Positions 1 through 64,000 of a DNA stretch of 64,000 bases are shown piece after piece (positions within the stretch are counted from its first letter, which is position 1; the number at the start of each line of letters is the position of its first letter). Both the position numbers and the translations under genes were made by a program. This DNA comes from Bacilli bacterium. GTDB lineage: Bacteria; Bacillota_I; Bacilli_A; RF39; UBA660. The notes beneath the pieces were generated by a model, which was not told where the DNA came from, did not search any database, and saw only the letters and a list, made by a program, of their open reading frames with translations. The stretch is taken from assembly GCA_017617435.1 (NCBI GenBank), contig JAFZWF010000018.1, forward strand, positions 52,642 through 116,641, given 5' to 3'.

Positions 1-485
1 GTTCTGAATTTACAAGAATTACTCATCATGATGCAGTAGAACTTTTAATTAATTCTGGAGAAAAATGGGAATTTACACCTGATTATGAAAGTGATATTGC
101 TAAAGAACATGAAAAGTGGATTACAGAACACTTTAATGGACCTGTATTTATATATAACTGGCCTAAAGATATTAAAGCTTGGTATATGAAACTAAATGAT
201 GATGGTAAAACAGTTGCTGCTGTTGACCTTGAAGTACCAGGTTCTGGTGAATTAATCGGTGGTTCTGAAAGAGAAGTTGATATTAACAAACTTGAAGAAC
301 TTATTAAAATTCACGGTGTAGATAGATCTCAAGTTGACTGGTATGTTAACTTAAGAAAATTTGGTGGAGTATATCACTCTGGTTATGGACTAGGATTTGA
401 AAGATTAATCATGTATCTAACTGGTATTGAAAACATTCGTGATGTTATACCTTATCCAAGAACTCCAGGAAACTGTGAGTATTAG
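1..485 (+). CDS. asnS: asparaginyl-tRNA synthetase, C-terminal part (5' end outside the window; frame starts at nt 3)
   Basis: Frame is open from the window edge. Class IIb aaRS motifs FIYNWPKDIKAWYM, GSGELIGGSERE and GFERLIMYLTGIENIRDVIPYPRTPG. Confidence 0.85.
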   Translation, partial: SEFTRITHHDAVELLINSGEKWEFTPDYESDIAKEHEKWITEHFNGPVFIYNWPKDIKAWYMKLNDDGKTVAAVDLEVPGSGELIGGSEREVDINKLEELIKIHGVDRSQVDWYVNLRKFGGVYHSGYGLGFERLIMYLTGIENIRDVIPYPRTPGNCEY

Positions 486-496
486 GAGGTGTAATA

Positions 497-790
497 GTGG
501 AATTTACAAAAGAAACTGTAGATAAACTAGCTGACCTTTTAATGATAGGTTTAACTGATGAAGAAAACAAAATGGTTTTAGATGAATTTGAAATTATTGA
601 TGAAAACATCAATAAAATCAATGAAATTGAAAATTTAAAAGATGTTGAACCTATGACTCATACTCTTGATGATTTTGAATGTTCATTTAGAGAAGATGAA
701 GCTATAGATTCAACTCCAATTGATGAACTACTTTCAAACTGTGATAAAGTAAGTGATAGAGAAGTAGAACTTCCTAAGGTGGTGGGATAA
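497..790 (+). CDS. gatC: Asp/Glu-tRNA amidotransferase subunit C
   Basis: 97 aa, GTG start 7 nt after AGGAGG (484-489). Acidic GatC-like sequence, with TAATG overlap into gatA. Confidence 0.85.
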   Translation: MEFTKETVDKLADLLMIGLTDEENKMVLDEFEIIDENINKINEIENLKDVEPMTHTLDDFECSFREDEAIDSTPIDELLSNCDKVSDREVELPKVVG

Positions 791-2253
791 TGAATTACAT
801 GAACTTAGGAATTGAAGAACTTCATAATTTACTTAAGGAAGGAAAAGTTACTTCTAAAGAATTAATTGAAGAATCACTTAAACTTTCTCATGAAGTTCAA
901 GATAAATGTAATGCTTTTGTAAGCATTTTAGATGATGCTAAAGAACAAGAAGTAACAGATAATTTACTTTCTGGAATACCTTTTGGTGTTAAAGATAATT
1001 ATTCAACAAAAAGTGTACTTTCAACTGGATCATCTAACACGCTAAAAGATTATGTACCATTTTTTGATGCAACAGCATATAAGAATTTAAAAAATGCTGG
1101 TGCAGTAATGGTTAATAAAACTGCTATGGATGAATTTGGTATGGGAGGAACTGGAACTACTGGTCATACAGGTATACAAAAAAATCCTTGGGATTTAACA
1201 AGAATGTGTGCTGGATCTTCTTCTGGTTCTGCATGTGCTGTTGCATCCGGTGTTTATCCTTATGCTCTTGGATCAGATACAGGGGATTCAATTAGAAAAC
1301 CTGCTGCATACTGTGGAATAGTAGGTTATAAACCTACTTATGGACTTATTTCAAGATATGGTTTATTTGCTTTTGCATCAAGTTTAGATCACTGTGGTGT
1401 TTTAACAAGAAGTGTTAAAGATGCTGCAATAGTTGTAGATGAAATGAAGGGTAAAGATGAAAAAGATTTAACTTCATGGGACTCATCTAATATTAATTTA
1501 AAAGATGCTTTAACAGGTGATATAAAAAATAAAAAACTTTGTTATATTAAAGAACTTTGTGATATTAATTCATATGAAAATCCAAATGAAGAACTTGTTA
1601 AACATTTAGAAAACTTTAAAGAAAAAATAGAACTTATTAAAAATAGTGGCGTTATAGTTGAAGAAGTATCTGTTGATAGAAAACTTCTTAATGCTATAGC
1701 ATCAGTATATGTAATTTTATCTTGTTCTGAAGCAACATCTAATTTAAGTAATTTAACTGGTATTTCTTTTGGACCACGTGGTGAAGGAAACTCTTGGGAA
1801 GAACAAGTTAAAGATTATAGAACAAAAGGTTTTTCACCATTAATAAAAAGAAGATTTGTAATCGGTTCATATATTTTGCAAAAAGAAAACCAAGAAAGAT
1901 ATTTTATTAATGCTCAAAAGGTAAGAAGACTTGTTGTTGATACTTGGAAAAAATTATATGAAACTTATGATGCAGTAGTTTTACCTGTTGGTATTGGGCC
2001 TGCAAAACTTTTAGATGGCTCACAAGATGCACTAACTAAAGATGATAATATTCAAGCACTTGATGAACATCTACAAGTTGCAAATTTTGGTGGTTTTCCA
2101 TCAATTACAATTCCAGATGGATTTGTAAATAATTTACCTGTTGGTCTTAATATAACAGGTAACTGCTATAAAGATGAAGATGTACTTAACATTGCTTATG
2201 CTATTGAATCTTTAATGGATTATAAAAATCAAATAGCAAAGGAGGTTAGGTAA
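790..2253 (+). CDS. gatA: Asp/Glu-tRNA amidotransferase subunit A
   Basis: Amidase signature region (GGTGTTGH, AGSSSGSACAVA, GSDTGDSIRKPA). Sits in the gatC-gatA-gatB order. Confidence 0.95.
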   Translation: MNYMNLGIEELHNLLKEGKVTSKELIEESLKLSHEVQDKCNAFVSILDDAKEQEVTDNLLSGIPFGVKDNYSTKSVLSTGSSNTLKDYVPFFDATAYKNLKNAGAVMVNKTAMDEFGMGGTGTTGHTGIQKNPWDLTRMCAGSSSGSACAVASGVYPYALGSDTGDSIRKPAAYCGIVGYKPTYGLISRYGLFAFASSLDHCGVLTRSVKDAAIVVDEMKGKDEKDLTSWDSSNINLKDALTGDIKNKKLCYIKELCDINSYENPNEELVKHLENFKEKIELIKNSGVIVEEVSVDRKLLNAIASVYVILSCSEATSNLSNLTGISFGPRGEGNSWEEQVKDYRTKGFSPLIKRRFVIGSYILQKENQERYFINAQKVRRLVVDTWKKLYETYDAVVLPVGIGPAKLLDGSQDALTKDDNIQALDEHLQVANFGGFPSITIPDGFVNNLPVGLNITGNCYKDEDVLNIAYAIESLMDYKNQIAKEVR

Positions 2254-2254
2254 T

Positions 2255-3694
2255 ATGGGTAAATACTATGTAACAATTGGTATTGAAATGCACTGTGAAG
2301 GATCTAAAACTAATTCAAAAATGTTTTCACCTTCTAAAAATACATATAATGATTTATCAAATGATAATGTTTGTGAAATTGATATGGGATTTCCAGGAGT
2401 ACTTCCTGCACCAAATAAAAAAGGTGTAGAACAAGCTATTAAAATGGCAACAGTACTACATTCAAATATACCTAAATATATGTACTGGGAAAGAAAAAAT
2501 TATTATTACCCAGATCTTCCAAAAGGATATCAGCTTACTCAAAATCCTCCATATGATTGTATTGGTAATGGTGGATATATAGATATCGAAAGAGAAGATG
2601 GCTCAACTTTTAGAGTTGAAATAGATAATCTTCACTTAGAAGAAGATTCAGCTCAAATGGAGCATTTATATAACACTTCAATTATTAATTATAATCGATG
2701 TGGAGTTCCACTTTTTGAACTTGTTACTAAACCATGCCTTCATAATGCTGATGATACTATTTTATATCTTGAATATATTAGATCAATATATCAGTATTTA
2801 GGTATTTCTGAAGCTGATTCAAAAAAAGGTCAAATAAGATGTGACGTAAACGTTTCAATTAGTGATGATGAAAATACACTTGGTACTAAAGTTGAAACAA
2901 AAAACGTTAATTCATTTAGTGCTGTTAGAGATGTAATTAATTATGAAATTGAAAGACAATCTATTTTAAAAGATCAAGGAAGATATAACGAAGTAGAACA
3001 AGAAACTAGACGTTGGGATGAGGAAACTGGTACAACTGTTAGAATGCGTTCTAAAGTTGATGCTATTGATTATAAATACTTTGTTGAACCTAATATTCCA
3101 AAAATTAAAATTGAAGAATCTTGGGTAGAAGAAATTAAAAAAACACTGCCTGAACTTCCATACGAAAGAAAAAATAAATATATTAATGATCTTGGTTTAT
3201 CAGATTATGATTCAAGAATATTAATAAAAGAAAAGAAAACATCAGATTATTTTGAAGAATGTCTAAAGTTAGGAATAGAACCTAAAACTGCAGCTAATTG
3301 GATAATTACAATGGTTCTTGGATATATCTACAAAGAATTTATTGAAATAGATGAAATATTCTTAACTCCTGAAAGACTTTATAAAATAACTGAAGCAATT
3401 AAAAAAGGTACTATTTCTTCAAAACAAGGAAAAGAATTATTTAATCTTGTACTTGAAAGAAACGAAGAACCTGAAAAAATAATGAAAGATGAAGGTATGG
3501 AACAAATTTCTGATGATGGTGCTATTAAATCTATTATTGAAGAAGTTTTAAGTGAAAATCCTTCTCAAATCGAAGCATATAAAAACGGAAGAACCAATAT
3601 GTTTGACTATTTTGTTGGTCAAGTTATGAAAAAAACTAGAGGACAAGCAAATCCGTCATTAGTTAAGGAAATTTTGACAGAATTACTCAAATAA
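2255..3694 (+). CDS. gatB: Asp/Glu-tRNA amidotransferase subunit B
   Basis: GatB motifs IGIEMHCE, LHLEEDSAQ and RCDVNVS, plus a C-terminal GatB/YqeY tail (FFVGQVMKKTRGQANP). Confidence 0.95.
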   Translation: MGKYYVTIGIEMHCEGSKTNSKMFSPSKNTYNDLSNDNVCEIDMGFPGVLPAPNKKGVEQAIKMATVLHSNIPKYMYWERKNYYYPDLPKGYQLTQNPPYDCIGNGGYIDIEREDGSTFRVEIDNLHLEEDSAQMEHLYNTSIINYNRCGVPLFELVTKPCLHNADDTILYLEYIRSIYQYLGISEADSKKGQIRCDVNVSISDDENTLGTKVETKNVNSFSAVRDVINYEIERQSILKDQGRYNEVEQETRRWDEETGTTVRMRSKVDAIDYKYFVEPNIPKIKIEESWVEEIKKTLPELPYERKNKYINDLGLSDYDSRILIKEKKTSDYFEECLKLGIEPKTAANWIITMVLGYIYKEFIEIDEIFLTPERLYKITEAIKKGTISSKQGKELFNLVLERNEEPEKIMKDEGMEQISDDGAIKSIIEEVLSENPSQIEAYKNGRTNMFDYFVGQVMKKTRGQANPSLVKEILTELLK

Positions 3695-3711
3695 TATTAA
3701 AAATGTAAATG

Positions 3712-3762
3712 ATAGTTGCGTAATTTCCAATGTTAATTGGTAGTGCGCAACTATTATTTTTT
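3712..3762 (+). terminator. rho-independent terminator after gatB
   Basis: ATAGTTGCG (3712-3720) pairs with CGCAACTAT (3746-3754). An inner CCAAT/ATTGG pair is present, followed by a T-run. Confidence 0.7.
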
Positions 3763-3856
3763 ATATAATTTCCACGTAAAGTTTTAAATGCAATATTATT
3801 AATTTGCTTGACTTTACATATATTTTTAAGGTAATATTGCTGAGGAGTTGAAAAAA

Positions 3857-6178
3857 ATGTTAAGAGTTAAAAATATAAAAAAGAGTTATAAAACAGGAGA
3901 TTTCAACCAAGACGCTCTAAAAGGTGTAAGTATTGATTTTAGAGAAAATGAATTTGTTTCTATTCTTGGTGCATCAGGTTCTGGTAAAACAACATTACTT
4001 AATATTATAGGTGGACTTGACCGATATGATTCAGGAGATTTAATCATTAATAATAAGTCTACAAAACAATTTAAAAATAAAGACTGGGATGCATACAGAA
4101 ATAATTGTATTGGTTTTATTTTTCAAAGTTATAACTTAATTAGTCATATTTCAATTCTTGCAAATGTTGAAATGGGACTTATTCTAAGTGGTAAATCAAA
4201 AAAATATGCTAAAAGAAAGGCAAAAGAGTTATTAACTAAAGTTGGTCTTAAAGATCATGCTCATAAAAAACCTAATCAATTATCTGGTGGGCAAATGCAA
4301 AGAGTTGCAATAGCAAGAGCACTTGCAAATGACCCAGAAATTATTCTTGCTGATGAACCAACCGGAGCACTAGATTCTAAAACAAGCGTTCAAATAATGA
4401 AACTTATTAAAGAAATAGCTAAAGATAAATTAGTTATTATGGTAACTCATAATCCGGATCTTGCTAAAGAATATTCAACAAGAATAATCGAGCTTAAAGA
4501 TGGTGAACTAGTAAGTGATTCTAATCCAATTAGTAAAGATGAAAAAGATAACAAAGATATAACAATTAAGAAAACAAAAATGAGTTTCTTAACAGCGCTT
4601 AATTTATCTTTTAATAATATTAAAACTAAAAAGGGTAGAACATTCTTAACAGCATTTGCATCAAGTATAGGTATTATCGGTATAGCTCTTATTTTAGCTT
4701 TATCTAATGGTTTTAAAATTCAAATAGATAAATTTGAAAAAGATACATTATCACAAATGCCAATTATAATAACGCAACAAGTAGCTGTAATGGATGAAGA
4801 TGCAACAAACAGTTTTATAGATCAAATGAAGGTTACAGATGAATCTTATTCAAATAGCAAAAAAATACATGCTATAAAAGATCAAACTAGTATTATGCAT
4901 ACTAATAAAATTGATTTAGATTACATTGAATATCTAGAAGAACTTGACCAAGATTTAATTGGTGGAGTAAGTTATATGAGAACAATTAATATGAACTTAC
5001 TACATAAAAATGTTACAACAGGTAAAATTGAACTAATGCCTCAATCAGCAACACAACCAATTTTATTCCCACTTCCAGAAAATTTTGATGGATCTAAAGG
5101 ACAAGTAATTGAAGATAATTTCGAATTAATTTATGGTAAAGAACCAGAAAATTATAATGAATTACTTCTTTTAATTGATATCAATAATGGTTTGGATGAA
5201 AACTTCTTTAAAACATTTGGTTTTGATACTTCAAAAGAAATTTCATTTGATGATATGTTAAACTTAGAATTCCAAATTGTCTTAGATAATGATTTTTATA
5301 CACAATACGGTAATCAATTTGCACCAGCCCAAGATTATGAATCTTTATACAATAATAAAAACAATATAACTCTTAAAATTGTTGGTATTATAAGAGGTAA
5401 AGAAGGAAGTAAGTTTGCTCAGTACTCTGGTAATGGTATTACTTATAAAGAATCACTTGTTGATTATGTTCTTGATAAAAATAAGGATTCAAAAATTGTT
5501 AAAGCACAAGAATCAAGCAATTATAACGTTTTAACTGGAGAAAAGTTTGATACAAGCAGTGCTGAAGGAATACTTGCAAAAGAAAACACTTTAGCATATG
5601 TTGGTGGTACAACAGCTCCATATACTGTTCAACTTTACCCAAAAGATTTCAAATCTAAAGATAAAGTTTTAAAACATTTAGATGCATTTAATGAAGGAAA
5701 AGAAGAGGAAGATAAAATAATTTATACAGATATGGCCGCAGCTATATCAAGCTTATCAAATGGAATTATGGATGGTATAACAATTGTTTTAATTGCGTTT
5801 TCATCAATTAGTTTAGTTGTTTCATCTATAATGATAGGTATTATTATGTATATAAGTGTTCTTGAAAGAACAAAAGAAATAGGTATTTTAAAAGCATTAG
5901 GTGCAAGAAATAAAGATGTAACGAGAGTATTTAATGCTGAAACATTTATTATTGGTATGGCATCAGGTATAATTGGTTTATTAATAGCTAACATTTTATG
6001 TATACCAATAAGTATTGTTATTGAAAAGATTACAACGCTTCAAAATGTTGCACAACTTAGAATATCACACGAATTAATACTTTTATTTATTAGTGTTACA
6101 TTAACACTTATTGGTGGATTTATACCTGCTAAAATAGCAAGTAAAAAAGACCCTGTTAATGCGCTTAGAACTGAATAA
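3857..6178 (+). CDS. MacB-type ABC transporter, fused ATPase and FtsX-family permease
   Basis: Walker A GASGSGKTT, signature LSGGQMQRVAIARAL, Walker B ILADEPTGALD. Large extracytoplasmic domain and C-terminal FtsX-like TM bundle. ATG 3857 is preferred because GAGGAG (3842-3847) abuts the TTG at 3848. Confidence 0.85.
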   Translation: MLRVKNIKKSYKTGDFNQDALKGVSIDFRENEFVSILGASGSGKTTLLNIIGGLDRYDSGDLIINNKSTKQFKNKDWDAYRNNCIGFIFQSYNLISHISILANVEMGLILSGKSKKYAKRKAKELLTKVGLKDHAHKKPNQLSGGQMQRVAIARALANDPEIILADEPTGALDSKTSVQIMKLIKEIAKDKLVIMVTHNPDLAKEYSTRIIELKDGELVSDSNPISKDEKDNKDITIKKTKMSFLTALNLSFNNIKTKKGRTFLTAFASSIGIIGIALILALSNGFKIQIDKFEKDTLSQMPIIITQQVAVMDEDATNSFIDQMKVTDESYSNSKKIHAIKDQTSIMHTNKIDLDYIEYLEELDQDLIGGVSYMRTINMNLLHKNVTTGKIELMPQSATQPILFPLPENFDGSKGQVIEDNFELIYGKEPENYNELLLLIDINNGLDENFFKTFGFDTSKEISFDDMLNLEFQIVLDNDFYTQYGNQFAPAQDYESLYNNKNNITLKIVGIIRGKEGSKFAQYSGNGITYKESLVDYVLDKNKDSKIVKAQESSNYNVLTGEKFDTSSAEGILAKENTLAYVGGTTAPYTVQLYPKDFKSKDKVLKHLDAFNEGKEEEDKIIYTDMAAAISSLSNGIMDGITIVLIAFSSISLVVSSIMIGIIMYISVLERTKEIGILKALGARNKDVTRVFNAETFIIGMASGIIGLLIANILCIPISIVIEKITTLQNVAQLRISHELILLFISVTLTLIGGFIPAKIASKKDPVNALRTE

Positions 6179-6207
6179 GATAAACTTTTATAGTTTATCT
6201 TTTTTAT
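6178..6207 (+). terminator. rho-independent terminator
   Basis: AGATAAAC (6178-6185) pairs with GTTTATCT (6193-6200), then TTTTTT. Confidence 0.75.
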
Positions 6208-6262
6208 TGTATTTATCTTTATATATGATATAATTTTAAGTATAGTAGAGGGTGTTGATTAG

Positions 6263-8023
6263 ATGTTTGGAAAAATACTTTATATTAACGATAATATAGC
6301 TCATGTTGAAAATCCTAATTCAAGTAATTTAGACGCACAAAGTGATTTAATGAACATGCACGTAATCTTTGAATCTAATGATCAAAGAATCTTAGGTGAG
6401 GTTACAGAGTTTAATCAAGAACTTATTAAAATTAAATTCTTAGGAGAATTTATAAACGGAAAATATGTTAATGGTGTTTTAAGAAAGCCACTTCTTTCAT
6501 CTACAATAAGAATAATAAATGGTGAAGAATTAAAAGAATTAGTTGGTTCAAGCACTGAAGCAACATTTCCACTTGGAATTAGCGCTGTTTATAAAGACTT
6601 TATGATTTATCCTAAAGTAAACGATTTATTTTCTAATCATTTAGCTATTTTTGGTAACTCCGGATCAGGTAAATCATGTGGTGTTGCCAGAATAGTTCAA
6701 AACCTATTTACTAATCGTAGTTTACTTTCATTTAATGCAAATTTATTTATTTTTGATGCATATGGTGAATATAAAAATGCATTTAGTAATTTAAATCAAC
6801 TTAACCCTAATTATAATTATAAATTTATAACAACAAATAAAACTGACGCTGAAGACTTTGATTTAAAAGTTCCATTTCATCTTTTAAATTTAGATGATAT
6901 TGCTCTTTTACTTCAAGCATCAACTCATAGTCAGTTGCCAATAATCGAAAGAACGATAAAACTATGTCGTATATTTGCTTTAAAAAATGATGAATCAAAC
7001 AAATATAAAAATCATTTAATTGCTAAAGCAGTTCTTGCAGTTTTATTTTCAAATCAAACTATTTCAAGTAAGAAAAATGACATATTTAAAATTATAGAAG
7101 TATGTCATACACCTGAATTTAATTTCGATTCAACAATTTCTGGTCTTGGCTATACTAGAAGCTTTAGTGAATGCTTTGAAATAGATTCAAAAGGAAACTT
7201 TGGTGAAAGTGTTTTAATAACTGATTATATTTTAAAACATATTTCTGAAGAAATTGAAGCAATTGAAGAACCAAAAGATGTTATATATACAATTGATGAT
7301 TTTGCAAAAGCCCTTGAATTTACACTAATAAGTGAAGGCTTTCAAAATAATGAAAATTTATTTTCAGATGCTATCATATTAAAGGTTAGAATAAACGGAA
7401 TAATAACAAGTTCACTAAAAAGAATATTTGAAAATGCCCCATTTAAAACAGTAGGTGAATATATTACTAGCTTAGTTGCAAAAAACAATCGTAAAAGTCA
7501 AATAATAAACATAAATCTTGAAGATATCGATGATACTCATGCAAAAGTAATAGTTAAAATAATTTCAAGATTACTATTTGAATTTGCTAAAACAAATCAA
7601 AATAGAGGAAAGATTCCTTTCCATCTATTCTTAGAGGAAGCGCATAGATATATTCAAAAAGACAATGATACTTTCTTAATTGGTTATAATATATTTGATA
7701 GAATTGCTAAAGAGGGAAGAAAATATGGAGTTATACTTGATATTATAAGTCAAAGACCTGTTGAAATATCAGATACGGTAATAGCTCAGTGTTCAAACTT
7801 TATGATCTTTAAAATGACCCATCCTAAAGATATTAAATATATTGAGGAAATGCTTCCAAATATTTCTCAAGATGTAATTGAAAAGCAAAAAATATTACAA
7901 CCAGGAAATTGTGTTGCTTTCGGTTCAGCATTTAAAATTCCAATGATTATAAAAATGGAAATGCCTAATCCATCACCACACTCATCATCATGTGACATCA
8001 CAAATGTATGGAAAGCAAATTAA
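6263..8023 (+). CDS. HerA/DUF87-family ATPase (FtsK-HerA superfamily)
   Basis: N-terminal barrel-like segment, Walker A GNSGSGKS, FDAYGEY, Walker B HLFLEEAHRYI, and EGRKYGVILDIISQRP...AQCSNFMIFKM, in the HerA motif order. SD GAGGGTG. Confidence 0.75.
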   Translation: MFGKILYINDNIAHVENPNSSNLDAQSDLMNMHVIFESNDQRILGEVTEFNQELIKIKFLGEFINGKYVNGVLRKPLLSSTIRIINGEELKELVGSSTEATFPLGISAVYKDFMIYPKVNDLFSNHLAIFGNSGSGKSCGVARIVQNLFTNRSLLSFNANLFIFDAYGEYKNAFSNLNQLNPNYNYKFITTNKTDAEDFDLKVPFHLLNLDDIALLLQASTHSQLPIIERTIKLCRIFALKNDESNKYKNHLIAKAVLAVLFSNQTISSKKNDIFKIIEVCHTPEFNFDSTISGLGYTRSFSECFEIDSKGNFGESVLITDYILKHISEEIEAIEEPKDVIYTIDDFAKALEFTLISEGFQNNENLFSDAIILKVRINGIITSSLKRIFENAPFKTVGEYITSLVAKNNRKSQIININLEDIDDTHAKVIVKIISRLLFEFAKTNQNRGKIPFHLFLEEAHRYIQKDNDTFLIGYNIFDRIAKEGRKYGVILDIISQRPVEISDTVIAQCSNFMIFKMTHPKDIKYIEEMLPNISQDVIEKQKILQPGNCVAFGSAFKIPMIIKMEMPNPSPHSSSCDITNVWKAN

Positions 8024-8052
8024 AACTTGCATTATATGCAAGTTTTTCTTTT
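8023..8052 (+). terminator. rho-independent terminator isolating the HerA-like gene
   Basis: AAACTTGCA (8023-8031) pairs with TGCAAGTTT (8037-8045), and the T-run continues to 8052. Confidence 0.8.
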
Positions 8053-8130
8053 ACAATCATACTATTTAATTGACTTTAATTATTATTTAAAGTATGATAA
8101 AAAGTACACTTATTAAAGAAGGAATTAATA

Positions 8131-8979
8131 ATGCAAGATGTAAAAACATACCTAAAAAGACTATATTCAAAAGAAATAACGCCAGAAGAAATATTTAATA
8201 TTTTTAGTATGCTTTTAAAAGAAAATAATTTACTAAATAAGGTTAGTTACATCAGATTTATAAACGATAATAATAATCATCTATCATCAGATGTTGCCGT
8301 ATATTTTAAAGAACAAAAAACAATTATTTTTGATCTTAAAAAATTAGAAAGTAAAATAAATGAAATTGACAAATCATATTTTGATGATATTGTTTATAGT
8401 CAAATTGTTACATTAAATGAAATATATATAGCACTTGAAAAAGTGTTTGTTGAAAATATTGATTCAACTTATGATCATAAAGAATTATTAAATATTAAAA
8501 ACTTGTTAATTAAATATAAAGAAAATCATGATAATGAAAAAAATAAGTATTTTGATTTAAATGATAATGATGTAAAAGTTTATTCTAAAATAAAAGAAGA
8601 TAATATAAAAATTGATATGTTATCACCAATTGACAGATATATAAAATTAAAAGCATTTTTCAAAACTGTAGATGCTATAAAATGTATGTATAAAAATAGA
8701 GAAGAATTAATAGATTTTTATAATAATAACGTTGATATTATATCAAATGGATATGGTAAAGAAGGAAATACTATAACTTATCCAATATACAATTATTTTT
8801 CAAAAAGAAATCAAAAAGAAGGAAAAAAATATTTAAGAGAATGTGATTGGTATGAAGAAGACTATATGGAAATGCTTTCTAATGTATCAAACAAATATTC
8901 TTTCGAAGAAAGATTGATCTACGGAATGCCAATTGATACATGCGAGTATCGTTTAATTAGAAAAAATAGCGAAGGTTAG
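8131..8979 (+). CDS. hypothetical protein (282 aa, N/K/D/E-rich, no recognisable motif)
   Basis: Long ORF with SD GAAGGA. Own promoter-like TTGACT-17-TATGAT upstream. Confidence 0.6.
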   Translation: MQDVKTYLKRLYSKEITPEEIFNIFSMLLKENNLLNKVSYIRFINDNNNHLSSDVAVYFKEQKTIIFDLKKLESKINEIDKSYFDDIVYSQIVTLNEIYIALEKVFVENIDSTYDHKELLNIKNLLIKYKENHDNEKNKYFDLNDNDVKVYSKIKEDNIKIDMLSPIDRYIKLKAFFKTVDAIKCMYKNREELIDFYNNNVDIISNGYGKEGNTITYPIYNYFSKRNQKEGKKYLRECDWYEEDYMEMLSNVSNKYSFEERLIYGMPIDTCEYRLIRKNSEG

Positions 8980-8987
8980 GGTTTTGC

Positions 8988-10178
8988 ATGAAGGAAAAAA
9001 TAAATAAAATAATATATGTTTTTGATGATAATTTAGATTCAGTTATTTCATTTGAAGCAAGTCAAAAAGGATTGTACGATCTTTTATTAAAATATAATTT
9101 TGCTATTGTTTCTTATGAATTGTTAAAAGATAAAAAATCATATATAAATTTAGTTTATCTAACTGAACTTTATAATAAGATATTTGATGAATTTGATTTC
9201 ACTCTTGAAATTAAAAATAACAATGAACTTATGAAATTCTATAAAAATGTTAAAGAATTATCATCAAATTTTTATCAGCACATGTCAAATAATAAATCAA
9301 CACTTGATAAATTAATTAGTTATTATAAATTAACAATAAATGGTTATTCATATTCTATAGAATATGAATTTGATAATGTTGAAGACTATAAAAAGATAAA
9401 TAACATTGAAACATTAACTATGAATAGAGTAATGGGCGGAATATCAACTATTGATTTATCAGACCTTGATGATGAACCAACAGATGAAGAAATAGAAGAA
9501 TATATGAAAGATCCAGACTGTAATTTAGAAAGTGAATTAATTTTGGACACTATTTATTGTTATCCTATTCATGAAGATTTCTTCCATTATTTAGATGAAC
9601 AATTAAGACTTGAAACTAAAGCGGAAGATTTATTAAATCTAGTTATCTACACAGAAGAATATTTACATCAATTTAAAGATAAACAAATATCTGATAACTA
9701 TAAAAAAGACTATGATAATTTAAATAAAACATTAAACTCTAAAAGAAATTTATTAAAAAAAGTTAAAACAAATTACAATATTTATTATCACAATATTAAA
9801 TCAGAATTATCATTTTCAATCGAAGCTATCCAAACAATGTATAATAATAAAGTTGTATTTATAAATAAAATTTTTAGTACATTTATCAATAAAGGTGATT
9901 TGAATTTTTTTAGAGAATTAAAAGCACTATTTAATGAATTCAATATTAAAGATGTAGATGACTGTATAAATCTAGTTAAACAGTTTTCAGATATGCTTGA
10001 AGAAAATAAAATGGATAATGAATTAATATGTTTAAAAAATTTAATAAAAAACGGAAATGTAACAAAATTTATATCTGATTTGTATAATGGATTCGATAAA
10101 GTTACAAAATCATTCATCTTTAATCAAAAATTTGAAAGATATCTTGATGATGGAAAAGATGGTCAAGAAAGGAAATAA
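8988..10178 (+). CDS. hypothetical protein (396 aa, acidic central segment, no recognisable motif)
   Basis: Long ORF 8 nt after the previous stop, so likely co-transcribed with it. Confidence 0.6.
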   Translation: MKEKINKIIYVFDDNLDSVISFEASQKGLYDLLLKYNFAIVSYELLKDKKSYINLVYLTELYNKIFDEFDFTLEIKNNNELMKFYKNVKELSSNFYQHMSNNKSTLDKLISYYKLTINGYSYSIEYEFDNVEDYKKINNIETLTMNRVMGGISTIDLSDLDDEPTDEEIEEYMKDPDCNLESELILDTIYCYPIHEDFFHYLDEQLRLETKAEDLLNLVIYTEEYLHQFKDKQISDNYKKDYDNLNKTLNSKRNLLKKVKTNYNIYYHNIKSELSFSIEAIQTMYNNKVVFINKIFSTFINKGDLNFFRELKALFNEFNIKDVDDCINLVKQFSDMLEENKMDNELICLKNLIKNGNVTKFISDLYNGFDKVTKSFIFNQKFERYLDDGKDGQERK

Positions 10179-10215
10179 GAATTAGTTCAAATTAGTGTAA
10201 ACTAATCCTTTTTTA

Positions 10216-10245
10216 TTGTACAAAAAACTATATCTTTGATATAAT
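10216..10245 (+). promoter_or_regulatory. sigma-A-type promoter with extended -10
   Basis: TTGTAC (10216-10221), 18-nt spacer, TGaTATAAT (10237-10245). Confidence 0.55.
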
Positions 10246-10251
10246 TTAAAT

Positions 10252-10392
10252 ACCTAGTAGATGGTTATGCAACATAAAACCGACTATGATAAATAATACG
10301 GGAATCTAATTGTTTTGATGTGTTGAAGACCGATTAATTTCGGGATCCTAATTCATTTCATGTGATGCCCACCTCGCGAGAGCGGGATTTTA
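10252..10392 (+). ncRNA. unclassified structured RNA, about 140 nt (stand-alone sRNA or cis-regulatory leader of tcdA)
   Basis: Non-coding stretch between the promoter and a GC-rich hairpin CCCACCTC-GCGA-GAGCGGG (10368-10386) followed by ATTTT. Contains the internal repeat CCGAYT...CGGGAWYCTAATT twice and a long-range helix GCAACATAAAAC/GTTTTGATGTGTTG. Confidence 0.4.
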
Positions 10393-10435
10393 TCAATGCT
10401 AATTGTCTCTAGGTTTTATTATGGAGTAAATTTGT

Positions 10436-11119
10436 ATGATGTATGATCGAATTTTAAAAATCATTTCTAAAGAAGCATTTGATAAAATCCAAAAATTAAA
10501 CATATTAATTGTTGGCGTTGGAGGAGTAGGTGGATATGCTTTAGAAGCCCTTGTTAGATCAGGAGTTTTAAATATAACTATTATAGATAAAGATAAAATT
10601 GACGAATCCAACTTAAACCGACAAATTATTTCACTTAATTGTAATATAAATAAAAGCAAGGTTGAAGAGGCAAAAAATCGAGCTTTAAACATAAATAATA
10701 ATGCTAATATTAATGCAATTGAAATTTTCTTAACAAAAGAAAATTTGAATGACACTTTAAATGGTAATAAATATGATTATATTATTGATGCTTGTGATAA
10801 TGTAACAGCTAAAGTTGAACTTATTTATTACGCTATAAAAAATAATATTAACATTATTACTTGTTTAGGAACTGGCAATAGATTTAATCCTGAAGAGTTA
10901 AAAATAACAACTCTTGATAAGACATATAATGATCCTCTTGGAAAAGTTATGAGAAAACTTTTAAAAGAACGTGGAATCAAGAATAAAATAGTTGTAGCAT
11001 GGTCTAAAGAATTACCTGTTAAAACATCTGAAAGAACGCCAGGATCATTGATTTTCGTACCAGCTAGTGCAGGATTACTAATAGCTAGTTATATTATTAG
11101 AAAGGAAATAAACAAATGA
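10436..11119 (+). CDS. tcdA: tRNA threonylcarbamoyladenosine dehydratase (ThiF/E1-like family)
   Basis: 227 aa with Rossmann loop IVGVGGVGG, DKDKIDESNLNRQ and ACDN. Size and motifs are typical of TcdA/CsdL. Confidence 0.7.
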   Translation: MMYDRILKIISKEAFDKIQKLNILIVGVGGVGGYALEALVRSGVLNITIIDKDKIDESNLNRQIISLNCNINKSKVEEAKNRALNINNNANINAIEIFLTKENLNDTLNGNKYDYIIDACDNVTAKVELIYYAIKNNINIITCLGTGNRFNPEELKITTLDKTYNDPLGKVMRKLLKERGIKNKIVVAWSKELPVKTSERTPGSLIFVPASAGLLIASYIIRKEINK

Positions 11120-13344
11120 GTTTAATAAGTTTAAAAAATGTGTCTAAATTTTACTATAGTAAAGGTGTTATAGCATCTGGTTTTACAAGGGTAAATTTAG
11201 AATTAAATGATGGCGAGTTTGTTGCAATCACTGGTGAGAGTGGTTCAGGTAAATCAACTTTACTAAATGTAATTAGTGGCCTTGATTCTTATGAAGAAGG
11301 CGAAATGTATATAAATGGTAATGAAACCAGCCACTATACAGAAAAAGATTTTGAAGATTATCGTAGAAAATATATCGGAAACATTTTTCAGTCATTTAAT
11401 TTAGTTAATAGCTATACCGTATATCAAAACATTGAACTTGTCCTACTTTTAAATGGTAATAAGAAAAAAAATATTAAGAAGAATGTCCTAGAACTTATTA
11501 AAAAAGTAGGTTTATATAAATTTAGAAACCAAAAAGTTTCTAAATTATCAGGTGGTCAAAAACAAAGAGTTGCAATTGCAAGAGCACTTGCAAAAGAAAC
11601 TCCAATAATTATCGCCGATGAGCCAACAGGAAACTTAGACTCTAAATCAGCAAGTGAAGTTTTAAAACTATTAAGTGAAGTAGCAAAAGACAAACTAGTT
11701 ATTGTTGTAACTCATAATTATGATCAAATTGAAAAATATGTAACCAGAAAAATTACCATGAGTGATGGTAGAATAATTGAGGATAAAAACTTTAAGGAAA
11801 TAAATAAAAATGATGACATTAAAACATCAAATTACAAAAATATAACTTTTTTTAATAAAATTAGACTTGGTATAAGAAATGCATTTAATATTAAAGTTAA
11901 ATTTATTTTACTTCTTGCCGTATATCTATTTATTATTCTTGCATTAAGTGTTGAATATGCATCATTTAAAAACGATGAATATATTGTTAAAAAATCAGGA
12001 ATTAACGCATATTTATTTGATACATCAGATAAAAGAATAATACTAACCAAAAAAGATAAATCATCATTTAATGATGAAGACTATAATAAATTATCTAAAC
12101 TAGATAATATAGATAAACTTGTAAAAGAGGACCATGCGATAGAAGGTGATGGATTATCATTTTATGATGATACATATCTTTATATGTATGGAAGAATAAA
12201 AAACTATAACGAATTTAATAAAAAATTAGATTACGGAAGAATGCCAGAAAATGATCATGAATTTATTATTGAATGTAGTGATAATTCTAACATCTATGAT
12301 CAAAACTATGACCAATATCTTGATAAAGAATTTTATTTAGACACAAATTATATTTTATCTCAAAGCAAAAATAAGGAAAAATATAAACTCGTTGGTATAA
12401 GATTTAATGGTGAAAATAGTGCTGATGATACAATATATGTGTCAGATAATCTTATTAAAGACTCGTATAAAAAAGGTATATACAATATGTCTGATATTTT
12501 TGTAAATATCAATAATAAGACATATAAGTTATATTCACTATCAGTTGGAAGTATAATTCCTCTTAATAAAGTTAAAGAAGGAACTATTATAGTTCCACAA
12601 ATTTTAAATCAGTACTGTAAATATGAAAATTGTAATAATAAGGAAGTATCATTTAATGTTAAAAATAGATACTATGAAGATAATCTTTCTTTAAAAGTAT
12701 CAGGTGTATACTATAATAAATATTCATATAGAAACCTAACAGGTTTAGATTATTATGATGAATTTATAACAGAAATATTTATTAATCCAAATGATTATAA
12801 TCGCTTATTTGAAAAAGGATATTTTCAAGCATCTGTGTACGTAAATGATCTTGATAAATTTGATGAAACAATAATAAGTTTAAATAATTTAGGATATAAA
12901 ACTTTTGCTGTTAAAGATTCTTTATATGTTGAAGATAGTGTAGCAATAGTTCAAATATTAAAAGTTATAGTAACAGTAATAATTGTCGTAGTGTTATTTG
13001 TAATATCATATTTTGTTACAAAAGTTATTGTTAAATCAAGAAAGATATACTTTTCTACAATTAGAATGTTAGGTTCAACTAAAAAAGTTTGTAAAAAATT
13101 GCTTACAATTGAACTTCTTGTTATATCAAATATTGCATGTTTAATATTTGCTGGAATTTTAGTTTTGACAAATCTCGGATATATTAAAACATCTGTATTT
13201 GTAAATATACTTGAATATTTAGATATCTATGAATATATCTTATTATTCTTTATTATTAATACTATGAGCTACGTTATAAGTTTAAAATATGCTAAAGAAA
13301 TATTTAAAGATAGTGCAATTAGTACGTTAAAGGGGGATAATTAA
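11116..13344 (+). CDS. ABC transporter, fused ATPase and FtsX-family permease
   Basis: GESGSGKST, LSGGQKQRVAIARAL, IIADEPTGNLD and C-terminal TM helices. ATGA overlap with tcdA. Confidence 0.85.
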   Translation: MSLISLKNVSKFYYSKGVIASGFTRVNLELNDGEFVAITGESGSGKSTLLNVISGLDSYEEGEMYINGNETSHYTEKDFEDYRRKYIGNIFQSFNLVNSYTVYQNIELVLLLNGNKKKNIKKNVLELIKKVGLYKFRNQKVSKLSGGQKQRVAIARALAKETPIIIADEPTGNLDSKSASEVLKLLSEVAKDKLVIVVTHNYDQIEKYVTRKITMSDGRIIEDKNFKEINKNDDIKTSNYKNITFFNKIRLGIRNAFNIKVKFILLLAVYLFIILALSVEYASFKNDEYIVKKSGINAYLFDTSDKRIILTKKDKSSFNDEDYNKLSKLDNIDKLVKEDHAIEGDGLSFYDDTYLYMYGRIKNYNEFNKKLDYGRMPENDHEFIIECSDNSNIYDQNYDQYLDKEFYLDTNYILSQSKNKEKYKLVGIRFNGENSADDTIYVSDNLIKDSYKKGIYNMSDIFVNINNKTYKLYSLSVGSIIPLNKVKEGTIIVPQILNQYCKYENCNNKEVSFNVKNRYYEDNLSLKVSGVYYNKYSYRNLTGLDYYDEFITEIFINPNDYNRLFEKGYFQASVYVNDLDKFDETIISLNNLGYKTFAVKDSLYVEDSVAIVQILKVIVTVIIVVVLFVISYFVTKVIVKSRKIYFSTIRMLGSTKKVCKKLLTIELLVISNIACLIFAGILVLTNLGYIKTSVFVNILEYLDIYEYILLFFIINTMSYVISLKYAKEIFKDSAISTLKGDN

Positions 13345-13345
13345 T

Positions 13346-15745
13346 ATGATAGAAATTAAAAATTTACACAAGTATTTTAATAGACATAAGAAAAATGAAC
13401 TTCACGTAATTAATGATGTATCATTAAAACTTCCTCAAAAAGGATTAGTTGCACTTTTAGGTCCATCTGGTTCTGGTAAAACAACAATGCTTAATTTAAT
13501 AGGTGGGCTTGATAAACAAAATAAAGGTAAAGTAATAATTAATAATGATAAAATATCTAAAAAATCCTTCTTAAAAAGAGATAAATTAAGAACACTTAAT
13601 ATTGGATATATTTTTCAGGATTATAAGTTAATAGATGATGATTCTGTATTTGACAACGTAGCTCTATCACTTAAACTATTAGGTGTAAAAAACAAAAAAG
13701 AAATTAAAAGAAGAGTAGAATTTATCCTAGAAAAAGTTGATATGTTTAGATATCGATATCGTCCAGCTGGAATGCTATCTGGTGGTGAAAGACAAAGAGT
13801 AGGTATAGCAAGAGCATTAGTTAAAGATCCAGATATAATTTTAGCTGACGAACCAACCGGTAACTTAGATAGTAAGAATACTCTTGATGTTATGAATATA
13901 ATTACTCAAATAGCCAAAGAAAAATTAGTTATTTTAGTTACTCATGAACAAAATCTAGCTAAATTTTATGCAGATAGAGTAATTGAATTTGCTGATGGAG
14001 TAATTACAAAAGATTATAAAAATGAACAACCTGATGAACTTGATTATCAAGTTGAAAATAAGTTTTATCTTAAAGATTTTAAACATAAAAATAAAATTAA
14101 TAAAGATAATGCTGAAATTAATATTTATTCAAATGATAAAAGTAACGTTAAAATTGATATAGTTATTCGAAATGGAAACTATTATATTAAAACATACAAT
14201 AATTTCTTAACTCAGCTAGTAGATGAAAATTCTGCAGTAGAATTTATAGATGATAAATATAAAAAGATGAATAAAAATGATTTAGAAGTTAAATCATTTG
14301 ATGCTGAAGATATAAAGCATAAAAAATATAGTAGTATATTTAATGTATTTAGTTTTATATTTAAAGGCTTTGAAAAAGTATTTAATTATTCTTTTTTTAA
14401 AAAACTATTACTTGTAGGTTTTCTACTTTCTGGTGGCTTTATTCTTTATGCCATATCTTCTTACACCGCAGCTATTACAATTAAAGATGATATGTTTATT
14501 ACAGAATCAAGAGATTATGTAACTATAACTACAGGTAAAAACAATGTTGACGTGTATAAAAAGATTAAAAGCCTTGATGAAAATGCTTTTATAATTCCAG
14601 GATCAGCAACTGGTAAGTTCTATGTTAAAGAAGATTACTTATCTCAGTTCTTTGATTATAGTTTAGCTTTCTTAGGTAATTTAGTTCCACTTGATGCGGT
14701 AAGTAAAGAAGATTTAATATATGGTAGACTTCCAGAAAATTCAAGTGAAATAGTTGTAGATAAATTTTTAGTTAAGAAAAAACTAACAAGTCCTGATTAT
14801 AAAATGCAAGGAATAACAAGTGTTAAAGAATTATTAAATAAAACTTTAATTATGGAAATATCTGACAAAACATATAAAATAGTTGGTATATCAAATAAAA
14901 ATGAACCATGTATTTATATAGATAAAAATGATATAATTCCTATCATTCAATTAGGAAAACTAAATGAAGAAGAATCATATGATGAATCACAAATAATATA
15001 TAGTTATAGTTATAATAAGGATGATCTAAAAATAGTTAAAGGAAGAGAACCTGTTAAAGATTATGAAATAGTTGTAAATTATAATAGTAGATATGAGTAT
15101 CCTTTAAATAAAAAGATAGATACTCAAGTTAATAAAAACAAACTGCTTGTAGTAGGTTATTATAAATCTGATTACGATATAAATGATATATATGCTAGTG
15201 ATTCAACTATAATGTATAGTATTATACCTAAAACAAGTAACTATAGTATTTTTAAAGGAAATATTAATCTATATAAAGAAAATAACTATAGTGCTTCAAA
15301 TTCATATGAATTATCTAAAAATAAATATATTAAAGATAATAAAGAATCAGTTAAGTCTAAACTTATTGTTTCATCTATAATAATATCTATATCTTTAGTA
15401 GAAGCTTTCTTAATATCTAGATCAAGTTTCTTATCTAAAGTAAAAGAAGTAGGAACTTATAGAGCAATAGGTGTTAAAAGATTAGATATATGTAAGATGT
15501 TTGTTGGTGAATCATTTGCTATAACAACACTATCAAGTGTTCCTGGTATTATATTTGCAAGTTATGTACTTAAAAAATTAAGTAGTATTAAATACTTAAA
15601 ATATATGTATATTGTTAATTTCAAAGTAATAATTCTATCAATTATTATTGTATATGTATTTAATATCCTTGTATCTTTAATTCCAGTACTTAATTTAATT
15701 AGAAAGACACCAGCTAATATACTTTCAAGAAATGATGTAGATTAA
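13346..15745 (+). CDS. ABC transporter, fused ATPase and FtsX-family permease
   Basis: GPSGSGKTT, LSGGERQRVGIARAL, ILADEPTGNLD and C-terminal FtsX-like TM bundle. Starts 2 nt after the previous stop. Confidence 0.85.
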   Translation: MIEIKNLHKYFNRHKKNELHVINDVSLKLPQKGLVALLGPSGSGKTTMLNLIGGLDKQNKGKVIINNDKISKKSFLKRDKLRTLNIGYIFQDYKLIDDDSVFDNVALSLKLLGVKNKKEIKRRVEFILEKVDMFRYRYRPAGMLSGGERQRVGIARALVKDPDIILADEPTGNLDSKNTLDVMNIITQIAKEKLVILVTHEQNLAKFYADRVIEFADGVITKDYKNEQPDELDYQVENKFYLKDFKHKNKINKDNAEINIYSNDKSNVKIDIVIRNGNYYIKTYNNFLTQLVDENSAVEFIDDKYKKMNKNDLEVKSFDAEDIKHKKYSSIFNVFSFIFKGFEKVFNYSFFKKLLLVGFLLSGGFILYAISSYTAAITIKDDMFITESRDYVTITTGKNNVDVYKKIKSLDENAFIIPGSATGKFYVKEDYLSQFFDYSLAFLGNLVPLDAVSKEDLIYGRLPENSSEIVVDKFLVKKKLTSPDYKMQGITSVKELLNKTLIMEISDKTYKIVGISNKNEPCIYIDKNDIIPIIQLGKLNEEESYDESQIIYSYSYNKDDLKIVKGREPVKDYEIVVNYNSRYEYPLNKKIDTQVNKNKLLVVGYYKSDYDINDIYASDSTIMYSIIPKTSNYSIFKGNINLYKENNYSASNSYELSKNKYIKDNKESVKSKLIVSSIIISISLVEAFLISRSSFLSKVKEVGTYRAIGVKRLDICKMFVGESFAITTLSSVPGIIFASYVLKKLSSIKYLKYMYIVNFKVIILSIIIVYVFNILVSLIPVLNLIRKTPANILSRNDVD

Positions 15746-15747
15746 TT

Positions 15748-15783
15748 AAAATATGCTTTAAAATAAGCATATTTTAATTTTAA
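15748..15783 (+). terminator. rho-independent terminator of the tcdA-ABC operon
   Basis: AAAATATGCTT (15748-15758) pairs with AAGCATATTTT (15765-15775), followed by a T-rich tail. Confidence 0.75.
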
Positions 15784-15784
15784 A

Positions 15785-15812
15785 TTGACAAATTAATAAA
15801 TGTGTTTATAAT
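15785..15812 (+). promoter_or_regulatory. sigma-A-type promoter
   Basis: TTGACA (15785-15790), 16-nt spacer, TATAAT (15807-15812). Confidence 0.55.
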
Positions 15813-15846
15813 AAATAGAACTTTTCTTTAAAGAGTTGAATAAATA

Positions 15847-16020
15847 GTGGGTAGGAAGTTTGAAGTAAAACAAAATGGAAATTTATACAAAATGATAAGT
15901 GAAAAAAGTGAACAAGAAATCGTAGATTATATATATAAGATTTCACAGTATAAAACAGCAAAATACTTAAACAGAGAATGTTCAGATGGAAGTCCCAGAA
16001 CTATAGATTTTCTTAGATAA
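15847..16020 (+). CDS. possible small protein (57 aa, GTG start), not in the ORF track
   Basis: 58 stop-free codons in AT-rich DNA just downstream of a consensus promoter. The SD is weak, so the start is uncertain. Confidence 0.3.
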   Translation: MGRKFEVKQNGNLYKMISEKSEQEIVDYIYKISQYKTAKYLNRECSDGSPRTIDFLR

Positions 16021-16046
16021 CTTTTATTAATAATGGTGGTGAAAAA

Positions 16047-16391
16047 ATGAATAACAAACATAATTTTAAAGTAACGGATTATTCTAAAAGATATAATAAT
16101 ATTGGAAATAATAAAGAGATAGGTGATCCTGAGATATCAATAAAAAATATTGAGAGAATTCGACTTAATTCCGAAATTTTATCTTTAATAGAACAATATC
16201 ATGATGTTATTAATAAACTAGATAAATGCAAGGGAAATAACTCTCAACTTAACTTATTACTTAGAGAAAAAACTAAAATTCAGTTAAAACTACACAAACT
16301 GACTTTATTAACTAGTGAAAGTAATACAACCGAACTAATAAATAAGGTTGTACAAAAAAGAAATGAAACTATAAAACGTTTATTTAGATAA
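16047..16391 (+). CDS. hypothetical protein (114 aa)
   Basis: ORF with SD GGTGGTG upstream. Confidence 0.55.
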   Translation: MNNKHNFKVTDYSKRYNNIGNNKEIGDPEISIKNIERIRLNSEILSLIEQYHDVINKLDKCKGNNSQLNLLLREKTKIQLKLHKLTLLTSESNTTELINKVVQKRNETIKRLFR

Positions 16392-16399
16392 GAAAAAAC

Positions 16400-16428
16400 T
16401 TGACATTTGTTCGATATTTTGATATAAT
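16400..16428 (+). promoter_or_regulatory. conserved promoter module, copy 1
   Basis: TTGACATTTGTTCGATATTTTGATATAAT: consensus -35, 17-nt spacer, consensus -10. The first 22 nt are identical to the copies at 16599 and 24764 (minus strand). Confidence 0.75.
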
Positions 16429-16457
16429 TTATTCATACATATGAGGGGGTTATATGT

Positions 16458-16538
16458 ATGATGATTATATTAAAAATCGCGACATTTGGTATAATGGCTC
16501 GTGGTTACATAAAAATGACTGAGAAGAAAAATATATAA
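16458..16538 (+). CDS. 26-aa hydrophobic peptide, type I toxin-like (MMIILKIATFGIMARGYIKMTEKKNI)
   Basis: GAGGGGG SD lies 8 nt upstream, with own promoter and terminator. Paralogous to the peptide at 16656. Hydrophobic helix plus charged tail. Confidence 0.6.
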   Translation: MMIILKIATFGIMARGYIKMTEKKNI

Positions 16539-16572
16539 AAATGATTAGATTATGTTCTAATCATTTTTATTT
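16539..16572. terminator. hairpin terminator with bidirectional architecture
   Basis: AAATGATTAG (16539-16548) pairs with CTAATCATTT (16557-16566). A-run on the 5' side, T-run on the 3' side. Confidence 0.75.
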
Positions 16573-16598
16573 ATATTAGTAATAAAACACTGTATAAA

Positions 16599-16627
16599 TT
16601 GACATTTGTTCGATATTTTGATATAGT
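16599..16627 (+). promoter_or_regulatory. conserved promoter module, copy 2
   Basis: TTGACATTTGTTCGATATTTTGATATAGT. Confidence 0.75.
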
Positions 16628-16655
16628 TTATATATGTACAGGGGGATTGTACATT

Positions 16656-16733
16656 ATGATAGTATTGAAAATTGCAGTGTTTTGCGCACTTACTTATACA
16701 TATATTAAAACAGTAGATCGAAAAGATATATAA
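16656..16733 (+). CDS. 25-aa hydrophobic peptide, type I toxin-like (MIVLKIAVFCALTYTYIKTVDRKDI)
   Basis: GGGGGA SD lies 9 nt upstream, with own promoter and terminator. Aligns with the 16458 peptide (MI[IV]LKIA.F....YIK..[EDR]K[ND]I). Confidence 0.6.
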   Translation: MIVLKIAVFCALTYTYIKTVDRKDI

Positions 16734-16747
16734 TATTTTGTGTGAAA

Positions 16748-16780
16748 AAAGAGTAGATATAAGATTCTACTCTTTTAATT
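16748..16780. terminator. hairpin terminator with bidirectional architecture
   Basis: AAAGAGTAGA (16748-16757) pairs with TCTACTCTTT (16766-16775). Flanked by an A-run and a T-run. Confidence 0.75.
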
Positions 16781-16841
16781 ATAGATTGACTTATACTATA
16801 CGTATTTATATAATAACAAATTATACGGATGGAGGAATTTT

Positions 16842-17681
16842 ATGTTTAGTTTAGATAACGTTTCTATTGATAAACTAGGTCTTAGATATCAGTGGCCTAA
16901 GGCTTATATAGCAGCTAGTAAGGAAAATGTAAGAACAATTCAAGATTTTATAGATTTTATAAAAAAACATCCAGAGTATCAAAATGAAAAAAATGGTAAA
17001 TTAAATAATTATACTATTCAGATGAGATTGGATGAAATAATTAAAAGAGTAAATAGATTATCTAAAAATGGTAAAGAACCTGAAGTATATTTCTGTGAAA
17101 AATATAAGCATCCAGAACTTGAATATAATGATAGTTGTAATTATATTGATTCAATATTTTTTCAAAATGCAGCTCAAAAACAAATCCTAGATTACACATA
17201 TATGATTCCCGTAAGAATTGTAAAAAATGATTTAAGTTTAACAACATCTTATGGAGAGAACCAATTTAGATCGTATATTTATCGTTTAAATGATGAAAAA
17301 ATACAATCAATTATTAGTAATTTAAATATGTTTACAGAGCAAATAGAAAGACAAGCAAAATTAACTGATAGAAGAGATATAAATTTATTTTTATATGAAA
17401 GAAATATGAAAATAGAACTACTTAAGAAAAAGTATGCCGAAGTCATAGCTTATCTAATATATACTGATAAAGATTTAGTATGGGGAAAAATGAATGATAA
17501 AGAAAAAAGACTTTATTTATCATCAGTTTTCAAAACAGGTACTCAAAAAATGACATTTAATGAGCATAAATGCAAAGAGTTATTAATTAAACAAATAGCA
17601 AATTACACAACTTTACCAGAACTAGAAAATATGCACAAAGGTAATTATAACGTATTAAAAAGATTTATAAGAAAAGAATAG
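16842..17681 (+). CDS. hypothetical protein (279 aa)
   Basis: SD GGAGG. Promoter-like TTGACT-17-TATAAT at 16786-16814. Confidence 0.6.
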   Translation: MFSLDNVSIDKLGLRYQWPKAYIAASKENVRTIQDFIDFIKKHPEYQNEKNGKLNNYTIQMRLDEIIKRVNRLSKNGKEPEVYFCEKYKHPELEYNDSCNYIDSIFFQNAAQKQILDYTYMIPVRIVKNDLSLTTSYGENQFRSYIYRLNDEKIQSIISNLNMFTEQIERQAKLTDRRDINLFLYERNMKIELLKKKYAEVIAYLIYTDKDLVWGKMNDKEKRLYLSSVFKTGTQKMTFNEHKCKELLIKQIANYTTLPELENMHKGNYNVLKRFIRKE

Positions 17682-17706
17682 ATTTAAAAAAATCTATTCT
17701 TTTTCT
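17675..17706. terminator. bidirectional terminator between convergent genes
   Basis: GAATAGATTT (17676-17685) pairs with AAATCTATTC (17690-17699). The hairpin overlaps both stop codons. Confidence 0.7.
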
Positions 17707-18674
17707 ATTAAAAATTTAGCAAGTAAATTAGGATCTTTACCGTTCATTATAATATCATATATTAAATTAATAATTGGTAGATCTATGTGTTTTGTTCTAA
17801 CAAGTTTATATATACTTGATAAAGTGTAGTATCCTTCAACAGTATGTGTTTTTAAAAATTCATCTATTTGTTCTGGATCTTTAGTGGAACCGACTATATA
17901 ACCAAATGAATAGTTTCTTGATTTAGTCGAAGTGCAAGTTAAAAGTAAATCCCCAACACCTGCAAAAGATAAAACAGTTTTTTTATCTCCACCAAGTTCA
18001 TCAATTAAATATTTAATATCATGAAGTGATTCGTTTATTAAAAAGGCTAGAGTAGATTCAGCGTAACCTAGACCTTTTACTATACCTGATGCGATAGCAA
18101 TAACGTTTTTAATTGATCCACAAATTTGAATTCCTATTAAATCATTCGTTTCTCTAAGTTTTAGTGTGTCTCCAGCAAGATTATCTTTTATAATTTTTGC
18201 AGTATATTCATTTGTTGAAGCAAGAGCAAGAGCAATTGGTTCGTTATTAGCCATATCAATAGCAAATGTAGGTCCTGATAAAACTGCAATACTATCAGCA
18301 TTTAATGTATTTTTAACTATATCTGATAGAAATGAACCTGTTCTTTCTTCAATACCTTTTGATGCAATACATATAGGTATATTTTTGTTATAAAATGGTT
18401 TTATAGAACCACAAACTAAATCAACAAATTTAGCAGCACATGCTATAAAAATAAGTTCTGCGTCTTGAATTGTTTCTTCATAAGAAGTTGTTATATCAAT
18501 ATTTTCGGGAAAAACTCTATCAGGAAATATTGTATCAAGTCTTTTAGTCCTTTTAAATTCATCATGTACTTTTTGGTTTTCTGTCCAAAGCATTATATTA
18601 TTTTCTTTTTTCTTAGAAAGCATTAAAGATAGTGCTAAAGAGTAAGCTCCTGTTCCAAGCATTGCTATTTTCAT
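17694..18674 (-). CDS. gpsA: NAD(P)H-dependent glycerol-3-phosphate dehydrogenase
   Basis: N-terminal MKIAMLGTGAYSLAL Rossmann fold, LSGPTFA, GSIKNVIAIASG and C-terminal VEGYYT, all typical of GpsA. Confidence 0.9.
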   Translation of the reverse strand: MKIAMLGTGAYSLALSLMLSKKKENNIMLWTENQKVHDEFKRTKRLDTIFPDRVFPENIDITTSYEETIQDAELIFIACAAKFVDLVCGSIKPFYNKNIPICIASKGIEERTGSFLSDIVKNTLNADSIAVLSGPTFAIDMANNEPIALALASTNEYTAKIIKDNLAGDTLKLRETNDLIGIQICGSIKNVIAIASGIVKGLGYAESTLAFLINESLHDIKYLIDELGGDKKTVLSFAGVGDLLLTCTSTKSRNYSFGYIVGSTKDPEQIDEFLKTHTVEGYYTLSSIYKLVRTKHIDLPIINLIYDIIMNGKDPNLLAKFLIEKE

Positions 18675-19870
18675 TATTCATTCCTCATTTCTTCATAAGC
18701 TTTGTATAAATTTGCTTCGTATTTATTAAATCTTGGATTATAATATTTTCTATTTTTTAAATTTTTAGGCATATATTCTTGTTTAACCCATGATTTAGGA
18801 TAATCATGTGGATATTTATATGTTTTAGTATCAATTCTAATATTTTCTGGTATATCTCCAGTAATACCATTTTCTATATCTTGATAAGCTGCTAGTGCAG
18901 CGGATGATGCAGAATTAGATTTAGGTGATAAAGCCATTTCGATAACAATTTCTCCAAGTATTATAATGCATTCTGGCATTCCGACAAGTTCTGATGCTTC
19001 AATTGCAGCATGTAGTTTTGGACCAATTGATGGATTTGCAAGGCCTATATCTTCATATGCTATAACAGAAAGTCTTCTATAAACACTATCTAAATCACCA
19101 ACGTATAAAAGTCTACATAAATAGTGTATTGCGGCATCTGGATCAGATCCTCTAATAGATTTTTGAAATGCACTTAAAGTATCATAGTGACCTGTTTCAT
19201 TTTTATCATGAAAGAATACAGGTTTAGAATTAATTTTTTTAAGTAAATCTATAGTAACTTCATGATCTGTAGTAGAGTAGTAAGCCATTTCAAGTATATT
19301 ATATGCACTTCTTATATCTCCGTTTGAAAGTGCTGCAATATATTTTAGTTCCTCATCAGTTATTTTTATATCTTTTAAATAATCTACACCTTTATTTAAA
19401 CCTTTAATAATATCATCATTAGTTAAACTTTTAAGTTCAAATATTTGACATCTACTTCTTATTGCAGGATTTATTTTATGATATGGATTTGATGTTGTTA
19501 AACCAATTAAAATAATAGTTCCATTTTCAATATGAGGCAGCAAGATATCTTGTTTATCTTTATTCATTCTATGAATTTCATCGACAACTAAAAGAAGTGT
19601 GCCTTCCATTTTTGCCTCAGCTATAACAATATCAAAATCCTGTTTATTATTTACTGTAGCATTTAAAAATCTTACAGGAAGTTCAAGTTCATTTGCAATA
19701 ACTTGAGCAATTGTTGTTTTACCAATTCCTGGTTTTCCATATAAAATCATGGAAAACATTTTTTTGTTTTTTATAAGATTATTAATAATTTTACCTTTAC
19801 CGATTATATGATCTTGACCTAAAACATCTTCTAACTTTTTAGGTCTTAATTCATTTGCTAATATTTCCAT
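18674..19870 (-). CDS. rarA: replication-associated recombination protein A (AAA+ ATPase, MgsA/RarA)
   Basis: LRPKKLEDVLGQ, Walker A GKPGIGKTT, Walker B LLVVDEIHR, the MgsA C-terminal domain (HYDTLSAFQKSIRGSDPDAA) and YKYPHDY. ATG 19870 is preferred (GGTGGG SD); the longest ORF reaches 19882. Confidence 0.9.
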   Translation of the reverse strand: MEILANELRPKKLEDVLGQDHIIGKGKIINNLIKNKKMFSMILYGKPGIGKTTIAQVIANELELPVRFLNATVNNKQDFDIVIAEAKMEGTLLLVVDEIHRMNKDKQDILLPHIENGTIILIGLTTSNPYHKINPAIRSRCQIFELKSLTNDDIIKGLNKGVDYLKDIKITDEELKYIAALSNGDIRSAYNILEMAYYSTTDHEVTIDLLKKINSKPVFFHDKNETGHYDTLSAFQKSIRGSDPDAAIHYLCRLLYVGDLDSVYRRLSVIAYEDIGLANPSIGPKLHAAIEASELVGMPECIIILGEIVIEMALSPKSNSASSAALAAYQDIENGITGDIPENIRIDTKTYKYPHDYPKSWVKQEYMPKNLKNRKYYNPRFNKYEANLYKAYEEMRNE

Positions 19871-19909
19871 ACTACCCACCATGAATATTATAACAAATTA
19901 AAATATAAA

Positions 19910-19938
19910 TTGACACATATTCATTAATTAAATATAAT
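19910..19938 (+). promoter_or_regulatory. sigma-A-type promoter
   Basis: TTGACA (19910-19915), 17-nt spacer, TATAAT (19933-19938). SD GGAGG precedes ATG 19970. Confidence 0.6.
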
Positions 19939-19969
19939 AAAAAAAGCAGCTTAAATGGAGGAATAAAAA

Positions 19970-20434
19970 ATGGATAATAAAGAAAAAAATATAGAAAAGA
20001 TAAAAATTAATGAAAAAGATAAAAAAATAATCAAAGACTACTGCTTTAAAAATTATCACAAAGAAAATTTAAGAAATAAAAAAATAGTGCTTACTTATAT
20101 ATCACAAGCAATTAAAAGAGAACTTGATGATAAATCCATTGATTTTATTATAAAGGAATTCATTAGTAAAAATGCATCAATATCTGATTTTGATGATAAT
20201 ACTTTAAATAATGTTCTTGCTACAATATTTTCATATATTGATACTCATTTTCAAATAATACCTGCTCTTCGTCTAAATAGTATTAGATTAGAATATAAAC
20301 CTCAAATAGATTTTTCGGGTGTAAGATATGAAGACGATACCATTGTATATTCAGAAAAAGGAAATTCTACACAAGAACCACATGGTTGGGTAAGAGGTAG
20401 TTTACCAGTAGATACAAAAAAAGAAAGATTTTAA
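19970..20434 (+). CDS. hypothetical protein (154 aa)
   Basis: ORF with a strong promoter and SD. No recognisable motif. Confidence 0.6.
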   Translation: MDNKEKNIEKIKINEKDKKIIKDYCFKNYHKENLRNKKIVLTYISQAIKRELDDKSIDFIIKEFISKNASISDFDDNTLNNVLATIFSYIDTHFQIIPALRLNSIRLEYKPQIDFSGVRYEDDTIVYSEKGNSTQEPHGWVRGSLPVDTKKERF

Positions 20435-20447
20435 TCTTTCTTTTTTT
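20415..20447. terminator. bidirectional terminator
   Basis: AAGAAAGAT (20421-20429) pairs with ATCTTTCTT (20434-20442). A-run on the 5' side, T-run on the 3' side. Confidence 0.65.
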
Positions 20448-20456
20448 AATTAATAA

Positions 20457-20567
20457 TTAATGACATTCATTATTATTACGTCTAGAAGAATTTTCTTTAT
20501 TTTGTTGTTTATTATTATTTTTTTGATTTCTATTTTGTTTTTGTTCTTCTTTTCTATTTCTTCTCAT
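20457..20567 (-). CDS. 36-aa highly basic, polar micro-protein (MRRNRKEEQKQNRNQKNNNKQQNKENSSRRNNNECH), not in the ORF track
   Basis: Perfect AGGAGG SD about 9 nt upstream of the ATG. Convergent onto the bidirectional terminator. Confidence 0.4.
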   Translation of the reverse strand: MRRNRKEEQKQNRNQKNNNKQQNKENSSRRNNNECH

Positions 20568-20732
20568 AAATAATTTACCTCCTATTAGTAGTATGCTCGT
20601 ATGCAAATATATTAATATGGTAATTATTGTAAAAATATATTGTTATTTTTACCGATAAATTATATAATAAATAGCACTTATTTTAATAAGGTTTTTCCAA
20701 ATATATTATTTTAATAGAAAGATGTGTTATTT

Positions 20733-21161
20733 ATGAATAAAAATAAAAAAGATACACATATACTACTTAAATTAATATATCCTATAACTTATATCACTTT
20801 AGGTTCTATTGCTATAACTGCATACTTTCAAAAACAAGACAAAAATAAGAAAATAATCGAACATGAATATATACTTACGTGTTCAAACGGTTATATGGAT
20901 ATTAATTATTTTGGCACCAAAGAAATAATTAAAAGTGAGTTTAAAGAATTTATTGATTATTTAAGTTTAGATGATAAATCACTAGTTGTATTTGTTTATG
21001 ATATAGATCAAGATAAAGCATTGTCTAAAGCAAATTTTATTAAAAATCATCTTGATTTTGATAATGATAATAATATCATTATCAAATCTAACTTTCTTAA
21101 TAAAGAAATATTTGAATATATTTATAAAGATTTAAATAACAAGACAAGAACAAGAAAATAA
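20733..21161 (+). CDS. single-pass membrane protein, paralog family member 1
   Basis: N-terminal TM helix plus a conserved C-terminal domain shared with the next two genes. ATG 20733 is preferred over GTG 20724. Confidence 0.6.
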   Translation: MNKNKKDTHILLKLIYPITYITLGSIAITAYFQKQDKNKKIIEHEYILTCSNGYMDINYFGTKEIIKSEFKEFIDYLSLDDKSLVVFVYDIDQDKALSKANFIKNHLDFDNDNNIIIKSNFLNKEIFEYIYKDLNNKTRTRK

Positions 21162-21194
21162 GTTATAATATTAAATTAAAGAAAGAGAGAGTTG

Positions 21195-21695
21195 ATGAAG
21201 ATGTCAGAATTTGATTTTAATTATACTGAAAATAATGGAAAGATGAATAATAAAAAAACTAAATCATTAAATGATAAAAAGGTCGTTAATTATGTATTAG
21301 CAGGTGGAATTTTTCTTGGAGGGTTAACAACAGGAATTATAATTGGTTCAAGTCAAACAGAAAGCGACTATAAAAAAACTAAAGAAAAAGAATGTGCTGC
21401 AATTGTTATTCAAAATGGAGAAATCAAAGTGTATGATTTGGGTACACAGGATGTTAGAAAGAAAATGGATAAAAACTACGAAAAATACTATTTTGAAGAA
21501 AGTAAAACAGCTGTTTATATTATCTATGGTGATGAAGCATTTAATAGAGCACAACTTATCACATATAATATTGAATTAGATAAAAATAATTATTTAATTA
21601 ATGATGGTTTATTTAGTGATGAATATTATTATGAATATAAAAAATTAGATGAAAATGGTGTAAAAACTAGTAGTATCAGTCGTAAAGCTGAATAA
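21195..21695 (+). CDS. single-pass membrane protein, paralog family member 2
   Basis: TM helix (VLAGGIFLGGLTTGIIIG) and shared motifs (IKVYD, VYIIYG, NIELDKNNYLI, YYYEY). The start could be 21192, 21195 or 21201. Confidence 0.6.
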   Translation: MKMSEFDFNYTENNGKMNNKKTKSLNDKKVVNYVLAGGIFLGGLTTGIIIGSSQTESDYKKTKEKECAAIVIQNGEIKVYDLGTQDVRKKMDKNYEKYYFEESKTAVYIIYGDEAFNRAQLITYNIELDKNNYLINDGLFSDEYYYEYKKLDENGVKTSSISRKAE

Positions 21696-21724
21696 TTTAA
21701 TATAACAGAAGGGCAGAGGTTTTT

Positions 21725-22225
21725 ATGATAATGAGAAATCCTGATAGAAAGTTTGAAAGACTTGGTATTGATTTTGATAGTGATCCAGTTGTTATTAATA
21801 ACGAATCTAATGTAACAAAAAAGGAAGATATACTTATAAATGTTGTATCATTTACTTTGGCCACATCTTTAGTTGGCATTATAATAATACCAAATGCAAA
21901 ATCGTGTGAACATTTAAAAATTTACAAGACTTCTTCACTTATAGTAATAAATAATCATGAAATTCATATCTATGATAATGTACCTATTGAAGAAGTACAT
22001 ACAAAAAATAAATATAATATAATTGAATTAAATAATCAAAACTGGTTAATTTATGTTTATGGTGCCAATGCATCACAATATTCTGATTTTATGGCATCTA
22101 ATATATATTTTGATGAAAATAACAAAATCGTTTTAGATTCATTTAAATTAACAGATGAAAACTTTGAATATTTTATCAATAACGAAAACTCAAATGATAA
22201 TAATTCACGCGTAAGAAAAGGGTAG
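21725..22225 (+). CDS. single-pass membrane protein, paralog family member 3
   Basis: TM helix (FTLATSLVGIIIIP) and shared motifs (IHIYD, LIYVYG, NIYFDENNKIV, NFEYF). Confidence 0.6.
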   Translation: MIMRNPDRKFERLGIDFDSDPVVINNESNVTKKEDILINVVSFTLATSLVGIIIIPNAKSCEHLKIYKTSSLIVINNHEIHIYDNVPIEEVHTKNKYNIIELNNQNWLIYVYGANASQYSDFMASNIYFDENNKIVLDSFKLTDENFEYFINNENSNDNNSRVRKG

Positions 22226-22234
22226 TGATACGCT

Positions 22235-22687
22235 TTGAAAAAAATAAGTAAACTAAAATTATTAATTAAAGAAAAAGAAAGAGAACTTGATCAAAAATAT
22301 ATTAAAGAGATGAATAATATTAAAGACTATTATTTATCTTATGTATATTACAAAGCTTTATCTAAATACTGTTTATTTGAAATATATAACGCACTTTTAA
22401 TGAGTTCAACTACTGAAGAAGAATTTGAAAAAAAATTACAAGATCTAATGTTTGAAATAAGTCAGTTTAGATATACTGATAAAGATTATATTAGAGAAAA
22501 CTATAATTCTAAAATTAAAGAACTTAAATATGATGTAAAAAAAGAAGAATTATTTGCAAGTTCTATGATTTATGAAAAAATAGAAGATTATAACTATGAA
22601 TCAAATAGAAATAGGGATAAAGAACTGGATAAAGTAAAAAAATCATTTATTAGAAGGAGAACTCAAAATGGAAAACAAAATAAATAA
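22235..22687 (+). CDS. hypothetical protein (150 aa, charged, probably coiled-coil)
   Basis: ORF with a TTG start in the same transcription direction. No recognisable motif. Confidence 0.5.
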   Translation: MKKISKLKLLIKEKERELDQKYIKEMNNIKDYYLSYVYYKALSKYCLFEIYNALLMSSTTEEEFEKKLQDLMFEISQFRYTDKDYIRENYNSKIKELKYDVKKEELFASSMIYEKIEDYNYESNRNRDKELDKVKKSFIRRRTQNGKQNK

Positions 22688-22940
22688 TGTTACTGAAATG
22701 AAAAATATATATGATGCATTATCTAATATGTATGATAATATCTTGCTTAAAGGAGTAGAGTTATCCGTTGAATATTTTTATCCAATTATAAATTCAATTA
22801 ATACAAATGATTTATTATTTTTAAAACATGGTATTAAATATTATAATCTTAGCAGTAATATAGATAAAAATACATATTTTTCTAATTTAATTGATTCATG
22901 TATTCAAAATAGATTAGGAAAAGGATTAAGTAGAGATTAA
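22668..22940 (+). CDS. hypothetical protein (90 aa)
   Basis: AGGAG SD before the ATG. 20-nt overlap with the upstream ORF. Confidence 0.5.
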   Translation: MENKINNVTEMKNIYDALSNMYDNILLKGVELSVEYFYPIINSINTNDLLFLKHGIKYYNLSSNIDKNTYFSNLIDSCIQNRLGKGLSRD

Positions 22941-22946
22941 AAAAAT

Positions 22947-22973
22947 AGAGTAGTGGTAACTACTCTTTTTTTA
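22947..22973 (+). terminator. rho-independent terminator
   Basis: AGAGTAGT (22947-22954) pairs with ACTACTCT (22959-22966), then TTTTTT. Confidence 0.75.
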
Positions 22974-23009
22974 GTTAATAAATTATATTAATCTATAATA
23001 TAATTTATT

Positions 23010-23750
23010 ATGAATAAAGGATTAATATTATCTATTATAGCTGGTTTTACAACTTTATCTGGTATGTTATTTACTATTAACTATAAAGATCAAAAAAGAA
23101 TTAATAGAGTCATAACTATATCTTTATCAATGGCATTTATTGTGATGATTTTAATAAGTATTTTTGATTTATTTATAGAATCTCTTGATATACTTAAAAA
23201 TAAGCCATTTTTAAACATTTTTATATATATTTTGATTAATTATACTATTATATATATATTACTTAAAATAAAGCCTAAAAATAATGAAAATATGATAGAG
23301 AAGGGGGAGCTTTATTTTTTAGGTATCTATAATATGATAGCACTACTTTTTCATAATATACCAGAAGGAATAATTACATGTATTACAAGTAATTATAATT
23401 TAAAACTTGGAATAAAAATAACAACTAGTATAATTATACATAATATTCCTGAAGGAATTTCAATTGCAGTACCAATATACTACGCAACTAAAAATAGATT
23501 AAAAACATTTAAATATGTATTTATAGCATCAATTGGTGAACCAATTGGAGCTATTATCCCCCTACTTTTATTTAAAAAATTAGTAGGGGGAGTATATATT
23601 GGATATATCCTTATAACTATAGCAATATTAATGATTAGTATATCTATATTTAAAATATTTCCTCAAATAAAAACCAATAAAAATAAAGATATTTTTACTG
23701 GTTTAATAATTGGTTTAGTTATATTTTTAATTAATATATTGTTAACTTAA
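23010..23750 (+). CDS. zupT: ZIP-family zinc transporter
   Basis: Two HNIPEG motifs (LLFHNIPEGI and IIIHNIPEGI), 246 aa, multi-TM, and N- and C-terminal similarity to ZupT. Confidence 0.8.
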   Translation: MNKGLILSIIAGFTTLSGMLFTINYKDQKRINRVITISLSMAFIVMILISIFDLFIESLDILKNKPFLNIFIYILINYTIIYILLKIKPKNNENMIEKGELYFLGIYNMIALLFHNIPEGIITCITSNYNLKLGIKITTSIIIHNIPEGISIAVPIYYATKNRLKTFKYVFIASIGEPIGAIIPLLLFKKLVGGVYIGYILITIAILMISISIFKIFPQIKTNKNKDIFTGLIIGLVIFLINILLT

Positions 23751-23764
23751 AGTGGTTAACATAA

Positions 23765-24184
23765 TTAAAATGGTTTTCTTTGATGTGTAATTTCTTCTTC
23801 ATCACTTACCACTTTAATACCATTTTCTTCTAAGAATTTGTTAACTTCTTTTGCTTCTGATACAGTTATTTTGTTATTTAATTTAAGATTATTTAAAAGT
23901 GTGTGATAATCTGAATTCTTTATCGTTTTATTTGGATTATTATTACCAATTTTTAATAATTGTTCTTTAAAATAATTTAAAACTATATTTTCATCATTTC
24001 TAACATTATTTAATATACTTTCAATAACATCTAAATCTTTATCAATTATTTTATAAATATTTTCATGAACTAAAGGATTTAATTTTGATACTTTTAATCT
24101 TAGTTCACAAATTCTTCTTATAACTTGATTTTGAAGTCTTAAAGCTTCTATTTGATTCTTATTTCTTTCTGTATTATATTCCAT
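23765..24184 (-). CDS. hypothetical protein (139 aa)
   Basis: Third gene of the minus-strand operon driven by conserved promoter copy 3. C-terminal FLEENGIKVV motif. Confidence 0.55.
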   Translation of the reverse strand: MEYNTERNKNQIEALRLQNQVIRRICELRLKVSKLNPLVHENIYKIIDKDLDVIESILNNVRNDENIVLNYFKEQLLKIGNNNPNKTIKNSDYHTLLNNLKLNNKITVSEAKEVNKFLEENGIKVVSDEEEITHQRKPF

Positions 24185-24192
24185 ATATCTCT

Positions 24193-24492
24193 CTACCCTT
24201 TTCTAATTCTACTTACATTATCTTTATCATATGATTTAGTTTTAATCTTATTAACTCTAATCTTATCAACGATTTGAATTGAATGATATTGTAAATAGTT
24301 ATATATTAATTCTTCTACTTCTTTAACTATAATACCGTTTCTTTCAAAGAAGTATATAGCATTATGTAAAGATCTTCGATCAATATATCCATCTTTATCA
24401 GCTAGTGATAAAACGTATTCTTCAACCATTTGGATATTTATTTTAATATCATCGATTCTTTTTAATTCATCTACTAATTTGTATAAATCCAT
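24193..24492 (-). CDS. hypothetical protein (99 aa)
   Basis: Second gene of the same operon. FFERNGIIVKEVEE motif. Confidence 0.55.
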   Translation of the reverse strand: MDLYKLVDELKRIDDIKINIQMVEEYVLSLADKDGYIDRRSLHNAIYFFERNGIIVKEVEELIYNYLQYHSIQIVDKIRVNKIKTKSYDKDNVSRIRKG

Positions 24493-24504
24493 AATTTTTA
24501 CCCC

Positions 24505-24711
24505 CTATTTTGTTTTTGGTGCGTTTTTTATAACAGACATTCTGTATATTCTTTTTCCTTCATCAATCGCACTTAAAACACTTAATAATTCAGCTTTCAT
24601 AAATTTAAGTTCATATTCTTTTTCTTTTTTAGTTGTAAATCCAATGGTTAAATCATGTGGATTTACTCCCCTATTATGTTTAATCATGTTAGTAGGCTTA
24701 TTATTTTTCAT
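24505..24711 (-). CDS. hypothetical protein (68 aa)
   Basis: GGGGGA SD and the conserved promoter/5'-UTR module lie directly upstream. The overlapping plus-strand ORF 24479-24715 is rejected. Confidence 0.6.
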   Translation of the reverse strand: MKNNKPTNMIKHNRGVNPHDLTIGFTTKKEKEYELKFMKAELLSVLSAIDEGKRIYRMSVIKNAPKTK

Positions 24712-24735
24712 ATAATCCCCCTATACATGAGAATA

Positions 24736-24764
24736 ATTATAACAAAATATCGAACAAATGTCAA
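24736..24764 (-). promoter_or_regulatory. conserved promoter module, copy 3
   Basis: The reverse complement reads TTGACATTTGTTCGATATTTTGTTATAAT. Confidence 0.75.
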
Positions 24765-24772
24765 ACTTTGAT

Positions 24773-24804
24773 AAAAAAATACCTAATATAAACTAGGTAT
24801 TTTT
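24773..24804. terminator. bidirectional-type terminator after the 24806-25099 gene
   Basis: AAATACCTA (24777-24785) pairs with TAGGTATTT (24794-24802). Flanked by A7 and T-runs. Confidence 0.7.
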
Positions 24805-24805
24805 A

Positions 24806-25099
24806 TTAACTATTTATCCTTTTTTTCTCTATTTTACATAAATATTGATTATAAATAAGTGATGAAACTATACTCATATACTCTTCTAAATTAGTTAAAT
24901 TATCTTTGTATCTATCAAATACATATGATGTAATCTTATACTTATTTTTCATTGATAGTTCATAATAAGTACTTAATTTATGATAATATTTAGTATTTAG
25001 TTCTTCTTTTAATCTAATAAATTCAAAAATATAAGATTCAACAAAAATACGTTTTTCTTCTTTTGTTATTCTTTTACTAACCATAATAGTGTTATCCAT
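24806..25099 (-). CDS. hypothetical protein (97 aa)
   Basis: ORF with an SD-like GAGG upstream. No recognisable motif. Confidence 0.5.
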   Translation of the reverse strand: MDNTIMVSKRITKEEKRIFVESYIFEFIRLKEELNTKYYHKLSTYYELSMKNKYKITSYVFDRYKDNLTNLEEYMSIVSSLIYNQYLCKIEKKRINS

Positions 25100-25169
25100 A
25101 ATAATTACCTCTTTTTTAACTTAACCCAACGAGTATAATTATACAATATTATATGGATATTTTAAATAA

Positions 25170-25718
25170 TTATTTATTATTATTATTATTACCTGGTTTT
25201 CTCTTTCTTACAGGTCCTTTTTTCTCTTTTGTAGGATCTGTGTATGTTTTTTCAATATAACCACATATCTTACATTTTCTTGACCATAAGCCGTTATTAT
25301 TTACCCATTTTTCTTCCATTACATGATTATTAGGTAAACACATAGGTACTTTATTTTGTTTTTCTTCTCTTAATTGTTTCATATAATAATTATTAATCGT
25401 TCTTAAAATATTTATTTGCATTATATCTTTTTGTTTATCAAAATTTATATATTTTAAATATATTTCATATATTTTCTTATAAGCATCTTCTTTATATTTA
25501 CCATTTAGTTGATCAAATTTATCAAATGTATCTTTATTACGTTTCATGATAACTTCATCACTTTTAAGTAAATCTAAATAATCATTAATTATTGCAATAA
25601 TTTCATCAAGATCACTACTTCTTTTAGGAGTAACTGCAGTTTTTTCTTGTTCTTTTTTCTTTTTCTTTTCATCATCTGGAAATCCAGGTTTAATTATAAA
25701 ATCTTTATAATTACTCAT
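25170..25718 (-). CDS. hypothetical protein with a C-terminal zinc-ribbon-like motif and basic tails
   Basis: AAAGGAGGA SD. TTGAAT-16-TATAAT with a TG extension upstream. C-x3-H...C-x2-C arrangement (CLPNNH...CKICG). Confidence 0.55.
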   Translation of the reverse strand: MSNYKDFIIKPGFPDDEKKKKKEQEKTAVTPKRSSDLDEIIAIINDYLDLLKSDEVIMKRNKDTFDKFDQLNGKYKEDAYKKIYEIYLKYINFDKQKDIMQINILRTINNYYMKQLREEKQNKVPMCLPNNHVMEEKWVNNNGLWSRKCKICGYIEKTYTDPTKEKKGPVRKRKPGNNNNNK

Positions 25719-25809
25719 AAATTATATTAATCCTCCTTTCTTTTTATATACGAAAAGTCTTTTAATTAGTACCCATTCTTTTGTATTGGGAACAATATTA
25801 TATCACATT

Positions 25810-25845
25810 AAAATAAAAATTCAACCACTATTAAAATGGTTGAAT
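25810..25845 (-). terminator. rho-independent terminator of the XRE-family gene
   Basis: ATTCAACCA (25819-25827) pairs with TGGTTGAAT (25837-25845), with a T-run on the minus strand. Confidence 0.7.
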
Positions 25846-25868
25846 TACTTATTAATTTTTATTAAATA

Positions 25869-26645
25869 TTATAAATATCTTGATTCAATCTCAGCAATTT
25901 TATCCATAACTTCTTCATAGTTATCTGCTGTAACTTTATCATAACCAAGTTCTCTTAAAGCTTGTACTTTATAAGTGTTAAGTTGTTGAGTTCTTGTAAG
26001 TTTTTCTTCATTTCTTCTTTCAATTTCTTGAACAAATTTTTCATGAGAATCAGATACACGAGATCTTGATGCACCACCTGTATTATAAAGATTAAGTGCA
26101 GAATATAAAATTCCCTCAAAAATAAATTGTTTATCTTCATTAAATTTATATTCATCATGCTTAATAAATCCAGTTATTTTACTAATATAACCAAAGAAAT
26201 AATTAATTTCTGGAACATTATCAATAGATTGAAGAAGATGATATAAATATGTTGCAGATGCTACATTTTCTTTTTTATTCTTTTCATCTATAAGTCTTTC
26301 TTTAAGTAAATAAGTAATGTCCATTAAAAGATCTTGTTCTTCTTTATCTAAACCTTTTAAATCAAAATAACTATCTAAATCAGAAGCTGATTTTACTCCT
26401 TGGTTAAGTCTATTTTCAACTTCCATTAAATATTCAGTAGTAACGTTAATACCAGAAATAGTATCATCATCACCATCATCTATATTAAGAAGTTTAAAAA
26501 GTAATATTTTCTTTTCTTTAGGCCATTTATTTATATCATTAAGTTCTAAGTAGTTATAGACCATTTGTCTAGACACACCTAAGTATTTAGCCAGCCTTAC
26601 TTTAGATACTCCAAGTTCTTGTAATAATTCATTTAATTTACTCAT
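25869..26645 (-). CDS. XRE-family helix-turn-helix transcriptional regulator with a long C-terminal domain
   Basis: N-terminal HTH (LGVSKVRLAKYLGVSRQMVYNYL). ATG 26645 is preferred because the GAGGGAAG SD overlaps the GTG at 26654. Confidence 0.7.
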   Translation of the reverse strand: MSKLNELLQELGVSKVRLAKYLGVSRQMVYNYLELNDINKWPKEKKILLFKLLNIDDGDDDTISGINVTTEYLMEVENRLNQGVKSASDLDSYFDLKGLDKEEQDLLMDITYLLKERLIDEKNKKENVASATYLYHLLQSIDNVPEINYFFGYISKITGFIKHDEYKFNEDKQFIFEGILYSALNLYNTGGASRSRVSDSHEKFVQEIERRNEEKLTRTQQLNTYKVQALRELGYDKVTADNYEEVMDKIAEIESRYL

Positions 26646-26749
26646 AATAGACACTTCCCTCTTCTATTAAACTATTTACAATTAAAATATATCATAGTTA
26701 ACATTTATGTGTCAAGTAAAGTGTATAGATTTTAAAAAAGAACTTATAT

Positions 26750-27490
26750 TTAATATAAGTTCTTTTCTCTTCTGGTTAAAAGAGGTATACATCTTTTTTG
26801 AACATGTGAATGTTTATCGAGTTCTTCTTTATTTTCTTCAGCTAGTTTATAGTATGATTCTATTTCACCATTTAAATAACTTCTTAAAATAATATATAAA
26901 GATATATCATCATATTTAACGCCATATTTTTGATTTAAATCGAGTAATATTTCATGAGCTTTGTTAGCATCATCAAGTGATGCATCTAAAGAGTTATAAT
27001 TAATAAGATTTAAATCAAGTATTTTATCGATGCCTTTTTTAGTAGGTCTAAAAAATCTTGCTGAATAAACCATTTTTGATCCAGATTTATATAAATTTCT
27101 GCAAGAATAAATATTATCTACTTCCATTAAATTCTTTTTTATAAATAATAAGAATTCTTTCATCATTGAACCATTTATATAAGTTGTATAGTTTTCAAAT
27201 AAATCTCTTACTTGTAAGTTTGTTGTTAAGTACATATCTACTATATTAAATTCATGACCATATTTTAATTTAAATTCTTCACTATTAATTAAGTTACTTA
27301 ATTTTAAAAGGTTATTTCTTATATCAATATAAAAAGTTAGTTGTTTTCCTTCTCCTATTTTTAAGTAATCTTTATAAAATTTATGAATTGTTCCCTTTGT
27401 TACACCGTTATTTGATGAATAAAAATCTTCGCACATTTTTATGTAGTTCATATTATATTTTAAATTAGTACTCATATTAAATTTTTCCAT
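26750..27490 (-). CDS. hypothetical protein (246 aa)
   Basis: Long ORF with its stop embedded in the hairpin at 26735-26766. No recognisable motif. Confidence 0.55.
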   Translation of the reverse strand: MEKFNMSTNLKYNMNYIKMCEDFYSSNNGVTKGTIHKFYKDYLKIGEGKQLTFYIDIRNNLLKLSNLINSEEFKLKYGHEFNIVDMYLTTNLQVRDLFENYTTYINGSMMKEFLLFIKKNLMEVDNIYSCRNLYKSGSKMVYSARFFRPTKKGIDKILDLNLINYNSLDASLDDANKAHEILLDLNQKYGVKYDDISLYIILRSYLNGEIESYYKLAEENKEELDKHSHVQKRCIPLLTRREKNLY

Positions 27491-27565
27491 ATTTATTCCC
27501 CTTTTTTAAAAAAGTGAATATATTATATTAAATATATATATAAAAAGCAAATAAAAAATGAAAAG

Positions 27566-28682
27566 TTATATATACCATAACTTTTCATTATCTTTATATA
27601 TATCAGATATAAAACCGCAACCTAAACATTCATCTTCATTATATAAAACACATGCTTGACCAGGTGTAACTGATTTTACCATTTCTGGATAACTAACCAT
27701 TATTTTATTATCACTTAGATACTCTAAACTAACCGGGTAGTCTTCACCACGATATCTAAATTTAGCAGTACATTTTTCTGGTCTTAAATCACTAATAAAA
27801 TTAACGTTTTCGATTAAACATTTATCAGAATATAAATATTTAGAATCATCACCATATGCAACATATAAAATATTTTTCTCTACATTTTTACCACATACAT
27901 AATGTTTTTCTTGATCTCCTGATAAACCAACATTTCTTCTTTGACCAATAGTGTAGTTCATTAAACCAGTGTGTTTTCCTACTTTATTTCCTGTTTCAAC
28001 ATCAATTATATCTCCGGGATTCTTTTTTAAGTAGTTAGATACAAATTTTTGATAGTTTCTTTCACCTATAAAACAAATTCCTGTTGAATCTTTTTTATTT
28101 GCAACAATCAAACCTTGTTCTTCAGCTATTTTTCTTACCTCTGGTTTTGTAATATTTCCAAGAGGAAATATTACATTAGTTAATTGTTCTGATGTAATAT
28201 CAGCTAAGAAATAGCTTTGATCTTTATTTAAATCTTTAGCTCTATAAAGTTTATTATCTTTTGTGTTTGCGTAGTGCCCTGTTGCTATATACTTAGCACC
28301 ATATTTTTTTGCTTCTTCAATAAATTTATCAAATTTTATATATTTATTACATAAAAGATCTGGGTTTGGTGTTCTTCCTTTTTTTAGTTCATTTAAAAAA
28401 TAAGTAAATACATAGTCCCAGTATTCTTTAACAAAATCAACTCTATATAGAGGAATATCTAATTTTTTACATACTTCTTGAGCATCCTTATAATCATTTT
28501 CTTGAGGGCATATATTATTTTCTATATTAGGATTACCTAGTTTATCATTATTAGCTTCTTGATCCCAGTTACGCATAAAAAGGCCTATAACTTCATAGCC
28601 TTCTTTTTTAAGTAAATATGCTGCAACTGCTGAATCTACTCCACCAGACATACCTACAACTACTTTTTCCATATATATCCCT
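27566..28682 (-). CDS. mnmA: tRNA-specific 2-thiouridylase
   Basis: PP-loop VVVGMSGGVDSAV, plus NPDLLCN, ATGHYA, DQSYFL and CFIGE. ATG 28682 follows AAAGGAGGG; the longest ORF reaches 28696. Confidence 0.92.
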
Positions 28683-28751
28683 CCTTTTTTCACCACTATT
28701 ATATATATTTTATTATATTAAAGCAAATAAAAAAAGCATGTTAATGCTTTT

Positions 28752-29024
28752 TTATCTTCCTTGTCTTAATTCTTCGATAGTTTTTACAAAAACCTTAATA
28801 GTTCCATCAGCATTTTCAGTAAAGTTAATACCTCTATCTATCATGTCTTTTTTCATTGCAGAAAGTATATCATTAATTCTTCTTAATTCGAATTTATCAA
28901 TAGTAAGTTGGGGATTATTTTTAAGTACTTGTTTTTTTCGTTGTATTAAATCATTATATACAACTTCAACTTGCCCATCATCTATAGCTATTTTTTCATT
29001 TTTATCGCCAAATGTACAGTACAT
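28752..29024 (-). CDS. hypothetical protein (90 aa)
   Basis: Balanced composition, GAAGG SD, and terminator AAAAAGCAT/ATGCTTTTT (28741-28762). The overlapping plus-strand ORF is rejected. Confidence 0.5.
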   Translation of the reverse strand: MYCTFGDKNEKIAIDDGQVEVVYNDLIQRKKQVLKNNPQLTIDKFELRRINDILSAMKKDMIDRGINFTENADGTIKVFVKTIEELRQGR

Positions 29025-29097
29025 ATTATATACCTTCTTTCATTATAAGTATAATTGAAAAATTATATAATAATCAACTCTTTACAATTAACTATAC

Positions 29098-29682
29098 TCA
29101 TGCTTTACATATATTTTTAAAGATACTTAACACATTATTCCCATAAAAATATATAAGTAAATCTGAAATAAATATTAGAATAATTAAAAATATTGTCTTA
29201 ATTAATAAGTTATACAGTTCATTATAATTTAATATTTCACCTTTAAATTTATTTAAATATAGCTTTTTAAATATTCTTATAATTCTTTTAAACAAGAAGT
29301 ACGAAAGTACTATAAATAAACCGCCATTAATTAAATTATAAAGTACTCCATATATAAAACCTCTAGTTTTAAATATTTTAGTTAATAAAATAATTTTTAA
29401 ACTTATTTTAAATGATTCAGATATTAAAAGACCTATAAATAGTGGCATACCTATATATATAAATGATAAAACTAATATAACAGATAAAATTTTTAAATGA
29501 TCTATAGAATTATTATTAATATTAAAAAGAACTTTGTGCTTCTTTATATTAATTAATATAGTATTTAATTCATTTTTACTTAAATTATTAATAAATAAAA
29601 TTGCTATAACTATTCCTATAATAAAAGTAATTACATATATTTTAAAATATTTACTATGTTTCTTCTTCATTCTTTTTATCAT
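29098..29682 (-). CDS. multi-pass membrane protein (possibly SpoIIM/DUF95-like)
   Basis: 194 aa with about 5 TM segments. Only the overall architecture resembles SpoIIM. Confidence 0.4.
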   Translation of the reverse strand: MIKRMKKKHSKYFKIYVITFIIGIVIAILFINNLSKNELNTILINIKKHKVLFNINNNSIDHLKILSVILVLSFIYIGMPLFIGLLISESFKISLKIILLTKIFKTRGFIYGVLYNLINGGLFIVLSYFLFKRIIRIFKKLYLNKFKGEILNYNELYNLLIKTIFLIILIFISDLLIYFYGNNVLSIFKNICKA

Positions 29683-29775
29683 ATTATATGTTTCTCCATT
29701 TAATTATATTGAAGAATTATAAAAATTATGATAAATTATGTATGTATTTAAAAATAAAGAAAAAGGATGATAAAA

Positions 29776-29868
29776 ATGAGTAAAAGAACAAAAAGATTAA
29801 TTGTATGGATAATGTTTTTCATTATGGTAGCATCTGTTGTTGCTGGTGTACTTGCATATTTAATTTAA
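29776..29868 (+). CDS. 30-aa membrane micro-protein (MSKRTKRLIVWIMFFIMVASVVAGVLAYLI), not in the ORF track
   Basis: AAGGA SD upstream. Basic N-terminus plus a single TM helix. Confidence 0.4.
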   Translation: MSKRTKRLIVWIMFFIMVASVVAGVLAYLI

Positions 29869-29930
29869 TTAAAGTATAATATCTTTCCGAAACTTAAATT
29901 CAAGTTTAATATTTTTTAGGGGGAATATTC

Positions 29931-30713
29931 ATGAATTTAATAAGTATGTTAGATGAAGAGTTAAAAAATAAACATCTATCAAAAAATGAAACATTAAGGT
30001 ATATCTATCTTCGCGTATGCGAGATTTTTTCTTTTGATCCAAGATGGTTTTATACAGTTGTATGGAGTAACCATGATCTTTTGAAAAGTATTAACGAAAA
30101 AGTATTAGATGTTGAAAATATTGATGACACGAAAGTTATATGTCATAACGTCTCTAGATACATTCTAAAACCATTAATAGAAGAATTTACCGGTTTTGAT
30201 TGTGAACCAATAAGTAATTATGATCACACTCACCTAATAGTTAAAACTAATAAAGGTTCTAGAGATCTTGATCCGGTATTTGGTGATTTTTCAAGAGTTA
30301 AAGTTAATATTGAAACTAAAGATTATGAAGGTATTTCAAGACATGAACTTCAATTAATAGATAAATCACTTGGTTATAATTTAAAAAACGAAAATAATTT
30401 AATATCAACTTATGAAAAATTAGAACCAGTTGAAAATCTAATGAAATTTCAAAGATTACTTAATAAAGAAAAACTTGATTGTTACTCTGATATAAGATAT
30501 TTATTTACGACTCTAGCAAGAATAGATAAAATGTTTTACGAAACATATTTAAACAAAGAATATGATTTTAAAAAACTTATTAGAGTATTTGGAATCAATA
30601 AGTATTACATAATTGAAAAAGATAGTAATTATTACAAATTACGAGAATCAAATAAAAAAGAATTTGATATATATGAAAGAAACGATATATATCGTTCAAG
30701 ATTTATAAAATAA
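29931..30713 (+). CDS. hypothetical protein with a Cys-His-Asp arrangement (possible transglutaminase-like fold)
   Basis: AGGGGGA SD. VICHNVS...HTHLIV...DLDP motif order. Confidence 0.5.
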   Translation: MNLISMLDEELKNKHLSKNETLRYIYLRVCEIFSFDPRWFYTVVWSNHDLLKSINEKVLDVENIDDTKVICHNVSRYILKPLIEEFTGFDCEPISNYDHTHLIVKTNKGSRDLDPVFGDFSRVKVNIETKDYEGISRHELQLIDKSLGYNLKNENNLISTYEKLEPVENLMKFQRLLNKEKLDCYSDIRYLFTTLARIDKMFYETYLNKEYDFKKLIRVFGINKYYIIEKDSNYYKLRESNKKEFDIYERNDIYRSRFIK

Positions 30714-30750
30714 AAAATATGGAAGAATTAAATTTTCTTCCATATTTTTT
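30712..30750. terminator. bidirectional terminator between convergent genes
   Basis: AAAATATGGAAGAA (30714-30727) pairs with TTCTTCCATATTTT (30735-30748). Confidence 0.8.
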
Positions 30751-33184
30751 ATTTATTATCATAAAACGAATAATACTGTACATTTCTAAAATTATCAAGT
30801 TCTTGTTTAACAGATATATCTAAATCTTTAAAATATGTTATTTTATCGTTATCATAAACAAATGTTTTAGTAAATACAGGTATAGTTTCTTTGATATCAT
30901 TTACATATTTAAAATATTCATTGTCTTTAATATCTAAATTAGCAAATACATAACTTGAAATGTAATTTAAATTCATATAACTAGGTATTTTATCTAGTTT
31001 TTCAATATAATTAGAAAATATTACAGCTTTAGTTTTATATTTTCTAAGTTCATTAATATCGTTATTTTTTGTATTAAAATATTTAGATACAAGATATGAG
31101 TTTTCACCTTTGTCATTTGTTATAAATGGTAAATGATCTCCATAAAATATAACTATTGTATCTTGATCTATTTTTTTAATTTCATTATATAACTCACCTA
31201 GTGCTTTATCAGCATCATATATACCCTGTGCATAGCACTTAATTAAATTAGTATCTTCTTTATTAAGTTTAGATGATTTAACATCTATATCATATTTTTT
31301 AAACTTATCTATAGAGCAAGGCATATGATTTTCTGCTGTTGCATATACAAGTAGTTTTGGAGTATTCTCTTCTTTTTTAAGTTCATCTATAATAGATTTA
31401 GTAATTTCTTCATCAGATAAATAAAAACCTTTTTTCTTACCCTTTAAATCATATTTAACATCAGTTATACCAAGCATATTATATACATGATTAGAATTAT
31501 ATGACTCTCCTGCCCATGGAGTTATATATTTAGTAATATAACCTTCATTTTTAAGCAGTCTTATAATGTTTGGTGAGTTACCTACTAAATCTTTATTTTT
31601 ATCATGATAATACTGAGTAAATGCGATATAACCAGACGGATTAAATTTATTACTAGATGATGTTAAAATTTCCCATTCTGATATAACAGATGATCCACCA
31701 AATGTAGATACGTTAGTATCTGCAACAATTGCATCATCTTGTTTTTCAAACTCATGTATATTTTTAAGGACATCTTTATCAAACTTTATTTCACTAATAT
31801 TTGTTACATCAGAAAATGATTCAGATAAAATGATAACAACATTTGGTTTACCAAATAATCCTTTATCTACACTTTTATAACTATTTAAAATACTTATAGC
31901 TTTATTTTTATCATAATTATCAGGTCTATGAATATTTGATGCATAGTGATTATATATAATACCTTGATATAAACCTACATCATAGTATGTTTTTCCATAG
32001 TCACTAGTTGCTATTACTTTTTCATAATCTGAATTATAGATATTTTTAGCCATAAATAAGGAGTTTTTAGTTGTTACTATAAAGAATACTGTAATTAATA
32101 TTATTGGAGCTATAAATAGCAAAAAACGATGTAATAAGTTATCTATTTTAATTTCATTTTTCTTCTTTCTTAAAGCAAGAACAGTAAATATAATCATAAT
32201 TATAAATTTTATAATTGTTTTTATAATCCATGAACCATTAACTGTTTTTAAATATAAACCTGCAGTTCCTATATTAGATGCATTTAAAAAATGAACATCA
32301 CTTAAACTAACTGGGTTAAGCATAATAATATATTTTAAGTCGTTAATTAAAAGAAGTATTGATGAAAGAAGAAGTACAGTAAACTTAGCTCTTCTTGAAC
32401 TTTTAAATAGACCTGTAAATAGTAAACATATTAAAGAAATTATAATGGTAAGCATTATAAAAGCTAAAGGATATTTAATAACTGATTTAAATAAATCAAT
32501 TAATGCATTTCCTTTAAAATTACTATTAAGTTTAAAAAATAAATCAGATATTAATAAGGTAAAAATAGGAAAACTAAGGAAATTAACTAAAAGTTTAGTT
32601 TTTTTTTCCTTAATTTTACCTTTAATTAAAGCCTCTATATTAGGTTTTTTAACTCTAATATTAGTTATAAATAAAGTTCCAATTACAATAAATAAAATTA
32701 TTGTTGCAATAGAATATACTTTTGTACTACTAATTTTAATAAAATAAAATAATGGATAAATAAGAGCAATTGTTGTTATAGGAACACCTCTAAAGTATCC
32801 CTTCTCTGCTTTTTTATTAATGTTAAGAGCATTAAAATAAGTAAGTCTAATTAAACCTGCTAGTACATAAAGCGGTACTATATACATAATTAATTTATAT
32901 TTAACAGTTGTAAGAGCTAATACAGCTGGAAATACACCAAAAGCAATCATATCAGATAAGGAGTCAAGCTCAACACCGTAAGAAGACTCAAACTCACTAT
33001 TTTTTCTCATTCTTGCAACTATTCCATCAAAACTATCACATAAACAACATATAACAAGCATTAAGAATGGTAAATTAGTATGACCATTAAAACATAAAAT
33101 AATACCTATTACTGCTGAAAGTGTGCTACCCATAGTAATAAAATCACATAGTCTATATTGTCCAATAATTGGTCTTTTTTTCAT
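30749..33184 (-). CDS. fusion protein: CDP-alcohol phosphatidyltransferase (PssA-like), polytopic linker and LtaS/sulfatase-like extracytoplasmic domain
   Basis: N-terminus carries D-x2-DG-x2-AR...G-x3-D-x3-D (CDSFDGIVARM...GVELDSLSD). C-terminus carries VVIILSESFSD and FYGDHLP, typical of LtaS/MdoB-type alkaline-phosphatase-superfamily enzymes. Confidence 0.7.
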   Translation of the reverse strand: MKKRPIIGQYRLCDFITMGSTLSAVIGIILCFNGHTNLPFLMLVICCLCDSFDGIVARMRKNSEFESSYGVELDSLSDMIAFGVFPAVLALTTVKYKLIMYIVPLYVLAGLIRLTYFNALNINKKAEKGYFRGVPITTIALIYPLFYFIKISSTKVYSIATIILFIVIGTLFITNIRVKKPNIEALIKGKIKEKKTKLLVNFLSFPIFTLLISDLFFKLNSNFKGNALIDLFKSVIKYPLAFIMLTIIISLICLLFTGLFKSSRRAKFTVLLLSSILLLINDLKYIIMLNPVSLSDVHFLNASNIGTAGLYLKTVNGSWIIKTIIKFIIMIIFTVLALRKKKNEIKIDNLLHRFLLFIAPIILITVFFIVTTKNSLFMAKNIYNSDYEKVIATSDYGKTYYDVGLYQGIIYNHYASNIHRPDNYDKNKAISILNSYKSVDKGLFGKPNVVIILSESFSDVTNISEIKFDKDVLKNIHEFEKQDDAIVADTNVSTFGGSSVISEWEILTSSSNKFNPSGYIAFTQYYHDKNKDLVGNSPNIIRLLKNEGYITKYITPWAGESYNSNHVYNMLGITDVKYDLKGKKKGFYLSDEEITKSIIDELKKEENTPKLLVYATAENHMPCSIDKFKKYDIDVKSSKLNKEDTNLIKCYAQGIYDADKALGELYNEIKKIDQDTIVIFYGDHLPFITNDKGENSYLVSKYFNTKNNDINELRKYKTKAVIFSNYIEKLDKIPSYMNLNYISSYVFANLDIKDNEYFKYVNDIKETIPVFTKTFVYDNDKITYFKDLDISVKQELDNFRNVQYYSFYDNK

Positions 33185-33277
33185 AATCTATTACCTCTTT
33201 AATGTATTTTATCACAATTTATTATATTTTGGTAGTTATATAAATATATAAAAAAATAAATCATCATTTACGATGAT

Positions 33278-33538
33278 TTATTTTCTGATATTATTATTTT
33301 CTTCTTCCTCTTTTTTATATTCTTTAATATATTTATCGTATGCCATATATGTATATAAAACATATTTTTTATCTGTTACAAGTAATGTATATTTTCTTTC
33401 ATCTACTCTACATACTTGAGCAATATATAAAACTCCTTCTTTATTTTCAATAATGCAGTATTTATTATTTTCTACATCAATTCCATATTCATATAACATA
33501 TATTTATAGCACTCTACCATATTTTCATATTCGTTCAT
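33278..33538 (-). CDS. hypothetical protein (86 aa)
   Basis: ATG 33538 follows an AAGGAG SD; the longest ORF reaches 33592. Confidence 0.5.
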   Translation of the reverse strand: MNEYENMVECYKYMLYEYGIDVENNKYCIIENKEGVLYIAQVCRVDERKYTLLVTDKKYVLYTYMAYDKYIKEYKKEEEENNNIRK

Positions 33539-33616
33539 AAAATTAACTCCTTTTTTAAACAAGTGATATATATTTAAACATAAAATATACATTATTTCAA
33601 TATAAAAAAGAATTGA

Positions 33617-35875
33617 TTATTTATTAATCAATTCTTCAACTAATTTAAGTTTAGTATCATTAACTTTATCTATATCTATGTCTTTATATTTAAGATCATC
33701 ACATGTTGCAACTTTAATAATTGTATTTGCAACATCTTCTTCATTTTTCTTACATATATAACCAAAGTTGCCTTCAACTTTTATAGCGTCATCAGAAACA
33801 TTTATTGTTGTAATAATTTTCTTTTTAAATGTTATGGCTTCGCCATAAACCATTGGGAATCCTTCATAATTTGATGTAAGAATTACAGCATCACACATTT
33901 TAAAGTATGGATATGGATTATTTTTAGTACCTAGCATTTTGATATTTTTTTCTAGCTTTTTATTTGTTATTAGTTCTTTAACATATTTTTCATCATTTCC
34001 AGAACCAATAATCCAAAGTTCTATATTTTTATCCTTTTTGAGTGCTTTATCAAATCCATTAATCATTCTTGTAAAGTTTTTAGATGATTCATCTATTCTT
34101 CCAACAAATAAGAATAACTTTTTACCCTTAGGTTTCTTTTCTTTTATTTTTTCTTCAGATAATTTAATATAACGTTTATTATCAATAAAGTTATTTATAA
34201 CTATGCTTTTATCAATAAATCTTGGATAAAGAGATAGCAAATTATCTTTTGATTCATTAGATACAAATACAATGCTTTTAAATTTATCTAATTTTCTTTT
34301 ATTAAAAAAATTATTTATTTCTTTAATATCATTTTGATATGTTACTGTATAATCACTATGTATATAAATAGCACTATTATTTGATGAATACCTTGCTAAG
34401 AAGTTTGAAGATAACGAGTATGTTGCGTAGCAACATCCAAAATCATATTCTTTAAAGTTTGTTATTAAAAATTTAAGTTTATTAAGCATATTAAATGCTT
34501 TATTAATTAATTTAAAACGTGTATTAAATACTTTTTGACTTTTAATAGATATATCTTTTGGAACATCTTTTAAAAATATACCTTGTTTCTTTTCTAAGAA
34601 CAGTGTTATATCATATTTTTTACTATCAAGTTTTTTAAGCATATTAATAAGGGCTGTTTCAATTCCACCTGTATCCATACTATAAGATGCAAATAAGATT
34701 TTTTTATGTTGTTTTTTATAAAATGTATTAACTAAAACAACAACAGTTATTAAAACAACATTTGGAGATAATATTACATGACCAGATAAAAATGATGTTA
34801 AAATCATAATTATTATTGGTAAATAATATATATCTTTTCTATTTTTAATTTTCTTTAATATATAAGCAAATAATAAAATAAATAATGTAAAACCTATTAT
34901 TCCATACATATAAAATATATCAAATAAATCCATCTCTACAGTCTTTTTAATAACACTTAAACCAAATAATTTATTTGTTATTGGAGATGCTATCATTATT
35001 TTATTTATATCAAATAAGAATGTAAGTCTTCTATTAAAAATAAAATGATCAAATAATTTAAAATTAGTAAATACTTTAATAGGATTTTTAATATGTAAAT
35101 AATTTAAATGAATACAGAAATTCTTATATAGTGGTGTATCTTTAAATTTAATAAACAAAACTATTAAAAATAAAGTAAATATAATTAAATTAGTATAATT
35201 TACATTTTTATTTTTAGCATCTTTAATAAATTTTTTAATTAAAATATAAAGTAAACATAATAAGAATACTATTATAGGAAGTCTAGTACCAATTAAAAAT
35301 GCAGCAAATAGTGATACACCTATTGTAAATATTTCTATTAGATTTATTCTTTTTTGTAAATTAACAAATATATAAGAAACAGTAATTGAAATTATTGCAC
35401 TTATTTCATTTGCAGAATTAAACCAACCAACAGTACCTACTTTAGCTACTTCATAGCTATTAAGGGCTGTTTTAGTAAGCCATGCAATAATAATAGATAA
35501 AGAATAAAAAAGTAAACTTAACGTTAAAATATTACAATTTATTTTTTTATCATTATTTTTATATAGATGATATAAAAAAAGTAAAAGAATAATAACAAAG
35601 TTATATTTAAAAATATTACTTATTCCTTCAAAATTTTGATGATACACTAAATATAATCCCGAGAACAATGTAAGAATTCCTATAATTATATAGTTTTCTT
35701 TAGATCTATAACAAAATAATAAACCTACTACTAAATATAAAAGGAGCATACCTCTTAAAATCATTCCAATAGAAAATGACAAATCTATGGTTAAATTTGT
35801 CATTATATCTATTAAAAAAGAAAATAATAAATATAATGAAATAACTAAATAAGAATTATTAAATATTTTTTTCAT
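33617..35875 (-). CDS. fusion protein: O-antigen ligase/polymerase-like polytopic domain and GT4-type (GT-B) glycosyltransferase
   Basis: About 390 aa of TM helices with a Wzy_C-like loop, followed by a GT-B domain ending in SNYEGFPMVYGEAITFKK (E-x7-E). ATG 35875 follows AAGGTG. Confidence 0.65.
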   Translation of the reverse strand: MKKIFNNSYLVISLYLLFSFLIDIMTNLTIDLSFSIGMILRGMLLLYLVVGLLFCYRSKENYIIIGILTLFSGLYLVYHQNFEGISNIFKYNFVIILLLFLYHLYKNNDKKINCNILTLSLLFYSLSIIIAWLTKTALNSYEVAKVGTVGWFNSANEISAIISITVSYIFVNLQKRINLIEIFTIGVSLFAAFLIGTRLPIIVFLLCLLYILIKKFIKDAKNKNVNYTNLIIFTLFLIVLFIKFKDTPLYKNFCIHLNYLHIKNPIKVFTNFKLFDHFIFNRRLTFLFDINKIMIASPITNKLFGLSVIKKTVEMDLFDIFYMYGIIGFTLFILLFAYILKKIKNRKDIYYLPIIIMILTSFLSGHVILSPNVVLITVVVLVNTFYKKQHKKILFASYSMDTGGIETALINMLKKLDSKKYDITLFLEKKQGIFLKDVPKDISIKSQKVFNTRFKLINKAFNMLNKLKFLITNFKEYDFGCCYATYSLSSNFLARYSSNNSAIYIHSDYTVTYQNDIKEINNFFNKRKLDKFKSIVFVSNESKDNLLSLYPRFIDKSIVINNFIDNKRYIKLSEEKIKEKKPKGKKLFLFVGRIDESSKNFTRMINGFDKALKKDKNIELWIIGSGNDEKYVKELITNKKLEKNIKMLGTKNNPYPYFKMCDAVILTSNYEGFPMVYGEAITFKKKIITTINVSDDAIKVEGNFGYICKKNEEDVANTIIKVATCDDLKYKDIDIDKVNDTKLKLVEELINK

Positions 35876-35918
35876 AATATTTATCACCTTAAAAGAATTA
35901 TATCATACATTTATTATT

Positions 35919-36332
35919 TTATTTATTTTTTCTTTTATTTATAAATTTAATAAATAAATAACCTATTATTACCCCTACACTATCTATTAAAACATCAGTA
36001 ACCTTACCTGATCTTTCATTAATAAATAACTGATGAAATTCATCAAATATAGCATATAAAATTGATAAAAGAATAGATACTTTATATATATCTTTAATTT
36101 TATATTCTTTTATATTTATATATATAAGTATAAATAATATAAAATACTCAGTTATATGAGCTGTTTTTCTAACCATAGGTATTAAAATAGATTTATCTAT
36201 TTTAATAAATTTAAATATTGTGTTTACGATTATATTACTTTGACCAGTTGATGATGTTCCGTTTAAATTAGAAAGCATATATATAATTATCATCCATGAT
36301 ATAAGAAGGATTAATTTAATTAATTTTTTCAT
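35919..36332 (-). CDS. VanZ-family membrane protein
   Basis: RKTAHITEYFILF, DEFHQLF..R.G...DVLIDSVG. Confidence 0.75.
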   Translation of the reverse strand: MKKLIKLILLISWMIIIYMLSNLNGTSSTGQSNIIVNTIFKFIKIDKSILIPMVRKTAHITEYFILFILIYINIKEYKIKDIYKVSILLSILYAIFDEFHQLFINERSGKVTDVLIDSVGVIIGYLFIKFINKRKNK

Positions 36333-37429
36333 TTTAGTCCATTAAAAAGATCAAATGCTGATTTTATTACATCATCCATATCATAGTATTTGTATTCAGC
36401 AAGTCTTCCTCCAAATATTACATTTTCTTCTTTACTAGCAAGTTCTCTATATCTATTAGCAAGTTCATTATTTTTACTATCATTAACTGTATAATATTTT
36501 TCCATGCCTTCTTTATAATCAGCAGGATATTCAAAAGTTACTACAGTTTTTGGACTTGTTGAATCAAATTCAAAATGTTTATGTTCAATTACCCTAGTGT
36601 AATCAACCTCATGACCTGTATAATTAACAACAGCATTACCTTGATAATTTGTTTGATTTAAAATCTTAGTATCAAATTTTAAACTTCTCCATTCTAGTTT
36701 ACCAAGAGAATAACTAAAATATTCATCAATAGGTCCGGTATATACAATTTTTTTAGCTATACTTTTATAGTAATCTACATTATCAAAATAATTTGTATTA
36801 AGTTTAACTTCTATACCTTCAAGCATTTTTTCAACTAATTTAGTATAACCGCCGATTGGAATACCTTGATATTTGTCATTAAAATAATTATTATCATAAA
36901 TTAATCTAACAGGCAATCTTTTAATTATAAATGAAGGTAAATCTTTACAATCTCTATTCCACTGTTTTTCTGTATATCCTTTAATTAATTTTTCATAAAT
37001 GGTTCTACCAACTAAAGAAATAGCTTGTTCTTCAAGATTCTGTGGTTCATGATCTATTTCTTTTTTTTCTTCTTCAATATGTTTAAGTGCATCTTCAGGA
37101 GTAAAAACATCATCCCACATTTTTGAAAACGTATTCATATTAAAAGGCATATTATAAACTTCATTACCTATTCTCGCTATTGGCGAATTAGTGTATCGAT
37201 TAAATTCAACAAAAGAATTAACATAATCCCAAACATCTTTATAGTCAGTATGAAAAATATGAGCACCATATTTGTGAACATTAATTCCCTCAATGTTTTT
37301 AGTATAAACATTTCCTGCAATATGATTCCTTCGATCGATAACGAGTACTTTTTTTCCTTGTTTAGAAGCTAAATTAGCAAATGTTGAACCGAATAAACCA
37401 GATCCAACTATTAAATAATCATATTTCAT
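36329..37429 (-). CDS. glf: UDP-galactopyranose mutase
   Basis: YDYLIVGSGLFGSTFA FAD loop, GAHIFHT, YTEKQW and GGRLAEYKYYDMDDVI. ATG 37429 follows AAAGGAGAA. Confidence 0.9.
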   Translation of the reverse strand: MKYDYLIVGSGLFGSTFANLASKQGKKVLVIDRRNHIAGNVYTKNIEGINVHKYGAHIFHTDYKDVWDYVNSFVEFNRYTNSPIARIGNEVYNMPFNMNTFSKMWDDVFTPEDALKHIEEEKKEIDHEPQNLEEQAISLVGRTIYEKLIKGYTEKQWNRDCKDLPSFIIKRLPVRLIYDNNYFNDKYQGIPIGGYTKLVEKMLEGIEVKLNTNYFDNVDYYKSIAKKIVYTGPIDEYFSYSLGKLEWRSLKFDTKILNQTNYQGNAVVNYTGHEVDYTRVIEHKHFEFDSTSPKTVVTFEYPADYKEGMEKYYTVNDSKNNELANRYRELASKEENVIFGGRLAEYKYYDMDDVIKSAFDLFNGLK

Positions 37430-37459
37430 AGTTTCTCCTTTGTGTTTTTTGGACAATTA

Positions 37460-38860
37460 TTATTTATTTAATTTTTTTTTGGTAAAATTTAGAAAAAGAG
37501 AGATTGTTTTTCTATTTAATATCACGCAGAATATTAAAACGATAATTAATGTTAAAATATTAACAGCTATTTTCTTAGAATAGTATGAATACATAACGAT
37601 TAATGCAATTAAAACTTTCAATATTGTTAAAGTTATCGAATCATAAGAAAGAGTAATCTTATTTTTTATTCTATTTTTTCTAATTATATATACAGTAAAT
37701 GTAGCAATTAATGTTGAGCCAACAGCTGCCCATATTCCAATAAAACGTATACATATAATATTTATAATCAAATTAATAATTGCCGATATCAATGTAGTGT
37801 ATCCCATGATTTTTGTATCTTTATACGCCGAAAAAATTCCGCCATAGAATCCAGACATATTACTATAAAACATTGATATTAATAAGACAGGAATATATAT
37901 ATAAGCATCTTTAAATTCATTTTTTATCAAAAAATTAAATACAAAAGGCATACAAGCACACATTCCGATAACTATTGAAAATAAAATGCCTTTTAACATA
38001 TCATAAATATTATTGTAAAAAGTCGAACTATCATCATCTTTAAGTGCTTTTGCAGCTGATTCTTTCCATGCAGTATAGAAAAAGCCATAAATGTTATCCA
38101 TTACTGTTGGAAATTTGTTAGCCATAGCATACACGCCATTTGCAGACGGTCCCATAAAGCTTGTTAATATTAATCTATCCGAAGTATTAATTGTGGCCCA
38201 AGATATACTGTTTGGCACAAGCGGTAAAGAATATTTTTTCATTTCTTTTAATTTGCGTTTATCGTTAAATTTTAAGGATTTATAAATTTTAAACTTGAAT
38301 GTAATAAAGATAACACACAAAAAATTTACTATTATTGCAGAATACAATAGTGACTTATAACCTAACCTTAGTTTTAATATAAAGATTATATTTAGAATTA
38401 TAACAGTTACGCTGTTTAAAAAATTTAATGCTGAATATACTTTAATTTTTCCAAAACCTCTTAAAATAGCATTAATTGATGTCATAAGCACACCCGATAT
38501 AATATAAATCAATGCAATGTATATATCAACTTTACTGATAATAACCCCTATAAACAATATTAAAATTGTATAAATAAGTAACCGTTTAATAATGTATCTT
38601 ACGACCTGTGATATTATTTCATCTTTCTCTTCATCAGTTTTTGCATCAATCAAAAACCTAAACATTGACTCTTCCATTAACAAAGTTATGATTGGAATTA
38701 GAAAAATGGATATAGTCCATACAAAATCATATATACCATATTCTCTTGTACTTAATACAGAAGTATATAATGGAAGTAAAAAAATTGATAACACCTGAGT
38801 TCCAAACTTACCTATTCCAATAATTATTGTGTTAAATATTAATTCCTTTTTTCTACTCAT
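37460..38860 (-). CDS. wzx: Wzx-type oligosaccharide flippase (MOP superfamily)
   Basis: 466 aa with about 12-14 TM helices. N-terminus is typical of polysaccharide biosynthesis proteins, and the gene sits in a glycan locus. Confidence 0.7.
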   Translation of the reverse strand: MSRKKELIFNTIIIGIGKFGTQVLSIFLLPLYTSVLSTREYGIYDFVWTISIFLIPIITLLMEESMFRFLIDAKTDEEKDEIISQVVRYIIKRLLIYTILILFIGVIISKVDIYIALIYIISGVLMTSINAILRGFGKIKVYSALNFLNSVTVIILNIIFILKLRLGYKSLLYSAIIVNFLCVIFITFKFKIYKSLKFNDKRKLKEMKKYSLPLVPNSISWATINTSDRLILTSFMGPSANGVYAMANKFPTVMDNIYGFFYTAWKESAAKALKDDDSSTFYNNIYDMLKGILFSIVIGMCACMPFVFNFLIKNEFKDAYIYIPVLLISMFYSNMSGFYGGIFSAYKDTKIMGYTTLISAIINLIINIICIRFIGIWAAVGSTLIATFTVYIIRKNRIKNKITLSYDSITLTILKVLIALIVMYSYYSKKIAVNILTLIIVLIFCVILNRKTISLFLNFTKKKLNK

Positions 38861-40004
38861 ATTTTCTACCTTTAATTCTATGATATATATTACTAATAAT
38901 TTTTACTTGTTTTAGATGTTGTTTGAATGTTCTAGTTTTTTTGCATGCTTTTTCATAGCCAAATTTTTTGTAATATTTAAAAAACTTGTTATAATTTTTA
39001 TGTTTTTTTGCAGGTAATTGTAATTGTGAATTACCATTTATTGCTTCATCTAGTGGTCTTTCTTCATAAATAACATCTCTTAAACATTTTTCGACAAAAT
39101 ATTTGCCTTTTTCTGTATTTGGCATAACTAGAGAAATTCCTTTTTTATCATCCTTAAAATATTTGTTTTGACTTTTTAACCCCCAAAAATCACCAATTGT
39201 TATATCAGATACTCTTTGCTTCTTAGCATATTTGCATTCGTAGCAATTCTCTCTAAATATCATCGAGTTCAAAAATCTATATAGATAATAATTAGTATCC
39301 CAACTTTCTTTATATATACAATTATTATCATTTTTTTCTATTATGAAAACTTTGCTAGATCCATCTCTAAATTTTACACTACTAATCAAGTTTGTATCTT
39401 TAACATGAAGTTTTAATTCATCGTTTAAAAATTTTTGAGTTGGAACACCATGGCAAATTAAATCAACAGTAAGAAGATTTTCGTATTCTTTTTTTAAAAA
39501 TAATTTCAATCCAGCAATTTGGCATGGGGTTCCTATAAATAATACTTGATTATTATTCTTTAAATCTTCTTGAACTTTTAAAAACATATTATCAATATAG
39601 CAGTGAACATACTTCGACCCTTTAACTTTGTATAAATCTGATTGATTTGTAATTCGAATAAATTTAAATCTTTCATTTTCAATATTGTTCGCTCCATAAA
39701 TAATTCCGCCAGATTCTAAAACTTTTAAATAGAAAGTTGTTGCCGCTCCTCCAGAGGTACTATCATTTCTAATTTTTTTGTCTTTATTATATAGCGCATA
39801 TGCAGTTATAGGTTCATTATATTTAACATCATTTAATTGTGGGCATGTTTTTTTGCAAAGACCACAATTAATACATTTGTCCTCGTCTATAATAGGATAT
39901 ATTCTGCCAAAGTCATCTTCTATCATTTTTATAGCATTCTTTGGACATATATTAAAGCACGCAAAACATCCAGTACATTTCTTTTTTTCACATATCTTAT
40001 TCAT
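38853..40004 (-). CDS. FrhB/FdhB-like (coenzyme F420 hydrogenase beta-type) 4Fe-4S protein
   Basis: Two ferredoxin motifs, CTGCFACFNICP and CINCGLCKKTCP. Sits in the usual partnership with a pyruvyl transferase. Confidence 0.7.
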   Translation of the reverse strand: MNKICEKKKCTGCFACFNICPKNAIKMIEDDFGRIYPIIDEDKCINCGLCKKTCPQLNDVKYNEPITAYALYNKDKKIRNDSTSGGAATTFYLKVLESGGIIYGANNIENERFKFIRITNQSDLYKVKGSKYVHCYIDNMFLKVQEDLKNNNQVLFIGTPCQIAGLKLFLKKEYENLLTVDLICHGVPTQKFLNDELKLHVKDTNLISSVKFRDGSSKVFIIEKNDNNCIYKESWDTNYYLYRFLNSMIFRENCYECKYAKKQRVSDITIGDFWGLKSQNKYFKDDKKGISLVMPNTEKGKYFVEKCLRDVIYEERPLDEAINGNSQLQLPAKKHKNYNKFFKYYKKFGYEKACKKTRTFKQHLKQVKIISNIYHRIKGRKYE

Positions 40005-41148
40005 GGTTATCTCCAATATCTAACGCACTTAAAAGATATTTTTTACTCTTTTCCCTTTCATTTCTAATGATAAGATTAGAATTTTTAAAATCAACATTAA
40101 ATGCATTATCACATATAAAGTCAAGATTATCGGTTTCAGCAATCATGCGATCTTCTAATTTCATTACTGTGAGTAATGTTGAAATCCTGTAATCATTTTT
40201 CCCATTTAGTGCATAAAATGGGACATTAAATATAATTGAAAAAATAGTTCCGTGAAATGACGAGGAAATAATAAGTTTTGCATTTTTTACTAAATTTAAG
40301 AAATCTAATGGCCCAGAATCATATTTTTTAATGAACCCGCTCATTATTTCATATTTCAAAGCAGGATAAGCAACAACTACTTTTATACCCATTTTTTTAG
40401 ATACTTTTTTTAAAAATGACACTCTTGATTTACTGGGTTTTAAAGAATAATATAAAATATATTGATCATTAACAATTTTTCTATTATCAATAATCATGTC
40501 CCATTCATTTTTAGTTAATAATATTGTAGGATCCATATTAATAGATACATTTTTGTTTGTAAATTGTTTAATAAAGTTTCTTGTTCCTTCTTCTCTTACA
40601 GAAATTTTATCATACATGTTAACCAGTTTTGAAATTTTTCTGCGATCTGTGTTTGATATATTATTTTTTTTAGGGCCAGAACTAACAGCATAGGATATCT
40701 TTTTTTTAGAAGGAATTTCATCTAAATAATAGCTCCAGTCAAAATCATAGGCATCTAAATTCCATACTTGATCACTTCCAGAAATACATAAATCATAATT
40801 AACATTATCACTTATAATATCTTCTCTAGTTTTATATTCTTTTGTAAGTTTTAAATATTCATTTATAAAAAGTTCAAATTTTTTTTGTCTTGTTTCTAAA
40901 ATTTTACCATAAAGAAATCGTTTAATCATTTTTTTAATAATGTTATTATTTTTATAATTGTAAATGTCATTTTGAGCCATTGTTCTTAAATTTATTATTG
41001 AATAATCTACATGAATATTATATTCTTTTGATAATTTTAATATATATTTTTGTAAAGCATATGCTTGTAAATTTGATCCAAAGTTATATGCTGAATGAAA
41101 TGTTAATGTACCAATTTTCACATTTACTACCTCCGTAAATCTATTCAA
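39997..41148 (-). CDS. polysaccharide pyruvyl transferase
   Basis: N-terminal GTLTFHSAYNFGSNLQAYALQ and C-terminal SSSFHGTIFS motifs of the PS_pyruv_trans family. Confidence 0.75.
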   Translation of the reverse strand: MNRFTEVVNVKIGTLTFHSAYNFGSNLQAYALQKYILKLSKEYNIHVDYSIINLRTMAQNDIYNYKNNNIIKKMIKRFLYGKILETRQKKFELFINEYLKLTKEYKTREDIISDNVNYDLCISGSDQVWNLDAYDFDWSYYLDEIPSKKKISYAVSSGPKKNNISNTDRRKISKLVNMYDKISVREEGTRNFIKQFTNKNVSINMDPTILLTKNEWDMIIDNRKIVNDQYILYYSLKPSKSRVSFLKKVSKKMGIKVVVAYPALKYEIMSGFIKKYDSGPLDFLNLVKNAKLIISSSFHGTIFSIIFNVPFYALNGKNDYRISTLLTVMKLEDRMIAETDNLDFICDNAFNVDFKNSNLIIRNEREKSKKYLLSALDIGDNHE

Positions 41149-42094
41149 ACTTTTTTAGTTTTGAATTTCTACTTTTATTTCTAATTTTATATATAAAAGG
41201 TAAATAGATTTTTATAAATAGTTTAATTTTTTCTGTTATCGTTATTCTATTAGATTTAAAAACTGTTCGTTTTGATTTTTTTAAATTTAAATCACAAAAA
41301 ACTTTTTTTCCTATATTTTTATTAAATTCATAATAAAACCATATTAATGAATATAAAAAATATATACACAAATTATTGCTAGTTTCGTAATCATTTTTAA
41401 TTATTTTGTATGCATCAAATATTGTTAATATTTTAGACTGGTCATTTCCTGAAACAACACTAGAGTTTCTAATTCTATAGTTATATAAGCAATCACTTAT
41501 AATATATACATTGTTACAAAATTTTAAGTAGTTTACTAAAAATAGTTGATCTTCACACATATGTATATTATTTTCAAAAAGAATATTATTATTTTTAATA
41601 ATATTACATTTAAAAATTTTGTTCCAAACAAAACCTTTATAACCATTAAATTTAAAAATCTGATTATTTGCTTCATCAATACTAATACTAGTATTGTCTT
41701 CAGTAATTTTTCTCTCAATTTTAGCATTTAAATATTCTTCATAATACCCACATGAAATTAAATCAAACTCTGGTGTATACTTAACCAAATATTCTATATA
41801 GTTTTTATTAGCATAATCGTCAGAATCTACAAAAACAATATACTCGCCACGCGCATGCTGAATCCCTAAATTTCTTGCAGAAGAAACCCCCTCATTTTTT
41901 TTATGAAAAACATTTATTCTTGAATCTTTCATTTTCCATTCATCACATATTTTTGATGATCCATCAGTAGATCCATCATCAACTAATATAATTTCAAGTT
42001 TGTCGTATGACTGACTTACAATACTTTCAATACATTTATCCAAGTATTTTTCAATGTTATATACAGGAACTATTACCGAAACTAATTTTTTCAT
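41141..42094 (-). CDS. family 2 glycosyltransferase
   Basis: VSVIVPVYNIEKYL, LVDDGSTDGS, VDSDD. Confidence 0.85.
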   Translation of the reverse strand: MKKLVSVIVPVYNIEKYLDKCIESIVSQSYDKLEIILVDDGSTDGSSKICDEWKMKDSRINVFHKKNEGVSSARNLGIQHARGEYIVFVDSDDYANKNYIEYLVKYTPEFDLISCGYYEEYLNAKIERKITEDNTSISIDEANNQIFKFNGYKGFVWNKIFKCNIIKNNNILFENNIHMCEDQLFLVNYLKFCNNVYIISDCLYNYRIRNSSVVSGNDQSKILTIFDAYKIIKNDYETSNNLCIYFLYSLIWFYYEFNKNIGKKVFCDLNLKKSKRTVFKSNRITITEKIKLFIKIYLPFIYKIRNKSRNSKLKKFE

Positions 42095-42133
42095 TAAATC
42101 ACCTACCTATTAATTAAGTACATAAGTTGATAT

Positions 42134-43462
42134 TTATTCATGAATGTTATTATTTAAGGAATTTGAATTGCACAACTTATCATTATTCTGATTATTTTTT
42201 TTAATTAATAGATAATTGAACACAAAAGATGAATAAATATAATATGAAGAAAATTGAAATTTTTCAAAACTAAAAATTAAACCATAACAGATTATTATAT
42301 AAAAAACGATGTGTCGCTTATTTTGATATTCCTTCAATTTTATATAAAAATGAGTTGCAAAAATTCCATATAAAATAGAAATTATAATAACACTTATAAA
42401 ACCATAGTCAAGATATAGGTTATAATACATTGTTGCGAATGCATTATAATTATGATGATTAACTTTAAACACATTAATCCAAGTGCTAGCTGGTTTTATA
42501 ATAATTGAGTCTAAATAGTCAGAATTTTTAAATTTATGCTGAGTCAAAACTGATATTTTTTCAGTAAACTGATATAATCCATAAAATGACGAATAACCGT
42601 GTAATCTAATATTTTCATTATCTACATAATCAATCATATGTGAAAAAATAGGAATAGGAGACCCTAGATAAGAATATAAAGTTGGGACCGAATTTTTAGT
42701 ATTACGATTTCTTATAAAAGTTGAAGTTAAAATCAAAGAAATTCCAACCACAAAAACCATTAATATTTTTAATAGAATTGACTTATTAATATTTTTATAT
42801 TTAATAAATAATAAAATTAATATGCTAATCAGCAATTTCAAAATCATTGTTCTTCCAGCAGTGCAATAAACAAATAATACAAGTAGCACTATTAGTAAAA
42901 TTAATGATATTTTATCAGTTTTTCTTTCAAAAAAAGATAAAATTACAATTGGCATACAAATAGTTAAAACTGCAACAGAAGTAAAATCAAATATAGTAAA
43001 TATGGCTCCACTTTTTATTAGAGGTTCTACATCCCAATATGCATAATACATAGCCCTAATACTAGAATAACTGACACCATTTAAAATAAGATGTGTAACT
43101 TTAACACTTAATAGAATATTTAATATAATTGCGAATGACAAAAGTATTCTAATCAATGTCCAATTATAATTATATATGTAACTGTTTCTAGTAGTTTCTA
43201 GATCATTATTAGTCATTTTATTTCTTTTAGTATGAATAATTTTTGTTAGTAAGTAGCCAAAATTAAAACATAGTGTCCCAATCATAATAATAACTATTGA
43301 CTTATTGGAATAGTCTATCATTTTATATAGTTTTAAATACGCAAAAAAAGTTACAATAAGCCATATACCATTAAAAATAGTTAAAGGGTTAAATAAATTT
43401 TTTTCAATAATAATTGAAGAAACCAAGAAAATAATCAAAATTACCAGTAAAAGTTGTATCAT
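42134..43462 (-). CDS. Wzy-type repeat-unit polymerase (polytopic membrane protein)
   Basis: 442 aa with more than 10 TM helices and a larger loop. The call rests on position between GT genes and Wzx. Confidence 0.5.
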   Translation of the reverse strand: MIQLLLVILIIFLVSSIIIEKNLFNPLTIFNGIWLIVTFFAYLKLYKMIDYSNKSIVIIMIGTLCFNFGYLLTKIIHTKRNKMTNNDLETTRNSYIYNYNWTLIRILLSFAIILNILLSVKVTHLILNGVSYSSIRAMYYAYWDVEPLIKSGAIFTIFDFTSVAVLTICMPIVILSFFERKTDKISLILLIVLLVLFVYCTAGRTMILKLLISILILLFIKYKNINKSILLKILMVFVVGISLILTSTFIRNRNTKNSVPTLYSYLGSPIPIFSHMIDYVDNENIRLHGYSSFYGLYQFTEKISVLTQHKFKNSDYLDSIIIKPASTWINVFKVNHHNYNAFATMYYNLYLDYGFISVIIISILYGIFATHFYIKLKEYQNKRHIVFYIIICYGLIFSFEKFQFSSYYIYSSFVFNYLLIKKNNQNNDKLCNSNSLNNNIHE

Positions 43463-43474
43463 TATATCAAACTC

Positions 43475-44209
43475 CTATTTTTTTATTTTTTTAATAATTT
43501 TTTTTGCATTATTTCGACCTATCAATAAAATCAAACACTTTTTAACAAAATGTTTAATTTTATCTTTTCTTGTAAGCCAAGATTGAGAAAAATGGTGGAT
43601 TGCAATTGTGTTTTTAGTAATTTTCTTTTTCCCTGTTTCGTAATCTATTGGGCAAAAATACTCTTTAGATAAAAAACATACATTGTCTATTATCTTTTTA
43701 TCACATAAATCCATATTTGGATATAAATCATTAATCACTTTGGTATTTGTAATTGGGCATGGAGTAAGATCATATCCGTCTTTAGTTATAAATTTTTTAT
43801 CATTATATGAATCTAACATCTTCTTAACTATATTGTTATGTTTTTTAGCACCAAAACCAATACCAGTATTAAAATTTACATCATCTTCCTTAGCAAAAAA
43901 AGCATCGTATTCAAGCAATGAATCCAATTTTTTTAACAATTCTACATCAGTGTCGAGATAAACTCCGCCTTCGTTATATATAATGAAGAGTCTTGCAAAA
44001 TCAGAAACAAAAGCCCATTTTTTAGCATCATATGCTTGTTTAACATATTCGTTTTCATTAAAATCAAAGTTGTTTTCATTCCACAATTTAATTTTGTAAT
44101 CAGGACATTTTGTTTCCCATGATTTTATACAATCTTTAACAATTTTAGGCATAGGATTATTACCAAACCAACAATAATGTATGATTTTTGGAATATTTTT
44201 CTTTTGCAT
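43475..44209 (-). CDS. GT32-like glycosyltransferase (DXD sugar-binding region)
   Basis: IPKIIHYCWFG, WAFVSDFARL, GGVYLDTDVE. Confidence 0.75.
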   Translation of the reverse strand: MQKKNIPKIIHYCWFGNNPMPKIVKDCIKSWETKCPDYKIKLWNENNFDFNENEYVKQAYDAKKWAFVSDFARLFIIYNEGGVYLDTDVELLKKLDSLLEYDAFFAKEDDVNFNTGIGFGAKKHNNIVKKMLDSYNDKKFITKDGYDLTPCPITNTKVINDLYPNMDLCDKKIIDNVCFLSKEYFCPIDYETGKKKITKNTIAIHHFSQSWLTRKDKIKHFVKKCLILLIGRNNAKKIIKKIKK

Positions 44210-44217
44210 AAAATCTC

Positions 44218-45195
44218 CTATCTAATTAACGAATATATTTTCCAAAAAATTTTATAAGACTTAAATCCAAGGTATGTAGAAATCAACCCTAATCTATCTC
44301 TTTTAGGAATCCTTTTATCCTTTAATACATAAGATCTGTTATTTTTAATATATTTCATTAATTCAATTTTATATTTTTTTTCAGTCTTTTTTGATTTTAC
44401 TAGTTGCGTCAATGTACTTAAATATGCATACATAATTCGCCTATCACATCCTTGTTTCAAATCGGGATACTTTTCAGTTATATAATTGCACATCTCATTT
44501 GTTGAAGTAATTAAATCCATTTTCTTTTCAGAAAAAATGCAATTTGAAATGGAATTATTTCTAATTATATAATTATATATTGGTTTGGAATTTAAAACAA
44601 TAATGTTTGATTTATCGATTAATTTATAAGTGGTAGCAGAATCCTCATATAATCTACCTTTAGGATATCTAATACCATTAAATAGAATTGTTTTATATAA
44701 TTTAGCCCAAGCAGATACGTCAAAATCCTCACTATATAACAATTTATCAAAGCAATCATGAGAATTCAAAACATATATATCTCCTGTCCCTGTATTAAAA
44801 GTCTTTTTAGGATATCTTACATATTGTTTTCCCATTGATATGTCGGCATTATAAGTAACTAAATTATCATACAAGAAATCTATATAACTTAATTCAAGAT
44901 AGTCATCAGAGTCAACAAATGAGATATATTCACCTTTTGCTATATCTATTCCAGCGTTTCTAGCATCAGATAAACCACCATTATGTTTGTGAATCACTCT
45001 AATTCTTTTATCCTTTAATACCCATTCATCACACATTTTTGGACAATTATCAGGTGATCCATCATCAACTAATATTATTTCAAGATTTTTATAAGTTTGG
45101 TTGACAATTGATTGTACGCATTTATCCAAATATTCTTCAACATTATATATTGGAACAACTACAGATATTAATGGTTTATTAGATACTTTTTTCAT
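44218..45195 (-). CDS. family 2 glycosyltransferase
   Basis: ISVVVPIYNVEEYL, LVDDGSPD, VDSDD. ATG 45195 is preferred over TTG 45207. Confidence 0.85.
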   Translation of the reverse strand: MKKVSNKPLISVVVPIYNVEEYLDKCVQSIVNQTYKNLEIILVDDGSPDNCPKMCDEWVLKDKRIRVIHKHNGGLSDARNAGIDIAKGEYISFVDSDDYLELSYIDFLYDNLVTYNADISMGKQYVRYPKKTFNTGTGDIYVLNSHDCFDKLLYSEDFDVSAWAKLYKTILFNGIRYPKGRLYEDSATTYKLIDKSNIIVLNSKPIYNYIIRNNSISNCIFSEKKMDLITSTNEMCNYITEKYPDLKQGCDRRIMYAYLSTLTQLVKSKKTEKKYKIELMKYIKNNRSYVLKDKRIPKRDRLGLISTYLGFKSYKIFWKIYSLIR

Positions 45196-45955
45196 ATTTT
45201 TTACCAAAAAATTTGGCTTTCAAAAAGCCAGTCCCTTTCTTGAACCAATTAACTTTTTCTATACTAATAACTTTAACCTCTTTATATGAATATCCTTTAA
45301 CATTAAGCCATACGTCAAAAAGCAATTCCGATATTCTTCCATATAATCTAGAATGAAAGGAATCATAATCTTTTAAATTAATTTTCGATTCAAGAGTAAA
45401 TAATATATCAAAAAGCCAAGTACAGTACTCATCAAGTTTATCTTTTTTCATAATAAACATATTAAACATATGAGCACTTCTTCTTTTTTTAAGTCTTAGA
45501 AACTGACCATAGTATTCAGGATATTTTTCTTTAATAATATTTCCTGTTATATCAAGAGGCTCGATATATAAAGAATGTTTATAATGATTATATAAATTTT
45601 CAATGTAATACCTTCTCTTTTTAGGTGTAATAATATCTACATTATCAAGAATTTTATCCGCTTCTTCTAAAGTTAATACATTTTTAAAAACATTTTTATT
45701 TTTCTTTTTTAAAGAAAAATGTCTTCTATAATGAGCTAAACCAATATAATCTACTTTTAAATTTTTCCACGCCCAATATAAACCAGTTAGCTCGCAAAAA
45801 TTAGGATTTTTTAAAGATATGTTATCATTTTCATTATCTTTCTGATAACCTAAATCATTTTTACCCTCAGCCCCTACCTGAACAGGTAAATAAATGCTAT
45901 CTGATGGCATTTGATATTTTTTATGGGTTGCTATGATAACTTTTATGTTTTTCAT
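45179..45955 (-). CDS. DUF4422-family glycosyltransferase (putative galactofuranosyltransferase type)
   Basis: IIATHKKYQMP, LPVQVGAEG, NFCELTGLYWAWKN. Confidence 0.7.
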   Translation of the reverse strand: MKNIKVIIATHKKYQMPSDSIYLPVQVGAEGKNDLGYQKDNENDNISLKNPNFCELTGLYWAWKNLKVDYIGLAHYRRHFSLKKKNKNVFKNVLTLEEADKILDNVDIITPKKRRYYIENLYNHYKHSLYIEPLDITGNIIKEKYPEYYGQFLRLKKRRSAHMFNMFIMKKDKLDEYCTWLFDILFTLESKINLKDYDSFHSRLYGRISELLFDVWLNVKGYSYKEVKVISIEKVNWFKKGTGFLKAKFFGKKYEKSI

Positions 45956-46064
45956 AAATCTACTTCACACTTCCATTTATAATATAAATTAATTTTATCA
46001 TATATATATAATCAATTCCATAAAAACAAGGCATAAATTCTAATAAAAAAAATATCTAATTACA

Positions 46065-46679
46065 TTAGATACCTTTCTTTCTTAAAATAACACCAAATGT
46101 TTTAAAGAAAATTTTAAAATCTAAACTTAAAGAAGCTTTTTTAGCATATTCCTCTTCTAATTTAAGCCTTTCTTTAAATGTAGTTTCATTATGTCCAGAT
46201 ACTTGCCAATAACCTGTGATACCTGGTTTAACAGAAACAATAGAACTAAAATATTTCCCCATATCTTTTTTTTCTTGAGGTAAATAAGGTCTATTACCAA
46301 TCAATGACATATTACCTATTAACACATTTAAAAATTGTGGCATTTCATCAAGAGATAATTTCCTTATAAGTTTTCCTGGCTTAGTAATCCTTGGATCATT
46401 CTTTAATTTTTTATATTCTTCATATTCCTTTTTTAACTCAGGATTACTATCTAATAATGCAGGTAGTTTTTTTTCTGCTTGAATAACCATAGTTCTATAT
46501 TTAATAAACCAAAATTCTTTTCCATTTTTACCAATTCTTTTTTGTTTAAGAAATACTGAATGAAAGTCACCAGTACACACATAAACAATTTTAATAATAA
46601 TTGTAATTGGAACTAGAAATATTAAGCCTATAATGCCAAATATTATATCTAAAAATCTTTTGATAATTAGGTAAAACAT
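46065..46679 (-). CDS. initiating undecaprenyl-phosphate sugar phosphotransferase (small Bac_transf type)
   Basis: KRFLDIIF, SLDEMPQFLNVLIGNMSLIGNRP, PGITGYWQVSG. Confidence 0.85.
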   Translation of the reverse strand: MFYLIIKRFLDIIFGIIGLIFLVPITIIIKIVYVCTGDFHSVFLKQKRIGKNGKEFWFIKYRTMVIQAEKKLPALLDSNPELKKEYEEYKKLKNDPRITKPGKLIRKLSLDEMPQFLNVLIGNMSLIGNRPYLPQEKKDMGKYFSSIVSVKPGITGYWQVSGHNETTFKERLKLEEEYAKKASLSLDFKIFFKTFGVILRKKGI

Positions 46680-46772
46680 TATTACTACCTCAAATCTATT
46701 TATTTATACATCTATTTGTAAACATAATTATAACATACACATTACTATTTTTCGACAAAAAAACTAAAAAAA

Positions 46773-47294
46773 TTAATATTTTTTAGTTTTTGTTCCCAGT
46801 TTATATGATACAAAATACGTTCCATATATAAGCCCACCAACAATTGCACCTGATGTATCTATTAAAACATCTTTAAATTGTCCAGTTCTACCTCCAACAA
46901 ATGTTTGATGAAATTCATCAGTACAAGCAAATATAAAACAAATTAATACTGAAATTAATAGTGCCATAAAATATCTTTTTTTCTTTTGCATTACATTTAT
47001 AAATAATATAATCATAATTGAAAGTACAAAATATACTGTTGCGTGCATCACTTTTCTAAGTGGTGCATTTAAAAGTCTACTAACTTTATCTATTTTACTT
47101 TCGCTAGGTTTAGAATTAGATAAACCAGCTTTATTAGTTATTTTAACAGAATCTTCAACAAAAACTCCTATAATTCCAGTTGAAGAAGAATTAGAATTGC
47201 TACTATTCATAGAAGATAGATAATATATTGCCCCACCCCAGAATAATATTAAAAATATATAAATACATAAAAACACTTTTTTACCAGTAGTCAT
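46773..47294 (-). CDS. VanZ-family membrane protein (second copy)
   Basis: RKVMHATVYFVLS, DEFHQTFVGGRTGQFKDVLIDTSGA. Confidence 0.7.
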   Translation of the reverse strand: MTTGKKVFLCIYIFLILFWGGAIYYLSSMNSSNSNSSSTGIIGVFVEDSVKITNKAGLSNSKPSESKIDKVSRLLNAPLRKVMHATVYFVLSIMIILFINVMQKKKRYFMALLISVLICFIFACTDEFHQTFVGGRTGQFKDVLIDTSGAIVGGLIYGTYFVSYKLGTKTKKY

Positions 47295-47312
47295 ATTTAA
47301 TTCCCTTTCAAT

Positions 47313-47723
47313 CTATTCTTTATTTGAAAAAACAAAAAATTTGCTAAATAAATAATTAAGAAGAATTATAATTATCTGAACTATAAGTTTAGATATTCTG
47401 TCATTAACGTTAAAGATGGTTACCATCATAAACATCATGAACATATCAATTACTAAAGTAACTATTCTTGAACAAGAAAAAAGAAAGAATTCTTTTAAAA
47501 TTTTCACAGATTTACTTTTAAAAACAAAAATTCTGTTTGTAATATAAGCAAATATAACAGCTACAATCCACGAAATAACATTAGCAATTTGAAGTTCAAT
47601 AGCTTTTTTTGGATCTAAAAAAGCTATTGTAAGTAAATAATATGTTGTTAAACTTACAATAGTTGTTAAAACTCCAACAATAAAATATCTAATAAATTCA
47701 TTATATTTTCTAAATTTATTCAT
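47313..47723 (-). CDS. GtrA-family membrane protein
   Basis: 136 aa with 4 TM helices, FIRYFIVGVLTT and NRIFVF. Adjacent to the GtrB-like GT2. Confidence 0.75.
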   Translation of the reverse strand: MNKFRKYNEFIRYFIVGVLTTIVSLTTYYLLTIAFLDPKKAIELQIANVISWIVAVIFAYITNRIFVFKSKSVKILKEFFLFSCSRIVTLVIDMFMMFMMVTIFNVNDRISKLIVQIIIILLNYLFSKFFVFSNKE

Positions 47724-47741
47724 CTAATCAATCCTAAAAAT

Positions 47742-48677
47742 TTATTTTAAATTATCTTCTTTAACAATATATATAGGTCTATTTTTATTTTCTAAATAAT
47801 TTTTAGATAAATACTCACCTAATATTCCAATACATAATAACTGTATACCACTTACAAATAAAACAATGCTTGATACAGTAAATACTCCAGATACATTATT
47901 ATTAAAAATAACAGAGTTTATAAATAAAAATATTAACATAATAGATGATGCTATAGTAAATAAAAAACCTAATATAAAAGATATAATAAGTGGAACTGTA
48001 GTAAATGCTACTATTCCATTTACTGCGTATTTAAACAATTGCCAAAAAGACCACTTAGTTTCTCCTGCAATTCTTTTAACATTTTCATATTCTAACCATT
48101 TAGTTTTAAATCCAACAAAACTAAATATACCATTTGCATATCTGTTATATTCTTTTAAAGATACAACAGCATCTACAACCTGTCTTTTCATTAGTCTAAA
48201 ATTTCTAGCACCATCAACAAGTTCGATTTTAGACATTTTATTAATAAGTTTATAAAATCTTCTTGCGAAGAAACTTCTTATTTTAGGTTCACCTTTTCTT
48301 GTAACTCTCCTTGTTGCAACAGTATCATAGTCTTCATTTTCTAAAATATTATACATTTCTTCTAGTAATTTTGGTGGATCTTGTAAATCAGCATCCATAA
48401 TTGCAATGTAATCACCTGTTACTTTTTCTAAACCAGAATACATAGCTGCTTCTTTACCAAAATTTCTTGAAAAGGAAATATACTTAACTCGTTTATCTTT
48501 TTTAGATAATTCTTTAATAACATTTAAAGTATTATCAGTTGATCCATCATCAATAAATAAGTACTCAAAATTGCACTTTTTTTCCATAGATATAGAAATT
48601 TTATTTATTTCTTTATAAAATATTGGAAGAGCTTCTTCTTCGTTAAAACAAGGTACAATTATGGATAATTTTTTCAT
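47742..48677 (-). CDS. GtrB/CsbB-like polyprenyl-phosphate glycosyltransferase (GT2 with C-terminal TM helices)
   Basis: LSIIVPCFNEEEAL, IDDGSTDNT, MDADLQDPP and two C-terminal TM helices. Confidence 0.85.
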   Translation of the reverse strand: MKKLSIIVPCFNEEEALPIFYKEINKISISMEKKCNFEYLFIDDGSTDNTLNVIKELSKKDKRVKYISFSRNFGKEAAMYSGLEKVTGDYIAIMDADLQDPPKLLEEMYNILENEDYDTVATRRVTRKGEPKIRSFFARRFYKLINKMSKIELVDGARNFRLMKRQVVDAVVSLKEYNRYANGIFSFVGFKTKWLEYENVKRIAGETKWSFWQLFKYAVNGIVAFTTVPLIISFILGFLFTIASSIMLIFLFINSVIFNNNVSGVFTVSSIVLFVSGIQLLCIGILGEYLSKNYLENKNRPIYIVKEDNLK

Positions 48678-48773
48678 AAATAATCCTCCTAAAATAACTA
48701 GTTTTATTATATAATTTTAGAATATAAAAAGCAAATTATATTTATATAAATAAAAAGAGACCTTTGTCTCTTC

Positions 48774-50224
48774 TTATTTTCCTTTTTGAATCTTTTTAAT
48801 AGTATTTTTAGCTTCTATTACTGTTTGTTCATCAGGAACCATTATCCATGACTCTTCAGTTCCTAAATGGCCAACACCAATCATGTCAGTTCCATTTAAA
48901 CTTTGTTCAATAATTTCAAATTTATTACCATCAATAACTTTTTTAATTAATTTTTTTAATGTTTTTTGATTCATATCTGTGGTATATAAACCTTCAAGTG
49001 AATCAAGTACTTCAGTATAATTAGAAAGTGTTGTTGTAGATGCAAGCTTATCTATAATGCTTATTAAAATTTCACGGCAATTTTTTTGTCTATATCTATC
49101 ACGTCCAGGGAAAGCATTTCTTTCTCTTGCAATAACTAATATTTGAATACCATTATATTTTTTACAGCCCTTAGTTACATGAAGTTTTTTACCCTTCGTA
49201 TCATCAAATGTATTAAGAACCATAGCATGTGTTGTTATAAAATCATATTCTGAACAATACTCAATTCCACCAAGTGAATCAACAACATCAACTAAACTAT
49301 TAGTATTTAAATTGATTGTATAATCAATTTTAATATCTAAAAGTTTTTCTAGCGCTTCTTTACTTACTTCAGGATCAAGTGATCCTAAACACATTAAAGT
49401 ATCTTTTATATTATAAGCAGGAACATCTATATAATAATCTCTTGGAATAGATGTAAGAACTACTCTTCTTGTTTTCATATTAACAGTAGCTATTAAGTTA
49501 TAATCACGCATTATACCTGTAAAATCAAGACCATTAATATATATATTAAATGTATCAGGTGTTTCTTTATTAGTCTTTATTTCATCTGTTACAACAAAGC
49601 TATGAATTATTTTAAAGTCATCTTTATTAATTAGTTCAATGTTACTACTTTCAAATACATAATCAAAATTTGCTCTTGCAATAAGAAGATATTTATTTTG
49701 ATCTTCTTTAATTTGTCTCATTGATTTAATTACACTATCTACACTAACAAGATTTTTCTTACCTATTTGTTTAAGTGCTTTATCAATAGAACGACTATAT
49801 TTATAATATTCAACTTGATCAGCATCAGTAATTCCATCTAAAGTTGAAATGCTACTTTTTGCTGATGCAATAACGATATATTCTGTTTCGATTTTATAGG
49901 TTTCCTGATTAAATACATTATCTATATAACTATTAATCTTACTTATATAATGATAACCTAATAGATTAGCAGTAATAACTAATATATATAAAATAATACC
50001 AATAATTACTAAAACTTTTTTTCGTGCATTATATAAAAGAAATGCACCTACAAATAAAATAGTTTCTATTAATACAAATAAAATTAAGTATTTAGTTGGT
50101 AAAACATTTAATTTAAATACTTGAAATACAGCTAGAAAAAGAATAATAAAAACAACTAAACTTAAGATATTTTTTATAATAAATTTTTTCTTCTTACGTT
50201 TTATTCTTCTCATAACACACCTCA
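48774..50224 (-). CDS. LytR-CpsA-Psr (LCP) family glycopolymer ligase
   Basis: N-terminal TM helices and the LCP core (VNMKTRRVVLTSIPRDYYIDV, ARERNAFPGRDRYRQ). ATG 50224 follows TATAAT and GAGGTG. Confidence 0.8.
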
Positions 50225-50324
50225 TAAAACTTAAATAATTATAACACAATAATTTACCAAGGTAAATTAATAAAATTGAAATCAAAATATACATATGATA
50301 TTATTTATTTGAAAGTAGGATACT

Positions 50325-51620
50325 ATGAAAAAATTTATAAAAATATGTGAAATTATTATGTTTATATTATATTTAGTTTTATTACCATTTTTAAAAGATA
50401 AAACAAGCACATTATTAGCTTTTCCAGCACTTTTATTAATTATATATATATCTAGTAAAATTAAAACAAAAAGATTTGCAATTTATCTTTTAATATCAGC
50501 TCTTCTAATAAGAATTATATCTATATTTTATTTTAAGGTATATATCGTGGATGACTTTAAAACCATGTATGATGAAAGTATTAAATTAATAAACGGAAAT
50601 ATATCATTTATAAATAATCCATACTTTATTAGTTTTCCATATCAAATAGGTCATGTAATTTATCAAGCATTATTTTTAAAGATATTTAATAGCATTGTAT
50701 TTTTAAAAATAATTAATAGTATAATCACATCATTAATAGTTTTATTTATATATTTAATAAGTAAAAAACTAACAAGTGATAAATATGCTAGAATTGTATC
50801 TATATTATATTTATTCATGTTTTACCCATTATATTTAAATTCAGTACTTACAAATCAGCATCTTCCTGCTCTTTTATCTTTAGTAGGTGTTTATTTATTA
50901 ATAAAAGATAAAGATATAACTACAAAAAAGATGATTTATATAGGTTTAATTTTTGGTATTGCAAATATATTTAGAACCGAATCCATCGTTTTTATTATAG
51001 GAATAATTGGTTATAATTTATTTATTATAGATGATAGTTTTAAAAAGAAATCATTTTTAAGTTTAACTCTTATAGTAACTTATTTTACATTTAATATTTT
51101 AATTTCTAATATTGTATACATGACTCCTTTAAAAACAAAACTTGGTAATAAATATCCAGAATGGAAAGTTTATTGTGGTTTAAGTGTTAAACATAATGGT
51201 ATATATAATGAAGAAGATCAAAATACATTCTTTGAAAGTAATAATAAAAAAGAGGTATTAATTGAAAGAATTAAAAATGATAAAGCAAAAATCCCACTAT
51301 TAATGTTAAAAAAAGAAGTAATTTTAAATACGCAAACAAACTATGACTTAAGACTTAAAAATAATATAAATAATAACATTCTTCATTTTAATCAAGGATA
51401 TTTAAATTTAATAATTATACTATTTGTTATAAGTTTACTACCAAGGAAAAAAGATACTAACAAAAAAATAATACTAATTAAAATAATTCTTGCACTATAC
51501 TATTTTGTATATTTATTCATTGAAATATCACCAAGATATGCATATATAATTCATATATTAATGTTTACAATACTAGGAATAGGAATAGAAAATATTAATA
51601 ATTTATTAAAAAAACATTAA
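50325..51620 (+). CDS. GT-C fold polytopic glycosyltransferase (ArnT/PMT-like)
   Basis: 431 aa with more than 10 TM helices. Divergent from the LCP gene and close to GtrA/GtrB. The call rests on architecture and context. Confidence 0.5.
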   Translation: MKKFIKICEIIMFILYLVLLPFLKDKTSTLLAFPALLLIIYISSKIKTKRFAIYLLISALLIRIISIFYFKVYIVDDFKTMYDESIKLINGNISFINNPYFISFPYQIGHVIYQALFLKIFNSIVFLKIINSIITSLIVLFIYLISKKLTSDKYARIVSILYLFMFYPLYLNSVLTNQHLPALLSLVGVYLLIKDKDITTKKMIYIGLIFGIANIFRTESIVFIIGIIGYNLFIIDDSFKKKSFLSLTLIVTYFTFNILISNIVYMTPLKTKLGNKYPEWKVYCGLSVKHNGIYNEEDQNTFFESNNKKEVLIERIKNDKAKIPLLMLKKEVILNTQTNYDLRLKNNINNNILHFNQGYLNLIIILFVISLLPRKKDTNKKIILIKIILALYYFVYLFIEISPRYAYIIHILMFTILGIGIENINNLLKKH

Positions 51621-51642
51621 GAAATAGTTCTTAATGTTTTTT
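51608..51642. terminator. bidirectional terminator between convergent genes
   Basis: AAAACATTAAGAA (51611-51623) pairs with TTCTTAATGTTTT (51628-51640). The hairpin overlaps both stop codons. Confidence 0.8.
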
Positions 51643-52437
51643 ATCTATAAATTTTAAACTTTCCTTTGGTGTAGGTAAATCCTCAGGCATTGTTCCACTG
51701 GCCTCTTTAATAGCATTTCGAACAATCTTACCAATATTATAGTGAACATCACATGAATCTTTTTCTGTTTTTATATTTTCTTTTTTTAATTTGGAATTTG
51801 TATGAACTATCCTAAATGCATTATCTATCAACTCCTCGCTACACATATTATCTAAAATATCTTCACGATAATTTAACTTTTTTCTTTTAAAAATATCATT
51901 TGCAGTTTCTCCATTATACAAACCTTTATAACCAGCATTATGAAATTTATCAAAGTTTCTAACTCCAGATTCCTTCGCAATATTATTTAGTGATTGATTA
52001 GCTTTACGAATTATTTCTCTATGATATATTCTTTTTTCGTCCTCAGACAATTTATCATAGTCTTTATCAAATATTTCTTGTTTTCTTGCCTTAACTATAA
52101 AATACGTTTGTGCCATTGCAATAACTTCTTTTTTAACATCACCATTTAATGATATTAAATAACATGCATACCTAGATAATTTGTAGTCCGAAATAGTTCT
52201 GATTGAATCACCTGTTTTAACCATTTTGTTGACATTAACAAAATGGTTATTAATATTTTCACAACTCTTACTACAGCTCAATTTTGCTTTATTAATAACA
52301 TCATAAAAATTTCTCCATTCTTTATATTTAAGGACATTCTGTAACTCTCTTGCTAGCCAATATTCGTTACCATCTTCATCTACATGTTTAATAGATTCAA
52401 AGACCTTATAATTATAAGTTCCTAAATTATATTTCAT
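51631..52437 (-). CDS. dinD: DNA damage-inducible protein D (Bro-N-like N-terminal domain)
   Basis: FESIKHVDEDGNEYWLARELQNVLKYKEWRNF plus a C-terminal region typical of DinD. Confidence 0.75.
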   Translation of the reverse strand: MKYNLGTYNYKVFESIKHVDEDGNEYWLARELQNVLKYKEWRNFYDVINKAKLSCSKSCENINNHFVNVNKMVKTGDSIRTISDYKLSRYACYLISLNGDVKKEVIAMAQTYFIVKARKQEIFDKDYDKLSEDEKRIYHREIIRKANQSLNNIAKESGVRNFDKFHNAGYKGLYNGETANDIFKRKKLNYREDILDNMCSEELIDNAFRIVHTNSKLKKENIKTEKDSCDVHYNIGKIVRNAIKEASGTMPEDLPTPKESLKFIDKKH

Positions 52438-52514
52438 TATAAAAAAACAGTCCTTTCTTTTTTATGGACTGTTACTTTATATTAAAATATAAAAACATTT
52501 TGTTGAATTATGTA

Positions 52515-54071
52515 TTATTTGTTAATTTTATTAATAATTGCTTCTGCAACTCTTATTCCATCAATAGAAGCAGATGTTATACCTCCTGCATAACCTGCTC
52601 CTTCACCACATGGATAAATTCCTTTTATATTTGATTCTAAATTATCATCTCTTAAAATTCTAATTGGTGAAGATGTTCTAGCTTCAACAGCAGCAATAAT
52701 GACATCATCATTATTAAATCCTTTAATTTGATTATTAAAGTGATCAATAGCTTCTTTTAAAGAACTATTAATATATTCAGGGAATATATTATTTATATTA
52801 CTAAAGTTAAAGCCACCTTTAAATATAGGTTTTATAGATCCAAAAGAAGTACTTATTTGATTTAATTTATAGTCTTTATATAAAGATATAGGAATAAGTC
52901 CTTTTCCTTCTATATAAGCTTTATTTTCAAGTTCTTCTTGAAAATGCATACCATCAAATATATTATTACCAAAATCAGATGGTGAAACAGTTACAACTAT
53001 AGCACTATTTGCATTTTCTTCTTCTCTATCATGATTACTCATTCCGTTAATACATAGCCTATTTTCTTCGGATGATGAATTAACCACAAAACCACCAGGG
53101 CACATGCAAAAAGAATATACTCCTCTACCATCTTTTGTTTGATAAGTTAATTTATAGTCTGCATTATCTAAATATTTATAAGCATCACCATACTGATTAT
53201 TATTAATTAGATCTTGTTTATGTTGAACTCTAACTCCAACAGCAAAAGCTTTTGGTATTAATGTTAAATATTCATTTAACATTTTAAATGTATCTCTTGC
53301 AGAGTGGCCTATTGCAAGAACTAAATTATCAGTTTTATATGTATCTATGTTATTGATAACAACAGATTTTATTTCATTATTTATAATATTAATGCTAGTT
53401 AAAGTTGAACTGTAATGAATTTCACCACCAAGTTCAATTATCTTATTTCTCATATTTTTAATAACATTTCTAAGGACATCTGTTCCAATATGGGGTTTAT
53501 TTAAGTACAGAATTTCTTCCGGAGCACCGCACTCAACAAAAGTTTTAAATACAAACTTCTGTCTTAATGTTTCCTTTATCATTGTATTAAGTTTTCCATC
53601 AGAAAAAGTCCCTGCTCCACCTTCGCCAAATTGAATATTTGAATTAATATTTAATTTATTATTATTCCAAAATTCTTCAACGTCTTTAATTCTTTCATCT
53701 ATTTTTTTACCACGTTCAAATATAATTGGTTTTAAACCGGCTTTTGCAAGAATATAGGAACAAAATAAACCAGCAGGTCCAAGACCTATGATTATAGGCC
53801 TTACGTCAGAATTCATATTACATGTTGGAATAGTATATTCTTCTAAATTCACTTTGGAAACGTCATTCAATTTTAAATATTTATCTTCATTAGGTATTGT
53901 TATATCAATTTCATATACATAAAATACATCAGGTTTATGTCTTGCATCAATTGATCTTTTGTTTATCTTATATGAAGTGATATCTTTATTAAATAATTTA
54001 GATAATTTTTGTTTAATATATCTATCCTGATCTAAAGATACATTTATTTTTACATTATTAATTCTTAGCAT
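52515..54071 (-). CDS. FAD-dependent oxidoreductase (COG2509-type)
   Basis: IIIGLGPAGLF dinucleotide loop, GEGGAGTFSDGKL and CGEGAGYAGGI. Confidence 0.75.
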   Translation of the reverse strand: MLRINNVKINVSLDQDRYIKQKLSKLFNKDITSYKINKRSIDARHKPDVFYVYEIDITIPNEDKYLKLNDVSKVNLEEYTIPTCNMNSDVRPIIIGLGPAGLFCSYILAKAGLKPIIFERGKKIDERIKDVEEFWNNNKLNINSNIQFGEGGAGTFSDGKLNTMIKETLRQKFVFKTFVECGAPEEILYLNKPHIGTDVLRNVIKNMRNKIIELGGEIHYSSTLTSINIINNEIKSVVINNIDTYKTDNLVLAIGHSARDTFKMLNEYLTLIPKAFAVGVRVQHKQDLINNNQYGDAYKYLDNADYKLTYQTKDGRGVYSFCMCPGGFVVNSSSEENRLCINGMSNHDREEENANSAIVVTVSPSDFGNNIFDGMHFQEELENKAYIEGKGLIPISLYKDYKLNQISTSFGSIKPIFKGGFNFSNINNIFPEYINSSLKEAIDHFNNQIKGFNNDDVIIAAVEARTSSPIRILRDDNLESNIKGIYPCGEGAGYAGGITSASIDGIRVAEAIINKINK

Positions 54072-54095
54072 AATTAAAACCTCATATTAATAAAA

Positions 54096-55292
54096 CTACT
54101 TTATATTTCCAGCTAGTAATCCTGAAATCCATGCAAAAGATAAATTGTAACCACCACATGCTCCATCAACATCTAGTATTTCGCCACAAAAATATAAATT
54201 TTTCTCTTTTAATGATTCGAGTGTTTCAGCATCTATCTCTTTTAAATCAATTCCACCAGATGTTACTTGGGCATTTTCAAAACCATTGTCGTCAGTTATT
54301 TTATAATTATTATTTAAAATATAGTGACATAATAGATCAAGTTCGTCATTAGTTAAATCTTCTACTTTACTTTTAGGATCAATATTTGATTTATCTAAAA
54401 AATAATTAGATAATTTATAGTTAAATAATTGATCTAGAATTTGAGTAATAGTTTTATTATTTAAATGTTTACTTTGAACCTTTATAAATGATCTTAAACC
54501 AAGAATATCAGATGCTATGTTAGGAAGGAAGTTTATAGAGATAAATACATTTTTATTTTCATCCAATGCTTTGATAGCTTTAGATGAAATTTGCATTACC
54601 GGTATTCCACTAAAACCATACTCGTTTATTTGTATTTCGCCAAGTTCGCTTTCCACTTCTTCATTATTAATCAATAATTTTATTTCACCTATAAATCTTA
54701 CGCCTGAAAGATCTTTTAAATTTTCTTCTGTTTTTAAACCTACTAATGCTGGTAATGGTTTAATAATATTATGATTAAACTGTTGTGCTATTTTATATCC
54801 AAAACCATCTGATCCTGTTTTAGAAGCAGCCATACCACCTGTTGCAATAATTAAAACGTCAGATTCATAATTATTATTTATAATAAATTTGTTATCTTTC
54901 TTTTTAACATCAGTAACTTCTTCATTAATAATTTTTACACCATTATTTTTAACTTCATCCACTAAAGCATTAACAACACTTATAGCTTGCTGACTACTTG
55001 GATAATAATAACCATTTTTAATATATGGTACAAGTCCTATTGAATCTAAAAATGTATGTGCTTTAACTAAATTCATTTGATTTACTATTTTTGTGTAATC
55101 ACCTGATGAATGATAATTACTTAAATCTTGATTTTCATTCCAGTAATTACATTTACCATTACCAGTTATTAATATTTTTTTACCAAGTTTATTATTTTTT
55201 TCAAAAATAGTTACATCATTACCATTTTTACTTGCTTTTATTGCTGCGGTAAGGCCTGATGCGCCACCACCAATAATAAATACTTTTTTCAT
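54096..55292 (-). CDS. HI0933/BaiN-like NAD(P)/FAD-dependent oxidoreductase
   Basis: VFIIGGGASGLTAA, ITGNGKCN, ATGGMA and VTSGGI. ATG 55292 follows GGTGG. Confidence 0.8.
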   Translation of the reverse strand: MKKVFIIGGGASGLTAAIKASKNGNDVTIFEKNNKLGKKILITGNGKCNYWNENQDLSNYHSSGDYTKIVNQMNLVKAHTFLDSIGLVPYIKNGYYYPSSQQAISVVNALVDEVKNNGVKIINEEVTDVKKKDNKFIINNNYESDVLIIATGGMAASKTGSDGFGYKIAQQFNHNIIKPLPALVGLKTEENLKDLSGVRFIGEIKLLINNEEVESELGEIQINEYGFSGIPVMQISSKAIKALDENKNVFISINFLPNIASDILGLRSFIKVQSKHLNNKTITQILDQLFNYKLSNYFLDKSNIDPKSKVEDLTNDELDLLCHYILNNNYKITDDNGFENAQVTSGGIDLKEIDAETLESLKEKNLYFCGEILDVDGACGGYNLSFAWISGLLAGNIK

Positions 55293-55366
55293 ATTTACCA
55301 CCAAATTTCTTTAATCAAATTAATTATACAATAAAAAAAATCTTTAAACAATTTTGTTAAAGATTT

Positions 55367-56305
55367 TTAATGTATAATTTGATACATTGTACAGTAAAGT
55401 TTTGTAATAAATTTATGAGTTTTTATAAATCTTTTTATAAAATTAATTCTTTTTAAATATTCTGATTTTTTCCATTTAGGATCAATCTCATAAAGTTTAT
55501 TAAATCCATCATCTATAAAATTATTTCTAAACTTTCTATTTTTTATATATCTTTGTTGAATTATATAATCAGTTAAAATAGAAACAGATAGTTCCTTAAA
55601 TGCTGAATCATAAATTTTGCTATTTAATTCCTTTTTTAGGATATCCATAATGTATAAAATATCTCTAATCGATTCATTTTTTGTAGTTGTTTGACTATTA
55701 TCATGAATTACATAATAAGATAAGCATTCATCGATTTTAGTAATTTTTTTAGCATTTTTTAAACTTTTTACAACAAACGGTGTATCTTCATATTTATGTT
55801 CTTCATCAAATTTGATATTTTTAATTAAATCTTTTTTATAAAGTTTATTGCAAGGACCCATATTAATAAAATTAAGTAGTCCTGGATTTTCTTGAAGTGT
55901 GCAACTATCAAAGTGAGGAAAAGTTATTTTAATAAGTTTACCTTGAATATCTTTAAAAAAATCACTAACTATTAAATCTGAATCAGTTTCAATTGCTTTA
56001 TTATACATTTTTTCAACACAATCATAATCTATATAATCATCAGAATCAATAAACATAATATAATCACCAGATGCTATGCTTACACCATAATTTCTGGTTT
56101 TTCCAATTCCTTTATTTGTTTGTTTGATATATTTAATTCTTTCATCATTATAAGACTTGATTATATCTTCGGAATCATCTGTTGATCCATCATTAATTAT
56201 AATAAATTCAATGTCATTAAAAGTTTGATTAATAAGTGAATCAATACATTTATTTAAGTATTTTGAACTGTTATAAACTGGAACAACAACGCTTACTTTT
56301 GGCAT
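55367..56305 (-). CDS. family 2 glycosyltransferase
   Basis: VSVVVPVYNSSKYL, INDGSTDDS, IDSDD. Start ambiguous (56305, 56311 or 56314). Confidence 0.85.
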   Translation of the reverse strand: MPKVSVVVPVYNSSKYLNKCIDSLINQTFNDIEFIIINDGSTDDSEDIIKSYNDERIKYIKQTNKGIGKTRNYGVSIASGDYIMFIDSDDYIDYDCVEKMYNKAIETDSDLIVSDFFKDIQGKLIKITFPHFDSCTLQENPGLLNFINMGPCNKLYKKDLIKNIKFDEEHKYEDTPFVVKSLKNAKKITKIDECLSYYVIHDNSQTTTKNESIRDILYIMDILKKELNSKIYDSAFKELSVSILTDYIIQQRYIKNRKFRNNFIDDGFNKLYEIDPKWKKSEYLKRINFIKRFIKTHKFITKLYCTMYQIIH

Positions 56306-56310
56306 TACCA

Positions 56311-57249
56311 TCACCTCTTAATATATCTAAAAAAGAAAAATGAATTAAATTTAATTAAAAAACATCTTATTTTATTTCTAAAAGAAGTGCCTTTAAGGTG
56401 TTTAAAGCAATTTCTCTTTTTTAAAATTTTATTATATTTTCGGTAGTCCTTATACTTAAGTCTTGTAGAAAAATATATTAAAGAATCATCTAAAAAATCC
56501 TTCACTATTTCAGAATTTTTTATATTATCAAGTTCAAGTTTTTGATAAGTAGCTTGTTTTAACATATCATCCATTTTTTTAATTTTATTATTATAATCAT
56601 CACTATTCATTAAACTATTATCTCTTTGAACATAATTATATCCAATATAAGAAATACATTTAACCTTATTTGCTGATGCAATAATTAATGGTGTTAAACC
56701 GTAATCTTCAGCAACACACCCTTCATTAAACGAGAAATTATTTTCTTTAAAAAATTTATTACTATATGAATATAGCCAAGAGTTTTCAATATAGTGATAA
56801 TTTATTATTTTTTTAAATGCTTCAATGCCATTTTTTGAAATAAATTGTTCTTCATTATATTCATTTATAACATCGTTATTTTTTACTTCTCTAGCTTGAA
56901 ATCTTAATAAATCATATTTATCAATATCTTCATCAACTAATTTTTGAAGTAAATCTTTTTCAATATAATCGTCTCCATCTAAAAATAATATATAGTCTCC
57001 AGTTGCTTTAGATAAACCAATATTTTTAGCTTTAGCAAGACCTGTATTTTTTTCAAAACATTTAATAAACCTTTTATCATTTTTAACATATGAATCTACA
57101 ATTATATTTGATTTATCTTTTGAGTCATCACATACAATAATTACTTCATAGTTTTTATAAGTTTGATTGATTACAGAATCCAAGCATTTTGTTATGTATT
57201 TTTCTATGTTATAAACTGGTATTATAATACTGAATTTTATTTTATTCAT
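56311..57249 (-). CDS. family 2 glycosyltransferase
   Basis: FSIIIPVYNIEKYI, LDGDD. Confidence 0.85.
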   Translation of the reverse strand: MNKIKFSIIIPVYNIEKYITKCLDSVINQTYKNYEVIIVCDDSKDKSNIIVDSYVKNDKRFIKCFEKNTGLAKAKNIGLSKATGDYILFLDGDDYIEKDLLQKLVDEDIDKYDLLRFQAREVKNNDVINEYNEEQFISKNGIEAFKKIINYHYIENSWLYSYSNKFFKENNFSFNEGCVAEDYGLTPLIIASANKVKCISYIGYNYVQRDNSLMNSDDYNNKIKKMDDMLKQATYQKLELDNIKNSEIVKDFLDDSLIYFSTRLKYKDYRKYNKILKKRNCFKHLKGTSFRNKIRCFLIKFNSFFFFRYIKR

Positions 57250-57276
57250 ATCACCACATCCATAATATTATTTTAC

Positions 57277-57306
57277 AAAAAAATACCCATTCTTTAAAGG
57301 GTATTT
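57277..57306 (-). terminator. rho-independent terminator after the MT-GT2 gene
   Basis: AAATACCC (57281-57288) pairs with GGGTATTT (57299-57306), with a T-run on the minus strand. Confidence 0.7.
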
Positions 57307-57310
57307 TTAA

Positions 57311-59035
57311 TTAATTAATAAATTGAGTAAATTTCTTCCACTCATAATCATCAAAGAATGCTCGATCAATTTTGCCACTATTTAAAGCTTCTTTAAACTC
57401 TTTTTTTGCAAAATTAATCATTTCTTCTTTATCTTCGCCTTTAGCCATATCTATTGTCCACAAAAATGAATAGAATCTTCTATAATTAAAACTTCCCCAC
57501 ATTCTTGTAGTAGTATCTGTTCGATATTCAAGATATTGTTTATTTAATTCCCATTCTTTTACAGATTTTTCGACTAATTTTTTTGAATTGTAGTGAATAG
57601 ATGAACCAGGGTTATCTTGACGCCACATATAGAACGGTTTATCTAAAAAATATACTTTTCTTGCATCATATAATGTTTTTAGATACCATCCAACATCTTG
57701 ATATGAACCGCCAGGTGTTTCGTGATGTCTAATTTGATAGAAATCTAAAAATTCTTTTTTATAAATACCTGACCAACTTCTTAAACCAGTATGATATGGA
57801 CTAACATCATATTTAGGATCTAATACCCTGTTATAAATTGGATTACAATATGTTATTGATTCTCTAACTAATTGTTCATCTTCAGGCATTCCTGAATAAT
57901 AGAAGAAAATATCACTTCTTATCCAGTCTAGATCATTTTCTTTAGCAATTTTATAAAGAGTTTCATACATTTCAGGTTTAATACAATCATCAGACTCAAC
58001 AATTCCAATGTATTCACCTTTTGCCATATCCATACATTCATTTACAGATTCTCCATAGCCAGAACCATCACGGCTGATTACTTTTACTCTCTTGTCTTTT
58101 TGTTCATATTCTTTAAGTATTTCAAGGGATCCATCATTTGAACCTCCATCACCACAAATTACTTCTATTTCTTTCATGGTTTGATTTAAAATGCTATCTA
58201 AACATTCCCTTAAAAATGGTCTAACATTAAATACTGGAACAACTACAGTAACTTTTGGATTTACTGTTTCTGGTATAACTGTATTTTTATTATTTTTCTC
58301 AAGTTTTTTACATAAATTATCAGCATCTAATTTATAATCATTACGTTCTTTAGATAACTTTTTAATTTGTTCTTGATATTCTTCAGTAAGTTTTTCTAGT
58401 TTTGCAGGATGAACAATATCTAATGGTTTCATCGATTCAGAAAACAACTTAATTACTTCATTGTAGCGATTATTCTTAACAAATAAAACCATGTTTTGTC
58501 TATACCAAAATGCTATATTTTTATCATCCCAGAAATTAGCTCTAATACCATCTATTATTCTATAGCCATATTTTTCAAATCTTTTTACCCAGTATGAAGG
58601 ATATTGTTCATTAACATGATGAGTTCCTCCTTGTTCTGGAATAGCACATGAAAATAAAATAATATCAGATCCATTAGTTAAATTTTTTAAAAACGTTTCA
58701 CTTTTATCTTCGTAAATATGTTCTGCAACTTCAAGACAAATTGCAAGATCATATTTTTTATTTAATTTAATATCGCTTGTTAAATCACATGATTTAAATT
58801 CGTTTTTATCTATAATTTGCCATGAATTATCTACGTACTCACCATCTAACCCTAAAACTTCTTTACAGCCATTTTGTTTTGCAACATTAAGCCAAGTGCC
58901 AGCTCCGCATCCAAAATCAACAATACTTTTAGGATTTAATTTATCTAAAACAAATGGTAGTATTTTTTCAGCAGATACTATATCTTTTTTATTGGTTTCA
59001 TAAAAGTTCTTATCATAAAGTTTGTTATTACTCAT
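57311..59035 (-). CDS. fusion protein: class I SAM-dependent methyltransferase and family 2 glycosyltransferase
   Basis: N-terminal motif I VDFGCGAGTW, coiled linker, then VTVVVPVFNVRPFL, GDGGSNDGS and VESDD. Confidence 0.8.
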   Translation of the reverse strand: MSNNKLYDKNFYETNKKDIVSAEKILPFVLDKLNPKSIVDFGCGAGTWLNVAKQNGCKEVLGLDGEYVDNSWQIIDKNEFKSCDLTSDIKLNKKYDLAICLEVAEHIYEDKSETFLKNLTNGSDIILFSCAIPEQGGTHHVNEQYPSYWVKRFEKYGYRIIDGIRANFWDDKNIAFWYRQNMVLFVKNNRYNEVIKLFSESMKPLDIVHPAKLEKLTEEYQEQIKKLSKERNDYKLDADNLCKKLEKNNKNTVIPETVNPKVTVVVPVFNVRPFLRECLDSILNQTMKEIEVICGDGGSNDGSLEILKEYEQKDKRVKVISRDGSGYGESVNECMDMAKGEYIGIVESDDCIKPEMYETLYKIAKENDLDWIRSDIFFYYSGMPEDEQLVRESITYCNPIYNRVLDPKYDVSPYHTGLRSWSGIYKKEFLDFYQIRHHETPGGSYQDVGWYLKTLYDARKVYFLDKPFYMWRQDNPGSSIHYNSKKLVEKSVKEWELNKQYLEYRTDTTTRMWGSFNYRRFYSFLWTIDMAKGEDKEEMINFAKKEFKEALNSGKIDRAFFDDYEWKKFTQFIN

Positions 59036-59042
59036 AAGACAC

Positions 59043-60176
59043 CTACTTTAAATGAAGAAGAGTTAATATTTTCTTTGGTAACCAAAGTACTAATCTTCCT
59101 ACTTTAAATGTTTTAGAATTATATAATCCGCAATATGCTTCTTTGTAGTCAATTGATTTTTCATTAATTTGATTATTAATTAAGTTATATAAAGGAGTTA
59201 ATATAAAATAATCTTCTCCTTTAATACACATTGTTTTTAAACCATAATTTGGGAAATTCATTGCATCAATAATACATGAGGTTGGCATTCTTTTTACAAC
59301 ACTATATAGTATTTCGTTATCAACTTCTTTTTGTAAATCAAGTAATAATTCTAATAATTTGAAATATCCATGTCTAATATGATTTTCAAATTGAGGGCCA
59401 TATTCATAATTTATTCTTTGTATAACCATATAATATAAATTATATAAATGATTTTCTTTTGCAAATCTCAACTCATCAATTAATGATTGTAATGCTTCAT
59501 AACATACTGAACTTGACCATGAATATGATTCATGGCAACGATAACAGTATAGTTCAACAGGAACTACATAAAATCTTTCAGCAGCAAGCATTGCTCTTAC
59601 AAAGAAATGAGTGTCATCATATGCTCTAGTTTCTGCAAACCTTGCACCACAACTCATTATCATTTCTCTATCATAAATATAACTATGGAAATGATAATCA
59701 TATTGAACATCTTTATAATAAAATAAACGTCCTTTAGGAAAGCCTACTAAGAAAGGTCTATGAAGAGTAATTTCTTCAAGTTCACCATTCATAGTTAGAA
59801 CTTTTCTTAAAGCGCCACATACTTTAACATTATGTTCTTTTGCACCATTGTACATTTTTTCTAAAGCATTTTTATCTAGATAATAGTCATCACCATCTAA
59901 GAATGTGATATATTCGCCGATTGAATTTTTTATACCACAGTTTTTAGCAGCACCAATCCCAGGACGGTCTTGATCATATATTTTTAATCTTTTATCTTTT
60001 TTTTGAAAATCTTTTAAAATTTGTAATGTATTATCTTTTGATTCAGCATACACAGTTACTATTTCTAAATCTTTAAGGGTTTGTTCAGTAATACTTTTTA
60101 AACACTCTTTTAAATGTTCTTCTACATTTTTTACTGTAATAATAACAGATATTAATGGTTTTTTACTATTTGCCAT
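59043..60176 (-). CDS. family 2 glycosyltransferase
   Basis: ISVIITVKNVEEHL, LDGDD. Confidence 0.8.
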   Translation of the reverse strand: MANSKKPLISVIITVKNVEEHLKECLKSITEQTLKDLEIVTVYAESKDNTLQILKDFQKKDKRLKIYDQDRPGIGAAKNCGIKNSIGEYITFLDGDDYYLDKNALEKMYNGAKEHNVKVCGALRKVLTMNGELEEITLHRPFLVGFPKGRLFYYKDVQYDYHFHSYIYDREMIMSCGARFAETRAYDDTHFFVRAMLAAERFYVVPVELYCYRCHESYSWSSSVCYEALQSLIDELRFAKENHLYNLYYMVIQRINYEYGPQFENHIRHGYFKLLELLLDLQKEVDNEILYSVVKRMPTSCIIDAMNFPNYGLKTMCIKGEDYFILTPLYNLINNQINEKSIDYKEAYCGLYNSKTFKVGRLVLWLPKKILTLLHLK

Positions 60177-61504
60177 TATTTTTCACCTACATTTTCCACA
60201 ATTCTATTTTTTAATTCTAAACTTTCCCTTAATATTCTATCCATATTCCAATATTCGAAATTACCAAATCTACCATTTAGAATTATTCCTTCTTTATTAT
60301 AGAAGTCTCTAATAAATTCCATATTACTTGTGTGATTTAAATCATAAATTACATAAGCATATTGGTATTTAGTAATATCAATGAATTCTACGTCTTTTTC
60401 ATCTTTTGCAAATCCAATAGTAACTAAACCATCTTTGATTGCTTTTTTGAAGTCTTCTTCACTCATTGTATCAACTTGATCATTTTTACGATAAGTAACT
60501 TCAATCATGTATGTTGCTTCTTCTTTGCTATGATGATATTCATCTCCTAAGAAGTCCATTTTAGAAATCCTATGAAAAATAACATTTTTATCAGGTATCA
60601 TAAAAGCAAAGTTTTCACCACATAAATCATATGGTAATTTAACAAAACTTATAATGATTGAATTATATCTTAAATCAGCAACTTTTTCTTTTAACTCTTC
60701 AGTTGCATCTTTATATGCACTTGTTAAAGCTTGAACTGGTATAGTCGAAATAACAAGATCAGCTTCATAAGTTTTTTCACCTGCAGTAACATAATATACA
60801 TCATTTTTCTTTTCAATTTTTGTTACTTTAGAATCAGTTACAACTTTACATTTATTTTTATCTAATCTTCTCAAAAAACCGTTAGGTACTGCTTCGATTC
60901 CACCTTTAGTTGGAAAACTGAAATATAATTGGTGTAAGTATCCTTGAATAGTTTCTCCAGCAGCACTTCTTCTTATTTCTTCTTCAGTAGGTTTTGGAAT
61001 TCTATCAACCATTGAAGTATTCATAAATGCTGGATCATATTTCCAAATTTTCTCATTATATGGTCTTAAATATGTATTTGTAATACCTTCACCAAATGTT
61101 TTTAAGAAAAATTGAATCATATTTGTAGCATTATAATTTTCATATGGATTATGATTAAATGCATTAATACAATAATGCAAATCATCTTTGGGTAATTTTG
61201 ATAAGTCATTTTCAAATGGATATTGAACTTTAATACCTTTATATAATATTTGATTACTTCTAACTAAATCATTTTTTCCTTCATCTAAAACACTTAACAT
61301 TAATTCAAGCATTTCTTTATCTTTACTAAATAAAATATGAGGTCCAATATCATAAATGTAACCATTCTTTTTAATACTACGACATAAGCCACCTGGTGTT
61401 GATTCCATTTCAAGTAATGTTATGTCATCAAACCCTTTTTCTTCTTGTAAAAAATAAGCTGTACTTATTCCAGATAATCCAGCTCCTAAAATTATTGTCT
61501 TCAT
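60176..61504 (-). CDS. FAD-dependent amine-oxidase-fold protein, sugar-nucleotide pyranose/furanose mutase-like
   Basis: IILGAGLSGIST FAD loop, GPHILFS, and C-terminal NGRFGNFEYWNMDRIL resembling the Glf GGRLAEYKYYDMD motif. Confidence 0.6.
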   Translation of the reverse strand: MKTIILGAGLSGISTAYFLQEEKGFDDITLLEMESTPGGLCRSIKKNGYIYDIGPHILFSKDKEMLELMLSVLDEGKNDLVRSNQILYKGIKVQYPFENDLSKLPKDDLHYCINAFNHNPYENYNATNMIQFFLKTFGEGITNTYLRPYNEKIWKYDPAFMNTSMVDRIPKPTEEEIRRSAAGETIQGYLHQLYFSFPTKGGIEAVPNGFLRRLDKNKCKVVTDSKVTKIEKKNDVYYVTAGEKTYEADLVISTIPVQALTSAYKDATEELKEKVADLRYNSIIISFVKLPYDLCGENFAFMIPDKNVIFHRISKMDFLGDEYHHSKEEATYMIEVTYRKNDQVDTMSEEDFKKAIKDGLVTIGFAKDEKDVEFIDITKYQYAYVIYDLNHTSNMEFIRDFYNKEGIILNGRFGNFEYWNMDRILRESLELKNRIVENVGEK

Positions 61505-61598
61505 ATCTAGCCTTTCCTCAATGTAGTATAACTACAATAACACTATTATATAATACTTTTAACCTTTATTCAATGTAAACAACTACATATAACATATT

Positions 61599-61628
61599 AA
61601 AAAAAGATTTATTAATTATAAATCTTTT
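61599..61628 (-). terminator. rho-independent terminator after the acyltransferase gene
   Basis: AAAAGATTTAT (61602-61612) pairs with ATAAATCTTTT (61618-61628). The hairpin overlaps the stop codon. Confidence 0.7.
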
Positions 61629-62758
61629 TTACTAAATACTATTTGAAATGCTTTTTTTATTATTCCAGTAATATAAGCTATTAATAAGGAAACACCTAAA
61701 CCAGCAATTACATATAAAATATCAAATGCTGGATGACCGTAAGGATATACCCTATAAAATTGACTTGACCTAAACCCATCATAATTAAATGAAATGCTAC
61801 TAACAAAATTTGATAATTTAAAAAAAATTAAATTTAATAGGAAGAAGCCAAACATCTGATGCATCATTACACTAAATGAATTCTTTTGAATATATATTAC
61901 TAATTTTCTTTTTCCTAATGAATCACATAGTATTTTTGATAATCTTAAATATAACGCAATACCATTAATTGCTAAAATTATTGTTATTAAACTATTTTGA
62001 GTAAATGTACCATTATAAATAAAAGCATTCATTTCATGACCATTATTAATTATTAATATCGCAAACTGTATTAAAAATATTATTGCAAAATATAATAAAC
62101 TTGGTAAATTATCATGTTTTTCTAAATATTTTTTGTAAATAATGCCTAAACTAACCCAAAACATCATATACAAAGTTCTCGTAGCAAAAACAATAGTAGC
62201 AGTTTTTTCATAATTTTTAGATATATATATAGCTAAAAATGCCCCTACTAAAGTTAGCATCGATATTATTATATGTTTACTTTTAAGTTTATTAAAAATT
62301 AAATATAAAATATAAACAAATAATTCTACCCAAAAAAGCATCAATACAAACCAAGCTGGAGAGTTAAAACCAAAGAAATCAGTACCATAAGTAAATGGCT
62401 GAACAATTAAATAATGCCAAAAATTATTGCCATTACACCAAACAAAATTAAATTTGTAATATAAAATAACTGCTAGTAACCCATATAAAAGGTTAAAAAC
62501 AAAAAATGGAATAATCAATTTTTTTATCTTTTTTTTTAGAAAAGCACCCATATTACTTAAACAAATATCATGTGTTTTAAAAAAATATCCTGATATAAAT
62601 ACAAATAGTGGCATATGAAAAGTGTCAAAATGAAATAGCCATTCAAATGTTCCTAGTGATATACCAGTATGACCAAAAATTACTAACATGGTGGCCAAAA
62701 ATGTTAAAACGCCAAATTGAACATTATATTCTTTCATACTAGCTTCGTCCTTAGCCAT
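61616..62758 (-). CDS. acyltransferase family 3 membrane protein (probable glycan O-acetyltransferase)
   Basis: 380 aa with about 10 TM helices. N-terminal FGH...H motif region is typical of Acyl_transf_3. Confidence 0.7.
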   Translation of the reverse strand: MAKDEASMKEYNVQFGVLTFLATMLVIFGHTGISLGTFEWLFHFDTFHMPLFVFISGYFFKTHDICLSNMGAFLKKKIKKLIIPFFVFNLLYGLLAVILYYKFNFVWCNGNNFWHYLIVQPFTYGTDFFGFNSPAWFVLMLFWVELFVYILYLIFNKLKSKHIIISMLTLVGAFLAIYISKNYEKTATIVFATRTLYMMFWVSLGIIYKKYLEKHDNLPSLLYFAIIFLIQFAILIINNGHEMNAFIYNGTFTQNSLITIILAINGIALYLRLSKILCDSLGKRKLVIYIQKNSFSVMMHQMFGFFLLNLIFFKLSNFVSSISFNYDGFRSSQFYRVYPYGHPAFDILYVIAGLGVSLLIAYITGIIKKAFQIVFSKKDL

Positions 62759-62785
62759 TACTAACCTCCAAAATCACTTTTTTAA

Positions 62786-63400
62786 TTAATGTTTATCATT
62801 AATGTTTTCGCCTGTTAATTTATCACAAACTAATAAGTTATAGAAAATTTTCATCATCATGTGATCAAATGTCATATGTAAGTCTTCATCAATTTGCATA
62901 TCGCATTCATCTACATGCATTCTATAGTCAGCTAATTCTTTTAATTTACCACCAGTATAACCAGTAATACCAACTACTTTAGCACCTTTTTCTTTTGCAT
63001 ATTCAGCAGCATTTAATACATTTTTAGAATTTCCTGAACCACTAATACCAATAAATAAATCTTTATCAGTTATTTTATTAGTAATTTGAAATCTAAATAC
63101 TTCTTCATATCCAATATCGTTTGCTATAGCCATTAAAGTAGCTACATTATCATTTAAACAATAAAATCTAAATTTATTATCTATATATTCAGAAATACCT
63201 TTATTAAAATCATTTTGAAAATGAGATGCAGTTGATGCACTACCACCATTACCACAAATATAAATAGTTCCTTGATTTTTATATGTTTCATAAATAGCAT
63301 TCATAGCTTCATTTATTTCATCTAGATCAAGATTATTTATTACTCTTATTTCTCTTTCATAATACTCTTTAATTGCATTTTTAAAATCTACTTTTTCCAT
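62786..63400 (-). CDS. gmhA: D-sedoheptulose-7-phosphate isomerase (SIS domain)
   Basis: ICGNGGSASTASHF, GISGSGNSKNV, GITG. About 200 aa and adjacent to gmhB. Confidence 0.8.
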   Translation of the reverse strand: MEKVDFKNAIKEYYEREIRVINNLDLDEINEAMNAIYETYKNQGTIYICGNGGSASTASHFQNDFNKGISEYIDNKFRFYCLNDNVATLMAIANDIGYEEVFRFQITNKITDKDLFIGISGSGNSKNVLNAAEYAKEKGAKVVGITGYTGGKLKELADYRMHVDECDMQIDEDLHMTFDHMMMKIFYNLLVCDKLTGENINDKH

Positions 63401-64000
63401 TACTGTCTTTTCCTTCCATTTTCTCTATTTAAAACTGTTTCTACAGCTTCTTTTAAATCTTCACATACATATGTTGGATTTACAACATATTTGTTATCTT
63501 TTCCACCTTGACCAGTTTTAACTAGAACACTTGTTATCCCTCCAGCATTTTCTGCCATCTTAATATCAAGGGTTGAATCACCAATAATAATCGATTGTGA
63601 TAAATCAATATTGAAATCTTTAACAGCTTGTAAAAGCATTCCAATTTTAGGTTTTCTACAGTCACAATCAAATTTTAATTCTGGTCTTTCACCTTCAAAA
63701 CCTTTGTCAGGATGATGAGGGCAGTAATATAGTCCATTAATATATGCTCCTTCATCTCCTAAAAGTTTTTCCATTTTCATATGAACCTCATTAAGTTCTT
63801 CTTCAGTAACTTCTCCTCTTGCAATTACAGGTTGGTTAGTTACTACAATACATAAATAATCAGAATTATTTATTTCTTTTATTGCTTCAGCAACACCAGG
63901 AATTAATTCAAAATCATCTATATTTCTCATAAATCCTATATGTTTATTTATAGTTCCATCTCTATCTAAAAATATGCATTTTTGTTTATTTGATAGATTT
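63400..64000 (-). CDS. gmhB: D-glycero-D-manno-heptose 1,7-bisphosphate phosphatase (HAD-IIIA); 5' end runs off the window
   Basis: The frame stays open upstream of the track start (63930) and encodes FLDRDGTIN (HAD motif I) at about 63950-63976. Also VVTNQP, zinc-finger-like CPHHP...CDCRKP and GDSTLD. Confidence 0.8.
   Translation of the reverse strand, partial: NLSNKQKCIFLDRDGTINKHIGFMRNIDDFELIPGVAEAIKEINNSDYLCIVVTNQPVIARGEVTEEELNEVHMKMEKLLGDEGAYINGLYYCPHHPDKGFEGERPELKFDCDCRKPKIGMLLQAVKDFNIDLSQSIIIGDSTLDIKMAENAGGITSVLVKTGQGGKDNKYVVNPTYVCEDLKEAVETVLNRENGRKRQ

Follow-up and report, generated by a model that had tools for sequence, protein, structure and literature searches.

Tandem cassettes with a near-invariant promoter block encode a lineage-restricted family of small membrane-type peptides in uncultured low-GC Bacilli

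Introduction

Two short units, about 180 nt in size and each containing an open reading frame (ORF) for a hydrophobic peptide of about 25 residues, lie in tandem between larger genes in a stretch of 64,000 nucleotides from a Bacilli bacterium (the whole stretch is referred to as the window). An earlier note, made from the letters of the sequence, regarded them as type I toxin-like, i.e. as candidates for membrane toxins whose translation is restrained by an antisense RNA encoded in cis. This raises the question whether such short ORFs are genes at all and, if so, whether their control involves an antisense RNA, be it a convergent one that uses the same terminator, like that of par/Fst, or one that overlaps the 5' leader, or follows another logic.

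Results

As the earlier note had described, each cassette comprises a promoter, a G5 Shine-Dalgarno (SD) sequence, a tiny ORF and a hairpin, all of which were found at the positions in Table 1. The cassettes are closely packed, with a 114-aa ORF ending 70 nt before cassette 1 and gaps to the neighbours of 70 nt or less. The two promoters are identical at 34 of 36 nt despite strongly diverged ORFs, c1 being the most divergent among the full-length family copies. Since a 33-nt promoter block occurs three times in the window (0.00 copies expected) and the ORF frame is shared by homologues, we conclude that the cassettes are not a product of chance.

Table 1 Features of the two cassettes and related promoter-like sites in the window.
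Feature	Position	Strand	Description
Cassette 1	16400-16577	+	promoter, SD, ORF, hairpin
Predicted promoter, cassette 1	16400-16428	+	TTGACA, 17-nt spacer with TG extension, TATAAT
5' leader hairpin, cassette 1	16433-16461	+	arms 16433-16444 / 16450-16461; loop GGGGG is the SD
SD, cassette 1	16445-16449	+	GGGGG
Peptide gene c1	16461-16538	+	MIILKIATFGIMARGYIKMTEKKNI, 25 aa; alternative start 16458 gives 26 aa
Terminator hairpin, cassette 1	16535-16570	+	15-bp stem including A-run/T-run; overlaps c1 stop codon
Cassette 2	16599-16784	+	promoter, SD, ORF, hairpin
Predicted promoter, cassette 2	16599-16627	+	TTGACA, 17-nt spacer of cassette 1 with TG, TATAGT
5' leader hairpin, cassette 2	16634-16654	+	AUGUACAG / UUGUACAU; begins at about +1 of the predicted transcript
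SD, cassette 2	16641-16645	+	GGGGG
Peptide gene c2	16656-16733	+	MIVLKIAVFCALTYTYIKTVDRKDI, 25 aa
Hairpin, cassette 2	16747-16776	+	11-bp stem
Different promoter-like site	16786-16814	+	TTGACT-17-TATAAT, ahead of 279-aa orphan ORF 16842-17681
Third promoter copy	24732-24764	-	followed by GGGGG SD in leader hairpin

The peptide sizes had been given as 25 to 26 aa; the family alignment places the start of c1 at the ATG at 16461 (25 aa, MIILK...) and not at 16458 (26 aa). A further ATG at 16454 is out of frame, and the 22-aa ORF that begins there is not conserved and comprises 7 aa in the homologous locus L014. Both hairpins, which had been described as strong terminators, are present (cassette 1: dG -16.6 kcal/mol, z = -6.1; cassette 2: dG -15.1 kcal/mol, z = -3.5), and that of cassette 1 folds equally on either strand. 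The cassette-2 terminator, however, is weaker in the sense than in the antisense direction, because its U-tract consists of only four U on the plus strand, all within the stem, compared to six U on the minus strand; it probably brings about only partial termination ahead of the 279-aa gene.

The two peptides are paralogous in one frame, as had been proposed, and 13 more homologues keep this frame. In total, 15 distinct homologues were identified in about 10 related metagenomic genomes of uncultured low-GC Bacilli (records titled 'Tenericutes' or 'Erysipelotrichaceae'), with lengths of 18-32 aa, mostly 25-26 aa; four further loci (L001-L004) are 100% identical to the window and therefore uninformative. 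Pairwise differences per site amount to 0.29 for the first, 0.23 for the second and 0.51 for the third codon position, i.e. variation at third positions is twice that at the other two, dN/dS lies at about 0.1-0.45 wherever dS is measurable, and the remaining two frames are full of stops. Based on this codon-position bias, the dN/dS values and the closed alternative frames, the sequence comparison indicates that the peptide frame is under purifying selection across the 15 distinct homologues. All eight full-length copies have their stop at codon 25-26. Conservation of the frame in related genomes, a check named in the earlier note, was examined with this alignment, and the frame is kept rather than broken. 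From these results we conclude that the two tiny genes are real and are members of a previously undescribed family of membrane-type peptides of about 25 residues.

The family occurs in uncultured low-GC gut and rumen bacteria and is lineage-restricted. A profile search with a 44-aa extended ORF as its first row retrieved a single homologue (P0001, 32 aa) among 5.8 billion predicted proteins, and the peptides had no match in Pfam, NCBIfam (E ≤ 10) or PHROGs. Neither the promoter nor the peptide is present in IMG/VR, INPHARED phages or PLSDB plasmids: the promoter scan of IMG/VR gave 0 matches, and tblastn against plasmids and phages left the peptide unmatched. The lone match to the peptide pattern in IMG/VR (L009) lies in another frame and was rejected as a chance match.

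In all 15 peptides at least 10 of 15 residues are hydrophobic, the net charge is between +1 and +5 and the tail is polar. About 17 hydrophobic N-terminal residues precede the net-positive polar tail, and AlphaFold2 predicts one helix (residues 2-31, mean pLDDT 80). The previous description of both cassettes as stand-alone transcription units, whose peptides have a hydrophobic helix and then a charged tail, is supported. The peptides combine a low hydrophobic moment (0.11-0.19) with a strongly hydrophobic N-terminus. It is uncertain whether they insert fully into the membrane, since the hydrophobic stretch is short, with Lys conserved at position 5 and Arg or His frequent at position 14. The peptide would insert into the membrane with an N-out/C-in orientation and act there, either as a small membrane modulator or, when induced, by perturbing the membrane.

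All homologues have the same extended sigma-70-type promoter in front, which is perfect or near-perfect in the two cassettes. The -35 hexamer together with the next 10 nt, TTGACATTTGTTCGAT, forms a 16-nt block that is nearly invariant among related genomes and is part of a promoter with the spacer TTTGTTCGAT. When 33 distinct promoter contexts are compared, every position of the consensus TTGACATTTGTTCGATA reaches at least 90% conservation, a value that is inflated by the fact that most instances were fetched by an exact 22-mer, while only 14 originate from motif-independent retrieval. The block is also kept at loci that were fetched via the neighbouring ABC protein and not via the motif, and across genomes with the near-invariant block the nucleotide identity of this ABC gene reaches only 63-82%. 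The same promoter precedes unrelated genes encoding a Fic protein, a DUF218 protein and orphans, and its third copy in the window lies ahead of a 68-aa ORF (24711-24505, minus strand), which is followed by ORFs of 99 and 139 aa. A DNA-binding factor would act on the invariant block and would place the peptides under common control with a few unrelated accessory genes, i.e. those for the Fic protein, DUF218 and orphan small proteins. Among known operators, that of LexA was rejected (GAAC-N4-GTTC is absent from the window and the block TTGACATTTGTTCG fits only one half-site), and the operators of CtsR and CodY, cre, the PurBox, the Spo0A box and that of SinR did not fit convincingly. The 57-aa and 96-aa neighbours were considered as helix-turn-helix regulators and dropped, as they have no sequence support from Pfam or PDB.

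A second recurrent element is a leader fold with the G-rich SD in or at the hairpin loop, which is found in all 15 peptide genes. The cassette-1 leader hairpin (dG -12.7 kcal/mol, z = -5.0) contains the starts 16454 and 16458 inside its 3' arm and has the start 16461 at the arm base, while in cassette 2 the G-run SD lies in and beside the loop and a longer fold reaches -8.8 kcal/mol. The leader stems differ in sequence (GUAC/GUAC, UGCA/UGCA, CAUACAUAU/AUAUGUAUG); covariation was judged from individual folds, the MAFFT alignment of the leaders being structurally inconsistent. Such a 5'-terminal hairpin would shield the mRNA end and/or throttle translation initiation. Both the SD-in-loop hairpin and the invariance of the promoter had gone unremarked in the earlier note.

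All homologues occupy one variable spot, flanked on one side by a fused ABC/FtsX transporter gene and on the other by convergent gpsA or rarA. Wherever the peptide occurs, two ABC_tran+FtsX genes (58-100% protein identity) lie directly upstream of its gene. These ABC genes have a terminator of their own, and in L006 and L027 they persist without the peptide. In L026 the cassette is the sole gene remaining between ABC and rarA, and it is therefore the most persistent occupant of the spot. Seven of the 15 homologues are first cistrons, which are followed after 13-25 nt by another ORF with its SD, and in L022, L024 and L026 the A-run/T-run terminator serves the peptide gene and the convergent gpsA or rarA alike.

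Next to these features, the evidence for a type I system was assessed. Several properties are in line with it, since the tandem paralogues with a TM-like helix and a charged tail pass the screen of Fozo et al. 2010, which asks for peptides of 16-70 aa in which 10 or more of 15 residues are hydrophobic, for tandem copies and for a polar C-terminus (PMC2887945), and their profile of hydrophobicity and hydrophobic moment matches Fst and PepA1, not amphipathic PSMs. The SD is enclosed by a 5' hairpin, reminiscent of the 5' stem-loop enclosing the SD in par RNA I (PMC7472228), the terminator hairpins fold on both strands, and the U-tract of cassette 2 is the better one on the minus strand, on which a weak promoter (10/12; 16848->16820) would give rise to a transcript of about 65 nt that runs as far as the terminator of cassette 2. 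Weak antisense promoter-like sites are located about 74-81 nt beyond the stop codon in four of the 15 homologues.

However, a conserved antisense promoter was not found in a scan of the 15 homologues: six, including cassette 1, have none and the rest have weak, scattered sites, and the match rate of about one per homologue is, as suggested by a shuffle control, no more than chance background. The minus strand of 16400-16790 contains zero promoter-like sites, although prediction in DNA of 24% GC cannot exclude one. DRa/DRb-type repeats were not found, no second copy of the translation-initiation region being present in the roughly 150 nt after either terminator, and the duplex that the candidate antisense RNA (16848->16820) would form with this region lacks significance, 12.6% of shuffles scoring equally well. 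Rfam yielded nothing for the whole window at the gathering threshold and two irrelevant weak matches, none to an antitoxin family, for 15700-17000 at E ≤ 10, and blastn-short for trans-complementary RNA within the window found low-complexity A/T matches only and no long segment. The distances of 70 nt or less to the neighbours leave no room for a separate sRNA gene, and synonymous sites vary freely, which argues against constraint by an embedded antisense promoter.

The remaining objections come from the peptides and from the relatives. Pro and Trp are absent from all 15 peptides, which consequently have neither the PXXXG motif nor the conserved Trp, both features of the Fst/Ldr superfamily (PMC7472228, PMC2887945), and the comparison with toxin models, a check suggested in the earlier note, gave no Pfam or NCBIfam match. 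Almost half of the homologues (the seven first cistrons) are predicted to be co-transcribed with a downstream ORF. The layout of an A-run on one side and a T-run on the other, which had been taken as a hint at an antisense RNA, serves convergent gpsA or rarA in relatives; from this we conclude that terminator symmetry is not evidence for such an RNA. In favour of a type I system, the physico-chemistry of the peptides, the tandem copies and the SD hairpin remain, whereas an antisense promoter, the repeats and an antitoxin RNA were not found. [quoted passage not shown]

Discussion

We consider it probable (roughly 60%) that the cassettes are independent genes for lineage-restricted small membrane peptides, which belong to a lineage-specific, operator-controlled regulon. 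Promoter, transcription start, hairpin function and membrane location are predicted features. Control appears to be transcriptional, combined with intramolecular RNA structure, and without a dedicated antisense antitoxin.

The known systems closest to the cassettes each share some of their features. With Fst/Ldr-type toxins of Firmicutes (par of pAD1, PepA1/SprA1) they have in common the short hydrophobic helix with a charged tail and a low hydrophobic moment, tandem chromosomal copies, an SD-involving 5' stem-loop (PMC7472228) and terminator hairpins that fold on both strands. They differ in the absence of PXXXG, the conserved Trp and an HMM match, in the shorter hydrophobic stretch (about 17 aa), in that a convergent RNA II promoter and DRa/DRb repeats were not found, in the bicistronic organization of 7/15 members and in a perfect-consensus promoter that is common to unrelated genes. 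Small proteins such as KdpF, AcrZ, Prli42 and SpoVM modulate larger membrane complexes (for a review see PMC10730256), and the peptides resemble them in size, the single helix, the lack of a signal peptide, the restriction to a lineage, the fact that they are missed by annotation and the adjoining transporter gene. Here, however, the peptide gene is predicted to be transcribed separately from the transporter, and tandem paralogues that have a special promoter in common are not typical of such proteins.

Compact cassettes and transcriptional gating are also known from other elements. Morons are autonomous promoter-gene-terminator cassettes, and the likeness lies in the compact units of about 180 nt with their own promoter and terminator, several of which follow one another at a variable hot spot that core genes flank, whereas a phage context is absent here. 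TisB and DinQ are small membrane toxins of the LexA regulon, which are transcriptionally gated but still have the sRNA antitoxins IstR-1 and AgrB. They share with the family a peptide of about 25-29 aa and a strong promoter with a conserved operator-like element that is common to other genes, but the invariant block is not a Cheo/LexA box. It is conceivable, though doubtful, that the invariant 16-nt block marks a lineage-specific, repressor-gated, SOS-like or defence-like regulon of uncultured low-GC rumen and gut Bacilli, which includes the Fic-domain protein and tandem antisense-free membrane-toxin peptides that are silenced by the operator and the SD-in-loop hairpin.

Another explanation, which we judge to be improbable, is that the peptides are leaderless and exported (bacteriocin-like, PSM-like or signalling) and secreted by the adjacent fused ABC/FtsX (MacB-type) pair. 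The location of the peptide gene directly downstream of two ABC/FtsX genes in every peptide-bearing genome, the tandem cationic paralogues without a signal peptide and the very strong predicted promoter would fit such a role. However, all loci are orthologous, so that the adjacency may be inherited synteny, and the ABC genes have a separate terminator and are retained in two loci that lack the peptide. Moreover, the peptides are not amphipathic, with hydrophobic moments well below the 0.44-0.60 of PSM-alpha3 and delta-toxin, a double-glycine leader, a Trp or Gly-rich bacteriocin signature and an immunity or modification gene are lacking, and the same promoter serves cytoplasmic proteins, e.g. 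the Fic protein.

Very little speaks for cis-acting leader peptides (uORFs), whose translation would control termination at the next hairpin or a downstream cistron. The seven first cistrons would agree with this, as would the stop codons of cassette 1, L017b and L022, which lie in or beside the 5' hairpin arm, where a terminating ribosome could affect folding, but amino acids are conserved along the whole length whatever is downstream, and the downstream genes are unrelated, each with its own strong SD. Stand-alone copies precede a fresh promoter or a convergent gene, and L026 has nothing downstream to regulate. Finally, the very short ORFs ignored by gene callers and the lone homologue among the predicted proteins could point to small RNAs without a coding function or to ORFs that arose by chance in AT-rich intergenic DNA, but both are hardly credible in view of the codon-position bias, the conserved length and stop, dN/dS below 1 and the closed other frames.

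The family adds to the small proteins under purifying selection that gene callers miss, with only one of the 15 homologues being represented among 5.8 billion predicted proteins. It is also a cautionary case, since tandem hydrophobic mini-ORFs with symmetric terminators mimic type I toxins, and comparative genomics exposes the misfits, namely placement in operons and terminators that also serve convergent genes. If repressor-gated, antisense-free peptides indeed existed here, this would represent a toxin control logic distinct from that of classical type I systems. In any case, the near-invariant promoter block offers a direct handle on its regulator in an uncultured lineage with reduced genomes.

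Two tandem peptide genes and their relatives

The window has a GC content of about 24% and harbors no tRNA gene and no Rfam family at gathering thresholds. At positions 16400-16790 it holds two head-to-tail units of promoter, Shine-Dalgarno (SD) sequence, small ORF and hairpin. We could confirm this arrangement, which an earlier note had read from the sequence alone, since all elements are present and the promoter 33-mer occurs three times in the window versus 0.00 copies expected by chance. The units are 94% identical across 36 nt around the promoter; their ORFs are strongly diverged. The 22-aa ORF opened by an out-of-frame ATG 4 nt past the G-run of unit 1 (16454-16522, +; MYDDYIKNRDIWYNGSWLHKND) is probably not a gene, since it is shortened to 7 aa in the homologous locus L014 and missing in the other homologues; the ATG could act as a decoy start within the leader hairpin.

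Features of the window and of related loci (L-numbers)
Feature	Position	Strand	Remark
Fused ABC_tran+FtsX transporter gene	13346-15745		window
Unit 1 promoter, TTGACA-17-TATAAT with TG extension	16400-16428	+	
Unit 1 GGGGG	16445-16449	+	
Unit 1 ORF (peptide c1)	end 16538	+	start set at 16461 by family alignment
Unit 1 hairpin, 15 bp	16535-16570	+	dG -16.6 kcal/mol, z = -6.1
Unit 2 promoter, TTGACA-17-TATAGT with TG	16599-16627	+	
Unit 2 GGGGG	16641-16645	+	
Unit 2 ORF (peptide c2)	16656-16733	+	
Unit 2 hairpin, 11 bp	16747-16776	+	dG -15.1 kcal/mol, z = -3.5
Third promoter copy	24764-24732	-	followed by GGGGG SD within leader hairpin
Orphan ORFs of 68, 99 and 139 aa behind it	24711-24505, 24492-24193, 24184-23765	-	
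gpsA/rarA stops in or directly beside the hairpin	L022:6060-6130, L024:7774-7805, L026:6594-6625		
Promoter core with unrelated genes	L005:1141-2495, L020:147-1485, L011:1320-2043, L013:648-4113, L012:450-1855, L014:4636-5385, L006:1671-2110		
Fic-domain protein, 430 aa			3' of 22-nt core, in a relative
DUF218 protein			3' of 22-nt core, in a relative
1128-aa protein			3' of core; weak winged-helix-like matches, all below Pfam cut-offs
449-aa orphan			3' of core, in a relative
228-aa protein			3' of core; weak WG-repeat match, below cut-off
127-aa zinc-ribbon-like, Cys-rich protein			3' of core, in a relative
Small hydrophilic proteins, 40 and 68 aa			behind same promoter

GTDB genomes, JGI metagenomes and IMG/VR were scanned for exact matches to the promoter's 5'-terminal 22 nt, TTGACATTTGTTCGATATTTTG, which yielded 4 GTDB loci in two MAGs (titled "uncultured Tenericutes bacterium" and "uncultured Erysipelotrichaceae bacterium RUG13160"), 12 JGI loci and none in IMG/VR; further loci were fetched independently of the motif via homologues of the flanking ABC protein. 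Contigs with an identical 279-aa neighbour (the orphan ORF downstream of cassette 2) were left out as uninformative, since they are 100% identical to the window over the cassettes. Based on the first ORF behind each promoter and a profile search over all small ORFs of the fetched loci, we collected 15 distinct peptides, for example MIVLKMAVFFALARTFVKKVDKEDIF, MIILKIAVFYALAHTYIKTIDKTNI, MILVKLAIFYAMARKYVKTVDKKHI and MIILKIAIFFALVHIFIKSIDKDRI and the more divergent MIQFMLKLTVFFVMTYGFIKN, MLLICKLALFYGFTSKFIIKDNN and MLILQLAVFYVFVRRFAK. RUG13160 (L006) has the promoter, and the profile search detected no peptide homologue among its small ORFs. Only one member, the 32-aa P0001, is found among 5.8 billion predicted proteins; the others are too short for gene calling. 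The most divergent full-length copy is c1 (dN 0.32-0.48 versus the others). The tandem pair probably predates the window's species, since several genomes (L021, L017, L030) encode two paralogues, an "A" type (MII.KI...H.FIK) followed by a "B" type (MIV.K.AVF.ALA.TFVKKVDK).

The peptide frame is conserved in these relatives and is coding, because in the eight full-length members analyzed pairwise differences average 0.29, 0.23 and 0.51 per site at the first, second and third codon position, dN/dS stays clearly under 1 in every comparison with a measurable dS (0.044/0.453 for L021b vs L017b, peptides of L021 and L017, and 0.204/0.453 for c2 vs L021b), the stop always lies at codon 25-26, and both alternative frames are packed with stops. 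All 15 peptides have a 15-residue window with at least 10 hydrophobic residues; their net charge ranges from +1 to +5, and none contains Pro or Trp. K5, F9 and K18 are invariant in the first nine members aligned; two later members, the most divergent ones, have Q or C instead of K5. Mean hydrophobicity over the first 17 residues is 0.52-0.88 and the hydrophobic moment is 0.11-0.19, a profile like that of Fst and PepA1 and unlike that of PSM-alpha3 and delta-toxin (moment 0.44-0.60). This profile is compatible with a short N-out/C-in membrane helix, though 17 residues mark the lower limit for bilayer spanning. AlphaFold2 predicts one helix (residues 2-31, mean pLDDT 80).

Promoter block, leader and 3' ends

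In 33 distinct promoter contexts, each position of TTGACATTTGTTCGATA is conserved to at least 90%, and TTGACATTTGTTCGAT is kept in 12 of the 14 instances from motif-independent loci, whereas identity over the final 600 nt of the adjacent ABC gene amounts to only 63-82% in the same genomes. Since the spacer is conserved although a -35 hexamer does not require this, we infer that a DNA-binding factor would use the invariant block. A Cheo/LexA box was rejected for this block. The same promoter also lies 5' of unrelated genes in relatives, and because one 22-nt core precedes all of these, the data suggest a candidate small lineage-specific regulon under some regulator. In the window, the third copy appears to drive a predicted three-gene operon. 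The C-terminal half of its 68-aa protein resembles a 40-aa peptide that L008 and L019 encode behind this promoter.

Every peptide mRNA is predicted to form a hairpin at about +1 with the G-run in the loop and a 3' arm that adjoins or includes the start codon (dG -12.7 kcal/mol for c1 and -8.8 kcal/mol for c2). The stems vary among members while the fold is kept (GUAC/GUAC; UGCA/UGCA with an A-U to G-C exchange; CAUACAUAU/AUAUGUAUG). Firmicutes mRNA decay involves the 5'-end-dependent RNase J1, 5' stabiliser stem-loops and STAB-SD sequences; by analogy, the leader hairpin would stabilise the peptide mRNA and may limit 30S access.

An A-run/hairpin/T-run terminator follows 7 of the 15 peptide genes, a good SD with a second, unrelated small ORF 13-25 nt further 3' follows another 7, and L014 has a weak hairpin only. 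In L022, L024 and L026 the terminator is common to a convergent gpsA or rarA, which illustrates the apparently extreme compactness of 3' ends in these genomes. The gpsA/rarA stop codons lie in or directly beside the hairpin, and the L022 peptide ORF runs into its 5' arm, gaining six residues.

Genomic context

All peptide homologues occupy the same spot, 3' of the fused ABC_tran+FtsX gene and 5' of convergent gpsA and/or rarA; neither peptide nor promoter is found in L027, whose ABC homologue shares just 55% identity and lies in a different gene context. The interval is a variable hot spot (window 15785-17681 compared with L006, L014, L017, L018, L021, L022, L024, L026, L028 and L030), ranging from the peptide cassette as the only gene between transporter and rarA (L026) to five orphan genes (L030), with promoter copies recurring ahead of successive units. 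Two ORFs in the window, of 57 aa (15847-16020, +) and 114 aa (16047-16391, +), match separate parts of a single 96-aa L022 protein (E = 3e-7 and 4e-9, respectively) and thus seem to derive from one gene by splitting or rearrangement. The C-terminal motif ...SPRTIDFLR recalls an HTH recognition helix, for which Pfam and PDB sequences gave no support. Further downstream (20724-22225, +) lie three successive ORFs of 145, 167 and 166 aa, distantly paralogous at 25-29% identity and each with one hydrophobic segment near the N-terminus, as judged by eye; they are bordered by two orphan ORFs, 154 and 150 aa long, and L001 carries a DUF285 fragment just 3' of this region (about window 22670-22835).

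Possible functions

The peptides share several defining features of type I toxins (PMC8594479, PMC7472228, PMC2887945), namely size, hydrophobic stretch, polar tail, tandem copies and a 5' stem-loop around the SD, and to this extent the toxin-like character claimed in the earlier note stands. As for the antitoxin side, no antisense promoter was found within 16400-16790, none in 6 of the 15 homologues, and only weak, scattered ones (9-10/12) at about background rate in the rest. DRa/DRb-type repeats at the cassettes, a trans-complementary segment within the window and Rfam antitoxin matches (even at E <= 10) were likewise not found, and the only candidate antisense RNA (from 16848->16820) forms a non-significant duplex (-10.8 kcal/mol; 12.6% of shuffles as good). 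The PXXXG motif and a conserved Trp are absent from the 15 peptides, no Pfam or NCBIfam model matches them, and the genes are not isolated from their neighbours. Since, in addition, the terminator symmetry, which had been taken for an antisense-RNA layout, can be put down to the convergent genes seen in related loci, we consider type I toxin-antitoxin modules unlikely and in part contradicted. Export by the neighbouring ABC/FtsX transporter, suggested solely by conserved adjacency in orthologous loci, is slightly less probable still, as the peptide is non-amphipathic and transcribed separately from the transporter. A pure leader-peptide role is very improbable given that the full-length sequence is conserved whatever lies downstream, and a non-coding reading can practically be dismissed, being contradicted by codon-position bias, dN/dS and stop conservation.

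From these results we conclude that the cassettes are real, newly recognised small-protein genes in a hot spot of uncultured low-GC Bacilli, with a predicted conserved expression module of invariant promoter block and SD-in-loop leader. In kind, their products belong to the small hydrophobic and toxin-like peptides, and they may act like membrane toxins. The family is new, a new principle is not demonstrated, and the promoter-defined mini-regulon is a more intriguing lead than the peptides.

Follow-up and report, generated by a model that had tools for sequence, protein, structure and literature searches.

Gram-positive sigma-A promoters of the extended -10 type (the '-16 region', TRTGnTATAAT) combine a TTGACA hexamer, a 17-bp spacer, a TG at -15/-14 and a TATAAT-like hexamer, and are immediately followed by a short leader and a start codon. 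In Firmicutes, the mRNAs of type I toxins (fst, txpA, bsrG, sprA1) encode a small hydrophobic peptide whose tail is charged, and a translation-limiting 5' structure involves their initiation region. In Bacillus, 5' stem-loops and Shine-Dalgarno (SD)-like stabilisers, such as the aprE 5' stem-loop with ribosome binding and the STAB-SD of cryIIIA, are documented in the reference list of PMC3997798. The locus described here has all of these promoter and peptide characteristics. With the stabilisers it would share a stem-loop that starts at the predicted 5' end or only a few nucleotides from it, as well as a strong SD, rich in purines or G, very near that end.

We analysed a stretch of 64,000 nucleotides from an uncultured Bacilli bacterium (hereafter the window). 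Among sequencing runs, the region is present in DNA metagenome runs only, and a search of RNA-seq runs gave none that contains it. The best explanation of our results, to which we assign a probability of roughly 55%, is that a consensus sigma-A-type promoter with a putative operator core for a trans-acting protein heads a set of accessory genes, and that in some of them a leader hairpin limits translation.

Promoter architecture

The 22-mer TTGACATTTGTTCGATATTTTG occurs in three exact copies in the window, at positions 16400-16421 and 16599-16620 on the plus strand and at 24764-24743 on the minus strand, which confirms the original prediction in both coordinates and strands. In a shuffled window only 0.01 matches would be expected at up to three mismatches. 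The runner-up matches in the window had 6-7 mismatches, which is chance level, and were fewer than the shuffles gave.

The 22-mer consists of a -35 hexamer, a spacer and the TG of an extended -10 element, as in a consensus sigma-A-type promoter. In all three copies TTGACA is followed by a 17-bp spacer ending in TG-N and then by a -10 hexamer, and with the TG present the promoters score 11-12 out of 12. Copy 1 (16400-16428, plus strand) has its -35 hexamer at 16400-16405, the core sequence TGTTCGAT within the spacer at 16408-16415, the TG at 16420-16421 and the -10 hexamer TATAAT at 16423-16428; its predicted transcript start, placed like the others 7 nt past the -10, is at about A16435. Copy 2 (16599-16627, plus strand) has the -10 hexamer TATAGT at 16622-16627 and a predicted start at A16634. 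Copy 3 (24736-24764, minus strand) has TATAAT at 24741-24736 and a predicted start at about 24729/24728.

Conservation across species

Two other GTDB species have exact copies of the 22-mer, as do 12 metagenome contigs, and each copy has an ORF on its 3' side. At least 13 gene families, unrelated to one another, lie behind the 22-mer in one sub-clade of uncultured Bacillota with low GC content from gut and rumen. Outside the window, most copies came from exact-match searches, and their apparent invariance is inflated for that reason; only about 10-14 copies are free of this bias. Ten copies that were reached via proteins rather than via the motif (loci L017, L021, L024 and L025) differ at only 5 of 220 positions. 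In the close relative L021, the ortholog of copy 2 has a single change, at position 7, and the ortholog of copy 3 is exact. Among the copies compared, only positions 7, 8, 17, 18 and 19 vary, and the -35 hexamer, the 8-nt core (-27 to -20) and the TTG never do.

Sequence identity begins at the -35 and ends at the TG in every copy. The -10 hexamers that follow vary (TATAAT, TATAGT, TATCAT, TATACT, TACAAT, TAGTAT, TATATT, TATTAT). The 22-mer stays identical between species in which orthologous proteins share only 45-70% identity and synonymous sites have reached saturation. An SD and an ATG follow 24-50 nt past the -10 in every copy except the orphan L025:8947. The sequences support the predicted promoter, a perfect extended -10 element of the sigma-A type that lies 5' of a gene start in all examined copies but this one. 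One peptide paralog (L012:1894; see below) has the promoter TTGACA-17-TAACAT with the TG present and an unrelated spacer, so that the core is not needed for basal promoter architecture.

The genes behind the 22-mer sit in variable islets between core genes (ABC permease|gpsA, HTH...ZIP, mutS|next gene), that is, in a syntenic hot spot and also directly 3' of mutS. A scan of viral contigs gave no match to the 22-mer, and therefore no link with phages.

These distributions bear on the first alternative, according to which the 22-mer is an optimal constitutive promoter without a dedicated regulator, spreading with new cassettes or retained before them. Spread would occur by recombination or gene conversion, with the 22-bp identity as an upstream anchor in hot spots, and uniformity would reflect concerted evolution plus selection for strength. 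The exact-or-absent distribution in the window fits this idea, as do the unrelated downstream genes, the differing content at the same site among relatives, the tandem copies 150-600 bp apart, the lack of a palindrome in the 22-mer, and an assembly gap at the site of one copy in L021. However, identity persists at the protein divergence and synonymous saturation given above and stops precisely at functional edges, the adjoining -10 and leader diverge freely, and the substitutions avoid the 8-nt core. Furthermore, the cassettes have no conserved 3' end, and the loci with the 22-mer contain no recombinase; integrase-family genes were seen only in L018-L020, which lack the 22-mer. We regard a portable promoter with no dedicated regulator as rather unlikely.

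Genes downstream of the promoter

The commonest cargo is a new hydrophobic peptide of 21-26 amino acids with a charged C-terminus, two of which are encoded in tandem in the window. Peptide gene 1 (16458-16538, plus strand) encodes 26 amino acids, MMIILKIATFGIMARGYIKMTEKKNI, and peptide gene 2 (16656-16733, plus strand) encodes 25, MIVLKIAVFCALTYTYIKTVDRKDI. In the family alignment the variability at the three codon positions is 16/12/22, with 22 of the 24 third-codon positions varying, which points to coding selection on the ORF. The peptides had no match in Pfam at E up to 10 or in NCBIfam at E up to 1. Gene callers miss the family because its ORFs are only 21-26 codons long; it was the promoter module that brought it to light.

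Peptide gene 1 is followed by a terminator-like hairpin at 16535-16570 (plus strand), consisting of an A-run, a 9-bp core stem and a T-run in the fold of 16434-16570. A simple terminator scan missed this hairpin because it has fewer than three G-C pairs. A second terminator-like hairpin follows peptide gene 2 at 16748-16775 (plus strand), in the fold of 16633-16775.

Copy 3 heads a probable operon of three genes (23765-24711, minus strand), encoding 68 amino acids (24505-24711), 99 amino acids (24193-24492) and 139 amino acids (23765-24184). No known domains were found in the three products, and the 68-aa product has one homolog cluster only. The 99-aa gene also has a G5 SD, at 24505-24501. 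Other cargo comprises a Fic-domain protein, a DUF218 protein and, for the rest, ORFans, and the cargo families have no homology to one another. For most neighbouring ORFs, matches in Pfam and NCBIfam were absent or below threshold, and a scan for tRNA and tmRNA genes gave none.

Structure of the leaders

Leaders of this promoter class are very short, with 24-35 nt from the -10 to the AUG and one exception of 50 nt. Nearly all class members have an SD of four to six G residues, versus 12 of the 90 strong-SD genes of the same loci, a count that includes the class members themselves. In the window, which has 11 runs of G5 or C5 in all, the three leaders have their G5 runs at 16445-16449, 16641-16645 and 24721-24717.

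In all three copies RNAfold placed the GGGGG in the loop of a hairpin, with the arms that the original prediction had given. Hairpin 1 (16434-16460, plus strand) has a stem of 9-11 bp that pairs CATACATAT (16434-16442) with ATATGTATG (16452-16460) around the G-run as loop. Its free energy is -11.1 kcal/mol (z = -4.1 relative to dinucleotide shuffles), and the start codon at 16458-16460 forms the last three bases of the 3' arm. Hairpins of this type recur in L009 and L025. Hairpin 2 (16634-16654, plus strand; -6.9 kcal/mol) pairs ATGTACA (16634-16640) with TGTACAT (16648-16654); it starts at the predicted 5' end, and the AUG at 16656-16658 lies 2 nt past the arm. Hairpin 3 (24708-24730, minus strand; -4.4 kcal/mol) pairs UCAUGUA with UAUAUGA, including one G-U pair, around a 9-nt loop that contains the G-run. 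Its arms comprise CATGTA at 24729-24724 and TATATG at 24714-24709, with the AUG at 24711-24709 within the 3' arm. In the L021 ortholog of hairpin 3 the arms are unchanged, and neighbouring leader bases differ.

When the flanks of the G-run were shuffled, the fraction of shuffles matching the stability of the SD-in-loop fold was 0.000 (0/500), 0.002 and 0.010 for copies 1-3, respectively. In whole-segment dinucleotide shuffles, copies 2 and 3 taken alone were only modestly unusual (z = -1.7). Across the class, 12 of 20 non-redundant leaders had an SD-in-loop hairpin of -4 kcal/mol or better. The same was true of 2 of the 72 control leaders, one of which is itself a class member, leaving about 1 in 71; the control mean was -1.6 kcal/mol. 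The SD-in-loop hairpin is real, and it is rare elsewhere.

Within the class, the SD-in-loop hairpin is confined to the peptide genes and three other families. Six of the 20 leaders had no hairpin and three or four had a hairpin upstream of the SD, so that the hairpin is not integral to the promoter module. At least five different stem sequences occur; beside the ATGTACA type, four unrelated ones flank the G-run. The ATGTACA type comprises nine homologous hairpins (copy 2 and eight further cassettes), for which pair changes were tabulated from verified arm strings. We counted two compensatory double changes, both within one sequence (L012:1894), and two wobble changes, and broken pairs were limited to the helix ends. 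Thus, the covarying hairpin that had been proposed is borne out for the peptide genes, where it is enriched and shows compensatory changes, but it does not extend to the promoter class as a whole. Rfam gave no match for the whole window at gathering thresholds, nor for 15700-17000 at E up to 1. In a search for a C-rich anti-SD RNA, the C5 runs of the window turned out to be class SDs on the opposite strand or to lie inside genes.

The stems, of 6-11 bp, start 5-10 nt past the -10, which corresponds to -2 to +3 relative to a transcript start that is itself only predicted. They enclose loops of 5-9 nt, and the AUG lies within the 3' arm or 1-3 nt from it. In the peptide genes and the three other families the leader would thus be essentially one hairpin, beginning at the predicted 5' end. 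Such a hairpin would limit translation initiation, with the start codon occluded and the SD constrained in its small loop, and it may also shield the 5' end from exonucleolytic decay.

A second alternative reverses the sign of this effect. The original prediction described the hairpin as SD-presenting. On this reading, display of the SD in the loop would enhance translation, perhaps with the added effect of bringing SD and AUG into line. The G-run is indeed unpaired in the minimum-free-energy fold of 12 leaders, and the spacing between SD and AUG is normal (6-10 nt). Yet structure at the initiation region as seen here should lower initiation. The loops are small and closed by stems of 6-11 bp with the AUG in or next to the 3' arm. 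Hairpin free energies run from -4 to -11 kcal/mol against a mean of -1.6 kcal/mol for other genes, and six class members manage without any hairpin. Throttling or 5'-end protection fits at least equally well, as the stem coincides at its start with the predicted 5' end of the transcript and either includes the AUG or borders on it. We think enhancement improbable. Looped SDs are often taken to be accessible, however, so that the translational effect could be of either sign.

A putative operator and candidate regulators

The gene set is real and probably co-regulated. The complete invariance of the -35, the core and the TTG among the copies suggests an operator. In the mechanism that we propose, TGTTCGAT at about -27 to -20 is a putative operator or half-operator for a trans-acting DNA-binding protein. 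This protein would most simply be a repressor, with RNA polymerase blocked at a promoter that is otherwise very strong, and the promoter module would head a small, lineage-specific set of unrelated accessory genes in variable islets. A shared operator had been proposed from the three copies in the window alone. It remains plausible, and gains strength from a spacer core that is invariant across species while the -10, the leaders and the synonymous sites vary.

A palindrome search of the conserved block gave no clear dyad symmetry (best 5/8); its sole feature was an 11-bp-phased direct repeat, GACATTT/GATATTT. The lack of a clear dyad is unusual for the site of a classic dimeric repressor. The exact-or-absent pattern in the window would also be expected from recent copying or gene conversion. 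To our knowledge, none of the motifs of CtsR, CcpA (cre), CodY, Spo0A, PurR, Fur, TnrA, WalR, PhoP or parS fits the core convincingly.

The operator reading can be taken further, to a regulon in which one DNA-binding protein, through the asymmetric core, silences a changing set of potentially harmful cargo (a new family of antisense-free membrane peptides of about 25 amino acids, a Fic protein, ORFans). Genes would join behind the module in a few hot spots, and the hairpin would act as a second, post-transcriptional lock. We offer this extension tentatively and consider it doubtful in its full form. If true, it would amount to an unrecognised regulon in an uncultured, reduced-genome clade of gut Bacillota.

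Small membrane toxins under LexA control are a known theme. The core could be read as a degenerate Gram-positive LexA (Cheo) box, CGAAC-N4-GTTCG, with a perfect right half (TGTTCG) and with TTGAC, from the -35, in place of the left half; the peptides and the Fic protein would then be damage-induced, like tisB and dinQ of E. coli. The 4-nt spacing of TTGAC-ATTT-GTTCG is correct, the substitutions at positions 7 and 8 fall within the N4, and the variant TTGACATATGTTCG agrees with the B. subtilis consensus, CGAACATATGTTCG, at 11 of 14 positions. Against this, TTGAC matches only two of the five consensus bases of the left half (three of six counting the flanking A), and the G and A positions lost from it matter in B. 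subtilis. The 22-mer does not contain the CGAAC-N4-GTTCG palindrome with both half-sites, and canonical GAAC-N4-GTTC was absent from the intergenic DNA of the sequence examined for it. Signature motifs of recA, uvrA, uvrB, ruvB and lexA were not found in 258 kb. LexA control of these promoters is, in our judgement, unlikely.

The original prediction had named a nearby gene of the XRE family as a candidate for the shared repressor. This context gene (25869-26645, minus strand) encodes a 258-aa HTH protein with a probable N-terminal XRE-like HTH (Pfam HTH_3, E = 0.001) and local Foldseek matches to the HTH domains of CapH, Stl, HipB and Aca1. However, the HTH_3 score of 19.5 bits is below the gathering cut-off of 23, and the Foldseek matches have an rmsd of 2.5-3 A and E > 0.3. 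The 200 C-terminal residues had no informative match when the predicted structure was used in a fold search. A 22-mer promoter lies about 40 nt past its stop codon in L004 and L014 and 1.1 kb away in the window, but most copies are at least 9 kb from the HTH gene or in other parts of the genome. Purifying selection on the protein is extreme (62 synonymous versus 5 non-synonymous codon changes), and the spacer of its own promoter has a conserved TGTTAAGTA that loosely resembles TGTTCGATA.

On the other hand, the HTH gene is a syntenic core gene with 4445 homologs. In genomes with the 22-mer its orthologs are at least 88% identical. In orthologs that are 73-83% identical the recognition helix is unchanged, and no site resembling the 22-mer (up to five mismatches) was present in their flanks (10 kb on each side in L018-L020, 2-5 kb in L022 and L023); L018-L020, scanned for peptides, have no peptide genes either. 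As a core protein it is highly conserved and occurs far outside the clade that has the motif, so that nothing ties it specifically to the 22-mer. The XRE proposal is thus not specifically supported: the protein is 98% identical between species, its helix is unchanged in clades without the motif nearby, and the motif in its own promoter spacer is different. We consider it quite unlikely to be the repressor. The HTH and peptide genes were also compared with Rgg/SHP (RRNPP) quorum-sensing pairs and rejected as such, given that the protein has no Rgg or TPR match and no peptide gene is adjacent.

The least probable reading, and a very unlikely one, is that the peptide cassettes are type I toxin-antitoxin systems, with membrane toxins held down by the 5' hairpin and an antisense RNA: the size and shape of the peptides (21-26 amino acids, hydrophobic N-terminal stretch, charged C-terminus), the tandem copies, the strong promoter, the structured start codon and a Fic toxin-like gene under the same promoter would suit it, but in sequence no convergent or overlapping promoter-like site rises above chance-level matches in or just past the cassettes, the next 22-mer promoter in L009 and L012 lies only 27-40 nt past the peptide stop, too close for an antisense gene to fit in between, a further ORF preceded by an SD of its own lies directly 3' of the peptide ORF in four relatives in an operon-like arrangement, and there is no Rfam match at E = 1 and no Pfam or NCBIfam toxin family.

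Significance

The preferred reading, a strong promoter with a putative operator core and a translation-limiting hairpin, involves no new principle of regulation. The module is a compact natural case of a promoter, a leader structure and an SD type that are passed on as a unit before interchangeable genes. Its cis-element is base-perfect, in a lineage for which metagenomes are the only source, and gives direct access to the search for a regulator and to the definition of a regulon. If the promoter is repressed and inducible, its induction signal would tell whether the accessory genes have to do with stress, phage or competition. A constitutive promoter would instead be a ready-made strong expression module for low-GC Bacillota.

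Comparison with known systems

Rgg/SHP pairs resemble the locus in that a HTH protein of about 260 amino acids and genes for hydrophobic peptides of 21-26 amino acids lie in the same 10-kb region. In contrast to those pairs, the peptide genes here are 9 kb from the HTH gene, the charged end is C-terminal instead of N-terminal, the C-terminal domain of the HTH protein has no TPR or Rgg match in sequence or fold, and the HTH gene is a highly conserved core gene that is also present where the peptides are absent.

As in SOS promoters with a Cheo box, the operator would overlap a strong promoter, with a perfect GTTCG half at 4-nt spacing from a left half that contains GAC. Among the cargo, the small hydrophobic peptides and a Fic protein that resembles a toxin recall LexA-repressed tisB and dinQ. 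The left half-site, however, is the -35 hexamer and a poor match, and no antisense partner comparable to istR for tisB turned up.

Unlike the type I toxin mRNAs of Firmicutes, the cassettes lack a detectable antisense RNA gene and a known family, some of the peptide ORFs stand first in an operon-like arrangement, and the SD is looped out rather than paired. The position of the SD also sets the leaders apart from the aprE and STAB-SD stabilisers. Here the SD is inside the loop and the start codon is in or touching the stem, whereas their stabiliser is separate from the translated start.

From other extended -10 promoters of the sigma-A type, the present ones differ in that the spacer, a segment not contacted, is conserved base by base across species and before unrelated genes, so strictly that even the -10 hexamer is less well kept, which is not the case in ordinary promoters.

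Promoter copies in the window

The 22-mer TTGACATTTGTTCGATATTTTG, which comprises the -35 hexamer, the spacer and the TG of the extended -10 of a sigma-A-type promoter, occurs exactly at 16400 (+; copy 1), 16599 (+; copy 2) and 24764-24743 (-; copy 3), as originally predicted. Shuffles of the window gave a chance expectation of 0.01 matches with up to three mismatches. When up to seven mismatches were allowed, the extra matches were at chance level, and fewer than in the shuffles. Hence, the window contains no degenerate copies besides the three exact ones. All three copies consist of TTGACA, a 17-bp spacer ending in TG-N, and a -10 box (TATAAT, TATAGT and TATAAT in copies 1, 2 and 3, respectively), and each has a G5 run on its 3' side, out of 11 G5 or C5 runs in the whole window. 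The predicted -10 box and G5 Shine-Dalgarno (SD) sequence were thus confirmed behind every copy. Judged by their sequence, the three would be textbook extended -10 promoters, and they are the only fits to TTGACA-N14-TGnTATAAT with at most one mismatch in the 64 kb.

A further perfect promoter with an unrelated spacer (TTGACA-16-TATAAT; 15785-15812, +) lies just past the ABC permease terminator. It is followed, upstream of the peptide cassettes, by ORFs of 57 aa (15847-16020) and 114 aa (16047-16391), and the C-terminus of the former (GSPRTIDFLR) is conserved in two related loci (L003 and L016).

Host and distribution

The window is chromosomal DNA of ~24% GC with genes for polysaccharide synthesis, ABC transporters, mnmA, gpsA and rarA. 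It derives from an uncultured bacterium of the gut or rumen; the runs containing it are gut metagenomes, and its closest records carry the labels uncultured Tenericutes, Erysipelotrichaceae or Firmicutes. Outside the window, the exact 22-mer was found in two other GTDB species and 12 metagenome contigs, and in no viral contigs. Each of these copies lies immediately 5' of an SD and ATG.

One orphan variant, TTGACATTTGTTCGATTATTTG, in a related locus (L025, 8947-8968, +) is followed by neither a G-run SD nor an ORF. It faces into the 3' end of the ZIP transporter gene, which is convergent with it, and may be a copy in decay or else drive an antisense or small RNA. In a 93-98% identical relative (L021, ~17020-17115), a scaffold N-run lies exactly at the expected site of copy 1. 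Short-read assembly probably fails at the repeated 22-mer, and its counts in MAGs may therefore be too low.

Genes behind the promoter

Copies 1 and 2 precede two paralogous peptide genes, at 16458-16538 (+; MMIILKIATFGIMARGYIKMTEKKNI) and 16656-16733 (+; MIVLKIAVFCALTYTYIKTVDRKDI), each with a terminator-like hairpin downstream. The family has seven further non-redundant members in relatives and no match in Pfam or NCBIfam. Among eight members of 25-26 aa (the 21-aa copy of L009 was excluded), 16, 12 and 22 of 24 columns vary at the first, second and third codon position, respectively, the pattern that marks a translated gene. The peptides resemble type I toxins, but three observations speak against a toxin-antitoxin system: antisense promoter-like sites are no better than chance-level matches, the next promoter or ORF lies only 10-40 nt further on in some relatives, and no Rfam family matched.

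Copy 3 precedes ORFs of 68, 99 and 139 aa, which apparently form one operon and contain no known domains. Across relatives, the cargo genes are mutually unrelated, with the peptide family the commonest. One encodes a Fic-domain protein of 430 aa (motif HPFEDGNGRTGR); together with its 22-mer promoter, it is inserted directly behind the mutS stop codon (L001, 1141-2495, also L010 and L015). The others encode a DUF218 protein, a 228-aa protein, and ORFans of 40, 68, 89, 127, 284, 322, 449 and 1128 aa. The syntenic hot spot between the ABC permease and gpsA holds many 22-mer copies, with different contents in each relative. As a promoter module, the 22-mer is specific to the lineage and perfect to the base. 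The accessory genes behind it form a small set of changing content, in which the new family of 25-aa membrane peptides is dominant.

At 6263-10178 (+), the gene of a HerA-like ATPase, which matches NCBIfam 'anti-phage-associated helicase HerA' below the cut-off, is followed by ORFs of 282 and 396 aa without Pfam match; together they may form a defence module. Tandem ORFs of 145, 167 and 166 aa (20724-22225, +) each have an N-terminal hydrophobic segment; the latter two are paralogs (30% identity, E = 8e-7), and the third has a homolog in L017. In a relative without the 22-mer (L022, 6226-8625, -), an islet adjoining the ZIP gene encodes a 799-aa protein with TIR-domain and faint beta-propeller matches, which looks defence-like. 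Accessory or defence genes seem to accumulate in such islets between core genes.

Conservation of the 22-mer and the putative operator

Ten copies came from loci fetched via protein identity rather than by the motif (four in L017, two in L021, one in L024 and three in L025), and these bias-free copies contain five mismatches in 220 positions. Among all copies, substitutions are confined to positions 7, 8, 17, 18 and 19. No copy has a change in the -35, in the final TTG or in the core TGTTCGAT, which spans about -27 to -20. Identity between copies starts exactly at the -35 and stops exactly at the TG. Variation is much greater elsewhere: at least eight versions of the -10 hexamer occur, leaders are not the same between copies, the peptide genes are close to saturation at third-codon positions, and orthologous proteins of the genomes carrying the 22-mer are 45-90% identical. 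This pattern is as expected if selection acts on a protein-binding site in the spacer, and is predicted less well by recent copying. A peptide paralog at L012:1894 has a promoter (TTGACA-17-TAACAT with TG) with a completely different spacer, so the core is not needed for promoter architecture as such.

The module very probably contains an operator for a regulator. The block has no good dyad symmetry; internally, it shows only a direct repeat phased at 11 bp, GACATTT / GATATTT. The shared-repressor operator of the original prediction is plausible and gains weight from a core that is invariant across species; the repressor we infer. SOS-type control is a lead rather than a result: the 22-mer includes TGTTCG, which perfectly matches the right half-site of the LexA box in Gram-positive bacteria, but the left half-site is poor, its place being taken by the -35, and the canonical box was not found in intergenic DNA of the loci searched. 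The 258 kb examined contained no SOS genes.

The 258-aa HTH protein

The helix-turn-helix (HTH) protein encoded at 25869-26645 (-; own promoter ~26700-26730) had been proposed as the regulator. Its N-terminal HTH is weak (HTH_3 E = 0.001, below cut-off) with local fold matches to XRE-type domains, the remainder is helical without structural match, and the protein belongs to no Pfam family. It is 98% identical to its ortholog in another species at 9.5% DNA divergence (62 synonymous and five non-synonymous codon changes); its neighbours are 45-50% identical in the same comparison. There are 4445 homologs, and the 120 listed are all at least 72% identical and 240-274 aa long, nearly all exactly 258 aa. 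The surrounding gene order (mnmA - HTH - ZIP - rarA - gpsA) is constant. Few genes of the lineage are as conserved as this one, which encodes a predicted lineage-specific core regulator.

Orthologs at 73-83% identity keep the recognition helix unchanged, and the flanking DNA scanned there contains no 22-mer-like site; the peptide family is absent from the three loci scanned for it (L018-L020). In all clades, the HTH gene's own promoter has a conserved spacer motif, TGTTAAGTA, which differs from that of the 22-mer. Because TTGACA-N5-6-TGTTAAGTA...TATAAT...TGTAAA is kept across clades, its sequence suggests autoregulation. Binding of this protein to the 22-mer is possible, with no evidence singling it out.

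Leader hairpin

The predicted hairpin arms are correct in all three window copies. In the RNAfold structures, the loop contains the G-run in each case, with energies of -11.1, -6.9 and -4.4 kcal/mol (copies 1, 2 and 3). The start codon lies at the end of the 3' arm, 2 nt past it, and within it, respectively. When the flanks of the G-run were shuffled, an equal or better SD-in-loop hairpin arose in at most 1% of trials. Such a hairpin (<=-4 kcal/mol) occurs in 12 of 20 non-redundant leaders behind the 22-mer: those of every peptide gene, of the 228-aa family, of a single 284-aa gene (stem CUCAAAA/UUUUGAG) and of window copy 3. Six leaders are unstructured, and in three to four a hairpin precedes the SD. 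Among control strong-SD genes of the same loci, it occurs in two of 72, one of them a member of the promoter class, with a mean folding energy of -1.6 kcal/mol.

Nine homologous ATGTACA/TGTACAT hairpins show one compensatory double change each at pairs 2 and 5 and a wobble change at pairs 3 and 4, with non-pairs confined to both helix ends. Both double changes belong to the paralog with a different promoter (L012:1894), so it is the peptide gene, rather than the 22-mer, that the hairpin accompanies. The original claim of a covarying hairpin is partly supported, for the peptide genes but not for the promoter class as a whole. In the peptide genes and a few other genes, the hairpin is a real RNA structure under selection.

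It would most likely act as a translational throttle, because the 5-9 nt loops are tight, the stems have 6-11 bp, and the AUG is in or touches the stem; enhanced translation through display of the SD in the loop is less likely. Stems start 5-10 nt 3' of the -10, i.e. at the predicted 5' end, and the hairpin may also contribute 5'-end protection. A gene at 29931 with a different promoter (TTGCAT-17-TATAAT) and a G5 SD also has a hairpin (AAACTT/AAGTTT) near the 5' end, which there precedes the SD (29866-29933, +); such 5'-proximal hairpins may be a wider habit of the source organism. In Bacillus, aprE and STAB-SD are among the documented 5' stabilisers (cited in PMC3997798), and are of the 5'-protection type considered here for the window hairpins. 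The arrangement as a whole, in which a regulon promoter with its putative operator is combined with a 5' leader stem-loop, would be a new instance of a familiar kind.
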